In this document: piece after piece, positions 1 through 64,000 of the stretch
How positions within the stretch are numbered: position 1 is the first letter of the stretch
Layout of the letters: each line of letters begins with the position of its first letter
Origin: Anthoceros angustus
Taxonomy: Eukaryota > Plantae > Anthocerotophyta
DNA: 64,000 bases
Direction of reading: 5' to 3'
Assembly: GCA_010909165.1 (NCBI GenBank)
Contig: MU008167.1
Coordinates: 1,669,262-1,733,261, forward strand
Made by a program: the position numbers and the translations under genes
Notes under the pieces: model-generated
What the model was told of the DNA's origin: nothing
The model's input: only the letters and a program-made list of their open reading frames with translations
Databases searched by the model: none

Positions 1-12069: not shown

Positions 12070-12950
12070 CAACCAGCAAGGCTCAGAGTCAAAGAAATAT
12101 TCCGCTATGCAGGCCGAGCTGCTGCTTTAGGAGGCTGGTTAACATACAAAATCACAATTGTTGATGGATCACAGACCACGAGATCTCTGGGCAATTATGG
12201 GCAGTTGCAAGCGGTTGACGTAGTTGGGGACAGTTGCAAAGCAGTCGTTGATGAACATGCCTTGTCCTTTCACAGCTTGTCAGGTGCATGATGTGCATGT
12301 CAACCAGGTTTCTTCAGCAGCACTTATGAGACAAAATGGGAATTTATGCCCCCCAAGATTCAGGGCCATAGGATGCCAACAGATATCAGCCAGCACCTAG
12401 AACCGGCACCAGAAGATGCAGCTTCTCAGCCTTTAGAAAATGCAGAAGATTGCTCGTGCACTCGTTCACTGATGCGATGTCTCGGCAACACACCCCTCAC
12501 AGTGAAGCACCCACGGCAAGCAGATCCAGTGTCACTATAAACACGTAAACACTGATGGGTGTTGACATGTTGATGTCTACACTGTATACATTCACATGAG
12601 ATGCAACAACCAGGGCAAATATTGGGGGTGCTCCAATTCACTGTGAAATGGAAAAGCAGCAACCAACCATCAAGGGACTGGGGCTACCTGTTGACTGCAA
12701 ACCGTGGACACTCAAGAGCCTGGATCACAACAACATCAGCATTGCGCCCTCGCGCCGTTTCGGCATGATCTGCAAGTCAGCAAGGTTTTTCTCTTCAGAA
12801 AAAGGCTGGAACGCAAAATTGATGCTGAGCGAAACCTCTGCGAGCATGTGAGCTCACCTAATTTGCATTCGCTCGATGTCATCAATACCGGGCACTCTGG
12901 CGGTTCAGAACAATGTTTGTGAACAACCATTCGTAGTGCACACTGTGTCC
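12070..12950 (-). pseudogene. Degenerate spliced gene fragment, possibly F-box/LRR-like (copy 1)
   Basis: Broken frames read TLDLLAVGASL.GVCCRD...LLHFLKAEKLHLL and LCNCPQLRQPLATAHNCPEI. Homologous to 14200-14830 (minus) and in part to 42540-42960. Confidence 0.3.
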
Positions 12951-14199
12951 ATTTCTCTTGGCAGCACAAACAAGTTCATACATAACATATCATTTTCATG
13001 CAATCTAATTTTTGCCGACCAAGGATTGGAGGTGAGGAGCATTCCCATTGAATGGGCTTGCAATGGTAAATTGCCTTTACTCTCTGACCCACCATGTCCA
13101 AACCTTGAGAAGCAACCCGTTTTCTGGAAAAGGTTTTTCTTGGATGTTGAAAGCTTGAGTTGGATGGTGAAAATATTTGTCTTCATACGAACGCATTTTC
13201 TTGGCTTGCCAATGAGTAATCCATCGGTATCACTCTTAAGTCGGAATTCCTGCATTTCTTGCAAGAGTCCACACACTCTTTATTTACTTAAGACTTGATT
13301 AGTGTTCCTTATCTCACACACTCCTTATTTAATTAAGACTTGATCAGTGCTCATTATCTTCCTTTGGTACTAATAGCAAGTTTGGAAACTTTCGGAGAGC
13401 GTTCTCTATTGAAACGTCCTCTATTGACCCTTATCCTTCCTTGCCTCATAAACTGCTTGCTTGTCTCTCTTCAAGCTTGTGCAAGCCGTAGGATGTTTTT
13501 CAACATGGATAAGTTCAGTGATTATATGTGTCTCCTTCACACCCCATTGTGATTACATAGAATAGCCTCATATAATTCATCTAATATTTTATTCTCAATA
13601 ATATATACTACTTGCAATTTGCAATGTACAATGCATATTGCCAATCCAATTACTTGGAGGCTGATGTTGATGAGGCCACCTGTACTCCATTTGCCATCTG
13701 CATGTAGTACTGGCGCATGTGCTGAACTTGCCTTTGCAACAATATGGCAAAGGGGAGGAAGAGCTACAGCCCTAAGAGAAGGAGTCCACACCTGGCAATG
13801 CTTGAGTCCAACATTCACAACTTTGGGTGCACATACACCAAATGATAGCAAAACTTCACAGTTAAGCGCCCCGTAAGGCAATTCAATATTGGGATGGGAA
13901 ACCATTCTTCCACAATCTTTCATTGATTGACATCTTTCATTCATTCACAGCCCGGTTGGGTAACTATTAGATGTCTTAGATTAAAGTCTTCCCCAGATTG
14001 GGTAACTAATAGATGTCTTAGATTAGAGTCGAAATCGCCCCAGTTCACCTGAGCGTGCTGGCCTCCCTCGTGTGTGGTCTCTGCGCGAGATTGGTCTCTG
14101 CGCGAGATTACCCCCACTGTATCTGTATCTGTAACCCCAGCCGATAAAGCAAGAGCCTGCTGGTAGGGAGCTCCTGCGTCCATTACTCCAGGTACTCCA

Positions 14200-15120
14200 T
14201 GGCCAGCAGCGAAATGTTGATAAAGTCGGAGCATAGTCGAGCCAACTGTACAGCTGCAAGAGGTAGAGCTTGCAGGTCCAACCAGCAAGGTTCAGATTCA
14301 GAGAACTATTCAGCCCTACAGGCCGGGCTGCTGCTTTATAAGGCTGTCTTGCCATACAAAATCACAATTGTGGATGGATCACGGACCACGAGATCTCTGG
14401 GCAGTTATGGGCAGCAGTGGCAAGCAGCTGTAGTTGAGGGTAGTTGCAAAGCAGTGCACGTGGTTGGTGTCGAACATGCCTCGTCCTTCCACAGCCTGTC
14501 AGGTGCATGATGTGCATGTCAATCAGGTTTCTTCAGCAGCGCTGAGGCCAACATATCCCAGAAACCACCAGGAAACGGCATCAGAAGATGCAGTTCCTTC
14601 AGCTTCTCAGACTCCAGAAGATGCAGAAGATTGTCGTGCATTCCTTCACTGATGCGCATGTCTCGGCAACACACCCAACACACTGAAGCACCCACGGCAA
14701 GCAGATCCAGTGTCACTTCAAACATGTCAACACCGATGGGTGTTTACATGTTGATGTTTACATTGTAAACATTCACATTGGATGCAACAACCAGGGTAAA
14801 TGTTGGGGTGGCTCCAATTCACCGTAAAATGGACAAGCAGCTTTCAAGATGCAGCCTTAAGACTTCTCAAGCAGACCTGTCAGCTGTCCATGATTTCCAC
14901 ATGAGACTGACTCATCAGCTCCGGATCCGAGAACTCTCAAGCTCCAAGATGCAGCAGTCAGCCGGCTTCTCTTCCATGACTTCACAACTACAGCTTTAAA
15001 ACACCAGCAGCCAGTCAGCTGGCCAGCGTATCCAAGTGCCACCATCTCAGTCTCTGTCTTCTCAAAGTCTGTAGCAAGCTTCTTTCGATCTGCAACAATC
15101 TGCGGGCTGTCTGCAATGTT
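14200..15120 (-). pseudogene. Degenerate spliced gene fragment, possibly F-box/LRR-like (copy 2), plus a 'KKLATDFEKT' exon
   Basis: ORF 14519-14725 reads TLDLLAVGASVCWVCCRD...LLESEKLKELHLL, followed by HLTGC and LCNYPQLQLLATAAHNCPEI (LRR-like). The 14830-15120 part recurs at 37430-37700 and 41870-42120 on the plus strand. Confidence 0.3.
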
Positions 15121-16600
15121 CTCTAGAGTGATAGATAGGAAGGAAGCGGGAAGCAAGTGGGGAGCACTCTTGTAGGATCCTTCAATATTGAAAGTGGTCA
15201 GGACATGTACACATAGACGACCTGTAAGGCCTAGAAGCAGCAGTACTCAAATTGTCATGTCATCTGGTCAGTCATGGGGTCAACAAGGGCGTCATGTCGT
15301 TTGGTCGGTCTATCTGGTCCGTTGGCTTGTGCAATGAGAATCTGAGCGAGTCTGTAGTACTATCTAAAACGGAAATGAGGGGAAAATATGTGTACTAAAT
15401 GTAGCCAGGAGTCGCGGCTAAATTGGGTCAGGGTTTCCGCAGGTCTGGAAACCCGTAAAGTTACTAACCTGGAATTAGGGCGGGATGTGAAGTACTTGTC
15501 CTCCCGCTCCTTTTCCTTGTCTGTTGACGCCACCAGAAAGCAGAAAGCAGGCGGCTTGCGCTTGGAACACCTGACCTGAGCGGGGCGTGAGATGGCGCGA
15601 TCAATGCAGCAGCAACAGGCGATGGCTGGAGGTGACGCCTCTGTTCTGTGAAGATACGCTTTTGGCAAAAGCAAGGCTCGCCTGGCTCCAATGCCTGCCT
15701 CTGTAAGGATACACCTTGTCTCTTAGGGTTCTCAAAACTCGAAGCTCGATATTGTGAGCCTGTCTCAAGGTGGATGGGATCGTCGCCCGCCCAGCCGAAA
15801 TCGTCAACAAGTTGTGCGGACTCATCAACAAGCTCAACAAGTGGACGAGTTCGGCTGGGCCACCGAGGGTCCCATCCACCTTAAGGCAGGCCCCCATAAT
15901 GGAGCTCCCATTTCTGAGAGCCCTGAAAGACAAAGTTGTATCCTCACAGAATCAACAATTGGAGCCAGGCGAGCATGTCGTCTTTGCCAGAAGCGCCATC
16001 GCCACGCGCAGAGGTCTGCAAATGGCCTGGGCAACCTTCGCCTTCGAGGCCCAGTTCATACGCAGATGGTCCAGAGAAGGAGAAGAGCCTGCCCTGTGAG
16101 GACGGCTGCTTCCGCTTCTGCTCCCAGACGAGGAGAGGAAATGTCGCCCGGAATGCTCCCGATCTGGCGCGGGATCCGGAGGCGCTTGTCAAGAGAATCG
16201 CGCGATGCAGGTGGAACACGAGAGGCGGCCTCAGGGCATGCTTGTCTGTGCGGGCTAGGAGAAAGCGCGCGCGGACGAGCTCGGGTCTGGATCCTACCTA
16301 CCCCTAGATGTACTTGGGAGTGAGCTACAGCCACGAGAGGATGAATAGGCTCTACAACGATATCCTCGCAAACTGGGTAAAGAATTAACCGGATCCGGAT
16401 GCTTGCGCAGGAGTGTACCGAGGACTTTCAATACTCTGATATCAAATGACAGCCAAGCATGGCGCAGGGAAGTGGCCCGGATGACAATTCACAGGCTGCT
16501 CAGGATCTGGAAGCGAGCGATCGTGAGCCTGGCCCGGTTGGACCGAGTCGAATTCACAGCTGGACCTGAATAACGACGTGAATCCTTCCAGCAGGAGATA
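15120..16600 (+). pseudogene. Unknown gene family X, copy A (frameshifted, with an internal inverted duplication)
   Basis: Carries the shared upstream module (TCTAGAGTGATAG...ATGAGAATCT). Coding remnants DEFGW, MELPFLRALKDK, FARSAIATRRGLQMAWATFAFEAQF and the downstream RLYN..NWVK / AAQDLE segments match ORF 38524-39582. Confidence 0.8.
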
Positions 16601-16846
16601 ATGAGTTGATTATATAGCAGCTCAGTATAAGTAGCAACAGCTACACGCATGCATTGCCAGCTGAAAAGAGATGTTGGCAGCTGGCTAGCCTGGAGCTTGT
16701 TATTCGCGTACTACACACATCATACCTTCATAGAAGCAGCAGCTAATATATGCCGGCAGCTCTTGATCAAGCTAGATCCGGACAGCCTACATCCACATAT
16801 GATTATATACGGCTGGCCGGATCCGGATGAGGGTGGATGCACCTAG

Positions 16847-17285
16847 CTAATCGCTGTGGTTTCGGAGAACGATGGCGAAGGGGCCGCTGTGGTCGTAACC
16901 AGAAACGCGGTTGACACCCGTGGTCTCGTCAAGGTACGTGCACTGGTGGATGATCTCCCATGTAAGACTCGCCGCATCCTTGCAAGGGTGCATTGTTTGT
17001 AGGGGCCGCAAATCCGCACCTGGGCGCCCGAGTCAGCCGCCATGGTGGTGCAGAATTTGCCGCTGCGCTCGTACTGGCAACACTGCCCTCCGTGGTTGTT
17101 GAGGCTGTTGGCCATGGCTTGCGCCTGCTTCCGAGTAGGATCTCGGCTGCCGTGGCTCTCGCAGGTGACGCTTCCTGCTTGCACTGCGGGCATGCTGCCA
17201 TCACCGCTGCCACTGCAATGCACGCCAGCATTGCCACTCCTACCGCTGGCCACCTCTTGATCATGGAACGCATGGAACTCGCCAT
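16847..17285 (-). CDS. Small secreted cysteine-rich protein (146 aa, 8 Cys in the mature part) after two single-base insertions
   Basis: ATG at 17285; hydrophobic leader ending in AVQA; mature GSVTCESHGSRDPTRKQAQAMANSLNNHGGQCCQYERSGKFCTTMAADSGAQVRICGPYKQCTPCKDAASLTWEIIHQCTYLDETTGVNRVSGYDHSGPFAIVLRNHSD*; TAG at 16847-16849. Needs +1 nt near 17193 and +1 nt in the GGG run near 16986-16988. TATTTAA upstream at ~17445-17452. Confidence 0.7.
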
Positions 17286-17543
17286 TAATATTCGGGTCTA
17301 GCAGCAGATCTAGAGCACAGCAGAGCAAAGCAGGCCTGCCTAGGGAGGCTAAGGGATCGATCGTCTGGAGCTGGCGAGATAGAGCGAGGGTGCAGATAGA
17401 AATGGATCGATGCTAGCTTGATCTGATCCACACCCTGCCCTTGGTTAGCTTAAATACCGGCAAGGATCCGGGGCAAGGTTACGGCTACGTTGGCCGGGTA
17501 GCTAGCGCATGCGAATTCCATGCTGCCCAATTGAGACTGAGAC

Positions 17544-20500
17544 TATAAAGCAAGACTGACTTGACTCACAGCAATTGCTAGAAAGAATTAGATCAGTATC
17601 AAGGTGTCAAAAGGTACATCTTATATGGTTCACGGCCTTCAGTGCATCTTAGTGTCTGTTCAGTGACGACCCCTAATATCTCGTGCTAGCTACTCTATGC
17701 TTTATATGTAGATCTCCTACACTCCCACTCATAGATTAGCTAGTATCTTCATCTTGATTGATAGAGGATCTTGGATTCTTCACAAGGCCAAGTCCTGCAA
17801 CACACTGATTATGCTTGTCTCTCGGTAAGCTCTTCGTCAGTACATCAGCCACCATCTTTCCCGTTCCACAGTATTTCAAACAAATCTCACCACTTTGGAT
17901 TTGCTCACGAATATAATGAAACTGAATGTCAATATGCTTGCTTTTAGCATGAAACTTCGGTTCTCTGATAGGCAATTGCACTCTGATTATCAGAGTAAAT
18001 CAGAGTAGGTTTGTCTTGTGGAAATCCAAGTGACTGAAGTAATCTTCTCTGGAACACAGCATTCGTAGCAGCCTTTGAAAGTGCCATGTACTCTGACTCG
18101 GTACTTGACAGTGCCACAGATCTTTGCCTTTGGCTTGACCAACATACTGCAGCACCTGCCAAAATGAAACAAGATCCCGAGGTAGAGCGTCGTGTGTCTA
18201 AATCACCGGCCCAATCAGCATCTGAGTAGCCAAATAGCGGCTCAAAGGTTTGAGCTTTCTGATATTTCAAACAAAGTGTTGTAGTGCCACTCAAATACCG
18301 CATAATCCGTTTACATCCAACCCAATGCGGTGAGCCTGGATTAGAGGAATATTGCGCAACACTGTTGGTAGAGCAGGTGATGTCAGCACGTGTTCCAGTA
18401 GATGCATAATTCAGGCTCCCAACTGCAGCTTTGTAAGGAATTGCGGCCATCTGAGTTTTGTCCTCCTCTGTGATAGGACAATCTTCCTTGCTCAGCCGAA
18501 TTCCAGCCTCCAAAGGTGTAGAAACTGCATGTGAATCTGCCATATTGAATCTCCTCAATATTTCTTTGACATATTTCTCTTGGGACAGACAAATCCATCC
18601 TTGAGCACGATTGCGGATGACCTCAATGCCTAAGCAATAGTGTAGATCCCCAAGTCCTTCATTTCAAACTCTGTCTTCAAGATTTTCTTGACCACTACTA
18701 ATTTTGTAATCGAGTTGCTTGCCAAAATGGCGTCATCAACATATAAAGCCAAAATGACAAATCCATCACTTCCCTTTAAGATGTATACATTAGAGTCCGC
18801 ATCGGACCTGATGAAACCAATTTTGAGCAGATATGCATCAAAGCGTTGGTACCATAAGCGGTGACTTTTAAGACCGTAGATGGCCTTCGCAACTTGCACA
18901 CATTTCCAAATTGATTAGGAGGCACCTTTATACCCTCGGTACTTCCATGTAGATTTCTTCTTCAAGAATACCATGGAGGAATGCGGTCTTAACGTCCGAT
19001 TGATGTAGTTCCAAATCAAATTGAGCAGCTAAAGCAATAATAATGCGAATGGATACCAACTTCTGAGGGGCAACGTTTCATCGTAATCAACACACGTTGT
19101 TGAGAATACCCCTTGCAACCACTCTTCCTTTGAAGCGTTCGATGCTCCCATCTGCTTTGTACTTCACTTTAAAGACCCACTTGCATCCAACCAAGCTGCG
19201 GTTAGCGGGCAAAGGAGTTAATGTCCATGTCTTATTTTCCAAAAGGGATCGAAGCTCGTCATCCATGGCTGCTTGCCATTCAGCTGCAAATTCTCCAGAC
19301 AAGGCCTCCTCCACACTTTGTGGCTCAATAATAGGTACTTGTGTCAGCAGAGCCTTGCGCTTCGACTTGGGTGTCTTCCTCCCTTCCAATGTCTCAACCA
19401 ATCTTTGGCGGACGTCTACTTCTCTGACCACGTCAAGGAGAGGTGAGTCGGACTCCACCACAGCTGGACGTCTGCGCAAGCCTTCTGGGGAGCTAAGATC
19501 CAAGGGTGTTACACTTGCTCCCCCTCCCCAGTTACTGCTCTCCCATCTTCGTCATCTCCCCAGTGAACTCCCACGCAGGAACGCTCCCACTTGAAGAGGG
19601 GCTCCCACTGCAAGGCGGTGGCGAGGAGGAGGACAAGAGGAGGAACTACAACCCAGGGAGGAGAAGGCACAGGATGTGCCGGATTGGGAGGAAAACCGCC
19701 GCCAAAGAGATGCTTCATCGGGAGCGGATTCTTGAGGAGCATCGTCCTCGAGGCGAGAGGCTCTACCCTCGGCGCCATGAAAGACCACATCACGGAGACC
19801 ACCACCGTGCGCGAGACTTGATCATAACCCGATAAGCCTTGCTCTCCTCACTATAGCCCGTAAAATGGCGCCGGACTTGCGCCAAGTTCGTTACGTTTTC
19901 ATCCGGGACATGGACAAAAGCATTACACCCAAACACTGTGATGAGAAATGTCGCTTATGTCCTGTCCACACTTCATAGAAGTACTGCCTTGGATGATCGC
20001 GTGGGCAACGATTCTTCACATAACATGTTACAAGGGCTTCACCCCAAAAGGTTTTGGGAAGACGAATCGGCAAGCATACTCCTCACGGATTCATCGAGCG
20101 ATTCTCTCGCCGCCACGGGTTCTTGAGGAGTGTAGGGAAATATCGGCGTAATGCCATGGGTGACACAAAATTCATTGAATTCATCACTCAAGTACTCGCC
20201 ACCATTGTCGCTTCTTAGCGTTTTGATTTTGTGACCAGATAATTCTCGGCCATTGCCGGTAGCGCTTAAACTTGTCAAAGGCCTCGGACTTCACCAAGAA
20301 GGTACACCACCGTGTACTTGGAGAAGTCATCCTTAAACGTAATGAAGTAACGCCTTCCGTATGAGTCGGAGTTTGCATGGGACCACAAATGTCGAGTGCA
20401 CGATTCCGGCCGAGGTCGGCGTACCTCCTTGTTTGGGAAACTTCCACGATGTTGCTTGCCTTCTAAGCAAGTGAGCATGACGATGGAGAGCTGTGTCCAC

Positions 20501-22654
20501 GAATCAAGGCCAATGACCAGCTTTTCCTTACCATTTGTTGAAGTCTTGCATCACCGAGGTGTCCAAGACGCCGATGCCAAAGTTCGTTTCTGCCTGTAGC
20601 GTGCAGAACATGGGATTTGGTAAGGTTCGAGCGCCAGCTTGTAGAGGTCATGGACCATGGAGCAGTTGCTACCACGACCATGTTTATTAAGAAGGACTCA
20701 CTCCTCCTTTAATCCGCAGCTCTCCACCTGCAGAATTGTTTCCAGAGAATGTGTTCTTCTTTAAACCTGGTCACATGTAACACATCTGGGACTTGTCTTG
20801 TACTTCCATCTAGGAGAGTAATTGCCACAGTGCCTTTTCCACAAATTGCTTGTGTGGTATTATCACCTAGATAAACCACCTGACCCACTCGCCAGCTTAC
20901 ATATTGTGTGAAACCTCCATGACTATGAGCCATGTGTTGTGTCGCACCCGTATCTACATACCAAGTCGTCTCCAGACTGTGATATGTGACTAGGGCAGCC
21001 ACGCATTAGCTTCTCTCCATAACATTTGCATGAGCATCGCTCCAAGACCTCGGCTATGCGTTTCCGACAATCCTTGATCATATGTCCGGGCTTCTTGCAA
21101 TAAAAACATTTCACCTTCTTCTTAGAATTTTGGGTTCTCACCGACCCAAGTGAGGGCTTCAACGAGCCTCCTTGGCCACCTTTCTTAGGATATGGTCCGA
21201 GCGTTTACTTGTCGATGTAATGCGATGATGCTTCCGAGGCCGAACCAAGGTTCTTTAACATTTTCTCCTCCCTGAATTAAATAGCGATGAGAGGCTGTAA
21301 GTGTCAGTCGACCTCTTAAGGAGATTAGAAAACCCCTATAACTAGGAGGCATACTCCTCATTAAGGCTACGCATCCTCATCATCTACCGTAGTTCGAGCC
21401 GACATCTGTTCCAACAAGTCCTTAAAATTGTGAATGTGTTTAATCATGCTATCACCCTCCTTCATTTTAAGTGTAGCCAAACTATCCCTTAGATACATTT
21501 TGGTGATGGAATCCTTTGCCTCAAAGAATCTAATCAACTCATCCCAAACTGCCTTTGAGGACTTGGAGGTTTGAACGTAGGGAACCACATTATTTTCAAG
21601 ACAATTATTCAGGACTGAAATTGCAGAATTTTCTCTTTCCTCCCAATGAGAAATACTTCCAACCCCACTTATAGGAAGTGGTGCATGAGTTCTGCAATCA
21701 CGTGGCGGAGCAACCAGTATTAACTCTGTACCATCTACAACACTCCACAATTTTTCTTTCAACAATAGTTGCATTCGATGTTTCCAAACATGGAAATAAG
21801 TTCCATCAAACTTGGGAATATGCCTAATATCTACTGGCCTCAAGGCTGCCATGGCCACTATTACTAATCTATTTAGTACAAATGACCCTCTCTACAACAA
21901 TATGTGCATGAAGGAAATTAGCGAATAATTTTGGGTAAGGCAATCTTTAATTGTGGTGGTTTCAAATTTTCTCATTAGCATTTCTAACTTCATTTCTATC
22001 TTTGATAGGCAATTTTTGGTTTGTAGGAAGCTATCTTGTACAACTTTGCCACTTTGCAATAACTTGCAACAAAGATAGACTAAATTAGATGAGATGTCTT
22101 CTAAGTTAGAATCGCATTTGAAGTTGTGACCGTTGGATTTTGTGTCCTCCGATTGCCTTCTACCACTCTTCCTCCCATTAGCCATTTCTTTAAATTGAAT
22201 CAAGAAAGATTCAATACTATCTTCATAAAATAAAGAAATGGCTAATTCTGCTTTTGGCTCACAATTTGAGCCAATAAGCGGAGTTGTAGAGATCTAGGCA
22301 TTTGTTTAAAGCCGAAAGGAATCCCGATTGAAAGGTTTGTTTTCATCGGAACTCTCTCATCGGCTTTAGTTTTATACCCAGGCATTTTCCCTAACAAAAG
22401 GTTGTGAAGTGCATCTGCACACACAAGGATGTGATCTCTAAGCTTCTTAGGATCACATTCCCATGGCTCTGATACCATATAAAGCAAGACTGACTTGACT
22501 CACAGCAATTGCTAGAAAGAATTAGATCAGTATCAAGGTGTCAAAAGGTACATCTTATATGGTTCACGGCCTTGATGCATCTTAGTGTCTGTTCAGTGAC
22601 GACCCCTAATATCTCGTGCTAGCTACTCTATGCTTTATATGTAGATCTCCTACA
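17544..22654 (-). mobile_element. Full-length Ty1/copia LTR retrotransposon with TG...TA termini
   Basis: LTRs 17544-17721 and 22478-22654 are nearly identical; TSD GAGAC on both sides; PBS TGGTATCAGAGC (iMet) at 22466-22477; PPT GAGTGGGAG next to 17721. Frameshifted gag (PKFDGTYFHVWK, CFYCKKPGHMIKDC), protease (WYVDTGATQHM), integrase (WHRRLGH, LRSDNGGEYLS), RT (WVFKVK, LALYVDD) and RNase H (YSDADWAG, KHIDI). Confidence 0.97.
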
Positions 22655-23141
22655 GAGACTGCACTTCCACATCTATGGGTAGACTAGCTTCACACCGTTA
22701 GCCTTAGTTCTCAGTGGCAGCAAACAGCGTGAGCTTCGTGAGGCTCTGGGGCGGCCCGTGCTTGTCTTCGCAAGCGTGACCCACCTATATAAGGCACCTA
22801 TTCTCAATACGACTTTGACATGTGAAAATCACAAAGAGCGTGAGCAGCGTATTCAACCTAGACAATCAAAGGGCCGGCACACAAATGTCAGAGAATCCGG
22901 CACCAGTCTCGCACTTGCTGGTTTCTTCTTTGGTTGAATTCTTGAACCGTCCATTGATATATGGCTAAAGAATATATGGACATAGAAATGAAAATGAAAC
23001 GTGTGAGGTGAATCATCATCCACTCATGTACTAGAAATAATAAAAAATGATCACTTTCCTCCTCATTAACAACTAACACCAGCTTCCTTAGTGGTGGAAG
23101 CTGTGGGTCCAAAATATCCGAATCTAAATCTAAATGCGAAT

Positions 23142-23203
23142 CTAGTATGTTGACACCTTACAGTTATGTCCATATATATAACTGTAAGGTGTCGACATAC
23201 TAG
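23142..23203. repeat. Short inverted repeat: 26-bp stem, 10-nt loop
   Basis: CTAGTATGTTGACACCTTACAGTTAT (23142-23167) pairs with ATAACTGTAAGGTGTCGACATACTAG (23178-23203), with one T:G pair. Confidence 0.9.
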
Positions 23204-24689
23204 TTCAACTTTGAAATCGTATCCCGTATCACTTCTCGCCTAACCTTTGAAAGATATTCATAATACAAATCCGCATCACCCAACTATTTGGATCCTTCAA
23301 TGATTTTGTTTCCTTCATAATGTATTTGTGACCCACGACACTGACCCCCAATGCTGCAAATATCCATCATTGTTGTCCATTAACTAGTTTAGATACTTGT
23401 GGAAATAAATAAAAGTAAAATCTTGCTTAGTAGGCCTCGTTACATTGTAGCACACAAATTAGCCGTACTTTGATCATTTACCAGCACACTTGAAGATAAC
23501 CTTGAGTTATTCATGGAGTGAGCGTGCAAAGCAAAAGTTTGGGTCCCTTGTCATTTTGATCCAGTTTGGTTCATTTTGGTTCAATCTTGATTTGAAGTTA
23601 TCAATGAGTAGTAACGAGTGTTTCTTCTTGAGCCATCAGGAAAGTTACGGACAAGGGTAGGAATTTGGAAGTTTTTCAATTCTATATAGATTAGCGGGTA
23701 GGGTAGAATCTTGTCCCATAGTCTATATGTGCAAAGGGGAATTAGTGATTAATTTAGAACCCATAGTTTGCAAAGCGCATAGTTGGAAGGAGCTAGGAGC
23801 TGCAAGGAGTGTGTGCTGGGAAGTAGTATGGGCTAATTGAAATGCAAGTTGGAAGAGGGCGCGGCATTGTCATGGGTGTGCAGAAGCAAGAGCTCAAATT
23901 TTGGAGCTAAGATGTGGAGAAGCCAAGACAGAGTGCTGTCACGGAAGCTGGGATTTTGGGAAAAATTTATGCCTTGTGAGCTAAGCGCTGTGACGCCATG
24001 AACTAGAGCTTGTGATTTGAACTTAGGAGGTGCTGACCTTGCAATGTGAGAAGTGGAGTGCTGGTTGTGGGCTACGATCCGCTGTGGGCCTCTTCTTGCT
24101 TTGGGACATCAGCTGCCGCCGGGCTCTTGGGGTTGATGCTGCCTGGCTGGGTCACCTTCCTCCTCCACGTGCATCCTGGATGCCTGCAACCATACCACAG
24201 CATAACACCATCCGACACCCCATGGACAGAGCCTGTGGCATTTGTGATGGCTGCGAGGATAGCACACAGTCCACATCACGTAGGCTTGGATTGCCGTCAC
24301 CATCCAGCACTCCTAAAGGAAAACGAACAACCACATCCTCGGCCTCTGCCATGCCGCACACAGATCGTAAGTGGCACACGGGAGGCTGGACATCCCCGAG
24401 TCATGAGCATGGACTTCCAAAGGAAATCAGCAACCAGGAACTTCGCATCCGGGGCTAAGACTTGCAATGCTGCGAAATTGAGCCTACCTGCACATGCAAT
24501 TGTCGTGACTCTCCTCATGTTCCAAAAATCCTCCATGACGTCCATTGAATGCTTCGCAGCCCAACGAGCCTCTTCCTTCGAAGGCATCCTCCCCCATCCC
24601 GCTCCAAATTCATGAGGATGGCCTTGTCACCGCGGCGCCTGAAGGGATTAGTTCCTGCTGTGCCGCCTTGCTTCCACTGCCTTTTTCTC

Positions 24690-27600
24690 CCCATTCCACC
24701 ATATTCCCCCAAGCAAGTTCCTACACTCCACCGACCATACCCCATTCCCCCAAGCAAGGTCCTCCACTCCACCACACCCCATTTCCCCGAGCAAGTTCCT
24801 ACACTCCATCGACCACACCCCATTCCCCCAAGCAAGTTCCTACACTCCACCACACCCCATTCCCCCGAGCAAGTTCCTACACTCCACCGACCACACCCCA
24901 TTCCCCAAGCAAGTTCCTACACTCCACCACACCCCATTCCCGAGCAAGTTCCTACACTCCATCGACCACCCCATTCCCCAAGCAAGTTCCTACACTCTAC
25001 CACCCCATTCCCGAGCAAGTTCCTACACTCCACCGAGCCACCCCATTCCCCAGCCAAGTTTCTACACTCCACCACACCCCATTCCCCAAGCAAGTTCCTA
25101 CACTCTAGCACCGACCACACCCCATTCCCCCAAGCAAGTTCCTACACTCCACCACACCCCATTCCCCCAAGCAAAATTCCTACACTCCACACACCCCATT
25201 CCCCAAGCAAGTTCCTACACTCCACCGACCACACCCAATTCCCCCAAGCAAAATTCTACACTCCCCCCAAGCAATTCCCCCAAGCAAGTTCCTACACTCT
25301 AGCACCGACCACCCCATTCCCCAAGCAAGTTCCTACACTCGACCACCCCATTCCCCATTCCCCAAGCAAGTTCCTACACTCCACCACCCAATTCCCCAAG
25401 CAAGTTCCTACACTCCATCGACCACACCCCATTCCCCAAGCAAAATTCTACACTCCCCAAGCAATTCCCCAAGCAGTTCCTACACTCTAGCACCCACCCC
25501 ATTCCCCAAGCAAGTTCCTACACTCTAGCACCGACCACCCCATTCCCCATTCCCCAAGCAAGTTCCTACACTCCACCATTCCCCATTCCCCAAGCAAGTT
25601 CCTACACTCTAGCATCGACACCCCATTCCCCAAGCAAGTTCCTACACTCCACACCCCATTCCCCATTCCCCATTCCCCAAGCAAGTTCCTACACTCCACC
25701 ACCCCATTCCCCATTCCCCATTCCCCAAGCAAGTTCCTACTCCACCACACCCCATTGCCCCGAGCAAGTTCCTACCTCCACCAAGTTCCTACACTCCACC
25801 ACACCCCATTCCCCATTCCCCAAGCAAGTTCCTACACTCCACCACCCCATTCCCCAAGCAAGTTTCTACACTCCCCAAGCAATTCCCCAAGCTAGTTCCT
25901 ACACTCTAGCACCGACCACACCCCATTCCCCAAGCAAGTTCCTACACTCCACCACACCCCATTCCCCATTCCCCAAGCAAGTTCCTACACTCCACCACCC
26001 CATTCCCCATTCCCCATTCCCCCAAGCAAGTTCCTACTCCACCACACCCCATTGCCCCGAGCAAGTTCCTACCTCCACCAAGTTCTACACTCCACCACAC
26101 CCATTCCCCATTCCCCAAGCAAGTTCCTACACTCCACCACCCCATTCCCCAAGCAAGTTTCTACACTCCCCAAGCAATTCCCCAAGCTAGTTCTACACTC
26201 TAGCACCGACCACACCCCATTCCCCAAGCAAGTTCCTACACTCCACCACACCCCATTCCCCATTCCCCCAAGCAAGTTCCTACACTCCACACACCCCATT
26301 CCCCAAGCAAGTTTCTACACTCCCCAAGCAATTCCCCAAGCTAGTTCCTACACTCTAGCCACCCCATTCCCCCAAGCAAGTTCCTACACTCCACCACCCC
26401 ATTCCCCATTCCCCAAGCAAGTTCCTACACTCCACCACACCCCATTCCCCCATTCCCCAAGCAAGTTCCTACACTCCACCACCCCATTCCCCATTCCCCA
26501 AGCAAGTTCCTACACTCCACCACCCCATTCCCCATTCCCCAAGCAAGTTCCTACACTCCACCACACCCCATTCCCCAAGCAAGTTTCTACTCCCCAAGCA
26601 ATTCCCCAAGCTAGTTCCTACACTCTAGCACACACCCCATTCCCCAAGCAAGTTCCTACACTCCACCACCCCATTCCCCATTCCCCAAGCAAGTTCCTAC
26701 ACTCCACCACACCCCATTCCCCATTCCCCAAGTTCCTACACTCCACCACACCCCATTCCCCATTCCCCAAGCAAGTTCCTACACTCCCATTCCCCCATTC
26801 CCCAAGCAAGTTCCTACACTCCACCACACCCCATTCCCCAGAGCAAGTTCCTACACTCCACCAAGTTCCTACACTCCACCACACCCCATTCCCCCATTCC
26901 CCCAAGCAAGTTCCTACACTCCACCACCCCATTCCCCGAGCAAGTTCCTACACTCCACCAAGTTCCTACACTCCACCACACCCCATTCCCCCGTTCCTAC
27001 ACTCCACCACACCCCATTCTCCCATTCCCCAAGCAAGTTCCTACTCCACCACCCCATTCCCCATTCCCCAAGTTCCTACACTCCACCACCCCATTCCCCA
27101 TTCCCCAAGCAAAATTCTACACTCCACCACCCCATTCCCCGAGCAAGTTCCTACACTCCACCAAGTTCCTACACTCCACCACACCCCATTCCCCATTCCC
27201 CAAGCAAGTTCCTACACTCCACCTACCCCATTCCCCGAGCAAGTTCCTCCACCAAGTTCCTCCACCACCCCATTCCCCCCGTTCCTACACTCCACCAAGT
27301 TCCTACACTCCACCACACCCCATTCTCCCATTCCCCCAAGCAAGTTCCTACACTCCACCACACCCCATTCCCCCGAGCAAGTTCCTACACTTTACCAAGT
27401 TCCTACACTCCACCACACCCCATTCCCCCGAGCAAGTTCCCACACTCCACCAAGTTCCTACACTCCACCACACCCCATTCCCCCATTCCCCAAGCAAGTT
27501 CCTACACTCCACCACACCCCATTCCCCCGAGCAAGTTCCTACACTCCACCAAGTTCCTGCACTCCACCACACCCCATTCCCCCATTCCCCCAAGCAAGTT

Positions 27601-27897
27601 CCTACACTCCCATTCCCCCGAGCAAGAAGCAAGTTCCTACACTCTAGCTCTACCAAGTTCCTGCACTCCACCACACCCCATTCCCCCATTCCCCCAAGCA
27701 AGTTCCTACACTCCCATTCCCCCGAGCAAGAAGCAAATTCCTACACTCTAGCTCTGACCAGGTTTCTACACTCTACACTCCACCGACCACACCCCATTCC
27801 CCCAAGCAAGTTCCTACACTTTAGATCCGACCACATCCCATTCCCCCAAGCAAGTTCCTACATTCCCCCAAGCAAGTTCTTACACTTTAGCTCCGAC
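24690..27897. repeat. ~3.2-kb C-rich/G-rich minisatellite, ~40-bp core unit
   Basis: Dozens of variants of CCCCAAGCAAGTTCCTACACTCCACCGACCACACCCCATT, with internal (CCCCATT)n stutters and duplicated higher-order blocks. Confidence 0.98.
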
Positions 27898-27961
27898 CGC
27901 CTTCCTCCACTCCGAGTAGACTATGTTCCCAGGGCGCAGGTGCATCTCGTAATCGCCCTTG

Positions 27962-30900
27962 TGTTAGGAAAAGAGCTGAGCCTTTATAGAGAGGGAACAC
28001 AACACTCCCATACAATATGGGTTATATGCACTAGGCACACTAAATACTAGCACACAAGAACACTTGCACACCACACCAGGTGGGCTTGGCCTTATAGTCC
28101 TAGCCTTGAATCGGTCCTTGACCTTGACCTTGAACTTGACCTTGTTACTTGACCTTGAGTCCTATTGGTCACTTGACCTTGAATCCTACTGGTCACTTGA
28201 CTTGCCCTTTACTTTTGGACTTTCTAGAAGATACTTTCTAGAAGATGCATGACTTTCAAGTTTGTTATTTTAGGGCACTCTTCATAACCTGCTTTTAGGG
28301 CACTCTTCATAACATATTTTGATATGTTGTAATAAATCACTTCTAACACTCCCACTCAACATATCAAAATTATTCCCTTAGGCCTAGCATCTTGCTAAAC
28401 CTAGCATGTTTTCTAAAGTCAAGGCTTTGGTCAAAATATCTGCGGCATGTCTCTGTTGGACAATACTCTAGCTTTACCTCTTTTGACTTTACCTTCTCTC
28501 TTATAAAGTGATGTTTCACTTGATGTGCTTGGTTCTAGCATGAAAAGTTGCATTCTTGGCTAAGAAGATGCAACCTTGATTGTCGTTGAAGATTGTTGTT
28601 GCTTCCTTGCTTGAATCCCATCTCCTCTAGCAAGTTACGCAACCATATCGCCTCCATGACAGAGCATGTTGCCATATATTCTTACAGAGGATAGAGCCAC
28701 GATGGGTTGTCTCCTACTATTCCAAGAAATGGCTCCCCATTCGGCATAAGCATATCCGATCGTAGACTTGCGACTATCAACATCTCACCGATCGAATCAC
28801 AATATCCTACCACTCGGACTTCCTGCGATGCTCTGTTGATACACCAAATTCCAATGCTTTGTACCACTCAAGTACCTCATTATCCTCTTCACGGCTTGAA
28901 AGCTGCTTGTCGAGGTTAGCCATAAATTGACTTGCAACTCCTCTGCAATGTCGGCCTTGTCCTGTAGATAAATAGGTGAGGCATCCAACGGCACCTGCGA
29001 TAGAGAGTTTTATCTACCTTCTCCTTCTCTTCTTGTTGTAGGACTCATCTCCTTTGAGAGCTTCTCATTAAGCACCATTGGTGTCTTCAGCTTGCACTCT
29101 TGCATTCCAAAGCGCTTGGGACATTCTCAACATATGTCCTTTGGCTCAAAGAGATCTTCTTGTTAGCCATCTCTCATTACTTCTATCCTAGAAAGTAATG
29201 AAGTTCACCTAGATCCCTCATATCAAAACTATCATTAAGACTCTTCTTACTCTAAGAGCTCCAAATCATTGCAAACAAGGATTAGATCATCCACATAGAC
29301 AGAATGATCATCATGGACTCTCCCACTCTCTTCACATAGATGTTCCAATCTCCATTGGTTTTCTTGAAACCTCTAGCTTGGAAGAACTTGTCAATCTTAA
29401 CATACCGTAAGTGCAGTTGCTTAAGACCATAGAGTGCCTTTAGCAATTTACATACCTCACTTTCATCAGCACTTCATACCCTTGGTTGGTTCATGTAGAT
29501 CTCTTCTTCCAAATCTCCATTGAGAAAGCAGTTTGGACATCCATGTGATGTATCTCCGGATCCATGGTAGCTATTGCTAAGAGTATACGAATGGATGTTA
29601 TCTTAGCAACAGGGAGAAAGTGTCGGTGTAGTCAATACAGCACTTGTGTATATCCCTTCCCACCAGCCTTGCTTTGTATCGCTCTATGCTCCCATCAGCG
29701 TTGTGCTTGATCTTGAACACCCATTTGGATCCTATGCACTTCCTTCCTTGGGGTAGAGGAGTGATTTCCCAAGTCTTGTTCTTGATAAGTGAGTTATACT
29801 CACTATCAGCTTCTTTCCACTCCTTCGCCTTTGGCCCTTCCAAGGCTTCCTTCAAGCTTTGCGGCTCATCGATCCGCCAACATAGCCTCTTCTGCATGCA
29901 TTCATGGACTCCAAAATTTTCTGCGAAGGTTTCCATCGCCTTGATGATCTCGATCGGGTCGGCTCCTCTTGGATTCTTTGATCTCGCTCCTCTTCATCAT
30001 CCTCGATATCCGGGCTTCTCCACCTTCTATATCACCTTGTGGTAGAGGTTGCTCATGCTCGAGAACAGTTGAGCATGCTCAAGAGTAGGTTGCTCAAGAA
30101 CCAAGTCTTGTGCTTCTTCACGCTCCTTCAACTCCTTGATGACAACTTGCGTTGCTCCCACTCCTTTGTTAGGTTCCACAACCTCATGAAAAACAACATC
30201 CTCGAAAATGATTTTCTTGGTTGTAGGGTTGTATAATCTATACCCTTTACCTCATGAATACCCAAGCATGATGCATGGATGCCTTTAGGATCCCACTTGG
30301 TTCGGTTTTGCTTTGGAACATGAGCATAAACCTCGAACCAAAGATCCTAAAATGACTCACGTTAGGTTTGACACGGACCATGCCTCCTCGGGGTCATTCC
30401 AGTCTGATGGTTGGAACTCTATTCAAAACATGAGTTCTTTGTAATGACCTCTCCCAAAACGTACCTCCAACCCACTTTGATGGAGCATGCACTTGGCCGC
30501 CTCCACTAGGCTCCTTAGCTTGCGCTCCGCCACTCCATTTTGCTCCGGTGTGTGAGGAATTGTTAGTTGCCTCCGAATGCCATGCTCCTTGCAAAAGCTT
30601 TTGAATTGAGAAGAGATGTATTCTCCTCCATTGTCACTCCTAAATATCTTGAGGCATTCTCCACTTTCGTTCTCCACCAAGGCTTTCCACTCCTTGAATG
30701 TCTTGAACATTTCGGACTTCTCCTTCAAAAGGTATGTCCAACTCCTCCTTGTGAAGTCATCCACAAACACTAGAATGTAGCGGGCTCCTCCATGGTGTGG
30801 GCTTCATTGGTCCACAATCTCACTTGATTTTCTTAGGCAGCACACAATGTGCAAGCTTGTTGATCACCTAAGCACACAACTTGTAGAGATTGCCTTCCGA

Positions 30901-32763
30901 ACACCTCGAGCTATCACCTTGACATTAGGTGATTCGGTTGCTCGGGTTGGATCGACATCCTCTCGAGTTGAACACAATCTCATTCACCAAGCTCTTGAAA
31001 GAAGATTCTTCGCAAGACCGGCACATGGTGCACATCCTTGATTGTACCTTTGGATGGTCCTCCAGGAGTTGAACTTTAATCACACCTCTTCCTTTGATCT
31101 CGTGTGACCTATTGTCTCCAAGCGCCACTTTATGCCCTTCATTTCTTCATAGCTTGAGAACCAAGGCCGATTGTAGGTGAAGTGTTGAGATGCTCCAGTC
31201 GGTACAAACTCTCATCCTTCTTTGATGGGAGTCGTACTCTTTCTACGGTTGAGATGAAAGATGTTTTTCCTTCTCACTCACTTGATTGGCTTGTAACTCC
31301 TTTCCCTTCTTCTTCAAGTCACCAACCTTGTCCTACAATCCTTGGCATAGTGATTAGGCTTTTGCAATAATGGCAAGTACCCCACACCTTTTCTTCGCAC
31401 CTTTTCTCCTTCTTGAGTTGGCTTGTGAAGTCTTCCCACGTGTTGTTCCTTTCTTTGAGAAGAGCACCGAGTCTCCATTCTCTTTTTTCTTGAAGGAATT
31501 CTCCAGCTCCTCTTGTAGGAGCAACCCAACCACCTCATCCAACGTTGGTGGTTGGTCGCTTGACGCGCCGCTTCTCTAAAGGCCAACACAAATTGCTTGT
31601 ATGCGGATGGTAAGCTACTCAACACCACGATAACCTTTCTTGAAGGTTTGGCGTCCGCCTTCATTTGATCCACCAAGTTCTTCAACTTGTTGACGTGTTG
31701 TTGAATGGTGTCACCTCGACCATCTTGAAGTTGGCGAATTGTTGCTCCAACAACATCTCATTCACCAAGCTCTTCTTCTCATACGTGTTGCAGGGTCGTC
31801 CGCCGCGATGTTGCACACTCACTTAATTGAGAGAGTATGTCATCAGACACATTGAGGAGAATTGTCACCAACGCTCGTCCATCTTTCTTAGTGTTCACTT
31901 CGGTGGGTGTTTCTCCAAGGCCATTGTCAACAAACTTCCATAGTCCTCAGTCGATGAGAAGCATCTTCAGCTTCAACTTCCACAATGTGAAGTTCGTGCC
32001 TCCAAACTTCTCCACTAGACATGTCTCCATGCTTGTTGACGGCATGCCTAGTTTCCCTACAATTGATCTTGAAGACCAAAGCACCTCACTCACATGCACT
32101 ACAAGGATTATTGCACAAAAGTTCTCACAAGCCCAAGACTAAGAACTATGCAATAGGACTTGACTCAAGCATCTAGATTGCACACAAGATTTGCGATAGG
32201 GCATGATTTGCGATAGGGCATGATTTGCGATAGGGCATGATTTGCGATAGGGCATGATTTGCGATAGGGCATGATTTGCGATAGGGCATGATTTGATCAT
32301 TTAGGTGGTGTTGCACTGAGAGCTTTACAAGACTCTTCAACATGGCTATAATACCATGTTAGGAAAAGAGCTGAGCCTTTATAGAGAGGGAACACAACAC
32401 TCCCATACAATATGGGTTATATGCACTAGGCACACTAGATACTAGCACACAAGCACACAAGAACACTTGCACATACCACACCCTTTATGTATGTGGGCTT
32501 GGCCTTAGATAGTCCTAGCCTTGAATTCTACTGGTCACTTGACCTTGAATCCTATTGCTTACTTGACCTTGAGTCCTATTGGTCACTTGCCCTTGAATTC
32601 TTCTGGTCACTTGACTTGCCTTTTACTTTTGGGCTTTCTAAAGGATACTTTCTAGAAGATGCATGACGTTCAAGTTTGTTATTTTTAGGGCACTCTTCGT
32701 AACCTACTTTAAGGGCACTCTTCGTAACATTGTTTGATATGTTGTAATAAATCACTTCTAACA
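27962..32763 (-). mobile_element. Full-length Ty1/copia LTR retrotransposon (second family)
   Basis: LTRs 27962-28348 and 32357-32763 (TG...CA) with several indels between them; TSD CCTTG at 27957-27961 and 32764-32768; degenerate PBS TGGTATTATAGC; PPT next to 28348. Fragmented gag (KFGGTNF), integrase (FVDDFTRRSW, RSDNGGEY, EQNGVAER), RT (KWVFKIK, RYKARLV) and RNase H. Confidence 0.96.
32188..32295. repeat. 17-bp tandem repeat x6 in the copia 5' leader
   Basis: GATTTGCGATAGGGCAT repeated six times plus a partial copy. Confidence 0.95.
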
Positions 32764-35700
32764 CCTTGTCCCTTAATTGTTGCGCTGCCTCCTTCACCCG
32801 TGTCCACACAAAATAGTTCCGTGAGTGTGTATAGGAGGAAAATTTCTCCCATCTGAAATCCAGGTTTTTGATGTTTGGGAACTCCGCGGCCACCAAGTCT
32901 ATTAGACGGGTGCACAGCTGCACGTCTTGCTCCTTCCAGCTCTGTCCCATCTTCATTCGTGTGATCGCTAGCTCATGCACGCGTCTCCCGAATGCATTCT
33001 TGTCATCTTCTTCTTCCCGACCAAACAACCCCTCTCGGACAGCTTCACGTTGCGCATGATTGACCTCCACCTTCAACACTTCGGCTTCCACATCGCCCTT
33101 CTTGTGGATGAGTGCAAGGGCTTTCAATGCATCTGCCAACGGTACCCCATGCAGCCGCTTCACAATCTCAGCTTCCCGTAACGTGAGCATGGCGTCGGTA
33201 GGATCCTCCCCAGCAGTGGCCATGCGGCAGTTTCACAATGCAAGGAATCGACTTTCCTCCCCCGCATCCTCCTCCGCCTGGTCATCTCCCCAGGGAGGCA
33301 CGTTGTCCACCTTGTCTTCCTCCAAGGGAGGCTGAGCCTGCATCTCCTCATCGCTCCCATGGCCGCATCCGTCATCATCGAGCGGGACCTCCTCCAGTGT
33401 CCCCTCTCCAGTTTCCCTCCAAATAGCCATGTTCCGGGTGCTCGGTTTCTGAAAGATCTCCAGGCACTGCGAACACAACACTGCGCGGATGAAGGCAAAC
33501 AAAGCAGAAGAGCCACCGGTGCTGTAGGGACCGGAATGCTTACCTCATTCCCGCCATGGCTTGGGTACGAGACGGTGGCACGTCCTCCATGCCTTGTTTT
33601 GAACACAACGCCATGCCTTCCCCAGTCTCGGCCAACATTGGTGTGCGCTAGTTACCACATCTGGTTTGCTTAAACAAAATTATAGCATCTCGAGGGCTCC
33701 ATTCAAGGCTTACAGACGAGGTGGGACCAGCAGACTACTCAGAAAAGGGGAGAAGGAAGGGATGTCAGTGGAAGGAAGAGCAGAATGATAACAAAAAGCC
33801 TACCGGACTGAGGACAGGTGGCAAAAAGGTGGTGAGAGGAATCGAAAATGGTACACTGATCATGAGCAAATGAAAAAGTGTATCCGGACTCAAGGGCTTG
33901 ACCAACAAAACATTCATGAGCAAATGAGGAAGTAAAGCACGTTAGGGAAAAATGTTAACACCCCGTGAGGCATAACGATAGCCACTATATATCTGAACCC
34001 TGGATGGCACAATGGTAATGGTCGCTAACAGAAACGTGGCTGATAACTGTACTCGGTTGAAAAGGAGATGTACAAATCTCGGAGACTTTGTATATGGTGA
34101 ATTGCACCTGTATCCACAAACTAACTGCGAAAATCCAACGATGGTTAAAATTTGTAAGAAACAAACGAGCGCCGTGAATGACACTGCTAGTCGAAGGTTG
34201 CTCCCGCAGGTCCGCTTGTCTCTTGAAGCAATAATGTTAGTGATGCCCAAGTAATAGAAGCAATTCCGTATCTTGCGCTTGTCGTTAGGGTAAGTGGCCA
34301 GAGGTTGCCCCTGCCGGATCCTCCAGAGTACCGGCCCCTGCCGGATCCTCCAGAGTACCGCCCTCGATAAGGGCGGGTCCTACCCGGGTGAAGAGAGCGA
34401 TATCTGCGGGAATCTTCTTCACTCCCGGTGTCGCTGTTTGATATCCAAGTGCTGCGGATCAGTGTCAAGTGAGTCAGGGTCATTCCCGTCGTCGTCTGGT
34501 TCCAGTGGAGGTGAGGCAGGAGCACGGCCGGGTGGAAGATGCCTTCGGATTTGGACATCGCGGCGGTTGAGATCCTGCACATTTCATAGCTGCATCTCAG
34601 GCAAATTCTATCAAATCGGTGCTATCCAAATTGGAGGAATTAAGAGGCACAGATGCAGAATGCGAGGAGAAGGATGTTTAGGGTTATCAAGTCCCAACCC
34701 GCGCACTGAGAAATGCATCCCACGACTAGACATGGCGGAGGGAAATATCTCCTCGGCATCCCATGGCGGAGGGAAATATCTCCTCGGCAGCCACTGCGAA
34801 AAGGAGCACACTCCGGGCAAGGGCAGTAAATTGTAGGGATCTGCCTATCGCGGACAACGGCAGACATCGTTGAGATGCAATTCTGTTTGCCGCGGCTGGG
34901 CGCGGTGGGAATGGGGGGAGATACGCGCCGGCCAAGGGAAGCATCGTCGTGCCGTTGTGCCTCTGGCAGAGGCACGGTGGGCATGACTATCCGAACAGGC
35001 CAGGGAGTCTAACGGTAACCCTCATGCACCACCCTGTCACCCTTTCCGCGGCCCGATCCGGGCCTCGCGAAAAATCATGCGATCCGGTGTTGTTCTTGAC
35101 CGGGCGAATACTTTGTTCCAGCGAACGGGCTTATGCCGTCCACGGTTTTCAGACAGCTGCACGGGCACACCCAGTCATTTTGTTGGGCATGTGTATGACG
35201 CACCGCGGCGTATTTTCCAGCTTTTTTTTTAAATTTTATTTTTAAATTTTGTATTTTGAAAATAAATCAAAACAACCCGGGGGAGAAATCTTCAGCAAGG
35301 GTTCTGATTCCCCTATGTTACACATCGTATCGGACGCATGTTACAGCATGCGTATTTCCCAGCTGTGCGGTTAATTGACCAGCGTTTTCGACCTTCGGTG
35401 GGCACGTCAATCTCGGCCTGCACCGTCATACGGGAATTACTGGAGAAAGACGTGGAGCGGGACGTCAATTCCGTTGTGTCTTAATGCCTGCTGCTGCTGC
35501 TGCTGCCTGTTGCCTCCTGCAACAATGCATTGTTGCAGGCACTGTGTAACTACAACAGAATCTCCCCTCTCCTTGAGATTCAGGAACATGGAGGCTCGAG
35601 ATGCTCCATGATCCTGGATGGCTGAAGATAAGACCCTTATATGCATGCAGCATATAGCCAGGATGGATCCTTGAACTTCATACATGCCACACTACCCCTG

Positions 35701-35911
35701 CTTGGCAGTGACCTGATTCAAGCCACCACAGTGCTGGAGAAAGAATCGTAGCCAGACCCCTTATAGCTCAGACCTGTTTCTGGCAACCCTGTTCGAACAC
35801 ATGTTGTCCTGCCTTGCTTGCCTGGCAGGCAAGCACGCAAGGCAGGAGATAGCATTAGCTGGCAAACGACACCCTCACCCGGCCTGCACTACCGGTGCAA
35901 TCACAAAACAT

Positions 35912-37160
35912 GGAGACAACAACTCCAGGCAAGCAACAATGGGAACGACATATCTGCTACATTTGCCCTATGCCTAGGGGCATGAGGTTTGGGTGGACGC
36001 AAATGAGCATGCATGGATTCCAGCAACAAGTGATGCAGCATCCACATCAATAGTCACAACGCCGCAGCCCCTCAAGTGCAGCCTCCATCTAAGTCTGTGT
36101 ATTCTCACAGGATATGCATCCAGAGGTCCATCAATTCCAGCTGGCCGGCTCACTCATCTTCAAGGAAGAGAATATTATCCCGCTGTTCATTGTCAAGCTC
36201 ATGACCAGCAGCCGATTCAGCAGGGGACCTGTGACAGCATCAAGAGTGTTTGTTGCAGATGCTGTATAACTGAGAGTGCAGACATGCAGACATGACTCTG
36301 CTATGCTCGTCCTCTTCGCCAGCCGTCCTACAAATTCCAACCGAATTTTCATCCAGACTGCACAGGTCCGACGTGGATGCTGGATCACTTTGATGCTGGA
36401 GTCCATGCATGCTCGTTTGCTTCTACCCAAACCTTATGCCCTGGGCATACGGCAAATGTAGTTGATATCTCGCTCCCATTGTTGCTTTCCTGGAGTTGCT
36501 GTCTCCAGTTTTGTCATTGTAACGGGAGTGAAGGCCGGGTGAGGGTGTAGTTTGCCAGCTGATGTAGAGGCCGAATGCATGCGACGGCCATGGTCACAGT
36601 GCCCCCAGCATGTATAGCATTCAAACGAGTATCAACAGATTATCTGCATAAAGCACAAACCGAAACCTCATTATCACCTGAGACAGATGGGACTTCCTGG
36701 GCTCTGTTGCTCCTGAGTAAAGCCTGCCAAACCCCTGATGGAACAGGAGTTCGAGCTGATTCTATATATTGTCTGCGATTCAGAAGGCAACCTGTGACAG
36801 CATCAACAGTGTTTGTTGCAGATGCTGTATAACTGAGAGTGCAGACATGCAGACATGACTCTGCTATGCTCGTCCTCTCCGCCAGCCGTCCTACAAATTC
36901 CAACCGAATTTTCATCCAGACTGCACAGGTCCGACGTGGATGCTGGATCACTTTGATGCTGGAGTCCATGCATGCTCGTTTGCTTCTACCCAAACCTTAT
37001 GCCCTGGGGCATAGGGCAAATGTAGCAGATATCTCGTTCCCATTGTTACTTTCATGGAGTTGCTGTCTCCGGTTTTGTCATTGTAACGGGAGTGAAAGCC
37101 GGGTGAGGGTGTAGTATAATGTAGAGGCCGAATGCATGAGACGGCCCATGGTCACAGTGC
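35912..37160. repeat. Inverted repeat (arms 35912-36045 and 36373-36506) plus a direct duplication (~36225-36600 vs ~36790-37160)
   Basis: The reverse complement of 36373-36506 aligns with 35912-36045. The same module also occurs at 11820-11890 and 42970-43110. Confidence 0.85.
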
Positions 37161-37430
37161 TCCCAGCATGTATAGCATTCAAACGAGCATCAACAGATTA
37201 TCTGCAAAAAGCACAAACCGAAACCTCATCATCACCTAAGGCGGATGGGACTTCCTGGGCTCTGTTGCTCCTGAGTAAAGCCTGCCAAGCCCCTGATGGA
37301 ACAGGAGTTCAAGCTGATGCTATATATTGTCTGGACAAAAAGGCATGGAGGCTTCAGTGGCATGAGACGCTGTTTACACTTAAAGGTTGTGGCTCCTGAC
37401 GTGATTTTTGTGGGTAAGTATCTCAAGTAG

Positions 37431-37545
37431 ATTGTTGCAGACAGCCCGCATATTGTTGCAGACACCCCGCATATTGTTGCAGACAGCCCGCATATTGTTG
37501 CAGACAGCCCGCATATTGTTGCAGACAGCCCACAGATTGTTGCAG
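37431..37545 (+). repeat. 21-bp tandem repeat x5, each unit containing TTGTTGCAG
   Basis: ATTGTTGCAGACAGCCCGCAT units follow a GTAAGT donor at 37414. The homologous copy at 41870 has only one full unit. Confidence 0.9.
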
Positions 37546-38523
37546 ATCTAAAGAAGCTTGCTACAGACTTTGAGAAGACAGACAGAGATGGTGGCACTTG
37601 GATAGGTTGGCCAGCTGACTGGGGCTGCTGGTGCTGCAATTGTGAAGTCATGGAAAAGAAGCCGGCTGATGGCTGCATCTTGGAGCTTGAGAGAGACGAG
37701 GCCCAGCAACACAATTTGAAGTGAGAGAGACGAGGCCCAGCAACACAATTTGAAGAGAGAGAGACTTTGATGACGGCAGGCAGCTATGATGATAATCCTG
37801 TTGCCGGATACTGTATGGACTCTCATGAGTTTGTCCAAGCATCCAAGCCATTCCAACACTCTTTCAGGCCCCCTTGACCCTCTCCCAGCCCAGTCCCTGC
37901 TCACTATCCTCGATTATAAGAAAGAAATTTCCTTTTCTTACGTCCGGCGATATGACCTTCCCAAGTTAAACATAATCCTTGAGAGCTCCAACAGTCTTGG
38001 GTCTCCCCTTAGACCTGCATTTAACACTGCGATCTCGTCTCAGTTCATGACATGCTGCGCATTGCATGGCCAGTTCACTAGCAAAGTACATGAAGACTCT
38101 GAAATTTGAGCATCCATGGAAAGGGATCAACTCACCGGCTGAAGCAGCGTTGCACGCAGTTTCAGGACGAGACTCCCGACGCTGTACATGTACAGCTTGA
38201 GTCCCCTGCTGGCTCAGTTCCTGACGAGGCTCCGGAAGCTGTACGCTAGGCCTGCTTGCCAGGGGCCTGATATCCTCAGACCCGGGGTCCCTGAACTGTG
38301 CCAGGGCCAAGCAATCGGATTCCTCGTTCAAGTCCACCAGTGGACTCGGTCCAGCCTGGTCAGGCTCATGATTCCTCGCTTCCATATCCTGAGCAGCCTG
38401 TGATTTCACACCCGGGCGACCACTTCCCTTCACCATGCCCTCTACATCTGTATACACCCGAGTAAGCATCACACATCAGACAATTAAGCACATACAAGTT
38501 AAGCATGCCCTGAAATTTGTGAA

Positions 38524-39582
38524 TCATGGGTCCAACGGAATTAACTCACTGCGAGAAGCAGCTCGGCACGCAGGCTGAGGACGAGGCTTTGGATGCTCTA
38601 CGCTAGGCCTGCTTGCCAAGGGCCTCATATCCTCAAACCCGGGGCCTGTCCAGGACTGTGGCAGGGGCAAGCAAGCTGATTCCTGGCCACCGGAGATATC
38701 CATGTGCGTTTCGTCTTTCAAGTCCAGCTGTGGACTCGGTCCAACCGGGCCAAGCTCACGATGGCTCGATTCCAGATCCTGAGCAGCCTGTGAATTCTCA
38801 CCCGGGCTACTTTCCTGCGCCATGCCCTCTGGACCCTCCTGCGCAATCATCCGGAAATGCTTTACCCAGTTTCGGAGCTCGTTGTACAGCCTATTCTTCT
38901 TCTCGTGGCTGCAGCTCACTCCATTGTACAACTCGGAGTCACATCCAGACCCGGGCTCGGCGGCGCGCGCTTCCTCCTGGCCCACACAGACAAGCATGCC
39001 CTGAGGCCGGGTCTCATGTTCCACCTCCGGTGCCTCCATCCCGCGGTTCTCCTCGCATGTTGCCTCCTGCGCCAAATCGGGAGCAGTCCGGGCGGCCTCT
39101 CCTCCTCCTTGCCTGGGAGCAGAAGCAGAAGCAGCCATGCTCACAGGGTCGGATCTTGTCCTGTCCTGGGCATATCCGCCTCTGAACTGGGATTCGAAGG
39201 CGAAGGTTGCCCAATCCACTTGCAGACCTCTGCGCGTGGCGATGGCCCCTCTCGCAAAGCAGAGGCTCACGTGGCTCCAAATTTTGCCTTTGTGAGGATA
39301 CACCTTGTTCCTTAGGGTTTTCAGAAATGGGAGCTCTATGGTGCGAGCACGTCTGAGGTTGATGGGACCACGATGGCCGGCCCAGCCGAACTCGTCCATC
39401 AAGTCCTGCTTGGTCACAATCTGGTCCAAGGCACCGGTGTGTCTTGGGTCAAGGCCTTGATCACTCAGGCCCATGCTGGAGAAGTGAGCCTTGTCGAACA
39501 CGGGCGTCCTCCTCCTTCTGGCGGCACGTCTAGCCATCGCCTGCTGCTGTGCTTGCTGCTGCCGTCGCCTTGGTCGCACCAT
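38524..39582 (-). CDS. Unknown gene family X, copy B (most intact, 352-aa ORF); further exon-like repeat at 37966-38472
   Basis: Uninterrupted ORF with a basic N-terminus (RRRQQQ...RRAARRRR), a conserved ~110-aa core GLSDQGLD..DLMDEFGW..INLRRARTIELPFLKTLRNKVYP..W..V..CFARGAIATRRGLQVDWATFAFE, then an acidic low-complexity tail. The upstream module at 39600-40260 is shared with other copies. Confidence 0.75.
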   Translation of the reverse strand: MVRPRRRQQQAQQQAMARRAARRRRTPVFDKAHFSSMGLSDQGLDPRHTGALDQIVTKQDLMDEFGWAGHRGPINLRRARTIELPFLKTLRNKVYPHKGKIWSHVSLCFARGAIATRRGLQVDWATFAFESQFRGGYAQDRTRSDPVSMAASASAPRQGGGEAARTAPDLAQEATCEENRGMEAPEVEHETRPQGMLVCVGQEEARAAEPGSGCDSELYNGVSCSHEKKNRLYNELRNWVKHFRMIAQEGPEGMAQESSPGENSQAAQDLESSHRELGPVGPSPQLDLKDETHMDISGGQESACLPLPQSWTGPGFEDMRPLASRPSVEHPKPRPQPACRAASRSELIPLDP

Positions 39583-40585
39583 ATGACGCCTCGCTCAGGT
39601 CAGGTCTTCTAACTACCAAGCCGCTGCTCTCTGCTCTCTAGTGGCGCCAACAGAGCAGGCAAAGAAGCGGGAGGACAAAGTACATACATACTTCACACCC
39701 CGCCCAATTCCAGGTTCATAACTTAACGGGTTTCAGACCTACGGAAATCCTGAATTGTCCTTTTTAGTTAGGTTTTAGTTAGGGTGCATAACTACGTATT
39801 TATCACTCATATGGCCGTTACAACTTACAACTGTGATGGTCATGGGTACATACTACAGACTCACTCATATTCTCATGATAGAAGCCAATGTTGACCAGAT
39901 GACATGACAATTTGACTAGTGCTGTTTCTAGGCCTTACAGTCTTGTACATACTGTATGTGTGTTTGTCCTTTCAATATTTATAGGTCCTACAACTGTGTT
40001 TTTTTAGGGCTCCCGATTACTTCCGATCACTCTAGAGAAACGATAGAATTGACAAAAACAGAGCGTTGAGGTCAATACCTTAGCCGTTTTGCAAGCTGGG
40101 GCGGCCGCTTCTGCGGTTTAACCCTGTGCAAGTCTGGCGAGAACTAGAAACAGCAATAGGCAGCAGAGGCTACAGGGAGACGCCCAAAACACCATCACCC
40201 AGCACGTACATAAGGAATAGCCAAATTGGCTCTCCTGGACCATCATACGGAATGGGCAGTTGCTTTCCAGGTGTGATGGATCCCAGCTGCCTGGAGGGAG
40301 TTGGCCTTGCAGGGGAGAAGGTGCAGGAGTCGCTGTGGCCGGATATAATTTGGGACCTGCAAAGATTGTCATGGGACAGCCAGTTGTCGGAGTGGAGTCA
40401 CACAGGACGAGGCCCGAGACTTTGATGAGCTCAGGCAAGCAGCTATGATGATAATCCTGTACTGTATGGACTCTTATGGGTTTGGTATGGACTCTCATGG
40501 GTTTGTCATGGAACAACTGGGTCGCACAGCGTGAAGGAGGAGACAAGGGGATTCCTGCCGATCTGATCATGAAATATCCTTCGCA

Positions 40586-41235
40586 GTGTGGATGTCTAGC
40601 CGGCAGGAGTCCAAGAGGAACAAACCAGCCATTCCACCCGATTCTGAAATTATTATTCTCGATGATGACTCGGACGATGACAAGCCACAAATTTCTGGCC
40701 TTGCAGACATGTACAGGGGTGGACAAACTGTGATTGAAACAGTCAGTTCAGGAACAAAGTGTGAATGTGCAGGAACAAACTGTGACTGAAACAGTCAGTG
40801 CAGGAACAAACTGTGACTGAAACTGTCAGTGCAGGGAAACAAACTGTGAATGAAACTGTCAGTGGAGGGAAGGAGTACAAGGGGCTACCAGCAGGCTCTT
40901 GCTTTATCGGCTGGGGTGCTGTATGCTGGACTCGGAGCATTGCCAGGCGAAGGAAGTGGGCAAGTTGGCGTCAAGGCTCATCTTCCACCGGAGGCTTTGG
41001 GAGTGCCCACAGTGACGGAAGCGCAAGGATGGATGTCGTTTGCTGGCGTGGATCAGAGGAGGGCTAAGAGGCGTCGTCCTGGGAAGAAGCAGCCAGTTGA
41101 GGACACAGAGATCATTATCTGAGCTCCGATGAGTCCTCGGATGAGAAACCGGTTGGTCCGCTCGTCTCTGATAAGTGTTTGATCCTTAGCTCAGATGGCG
41201 AGCCTGCTGCGAAGCAGCGGCGGGCTGTTCGTCGT
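40586..41235 (+). pseudogene. Frameshifted fragment of a low-complexity nuclear protein with SIM-like and NLS-like motifs
   Basis: Fragments read EIIILDDDSDDD, RRAKRRRPGKK, EIII/(L)SSDESSDE and CLILSSDGE. YQQALALSAGV is shared with 14138-14170 (minus). Confidence 0.4.
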
Positions 41236-42227
41236 TTTGATGTTTACACTGTAAACATTCACATGGTATGCAACACATGGAATACAACCCTCAGACATTG
41301 TTCTGAACCGCCACAGTGCCCAGTATTGATGACATTGAGCGAATGCCAGACATGCCGGACGTCGTCATGCTGCGCATTGCTTGCATTGAGGAGCAACGTA
41401 CGTGAAAACTCTGAAATTTGAGAATCCATGGAAAGGAATCAACTCACCGGGAGAAGCAGCGATGCTCTCAGGTACAGGACGACACTCTGGAGGCCCCCAG
41501 AGTGCCCAATATACGTCTCCCCTAGGCCTGAAGCCTGTTCCCTGAGGTGTATGAGTTTGCTAGGTGCATGAGTGAGCAGTCCATGTATCCATGAAATTGA
41601 CCTGTAGAACAAAGTGGTATCCCACTGTACCTGAACAGGTCTGTGCAGACAGATATGTGGCTTGCATATAAATCTCCTGGTCAGGTTGTCAGTTGCTGCT
41701 GTGGGCTTCGTTGCTCCTGAGTAAGGCCTGCCAAGCCCCTGAAGGAACAGGAGTTCGACTGATGCTTTTGTCTGGTCAAAAGGCATGGACGCTTGAGTGG
41801 CAGGAGACGCCCTTTACACTTAAGGGTTGTGGCTCCTGACGTGATTTCTGTGGGCAAGTATGTCAAATAGATTGTTGCAGACAGCCCGCAGATTGTTGCA
41901 GATCGAAAGTAGCTTGCTACAGACTTTGAGAAGACAGAGACTGGGATGGTGGCACTTCGGCTGGCCAGCTGACTGGGGCTGCTGGTGTTTTGGCTGTAGT
42001 TGTGAAGTCATGGAAGAGAAGCCGGCTGACTGCTGCATCTTGGAGCTTGAGGGCTCTCGGAGCTGAGACAGTCTCATGTGGAAATCATGGACAGCTGAGA
42101 GGTCTTGGAGCTGCATCTTGAGGTGAGACAGTCCCATCTGTTGGGCACAGATGATTGAATCATGTGCACCGGTACCATTCCTGAGCCAGCTGCATCACTT
42201 CCTTGTTGCTGCATCACATGATCAACA

Positions 42228-43844
42228 TGCGCCTTCTGAAGTGTGCCATGAGGTGTGGGACACAGGAATTTGAAGCCACAATCATGTGGAAGTTGAAGCC
42301 ACCACGGTTGCAAGCTCCCTTCTTCCACCGAATCATGTCCTCAGTACCAGCTGTAATTTTCAAGGAGTAACCTTCCAATAGAAGGATAAGCACATGAGCC
42401 TGCCCTGAGCTGCTTGGCATGTTCGAAAGACATGGAGAGCTGCCTGCTATGGCTGTCCTTGATGCCATTTGTATTTTGGCAGCATCCCATTGTCTTGGTA
42501 ATCACAACTTGAGTTTCGCGAAAATGTGTGGAACTGCCTCTGGGTTGTTCACAAACATTGTTCTGAATTGCAGTATTCAGGACATCGAGCGAATGCAAGG
42601 TGCGCTCACATGCTCACAGAGGTTTCGCTCAGCATCAATTTTGCTCCCGTTCCAGCCATTTTCTGACCTTTATGACTTGCAAATCATGCCGAAACGGTGC
42701 GAGGGCGCTATGCTGATGCTGTTGTTGTGAGCCCGGCCCTTGAATGTCCACGGCTTGCAGTCAACAGGTGGCCCCAGTCCGTTGAAGCTTGTTGCTGCCT
42801 GTCCATTTTACAGTGAATTGGAGCACCCCAATATTTGCCCTGGTTGTTGCATCCCATGTGAATATTTACACTGTAAACATCAACATGTCTACACCCATCA
42901 GTGTTTACATGTTTGCAGTGACACTGGATCTGCCTGCCGTGGGTGCTTCACTGTGATGGGTGTGTTGAACATGGAAACAGCAACTCCAGGAAAGCAACAA
43001 TGTGAGCGAGATATATGCTACATTTGCCCTATGCCTTGGGGCATAAGGTTTGGGTAGAAGCAAATGAGCATGCATTGACTCCAGCAACAAAGTGATGCAG
43101 CATCCACATCAATAGTCACAACGCCGGAGCGCCAGTCAGCCTGGCCTATCCAAATACCCCCATCTCAGTCTCTGTATTCTCACAGGATATGCATCCAGAG
43201 GTTCATCAATTCCAGCCGGCTGGCCACTCACAGCTTCAACGAACATAACATTATCCCATTCTTTGTGGTCATAATCAAGCTCATGACCAGCAGCAGATTC
43301 ACCAGAGAGCCTCTGACAGCATCAACAGTGTTTGTTTGTACTGACAGTGAAGACATGCAGATATGACTCTGGTCTGCTGGTCCTCTGCGCCAGCCGTCCT
43401 ACCTAGAAAATGGCTGGAACGGAGCAAAATTGAGGCTGAGCGAAACCTCTGCGGGCATGTGAGCTCACCTTTGCATTCGCTCGATGTCATCAATACTGGG
43501 CACTCTGGCGGTTCAGAACAATGTTTGTGAACAACCCATAGGCAGTTCCACAAATATTCGCAAAATTAAGTTATGATTACCAATATAATGGGATGCCGCC
43601 AAAATACAAATGGCATCAAGGACAGCCATAGCAGACAGCCCTCCATCTCTTTCGAACATGCCTAGCAGCTCAGGGCCAGGCTCCTATCCTAATCCTTCTA
43701 TTGGAAGGTTGTGCATGAACACTATAGCTGGTACTGAGAACATGATTCGGTAGGAGGAAGGATTGCAACCGTGATGGCTTCACCTACCACATGTGGCTTC
43801 ACATTCATGTGTCCCACATCTCATGGCACACTTGAGAAGACGCA
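42228..43844. repeat. Large inverted repeat (arms 42228-42664 and 43405-43844)
   Basis: The reverse complement of the left arm aligns along ~430 bp with the right arm, with moderate divergence. No TSD recognised. Confidence 0.85.
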
Positions 43845-44639
43845 AACAAAGATTTCTAATTTCTAAACTGCAAAAATTGAATCACTACCAGCCCAGGAAC
43901 TTTTCTCAAAATCCTGGACAGTGTTGGAAGGGTTCCCTGATTTTTGGGATACTCACCTTGCTGGTCGTGATTCAATTCTTTGCAATCTAGAAAGTAGAAA
44001 AATTTTTGTTTTGTGATCAGTCTTCGAAGCCTCTCCACGCCCAGTCACTGCTCACTTTCCTAGGCCTAGATTTCCTGTCACTCGATCCCCTTCCTGCCCA
44101 CTGTACCTAGATCTCCCTCCTCTACATCTGACAGGCCGTCTAGATCTCCTCCTCACCACCCCCAGTATCCTCCCCTGCTGTTACCCCGGACTCCTCCTCC
44201 ATCCTAGGACCGGTCTCCATCTGCATCTTCCTCCTGCAGAGTCCCTCCTCCAGAGTCATCTTGTCCCTCCTCCTTCAGAAGCATCTTTCCCGGACTGCCG
44301 TGTACCACCTTCTTCGAGCACAACTTCATCTTGAACGTCTTCTTAATTGCAAATGGGGATGGCAAGCTTGGGCAGACCCTCCTGCACGACCACTTACCAA
44401 GCTCTTCTGCACCTCTAGAAACAAACCTGATCGCCCCACTCACCCGAGAATTCACACTCCACATGGTCGCTCCTACTCTTACGTCAGTGGTCCACCCTGT
44501 TGCAGAGGTCTCATCATCAGGATCATTCGCTTGACAGCATCAGAGCAGCTTTGCAACCTCTGTAAATACTTCGGACTGTGGAGTAAACGTGAACTCTAAC
44601 TACAAAAATCAAAATGAACTATCATATTTTGAGTTTCGT

Positions 44640-46050
44640 CGAGACCCCAAGCTGGACATATCCTTGAAAGCTCCAACAGTCTGGGGTCTCCTCCAGACCT
44701 GCGTTTAACACCACAATCTCGTTTCCGTTCACGACGTCGTCATGCCGCGCATTGCTTGCACTTGAGGGGCAACGTACATGAAAACTCTGAAATTTGAGAA
44801 TCCATGGTAAGGAATCAACTCACCGGGAGAAGCAGCGTTGCTCCCAGGTACAGGACGACACTCTGGAGGCTGTACATGTACAGCTTGTGTCCCCTCCTGG
44901 CTCAGTTCCTGACGAGGCTCCGGAGGCTGTACATATACGGTAGGCCTGCTTGCCAGGGCCTGATATCCCCAGGGACATGGTCAAGCAAGCGTATTTCTGG
45001 CCACAAGAGACATCCACCTGTATTTCTTCATACAATTGCAAGTTTACCTGCGAACTCGGTCCAGCTGGCGGGCTCTTCTCGCTAGCCACTGGAGCCAGGC
45101 AGTGAATTCACATCTGGGCCGAGCTTGTTGGAGAGGCCATTCATGGTGTCGTTGCCGAATCCCATGTACATTTGGGAGTGAGATCCAGACCCCGGCTGGT
45201 CCGCGCGCGCTTCCTCCTGGCCCGCATAGAGGAGCATGCCCTGAGGCTGGATCTCATGTTCCTGCACCTCCTCTACACGATTGTCATGAGAAGTAGCCCT
45301 CGGCAGCACATGGGGAGCATTCCGGAAGGCATCTCCTCTGAACGCCTGGGAGTGAAATCCAGAGCGCGCGCTCTCGTCCGCGGGCTCTTCCTCCTGGACC
45401 GTACAGACAAATATGGCCCGAGGCCGGATCTCGCGTCCACGGGGCTCCCCGAGCTCCATCCCGCGGTTGTCATGACAAGTAACCTCCCGCGCCACATGAG
45501 CATTCCGGGCGACCTCTCCCTCTCCTTGCCTGGAAGCAGAAGCATCCGTCCTCACAAGGTAGTCACTTTTCTTATGTAGGCTATTCCTTTGCCAATGAGC
45601 TGGGCCTCGAAGGCGAACTTTGCCCAGCCACTTGCACACCTCTGCAAGGCCAAGGCGCCTCTCGCAAAGGACACTCTCCCCGCTCCAACTGTTGCCTCTG
45701 TTGGGATACACCTTGTCTTTCAGGGTTTTGAGAAACGGGAGCTGTATTGTGCGAGCCTTTCTGAGGTTGATGGCACCCTTGCCGGTCCAGCCGAACTCGT
45801 CCATCAAGTCCTGCCTACTCACCATTCCATCCCCATCCCAGGCATGCGGGATTCTTGGATCAAGGCCTTGGTCCATTGCTCGCGCCATGTCAAGCTGCTC
45901 TCAGGTCAGGTCTGCCAACCCCAAGCCTCCTGCTTTCAGTTGGCGTCAGAAGGAAGGAAGGGAAGCGGCAGGTTGAACGACTCAAGTTCACTATCCCGAT
46001 TCCCGCCCAATTCCAGGTTACCGGGCGGCTTTTCCCGACCTATATACATG
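44640..46050 (-). pseudogene. Unknown gene family X, copy C (frameshifted)
   Basis: QGLDPR..DLMDEFGWTGKGAINLRKARTIQLPFLKTLKDKVYP; a shifted frame gives VSFARGALA..WAKFAFEAQL. The downstream region is homologous to 37970-38900. Confidence 0.8.
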
Positions 46051-49000
46051 ACCATTTGAGTACTCTTTCAAGGCCCTATCGCCTCGGACAACTTACAATA
46101 ATTATGGGTCCGTAAGTTTCTTAATGGGCTTGTTTGCGCCTCCAGCTTCCTTCCGAGCTCTCTTCTCTTGAGAGAATTCATGAGGATTGGCAGACGCGGT
46201 AGCGCAACTGCAATAAATACATGTTTCTTTTAATTTCTCACTAGTCAAAGAATACCTCCAATAAATATATGGTTCTTTCAATTTTACTCTAGTCAAAGAA
46301 CATTTGATGAGGAGTGGTCAGGGTAGCACCATATCTCTCTTCTTAGCATGCACATATGGCAGTGTATATGATATAAATTTAGGTCCTTTCAGTTTCTCGG
46401 CATATTAGGCCAGCTTCATTTGCCGCATGTACAGATATGTGCGGATAGAAGATGTTGTCTCCCAAATATAAATTTAGGTCCTTTCAGTTTCTCGGCATAT
46501 TAGGCCAGCTTCATTTGCCGCATGCACAGATATATGCGGATAGAAGATGTTGTCTCCCAAATTGTCCAGCGACGGTCTCTCCCAAGCAATGTGGATCTCG
46601 GATCCTCATGTATTTTATAGTCATGCCTACAAGTATAACTCCCCAAGTGGAGTCTAGCATGCGCCGAATGTGGGGACAACATCATTTATGCACACTATAT
46701 ATATCCTCAAAATGTAATAGTAAAAGTAGAAATACTACTTAAATTACATAAATAAGTCTTAAGTTGAATGAATGAATATAAGTCTAACAAGTAGTCACAT
46801 TATTAGACTCTAAAATATTCCGTATGCTGGTCAAGGAGAGCCAATTTGGGCTAAGGCGTATGCTGGTCAAGGAGAGCCAATTTGGGCTAAGGCCAGCATG
46901 TGCGGGTGAAGCAAAGAGAGAATTGTGCATCATGCTTCTAGGCTGCTGCAGTTGTTCATACAATTGTCTATTTATGCCTAGTTGCTCCTCTGAAATTCTT
47001 GTGTGCTATCCCAACTCAAACTCAAGCCTGTGTTTGTCTGCTGAAGGAATCCGCTCCCCTTCCAGGTAAATAGGTGGGGGAGCGAGATTCATGTTCTGGA
47101 CCTCCTCTTCCTTGATGTGCTGTAGTGTAATCATTTTTATCTCTCTTTGCAGGGCTCATCTACCACCTCATTCAATTTGCAAGCTTGTCGGACACGCTGA
47201 CTATGCTCACTAGTGGTGCCATGGCCAGCGGGAACCAAAATAGCAGTTTGGTTATCTTGTAGACCCAGTCAACCTAAACTCCTGTCTATTGTTTCTTGCC
47301 TTTCAATATAGAATTGCTTGGAACCCTTTTTGGAGGAGTCCAACATGGTTCTTTATTGCCTCCACAAATTCACCTCTTCAAGACTCTAGATTATGAGGAG
47401 ATGTAGACCACAAATTCCATGCCCTATAATTCACAGCGTAAAAGGAACTACTAATGGGCTGGGGCTCACATCCATGATCAGAAGTCCAATAAGGTTCTTC
47501 GCTGCCTCCACATGTAAATCGACCTCTTCAAGACTCTCCTTCAGCAATGTGTTCTCCTTTCCTAGCTGGAGGAGTGGGCTAGGGCCCCAATCCCCTCATA
47601 CTTGCATTACGTCATGTCTTGGCTGAAGGAACTAGCCTAGGTTCTTTTTTGTTCCTTGCACCTTGTTGTTCTTCACTGCCATTTTTGACAATTACAGGTT
47701 CTTGCTCGATTTTCCTTATGTAGCTGCTGGGTGATGGGTGTTTTGGGTGTCTCCTTGACCTCACCTTGCCTATTGTTGTTTCTAGTTCTCACCGGACTTG
47801 TTTTGTTTTGTCAATGCCATCGTTTCTCTAGAGTGATAGGAAGGAATCGGGAGGCGCAAAGAACAGTTGTAGGACCTATAAATATTAAAAGTCAAGACAA
47901 GCACACATTCAAGGCTAAGGTCTAGAAAGCAGAAGAAGTCAAATTGTCTTGTCATCGGTCAACGTTGGCCTCTACCATGAGAATCTAAGTGAGTCTATTT
48001 TATGTACCCATGACCATTACAGTAGTAAGTTGTAACGGCCATAAGAGTGATGAATATGTAGTTATGTACCCTAACTAAAAGGACAATTCAGGGTTTCCGT
48101 GGGTCTGGAAACTTGTTAAGTTATGAACCTGGAATTGGGCAGGATGTGAAGTATGTACTTTGTCCTCCCGCTTCTTTCCTTCCTCTGTTGGCGCCACTAG
48201 ACAAAAGAAAGCAAGCGGCTTGGTGGTGACTGTCTTTATAATGTCCACCACCCAGGTCCTTCGTGCATCCCCTTTATTACCACCTCCGCTTCTTCCGCTG
48301 AGGTACCTTCTGCTCCACGCCGTCCCCACCTTAAAGATGCAACCGCAGTGCTCTGACCGGAAAGAGCGTAGCACAAAGGCACCATGGACCCTGATTTAGT
48401 CCGCTTGGTAGTTCCATCTCCCATAACCTCCAACTCCGCATAAGAGGGCCGCGTCGCTCCCTTCCGTAAATAGGTGGGGGAGCGAGATTCATGTTCTGGA
48501 CCTCCTCTTCCTTGATGTGCTGTAGTGTAATCATTTTTATCTCTCTTTGCAGGGCTCATCTACCACCTCATTCAATTTGCAGGCTTGTCGGAGACGCTGA
48601 CTATGCTCACTAGTGGTGCCATGGCCAGCGGGAACCAAAATAGCAGTTTGGTTATCTTGTAGACCCAGTCAACCTAAACTCCTGTTGTCTATTGTTTCTT
48701 GCCTTTCAATATAGAATTGCTTGGAACCCTTTTCGGAGGGAGTCCAACATGGTTCTTTGTTGCCTCCACAAATTCACCTCTTCAAGACTCTAGATTATGA
48801 GGAGATGTAGACCACAAATTCCATGCCCTATAATTCCTGGCAGTAGCTAAAGGAACTACTAATGGGCTGGGGCTCACATCCATGATCAGAAGTCCAATAA
48901 GGTTCTTCGCTGCCTCCACATGTAAATCGACCTCTTCAAGACTCTCCTTCAGCAATGTGTTCTCCTTTCCTAGTGGAGGAGTGGGCTGCCCCAATCCTCA

Positions 49001-51087
49001 TACTTGCATTACGTCATGTCTTGGTGGTCAAGGAACTAGCCTAGGTTCTTTTTTGTTCCTTGCACCTTGTTGTTCTTCACGCCATTTTTGACAATTAAGG
49101 TTCTTGCTCGATTTTCCTTATGTAGCTGGGTGATGGGTGTTTTGGGTGTCTCCTTGACCTCACCTTGCCTATTGTTGTTTCTAGTTCTCACCGGACTTGT
49201 TTTGTTTTGTCAATGCCATCGTTTCTCTAGAGTGATAGGAAGGAATCGGGAGGCGCAAAGAACAGTTGTAGGACCTATAAATATTAAAAGTCAAGACAAG
49301 CACACATTCAAGGCTAAGGTCTAGAAAGCAGAAGAAGTCAAATTGTCTTGTCATCTGGTCAACGTTGGCCTCTACCATGAGAATCTAAGTGAGTCTATTT
49401 TATGTACCCATGACCATTACGGTAGTAAGTTGTATGACCATAAGAGTGATGAATATGTAGTTATGTACCCTAACTAAAAGGACAATTCGAGGTTTCCGTG
49501 GGTCCGGAAACTTGTTAAGTTATGAACACGGAATTGGGCGGGGATGTGGTACTTTGTCCTCCGCTTCTTTCCTTCCTCTGGCGCCACTAGACAAAAGAAA
49601 GCAAGCGGCAGTGGTTAGAAGACTTGACCTAAGCGGGCGTGATATGGCGCAACCAAGGCGTGGCGTGTAAACTGTGATGGCGATGACTAGGCGTGCCGCG
49701 GAAGGAGGAAGCCCGTGTTCGACAAGGCTCACTTCTACACCATCGGCTGAGTGATCAAGGCCTTGACCAAAGAGACGCCGTGCCTTGGACCGGATTGTGA
49801 TCAACAGGACTTGATGGACAAGACCTGTGAGTTACATCGGGTTATGAACAAGTTTGGTCATAGATCGCATAGTGCATCCGCAAGGTGTTGGGAATTCTCA
49901 TTTCGTGGTTATTGTGACTTGTGTCATGTTTGGCTTGGACGAAATCTTGTGGTTTGAAGCAAGACTTACAGACCATGAATCAACTTGGCAAGACCTTGGT
50001 TCAGGACCACCTAGATTTTGCACTATATCTGCCTTTAGTTGCGGAATGGCAAAATCTTTGAAGCACTTCCCGGATTTTGAGGAGATGTAGACCACAAATT
50101 CCATGCCCTATAATTCTGGCGTAGCTAAAGGAACTACTAATGGGCTGGGGCTCATGTCTATGAGGGAGTCCAACATGGTTCTTTGTTGCCTCCACAAATT
50201 CACCTCTTCAAGACTCTAGATTATGAGGAGATGTAGACCACAAATTCCATGCCCTATAATTCTCGCAGAGCTAAAGGAACTACTAATGGGCTGGGGCTCA
50301 CATCCATGATCAGAAGTCCAATAAGGTTCTTCGCTGCCTCCACATGTAAATCGACCTCTTCAAGACTCTCCTTCAGCAATGTGTTCTCCTTTCCTAGCTG
50401 GAGGAGTGGGCTAGGGCCCCAATCCCCTCATACTTGCATTACGTCATGTCTTGGCTGAAGGAACTAGCCTAGGTTCTTTTTTGTTCCTTGCACCTTGTTG
50501 TTCTTCACTGCCATTTTTGACAATTACAGGTTCTTGCTCGATTTTCCTTATGTAGCTGCTGGGTGATGGGTGTTTTGGGTGTCTCCCTTCAGCCTCTGCT
50601 TGCCTATTGTTGTTTCTAGTTCTCACCAGACTTGTTTTGTTTTTGTCAATGCCATCGTTTCTCTAGAGTGATAGGAAGGAATCGGGAGGCGCAAAAGAAC
50701 ACAGTTGTAGGACCTATAAATATTAAAAGCTGTCAAGACAAGCACACATTCAAGACTGTAAGGTCTAGAAACAGAAGAAGTCAAATTGTCTTGTCATCTG
50801 GTCAACGTTGGCCTCTACCATGAGAATCTAAGTGAGTCTATTTTATGTACCCATGACCATTACAGTAGTAAGTTGTAACGGCCATAAGAGTGATGAATAT
50901 GTAGTTATGTACCCTAACTAAAAGGACAATTCGAGGTTTCCGTGGGTCCGGAAACTTGTTAAGTTATGAACACGGAATTGGGCGGGGATGTGGTACTTTG
51001 TCCTCCGCTTCTTTCCTTCCTCTGGCGCCACTAGACAAAAGAAAGCAAGCGGCAGTGGTTAGAAGACTTGACCTAAGCGGGCGTGAT

Positions 51088-51383
51088 ATGGCGCAACCAA
51101 GGCGTGCGATGGCAAGCACAACGATGGCGATGACTAGGCGTGCCGCGGAAGGAGGAGGAAGCCCGTGTTCGACAAGGCTCACTTCTACACCATCGGCCTG
51201 AGTGATCAAGGCCTTGACCAAAGAGACGCCCGTGCCTTGGACCGGATTGTGATCAAACAGGACTTGATGGACAAGTTCGGCTGGACCAGCCATCGTAGTC
51301 CCATCAACCTCAAACGTGCTCGCACCATAGAGCTTCCATTTCTGAAAACCCTGAGGAACAAGGTGTATTCTCTCTGATCCTCA
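51088..51383 (+). pseudogene. Family X copy truncated by an LTR insertion
   Basis: FDKAHFYTIGLSDQGLDQRD..DLMDKFGW..ELPFLKTLRNKVY, then GATCCTCA followed by an LTR beginning TGTATTTT at 51384. Confidence 0.85.
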
Positions 51384-51917
51384 TGTATTTTATAGTCATG
51401 CCTACAAGTCTAACTCCCCAAGTGGAGTCTAGCATGCCCCTGTCGTAGGGACAACATCATTTATGCACACTACATATATCCTCAAAATGTAATAGAAAAA
51501 GTAGAAATACTACTTAAATTACATAAATAAGTCTTAAGTTGAATACATGAATACAAGTCTAACATGTAGTCACATTATTAGACTCTAAAGCATGCAGACC
51601 CCGAAGTCTATATATTTGAAGTTGAAGTTGCATAAATAAGTATTAAGTGGAATACATGAATATATACAAGTTGAATTAGTAGCCATATGTGATTCGGTAA
51701 CTCGCTTGAGTGGTGATGCACGCAGCCTAAGTAACCCAACCTCCATCACGGGTAGAAGAGTAGCTAGGATCACGGGCCGTGGTCGCCGCGGATAAACGCC
51801 ATAACCAGGGCCCGTTATTGCGCCTGGTGGCCAAAGCCCACGGCTCAACAAGCGACTCTTTTCGTGTGGAATCGCTCTCGCGCGCAGCTCACCCGACCTA
51901 GTCTCATGACCATTACA
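51384..51917 (+). mobile_element. LTR family T copy (TG...CA, ~530-550 bp); other copies at 52750-53275, 55390-55935 and partial at 46609-46812
   Basis: TGTATTTTATAG...CCATTACA followed by PBS-like (T/C)GGTATTAGAGC and the same short ORF start in three copies. Confidence 0.8.
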
Positions 51918-53444
51918 AGCGGTATTAGAGCTCGGGTTGGCGCCACACAATTAGATGGGATCGAGCCTACGCGGGCTGCGCTTCCTTTGCCGCTGAATTT
52001 GTGGAGCGATTTCGAGCAGGCTCGTGAGTTCCCATCGGCTGATGATGACTTGCGGCGGTGCTCGCGGAGTACACCTCATAGAACATCCAAGGGCTAGGCA
52101 CCGTGCTGTTGTGGGGAGGCGAGCGTGGGCGGCCATACCCGGTTGAAGAAGGGCCAACCTCCGTCGTCTGGGCGAGGAGCAGCGAGGGGCTTGGATCCGC
52201 TTAACAACCAAAATAGCGATTTGGTTATCTTGTAGACCCACCAACCTAAACTCCTGTTGTCTATTGTTTCTTGCCTTTCAATATAGAATTGCTTGAGTCG
52301 GCTTCCCGATCCGACAAGCATCACATCTCTTAACAAATTGGTGTGTTTCCCATACATGGTGGCCACCATTAGCCTCCAAGATTTTCTTGGTGGTGACCTG
52401 TCTTTATAATGTCCACCACCCAGGTCCTTCGTGCATCCCCTTTATTACCACCTCCGCTTCCTGCTGAGGTACCTTCGCTCCACGTCCGGCCCCACCTTAA
52501 AGATGCAATGCTCTGATACCGGAAAGGGCGAGCGAGGCACAAGGCTCTGCTGACCCGGCTTAGTCCGCTTGGTAGTTCCATCTCCCATAGGTGCTCCAAC
52601 TCCGCATAAGAGGGCCCCCACCCGCTCCCTTCTCCGCTTCTGTGGGGTCCACTGCTCACAAGCTTAGGGTTTGTCCTAGCACTCCTCCACGCCTTCCTCC
52701 ACCACGGCTACCAATTCTTCGTCCGGGAAGGTGTCCTCCTCGATCCTCATGTATTTTATAGTCATGCCTACAAGTCTAACTCCCCAAGTGGAGTCTAGCA
52801 TGCCCACTCGTAGGGACAACATCATTTATGCACACTACATATATCCTCAAATGTAATAGAAAAAGTAGAAATACTACTTAAATTACATAAATAAGTCTTA
52901 AGTTGAATACATGAATACAAGTCTAACATGTAGTCACATTATTAGACTCTAAAGCATGCACCCGAAGTCTATATATTTGAAGTTGAAGTTGCATAAATAA
53001 GTATTAAGTGGAATACATGAATATATACAAGTTGAATTAGTAGCCATATGTGATTCGGTAACTTTGCTTGAGTGGTGATGCCGACTAAGTAACCCAACCT
53101 CCATCACGGGTAGAAGTAGCTAGGATCACGGGCCGTGAATACGCAGATAAACGCCACATAAGGCCCGTTATTGCGCCTCCGTTGTACAAAGCCCACGGCT
53201 CAACAAGCAAGCGACTCTTTTCGTGTGGAACTGCTCTCGCGCATGCTCACCCGACCTAGTCTCATGACCATTACAAGCGGTATTAGAGCTCGGGTTGGCG
53301 ATTATGGCACTAGATCCGGACCAATGCCGAGCCTACGCTGCGCTCGCTGCTTCATGAATTTGTGGAGCGATTTGAGCGAGCTCGGTTCCCTTCCCATCGG
53401 CGGATGATGACTTGCGCGGTGCTCGCCACGGGTACACCTCATAG

Positions 53445-54080
53445 AACACAAACTCATTGGGCGTAAGGTAATGCCTCAATTCTTAATCACAGATACCATC
53501 CCCAATGCTTCGCGCTCCGTAGTAGTGTACCTCCGTTCTGCATGCGTGAGCTGTCTTCCGGCGTAGTAGATTGGATTATCCTCCGCTTGTCGATCGACTA
53601 CTACTCCGATGTGGCCGACACATCCACATACACGTGAATCGCTTTCCCATCCGGACCTTTTGGGCACCGATCGGGGTGGTTTGTAGGTCTCTGAATGCCG
53701 CCTCCCTTTCTGGTGTCCAGGTCCATTCCTCCTCCTTCCTGAGTTTCGGCATTATTGGGCCCTGCTTATCATGCAACCAGCGGAAAACTAGATTGGGGGC
53801 TATGCTTATGGACGAAGACCTGTGTGAGTTACATCGGGTTATGAACAAGTTTGGTCATAGATCGCATAGTGCATCTGCAAGGTGTTGGGGAATTCTCATT
53901 TCAGGGTTATTGTGACTTGTGTCATGTTTGGCTTGGACGAAATCTTCAGGGTTTGAAGCAAGACTTACGGGAGACCATGAATCAACTTGGCAAGACCTTG
54001 GTTCAGGGACCACCTAGATTTTGCACTATCTCGCTTGTTGCGAATGGCAAAATCTTTGAAGCAGACCCCGCTGGATTTTG
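53445..54080 (-). mobile_element. Ty3/gypsy RT-connection/RNase H fragment
   Basis: KLRKEEEWTWTPEREAAFRDLQ, HVYVDVSA, NPIYYAGRQLTHAERRYTTTEREALGMV. Part is duplicated at 49780-50080. Confidence 0.85.
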
Positions 54081-55089
54081 AGGAGACCATGAATTCCCTG
54101 CCCCATTCCTGGCAATGGCTGCAGGAACTATATGAGCTGGGGGCTCATGTCTATGAGGGAGTCCAACATGGTTCTTTGTTGCCTCCACAAATTCACCTCT
54201 TCAAGACTCTAGATTTTGAGGAGATGTAGAGCACAAATTTCATGCCCTATAATTCCTGGCAGTAGCTAAAGGAACTACTAATGGGCTGGGGGCTCACATC
54301 CATGATCAGAAGTCCAATAAGGTTCTTCGCTGCCTCCACATGTAAATCGACCTCTTCAAGACTCTCCTTCAGCAATGTGTTCTCCTTTCCTAGCTGGAGG
54401 AGTGGGCTAGGGCCCCAATCCCCTCATACTTGCATTACGTCATGTCTTGGCTGAAGGACCTAGCCTAGGTTCTTTTTGATTCCCTACACCTTGTTGTTCT
54501 TCACTACCATTTTTGACAATTACAGGTTCTTGCTCGATTTTCCTTATGTAGCTTCTAGGTGATGGGTGTTTTGGGTGTCTCCCTCCAGCCTCTGCTTGCC
54601 TATTGTTGTTTCAAGTTCTCGCCAGACTTGTTTTGTTTTTGTCAATGCCATCGTTTCTCTAGAGTGATAGGAAGGAATCGGGAGGCGCAAAAAAACACAA
54701 TTGTAGGACCTATAAATATTAAAAGCTATCAGGACAAGCACACATTCAAGATTGTAAGGCCTAGAAATAGCAATAGTCAAATTGTCTTGTCATCTGGTCA
54801 ACGTTGGCCTCTACCATGAGAATCTGAGTGAGTCTTTAGTATGTACCCATGACCATTACAGAGTAAGTTGTATGACCATAAGAGTGATGAATATGTAGTT
54901 ATGTACCCTAACTAAAAGGACAATTGTGGTTTCCGGTGTGGAAACTTGTTAAGTTATGAACCTGGAATTGGGCAGGATGTGAAGTATGTACTTTGTCCTC
55001 CCGCTTCTTTCCTTCCTCTGTTGGCGCCACTAGACAAAAGAAAGCAAGCGGCTTGGTGGTTAGAAGACTTGACCTAAGCGGGGCGTGAT

Positions 55090-55389
55090 ATGGCGCAACC
55101 AAGGCAGCGGCAGTAGCAAGCACAACAGTAGGCGATGACTAGACGTGCCGCCAGAAGGAGGAGGAAGCCCGTGTTCGACAAGGCTCACTTCTACACCATC
55201 GGCCTGAGTGATCAAGGCCTTGACCAAAGAGACGCCCGTGCCTTGGACCGGATTGTGATCAAACAGGACTTGATGGACAAGTTCGGCTGGACCAGCCATC
55301 GTAGTCCCATCAACCTCAAACGTGCTCGCACCATAGAGCTTCCATTTCTGAAAACCCTGAGGAACAAGGTGTATTCTCTCTGATCCTCA
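55090..55389 (+). pseudogene. Family X copy with two in-frame TAG stops, truncated by LTR T
   Basis: MAQPRQRQ*QAQQ*AMTRRAARRRRKPVFDKAHF...KVY, then GATCCTCA and the LTR at 55390. Confidence 0.85.
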
Positions 55390-55973
55390 TGTATTTTATA
55401 GTCATGCCTACAAGTCTAACTCCCCAAGTGGAGTCTAGCATGCCCCTGTCGTAGGGACAACATCATTTATGCACACTACATATATCCTCAAAATGTAATA
55501 GAAAAAGTAGAAATACTACTTAAATTACATAAATAAGTCTTAAGTTGAATACATGAATACAAGTCTAACATGTAGTCACATTATTAGACTCTAAAGCATG
55601 CAGACCCCGAAGTCTATATATTTGAAGTTGAAGTTGCATAAATAAGTATTAAGTGGAATACATGAATATATACAAGTTGAATTAGTAGCCATATGTGATT
55701 CGGTAACCTGCTTGAGTGACTGGTCTGCAGCCTAAGTAACCCAACCTCCATCACGGGTAGAAGAGTAGCTAGGATCACGGGCCGTGAATACGCGCCAGAT
55801 AAACGCCATAACCAGGGCCCGTTATTGCGCCCCTCCGTTGTACAAAGCCCACGGCTCAACTTAAGCAAGCAGCTCTTTTCGTGTGGAACTGCTCTCGCGC
55901 ACAGGCTCACCCGACCTAGTCTCATGACCATTACAACTGGTATTAGAGCTCAGGTTGAGCGCCACAACCGATT

Positions 55974-56285
55974 ATGGCACTAGATCCGGACCAATGCCGA
56001 GCCTACGCGGGACTGCCTGCGCTTCCCACTGACACCGCTGAATTTGTGGAGCGATTTCGAACGAGCTCGACGAGGTTCCCATCGACAGATGATGACTTGC
56101 GGACGGTGCTCGCTTACGGAGTACACCTCATAGAACATCCAAGGGCTAGGCACCACGTAGGGCTGTTGTGGGGAGGGCTGAGCGTGGAGCGACTGTACCA
56201 GCGTTTGGAAGGGCCAACCTCCGTCGTCTGGAGCGAGGAGCAGCAGGGGGCTTGGATCTGCTTAACAACCAAAATAGAGGCGTGA
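55974..56285 (+). CDS. Short ORF immediately after the PBS of LTR family T (probable truncated gag or ORF1)
   Basis: ATG 25 bp after TGGTATTAGAGC (55938-55949). Degenerate copies at ~51950-52215 and ~53304-53448. Confidence 0.45.
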   Translation: MALDPDQCRAYAGLPALPTDTAEFVERFRTSSTRFPSTDDDLRTVLAYGVHLIEHPRARHHVGLLWGGLSVERLYQRLEGPTSVVWSEEQQGAWICLTTKIEA

Positions 56286-56499
56286 CTCGGCCTGGCAGCA
56301 CAAGGCTTCGATAGGTATCTCGGTGCAACGGTGGTGGGGTTTGGAGGCGTACCGGTGGCCACGATTCTTAATAGGGACCAGCACCCCCCCCGCCGGCTAT
56401 AGTTCCTGCGATTGGGAGAGGTCGAGGGCAACCCGGTGCACTAATAACCCTGAGATGCGGACGGGGCAGAGACTCACATAATCCGGGGTCGTAAGGTTC

Positions 56500-59400
56500 C
56501 CTCGACAGGCGCGTGCGATGGGTGAGAGCACGCTAGATGCTGCCCAGCTCGCACGGCTCTTGAACGAAGCACACCAACAGATGAAGCAGATGGAGCATCA
56601 GTTTGCGGAGAGTAACGCGAGGGTGGCTCAACTGGAGGCAGAGGTCAGCCAACGCCCCGCACAAATGGCCAGTAGAGGCTCCAAGGTGTCTAAGCCAGGG
56701 CACCTCGAGGGGACGGGAGATGCAACGGAGGTTGAGCTATGGATACATCAGGTGCGAGCTTACTTGGAGCTCAACGGCACGGATCCTCAGCAGTATGTGA
56801 AGGTGGCAGCCACGTTTCTCGAAGGGGCCGCCCTACTATGGTGGATTCAATTACTGGATGCGGTAACGCGAGGGGAAGCAACTGGGCCAGCCAGCCTGCT
56901 CGAATTCTTACAAATGGTACGTGCCAAGTTCATTTCACAGCCGAGGGACGGCAGTCGCCAGGGAGCATCACTAAATGAACCACGGTGCGCTATACCACCG
57001 AAGCGAGTTCAGGTGATGAGTATCCCTCGGATGACGGACAAAGAAAAGTTGGATCGGTACTCCCGAGGGTTAAAACATGCTGTGAGGAGGGATGTGGTGA
57101 TGCACACCAGGTGCAAGATATTTGAGGAGGCTGTCATGACTGCACAGCAGTCTGATGCACTATACCAGGAGTTTAGAGGCTGGTACAAACCGGCTAGGGC
57201 GTTCGGAGCCGGCCAGGGAGAAGCCACTCCGATGGAGCTTGGTCAGATTCAAGCGTTCCAAGGACAATGCTATGTCTGTCAACAGTGGGGGCATCGTGCC
57301 CGCGACTGCCTACAGACCTCCGCCCGGGGAACTGGACGCGGACGAGGGAGGCGGATTCATGGCAACGGAGGAGCTAATCGTGAAGTGAATTTTGCACAAG
57401 CAGATGTTGTCCAGCCTCGAAGGGGACCCCAGAGTGAGGGTTGCATGTCAGGCACTTGGTCGCAAAAACGGGCAAGCCCAACCGCAATCGCTCATGCAGG
57501 CCATATCAACGGGAGACCTTGTCGGATCTTGATTGATTGCGGAGCAAGTACTAACTTCTTGTCTCGCCGTTATGCAAGGAGGGCGTGCTCGGATATCGGC
57601 ATGTATAATGTGCATAGCTAATGGCCAACTTCTGAGGAGAGCTACGCGGACCGCCCTTCAGACTTAAGGATGGGAGCATATTGCGAACGGGTGAGCTTCA
57701 CCATAACAGAACTAGGGAATGGACACGATGCCTTTTTGGGCATGCCTTGGCTTGAAGATCGCAATCCAGCCATCACTTGGCCTCAGCGTGAGCTGTCTAT
57801 TGTGCTGCACGGGAGACAGTACACTATACGAAGGGAGCAGCTTCGTAGTAGCGACAAGACTAGTTTTCATGATGTCTCGGTTGTGGACATGCGGAAGGAC
57901 ATAAGGAGGAAGGGAGGACGCGGGATGACCTTGTTTGTCATCAAGGAGAGGCTCTGCCCTATGCGACCTGATAAGCTTGTTGTCCCTGAAGGTGATGCTG
58001 GGATTACTAAAATCATGACTAATTTTCAGGATGTCCTTGTCGACACCGTTGCCACCATCCAGGGATGTTGACCATCGAATTGAACTTGTGCTAGGATTCC
58101 ATAAACCCCCCATCGACCTGTATACAGGATGTCCCCATTAGAGATCCAGGAATCAACTCTGCAAGTGGAGGAACTGCTACGCAAGGGCTACATAAGGCCC
58201 TCCAAGTCACCATATGGAGCACCTATCTTGTTTTCACGAAAGAAGAATGGTAAATTACGCATGTGTATTGACTATTGAGGATTGAACAACCTCACTAAGA
58301 AGAATACATTTCCTCTTCCCCGTATTGATGAACTACTGGAGGGCTTGGCAGGAGCCCGCTACTTCTCGAAGTTGGATCTGGCTAGTGGCTATCACCAGAT
58401 CAGGATTGCTGCAGGAGATGAAGAGAAGACAGCATTTAATACCAGGTATGGCCACTATGAGTGGCTTGGTATGTCGTTTGGCATGACAAACGCCCCCGCA
58501 TTGTTCCAAACGCTTATGAACGATGTCTTTCGTGGTTTGATCAACAAAGGCATCTTGGTTTACCTTGATGACATACTCGTTTATGGTAGGAGGGCAGAAC
58601 ACAACAAGAACCTACGAGAGGCCCTGTCTCGGCTTAGGAAGCATCAGTTGTATGTTCAAGCCCCGAAGTGCGAGATATTGCATCGAAAGGTCGAGTACCT
58701 TGGGCACATTATTGACGAGACCGGCATTCGGGTCGACCCAGCCAAGGTACAGGTGGTCCAGGAATGGCCCACTCCATCGCAAACTGGTGAGTGCAGAGTT
58801 TTCTTGGCCTTGCATCATACTATAGGAAGTTTATCATGGGTTTCGCTAAGAACGCTGCGCCTCTGACAGTCCTATTAAAACAGGGGGTTGCGTGGCAGTG
58901 GGGTCCCAAACAGGAGGCAGCCTTTCAAGCCATCAAGCGGGCCCTGACCATCGCTCCCGTTCTTGCCTACCCCGATCCGTCCGTGCCATTCATCGTTACC
59001 ACAGATGCATCCGATACTGCTGTGGGGGCCATTTTGCAACAGGACCACGTTTCGGGCAAGCAGCCTGTGGCCTATTTCTCGCGGAAGCTTAATGGCGCCG
59101 AGTTAAATTGGACGACAAGCGAAAAGGAGACGTTGGCCCAGGTACTTGCATTGAAGAATTGGTGTTGTTTCCTTGAGGGAGTAGCTTTTGACCTCGAGAC
59201 CGACCATTGCCCTCTTGTCTACTTACAAACACAGCACCATCTTTCTCGAAAGCAGGCTAGGTGGCTAGAATTTTTGCAACAATATCAGTATACTATCCGT
59301 TACGTGAAGGGGCGGCAGAATCAGGCTGCTGATGCCCTCAATAGATTGCAGACCAATGCCCTTGTCACTAAGCTCCAAGTGCAGCCACCGTGGTAGGCGG

Positions 59401-60750
59401 AGATCCGGGAGGCCCTCAGTGTAGATCACACCGCGGCGGCAGCCCATAAGTCTATCCAGGAGGGCTCCACGGACTAGCAACTACTGGACGGGTTACTGTG
59501 GTACAAGCAGCGCTTGTTCGTCCCCCAACTGCCACATATCCACCGCCAAATCATCGAGGAGGCTCACAACTCACCTTCTGCCGGAGATCAAGGTATCCAC
59601 AGGATCAGTCCCCTCGTTCAACAGTCCTACTTTTGGCCCAGCCTACTCAGCGATGTTCGCGACTACGTCACTTTGTGCTCAACTTGTCAGCATAACAAGC
59701 CCTCGAGGCAAGTACCTACTGGACTTCTGCAACCATTGCTAGTCCCTTTGATGCCCTGGGAACAAGTGACCCTCGACTTCATCACCGGTCTTCCCCAAAC
59801 TGTCGAAGGCTTTAATGCTATTATCGTCTTCACTGATAAACTAACCCGCCATGTTCTTCTTCATCCTACATAGGATACCTGCACCGCGGAGCAAACTGCC
59901 GATATCTTCCTTAAGGTTGTTTACCGTGCTCATGGCTTACCGCGCTCCCTTGTAAGTGATCGTGCTTCTCGCTTCACGTCCAGGTTCTGGCAGGGTTTAC
60001 ATGCAGGACTTCACACCAAACTACGTTTTTCCACAACCTTTCACCCCCAGACCGATGGCGCAAAAGAACGGGCGAACCAGGTTCTCGAGGATATGTTGCG
60101 GGCATATGCTGGCACTCACCAGGATCAATGGGCTACCCACTTGCACTTTGCGGAGTTTGCCTACAACAATGCCCCAAATAGCTCTACAGGTGTTTCCCTA
60201 TTCCTCTTCAACAAAGGCTTCCATCCCCGCACCTGTCTCTCCGCATCCCTCTTGCTCTCCCCCCCAACTGTCGTCTGCACCCGGTTTTTCATGTCTCCCT
60301 CCTCAAACCCTTTCATGGTCCACCCCCTCCCATCCCAGCCCCCATTCTCACCGATTCCGGTCCCGAGTTCGAAGTTGAGGCTATTCTGCGTCACCGTCTT
60401 GTGCATCGTCTCTACCAGTTCTTGGTTCTATGGAAGGAGTATCCCCTCACCGACGCCACCTGGGAACCCCTGGCTCAACTCACGAACGCTCCCGACGTCT
60501 TGTGCCTGTATCTGCAACAGCACCGCCTTCCCTTGCCTTCCTTCGTGGTCGAAGCTTCCTCTTACCCCCGGGGTGAGTTGTCACGTATTAGAGCGGGCGC
60601 TCGGGCGTCACGGCCGAAGCGGTCGAGGCCGTTAGGCGAGACCGTTCTGGGCATCGCCCGACAAACCGGCGTTCCAGCGGCGTAAGGGGCATTTGCGGGG
60701 CGAGGCAGCGCCACTCGACGACCCAGGCGGTAGCCAAGCTGTCTTGCATC
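56500..60750 (+). mobile_element. Chromodomain Ty3/gypsy element (chromovirus, Tcn1-like), frameshifted, LTRs incomplete
   Basis: Gag 56518 with CYVCQQWGHRARDC; protease LIDCGASTNF; RT FSKLDLASGYHQ and YLDDIL; RNase H TTDASD and ETDH; integrase CSTC and LDFITGLP; chromodomain EFEVEAILRHR..FLVLWKEYPLTDATWEP at ~60365-60510. Purine tract then TGTCACG at 60579. Confidence 0.93.
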
Positions 60751-60886
60751 TTTAGAATTGTTGCCTTGTGCAACCAAGTTAGAAGTCTTTTTTCTCTCTC
60801 TTTCAGAGTTTTCACCTTCGCACTTCAGAGTTTTCACTTTCACGGCATTTACGTTTGTCTTTTCACAGTTTTGGGATTTATCTTTT

Positions 60887-62200
60887 CTAACTTTCTTCTG
60901 CTGGCGTTGAAGGGGTGTACACCGGCGATTTCGGATCTGCTCTGTCTTCAGAATAATACTTCTTTCTTTGTTCATTGTACGGTCCAGATAGAAAGTTAAT
61001 CATTTCGAAAATTTCGTCCAAACGGGAATATTTCTGCAGGCAATGGTAAATGTCAGACATCGTACATATTAAATTTCACCACTGTAAATATGATATACTA
61101 ACCTCAAATAGTGCAAACAACTCCTTTTGATTCTTCGATAACTACAAACAAAAAAGGAGTTAATATTTTACCTCCATTTCAAGTCGAAGAAGATCTTGCT
61201 CGGTAAATACCTTTCTCACTAATGTGAGGCAATGGCTGTGAAGATTTCCCACACTACGGAAATGTGATTGAACGCTCGCAGAAAGTATCAACCTTAGAAT
61301 TTGCATATTTGGTAAAATATTAATATTTTCCTTGTTTACATACGTAAATTGTTACAGAACTAACCTTTTGAATGTTTTTTGTAGTTTCGGATCTTCCATG
61401 AGAGTCAACAAGTCTGTGGTTTTTAGCTCCTTATTTTCAATGGCTACTGATATTTCTACATTACCAAAACACAAAATATTTCATTAGTACTACATAAACT
61501 GATTCAAATAAACTATTAAAAACAATATAAACCGATAACACTTACTTTTCTGGATCTCCATGTACTGCTCTAGGGTTGCTGTCGACCCATCTTCATTGCA
61601 GATTGGCTGCGCTGGATCTTTGAGGCTATGTTCCCAAATGGGAACATATCTATTTTTAAAATCTTGGAAGACTTGTGGATACTGAAAGTTATCCATCCAT
61701 TTTCCAAAGTCGACAAATTCCTTCGATGGTCCATACGTTGGTGCATTATCTTGACTTTTTCCTCTTTTTGTCCTTTGGAAAAGAATTAGTTAGTAAATAC
61801 TAGTTACAAATATATTTAATTATTTACAAATATACAATAGCAATTACGATGAGATATGTGTTGTTGATTTTATCATCCATTGCTTCTATTTTTCCTTAAT
61901 TTCCTTAGTCAGCTACTTGTTCAAGAAAGACTGTAAAAATATATTAGTACTTCTAATGTAAACAAATACATATACAAAATGTTTGTTGTTTACCTCCAAA
62001 ATTGATCAATGATCGATGTCCATTGAATCTTGGACCGAGTCATTGTTTCCAACTCTAATTGAGCTTCGGAGATTCTTCTTAATATCCTCGTAACCATATA
62101 CAACCATGTTGTACCTATATTTTGTTCTATAGTTCTAGAGAAGTTGCGAAGTCTTTACCTTTTTAATTTTTCCAATTGAGCATCCGCAAAGGAGCGCAAG
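60887..62200 (-). pseudogene. AT-rich multi-exon gene of unknown function (partly disrupted)
   Basis: GT-AG exons 61772-61546, 61455-61365, 61292-61172, (61141-61103) and 61033-60887 splice into one open frame (…PSKEFVDFGKWMDNFQYPQVF…KISVAIENKE…RLILSASVQSHF…KYSRLDEIFEMINF…EES*). The upstream exon 61930-61848 has stops or a frameshift. Confidence 0.6.
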
Positions 62201-62877
62201 TTTTTGTCCATTGATGTGAACATAGTGTGCTCGTGAGTATCTTGTATCAAATATATCCAATTAGAAATGTTGAGGAAAGTCAATGATAATTGCAATGTAC
62301 TACCTTTCTCAACTATTCGTATCTCAATGAGAGGATTTGAACTTCACCATCATATCCTGGATCCCCATGGGTGGGAACATGATTGTTCGATCACGTTAGG
62401 TTTGTTGGCTCTCTACTATTGTGATCGCTCTCTGGAGAAAAAGTCATTTTAGCCATGGATTTATCAACCTAAAAATGGATTTAGCGGCTGTAGGCAGAAA
62501 TGATCATTACCTGCTTGGATTTCGACCATTTCATCGTTGCTCTCATTCTCGGATGCCATTCTGAAATAAAAGCATCGGTCAGGTCAACGCACACAAACAA
62601 TGCTCAAGCTTCAACTTTTGGAAACATCTACGGAGTGCCTGCAGCATGCTCGATGCTGCTGCTAGAGCATGCTAAGGGCCACTGCAAAAGCCACCGCATG
62701 TGGGACTTCGGACGGAGGGACGCATGCTATCACCACAGGATACTATGACCATGTGGTGATATTCTGTGGTGATATCACCATAAGATGGCATGCTTTCACC
62801 ACAGAATGCCGTGGCAGCGTTATGCATGCCGCGCGCCGCAGTTGGGCGGCTTCGCGTGTTCATGCCGCATACCTTCA

Positions 62878-64000
62878 CACTACAAGAAAATGAGGGTTTT
62901 TACAACGGTTTTTACAACGGGTGTTACAACGTGGCGTTGTAAAACGGCGCAACAACGCTGTAAACCGAGAGCTTCATGACGCTAAAATCACATGGCGGCC
63001 GCTGCCATGTCATTAAAGTGGTGATGTGGCGCCACATCATCGCCACATCACCAAGTGATGACATGGCATGTTGTTGCCACATGGCCTTCATTGCCACATC
63101 ATCGTGATGACATGGCATAATTTGATGACATGGCCCTCATTGCCACATCACCATGTGATGACGTGGTGCCATTTTACAAAACCATTTACAACATCCCAAT
63201 TGCAAAAGGAATTACAACATCTAAGTTTGAGACGTCTTGTGGGTACAACGCGCTTTACAACGACTGTTTACAAAACCATTTACAACATCCCAATTGCAAA
63301 AGGAATTACAACATCTAAGTTTGAGACGCCCGGTGTGGGTACAACGCTTTACAACGACTGCTTTACAAAACCATCTACAACATCCCAATTGCAAAAGGAA
63401 TTACAACATCTAAGTTTGAGACGTCGGTACAACGCGCTTTACAACGACTGTTTACAAAACCATCTACAACATCCCAATTGCAAAAGAATTACAACATCTA
63501 AGTTTGAGACGTCTCGTGGGTACAACGCGCTTTACAACGACTTTTACAAAACCATCTACAACATCCCAATTGCAAAGAATTACAACATCTAAGTTTGAGA
63601 CGTCTCGTGGGTACAACGCGCTTTACAACGACTGTTTACGCATTGGATAACAGGCTTGATCGTGCTTATCACATGTTATCCAGCCCGCGATTTGATGCGT
63701 GGTCAATACCGCTATTTCAACCGAAGTTGGCTTTAATGATCTGTCTCATTTCAATCGGAGCTTTAGGCGTCAGTAGCCAGACACCTTCGGACGTCCGCGG
63801 TTGTCGAAGATCCCGCTAGATCGCTCCACCGTTAATCCAGATACACCTGGGCCACGGCGCCATCGGTCGTACTTGGACTGCTGGACGTCTTTATGCCCGC
63901 ACGGACGGATTGGCCAAGCTGAGGATCGCTGCCGCGTTCAGGTTTTCTGGTTTCCAGCCTGGAAGCCACAAACTCGGGTCTACGATTGAGCGGTGCCCAC
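62878..64000 (+). mobile_element. Left end of a CACTA (En/Spm) DNA transposon with subterminal repeats
   Basis: CACTACAAGAAAA terminus at 62878; clustered TTACAAC/GTTGTAA and GCCACATCA/TGATGTGGC motifs; ~90-95-bp tandem units x5 at ~63172-63637. The other end lies outside the window. Confidence 0.85.

Follow-up and report, generated by a model that had tools for sequence, protein, structure and literature searches.

The window analysed here, a stretch of 64,000 nucleotides from the hornwort Anthoceros angustus, holds at 16847–17285 on its minus strand a leader, a middle piece with six cysteines and a C-terminal piece with two cysteines, each read in a different frame. The leader piece (17196–17285, frame A) begins with an ATG at 17285–17283 and, as read from sequence, resembles a signal peptide, its n-region with K/R being followed by about 20 hydrophobic residues. 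The middle piece (16987–17193, frame B, 69 aa) would represent the first two thirds of a KP4-fold domain, and the C-terminal piece (16847–16984, frame C, 45 aa), terminated by a TAG at 16849–16847, its last helix and two strands. The change from frame B to frame C is precisely located at 16985–16986, where the complete codons of the middle piece and those of the C-terminal piece are separated by just two bases, an incomplete codon beside a CCC run. The preceding change, from frame A to frame B, was deduced from the expected leader and not from an alignment, and is not exactly placeable within its interval (17167–17196) because both frames are open there; homology, as judged by a profile search of six-frame fragments, supports frame B from 17166 onward. 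With one X inserted at the second break the cysteines follow the spacing C-x26-CC-x8-C-x13-C-x5-C-x2-C-x13-C. Short introns were considered in place of the frame breaks and rejected, as the intervals leave far too little room for them and the relatives described below are colinear. A putative TATA-like element (tatttaag, 17456–17449 on the minus strand) lies roughly 165 nt upstream of the start codon.

Base composition changes along with the reading frame. Third-position GC is 0.76–0.86 in the frame of the middle piece over 17180–17000 and shifts to the frame of the C-terminal piece (0.69–0.76) over 16970–16850, with the other frames at 0.4–0.6. Taken per piece, the values are 0.77 for the middle and 0.73 for the C-terminal piece, compared with 0.79 for a PsbO open reading frame (ORF) in the same window. 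In contrast, the flanks of the relic have a GC content of 0.48–0.54, and a transposon gag stands at 0.38.

When the middle piece was run by HMMER against 1.84 billion protein cluster representatives, precisely two proteins came up, so that the homology is based on two distant sequences with modest E-values. The first, P0001 (128 aa, E 9.1e-5, 41% identity), comes from a JGI metagenome contig and has the same eight cysteines, and the second, P0002 (122 aa, E 6.2e-4, 36% identity; XP_033393751), belongs to Aplosporella prunicola (Dothideomycetes, Ascomycota), where its intronless gene lies on a 575-kb scaffold. UniRef names P0002 an “Ecp2 effector protein domain-containing protein”, and both proteins open with a hydrophobic leader of 18–19 aa. 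By BLASTP the middle piece scores 45.8 bits. The C-terminal piece, which was absent from the HMMER query, aligns to residues 81–114 of P0002 with a pairwise E of 0.003, and when the pieces are translated straight through, with X standing at each break, both relatives align to the translation at 56 bits each and need no gap across the second break, 8/8 cysteines of P0001 being matched, including C-x5-C-x2-C-x13-C. Conversely, a profile of P0001 and P0002 alone ranked the middle frame first among 1994 six-frame fragments of the window (E 6.5e-14, positions 27–88), with the adjoining C-terminal fragment in second place (positions 83–125) and in colinear order. Since the pieces are colinear with the relatives, the cysteine spacing is exact and the six-frame profile ranks both domain pieces at the top, the three pieces are the remains of one former intronless gene, with the second break amounting to one incomplete codon.

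Much of what the earlier note had read from the DNA alone is borne out by these comparisons. It had described one split intronless ORF for a secreted protein with eight cysteines, and the pieces are indeed colinear with the relatives, third-position GC following their frames; its cysteine spacing was reproduced, and the TATA-like sequence is present. Both of its frame shifts also exist, although the first can be confined only to an interval. The note had further seen a resemblance to secreted proteins of filamentous fungi, in agreement with the finding that the only detectable relatives are fungal or fungal-like, and had recognised no plant class of cysteine-rich peptides, in line with the lack of any Pfam match.

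The gene family escapes Pfam and word searches. Neither the three pieces nor a 161-aa frame matched any Pfam model at E up to 10, the shadow ORFs likewise had no Pfam match, and the Pfam Hce2 and Kp4 models did not match P0001 or P0002 at E up to 1. When proteins of two length ranges were searched by words, the middle piece gave no match, and a word-based search with a four-row profile recovered nothing beyond P0001 and P0002. A metagenome locus scan revealed no relative, comparison of the pieces and of the four-row profile with PDB sequences returned noise alone, with no match to 1KPT, Rfam gave no match on the whole window, and tblastn and blastn of the pieces found no second copy within the window.

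The state of the gene was assessed on a 1142-nt contig from a public DNA run (X1), which spans 16430–17573 at a depth of 11.6, equal to that of neighbouring unique contigs; this run may share its sample with the assembly, so that it is perhaps not fully independent. The X1 contig has the sequence of the window at both frame breaks. Over 1.1 kb the two sequences disagree at three positions, where X1 has a substitution at 17029 that is synonymous in the domain frame and further one-base deletions at 16957 and 17238 that split the C-terminal piece (in its helix) and the leader, respectively. When the X1 variant is translated, the homologous blocks fall into five segments, versus three in the window. 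All three differences lie inside the relic gene, with none in 700 nt of unique flanks, and they may be strain differences or errors in one of the two sequences. A second run of the same sample (X2), guessed to be RNA, yielded no contig on the gene, which is weak evidence as its RNA nature is a guess, and an exact look-up of four window ORFs among 15 billion proteins retrieved no record of a product of the locus.

The locus is thus a decaying pseudogene and not a hidden working gene, and its decay appears neutral because two breaks are common to both sequences and two more are private to X1, a pattern unlike that of random sequencing errors masking an intact gene. The earlier note had proposed a hidden working gene, a claim overturned by the X1 contig, which confirms both breaks and adds two frame-breaking deletions, and by the missing product record. 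It had also set a test, by which reads confirming both frameshifts with no expression would mean a pseudogene; with both breaks in X1 and no contig in the putative RNA run, the outcome falls on the pseudogene side. The contrary explanation, that of an intact, working gene in which both frame changes stem from indel errors of the assembly, could draw on the homopolymer CCC adjoining the second break, on a codon-position bias that is still strong, and on the two single-base indels by which window and X1 differ in 1.1 kb, from which it follows that indel errors or polymorphisms do occur. It is nevertheless very unlikely, as the X1 contig, obtained from other data, is the same at both breaks and, where different, more broken, and no transcript was detected in the putative RNA run.

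The X1 version also contains an alternative frame that stays open for about 160 codons. This run was rejected as a real gene, being of low complexity, rich in A/S/T/P, devoid of GC3 bias or a homologue, and skipping the homologous domain. Together with several long shadow frames that are open and with the absence of Pfam or word-search matches, such a run might suggest that no gene ever existed at this locus and that its cysteine-rich frames are chance products of GC-rich DNA. The probability of this verges on the negligible: the E-values of 9e-5 and 6e-4 are library-wide, the alignment continues colinearly into a different frame with exact cysteine spacing, and GC3 periodicity changes frame at the same place.

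Another contig of run X1, 700 nt long and at a depth of 11.2, agrees with the window at 90% over 16986–17025 (minus strand) and diverges thereafter, marking a diverged paralogue elsewhere in the genome. Between the conserved blocks flanking the second break it has one base more than the window, so that a single frame runs through, and past the site of the break 4/9 of the next residues equal those of the C-terminal reading of the window. The genome therefore holds at least one more, diverged copy of the gene. As the paralogue reads through the site of the second break, that break is private to the window copy.

The relic is host DNA, and contamination is excluded by its physical links to host repeats, by equal sequencing depth and by the presence of PsbO on the same window. 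The PsbO ORF (manganese-stabilising protein; 645–1370, plus strand, 241 aa) matches nearly the full length of its model at E 9.5e-95, and since PsbO is a nuclear photosynthesis gene, the window must be plant or algal nuclear DNA. On the other side of the relic, a copia-type LTR retrotransposon (17544–22654, minus strand) lies 259 bp upstream of its ATG. The 178-bp LTRs of this element are 98.9% identical and have non-canonical ends (TA...CA), and its 5-bp target duplication (GAGAC) is perfect; its gag ORF (21367–21858) matches Retrotran_gag_2 at 3e-20, and as no intact pol ORF of at least 150 aa was seen in it, it may be truncated or non-autonomous. The X1 contig of the locus runs into the flanking repeats on both sides and extends 30 nt into the copia LTR, showing that the insertion is present there too. 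Fungal contaminant DNA misjoined into a plant contig would fit a gene that is intronless and whose relatives are fungal, but its likelihood is negligible given that the X1 contig ties the gene to host repeats on both sides at a depth equal to that of unique contigs, and that a copia insertion with target duplication and the PsbO ORF lie on the same window.

The TE-rich setting that had been noted for this region is confirmed. Ty3/gypsy-type retrotransposon genes occupy 56518–59396 (plus strand) and are split over frames, comprising a gag zinc knuckle and aspartyl protease (56518–57621), reverse transcriptase (58282–58866) and RNase H (58791–59396). Several further repeats were observed. A dense, irregular tandem array of C-rich units of 33–44 nt (core CCCCATTCCCCAAGCAAGTTCCTACACTCCAC) fills 24700–26000, with a GC skew of -0.5 to -0.7 at the array and a skewed zone extending over 24000–28000; two long ORFs over this array (24549–25490 and 26052–27647) match no Pfam model, and both are probably artefacts of the repeat. 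A segmental direct duplication (12064–12660 and 14273–14841, 2.2 kb apart, 71–95% identical in blocks) is flanked by 72-nt tandem units (11218–11432) with inverted partners near 13874–14063, and is perhaps foldback- or MITE-like. An imperfect inverted duplication at 15657–15995 (about 75% complementary, with arms at 15713–15817 and 15832–15936) belongs to a repeat family that recurs at 38849–39398 and 45485–45803.

Placement of the family relied upon a predicted structure of the relative P0001, modelled from a four-row alignment, rather than of the window's own pieces. Across the mature domain of P0001, in which a strand, a helix, four strands, a second helix and two strands follow one another, the AlphaFold2 model reaches a pLDDT of 80–93. 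The Foldseek comparison, a check that the earlier note had called for, was run on this model and gave 8ACX (Zt-KP4, a Zymoseptoria tritici effector with an Hce2 domain) as its top match, with eight 8ACX chains within the top nine rows at probabilities of 0.95–1.00; 4NDS stood at rank 6, and next came two mushroom lectins, KP4 (1KPT) and ginkbilobin-2. VIA-align of the same model graded these similarities, from Z 11.1 against Zt-KP4 (8ACX; 96 residues, 2.6 A) and Z 9.9 against the KP4 toxin (1KPT; 92 residues, 2.6 A), through Z 7.2–7.5 for the two mushroom lectins (82–94 residues, 2.9–3.1 A) and Z 6.0–6.2 for DUF26 ectodomains (84–89 residues, 3.4 A), to Z 5.1 for ginkbilobin-2 (89 residues, 3.8 A), all other rows scoring Z 3.4 or less. 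In the ESM Atlas, a search by shape with the P0001 model placed first an Ascomycota cluster with Hce2 members (TM 0.80 as given in that row), while a search by features related P0001 to an Ascomycota “secreted protein family” cluster (0.93) and to an Hce2 cluster (0.92). The window's own middle piece led to the same Ascomycota secreted-protein and Hce2 clusters as weak top leads (0.79 and 0.78).

These results bear upon a superfamily whose structural classification has been described. Ecp2/Hce2 proteins constitute structural group 2 of the KP4-fold superfamily, many of its members having no Pfam domain, moss KP4 genes fall in the Pfam-Kp4 group, and KP4-fold proteins are also held by plants (PMC12382754). 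The P0001 model displays the alpha/beta sandwich that defines the KP4 structural superfamily over the whole mature domain, and the protein of the window would have the superfamily's other hallmarks, being small and secreted, with an even number of cysteines (a leader read from sequence, and eight cysteines). At the level of Pfam it belongs to none of Hce2 (PF14856), Kp4 (PF09044) and PF01657. Judging from the P0001 model, the window gene would be an unassigned branch of the KP4-fold superfamily, nearest to its Ecp2-like side. Membership of Pfam Kp4, as in mosses, was considered and rejected, the Kp4 model not being matched.

As to where the gene came from, its relatives at sequence level are all fungal, as is each of the nearest Atlas clusters, with Ascomycota making up most of them, and a fungus is its likeliest source. 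The lack of introns, the transposon-rich location and the KP4 precedent in mosses also speak for such an origin, while the host-like codon composition and the native KP4-fold domains of plants, low as their scores are, speak against certainty. This origin is plausible and, on balance, favoured, though unproven, and it is suggested by the distribution of the relatives and not by a tree; a distribution limited to fungi may itself be a sampling effect, with hornwort proteins perhaps poorly represented in the libraries. The proposal in the earlier note of a fungus-derived gene is thus upheld in so far as P0002 and the Atlas clusters are fungal, and weakened in that the relatives are two and distant (36–41% identity). 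Hornworts do offer precedent for fungal transfers in other gene families (PMC7027989). A literature search retrieved no paper that connects Hce2 with Anthoceros, or Ecp2 with bryophytes.

The principal competing account would make the locus the relic of a fast-evolving KP4-fold family that was passed on vertically among plants or streptophytes and is related to the DUF26/ginkbilobin type or to other plant sandwich proteins; the fungal matches would then be a matter of sampling. Occurrence of the KP4 fold in plants (with DUF26 at Z 6.0–6.2 and ginkbilobin-2 at Z 5.1 against the P0001 model), a host-like GC3, at least two diverged copies in the genome and the possible under-representation of hornwort proteins in the libraries are all compatible with it. 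We consider it distinctly improbable, however, as sequence relatives and nearest Atlas clusters are all fungal and mostly of Ascomycota, Zt-KP4 and KP4 outscore the plant folds by a wide margin, no match to the Pfam stress-antifungal (DUF26) model was obtained, and the C-x8-C-x2-C motif of that family is absent.

Taken as a whole, the locus is probably best explained as a unitary pseudogene of a fungus-derived, intronless gene for a KP4-fold secreted protein. The ancestral product would have been small and secreted, with about 108 residues in its mature form, four disulfides and the alpha/beta sandwich of the KP4 and Ecp2/Hce2 proteins; its leader was presumably cleaved close to an A-x-A-like site that immediately precedes the first cysteine, as in P0002. 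The gene most likely entered the plant lineage from a filamentous fungus, after which it would have taken on a host-like codon composition and been duplicated at least once. The window copy would then have lost its function through the two shared breaks, the further deletions present in one sequence and the copia insertion in its promoter region, and would now yield no domain-bearing protein. While still intact, the plant copy was most likely an apoplastic protein with antifungal or calcium-perturbing activity, by analogy with its structural neighbours. Intact proteins of this fold that are related to it are secreted. KP4 is known to inhibit fungi by disturbing calcium uptake. Fungal growth is inhibited by UmV-KP4 and Zt-KP4-1, and the action of KP4, Zt-KP4-1 and moss KP4 upon fungi or calcium fluxes is extracellular (PMC12382754).

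A bolder scenario, which we regard as speculative and rather unlikely, would have hornworts acquire an Ecp2-like KP4-fold gene from an ascomycete, independently of moss KP4, and keep a small family in which at least one paralogue, intact and expressed, is secreted and works against fungi or modulates symbiosis, the window copy being a decayed member.

The fungal killer-protein genes of the KP4 type found in mosses are a standard example of gene transfer from fungi to plants. A hornwort relic from another, Ecp2-like branch of that fold would mean that secreted antifungal-type genes entered bryophyte lineages more than once and can also be lost again. The practical value is small because the copy itself is dead; the worth of the finding lies in its pointing to the paralogue or paralogues elsewhere in the genome and in revealing a family that Pfam and word searches miss.

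Set against known systems, the relic most resembles the Ecp2/Hce2 effectors (PF14856) and Zt-KP4-1 (8ACX), which are likewise small, secreted, cysteine-rich proteins of fungal type. Although 8ACX is the best structural match of the P0001 model, the two share only 10–14% identity, and whereas the Hce2 pattern consists of three conserved cysteines and a W/F/Y motif (PMC12382754), the relic has eight cysteines that align to those of P0001. Unlike the Ecp2/Hce2 effectors, moreover, the copy in the window is broken and resides in a plant genome. With the KP4 toxin of Ustilago maydis virus P4 (1KPT) it has in common the alpha/beta sandwich, secretion and richness in disulfides, but the cysteine pattern of Kp4 (PF09044, with four conserved cysteines, three glycines and two aromatic motifs) differs from its own. 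The plant stress-antifungal domain of DUF26 and ginkbilobin-2 (PF01657) shares the general sandwich fold and a secreted antifungal role in plants, yet its structural scores are much weaker and its C-x8-C-x2-C is absent from the relic, which has C-x5-C-x2-C in its stead. A parallel in a bryophyte is found in the moss Physcomitrium patens, whose KP4 genes, according to the account of Guan et al. 2023 given in PMC12382754 and PMC12513842, were horizontally acquired and so provide a precedent; those genes are intact and functional, whereas the hornwort relic is a pseudogene of a different branch.
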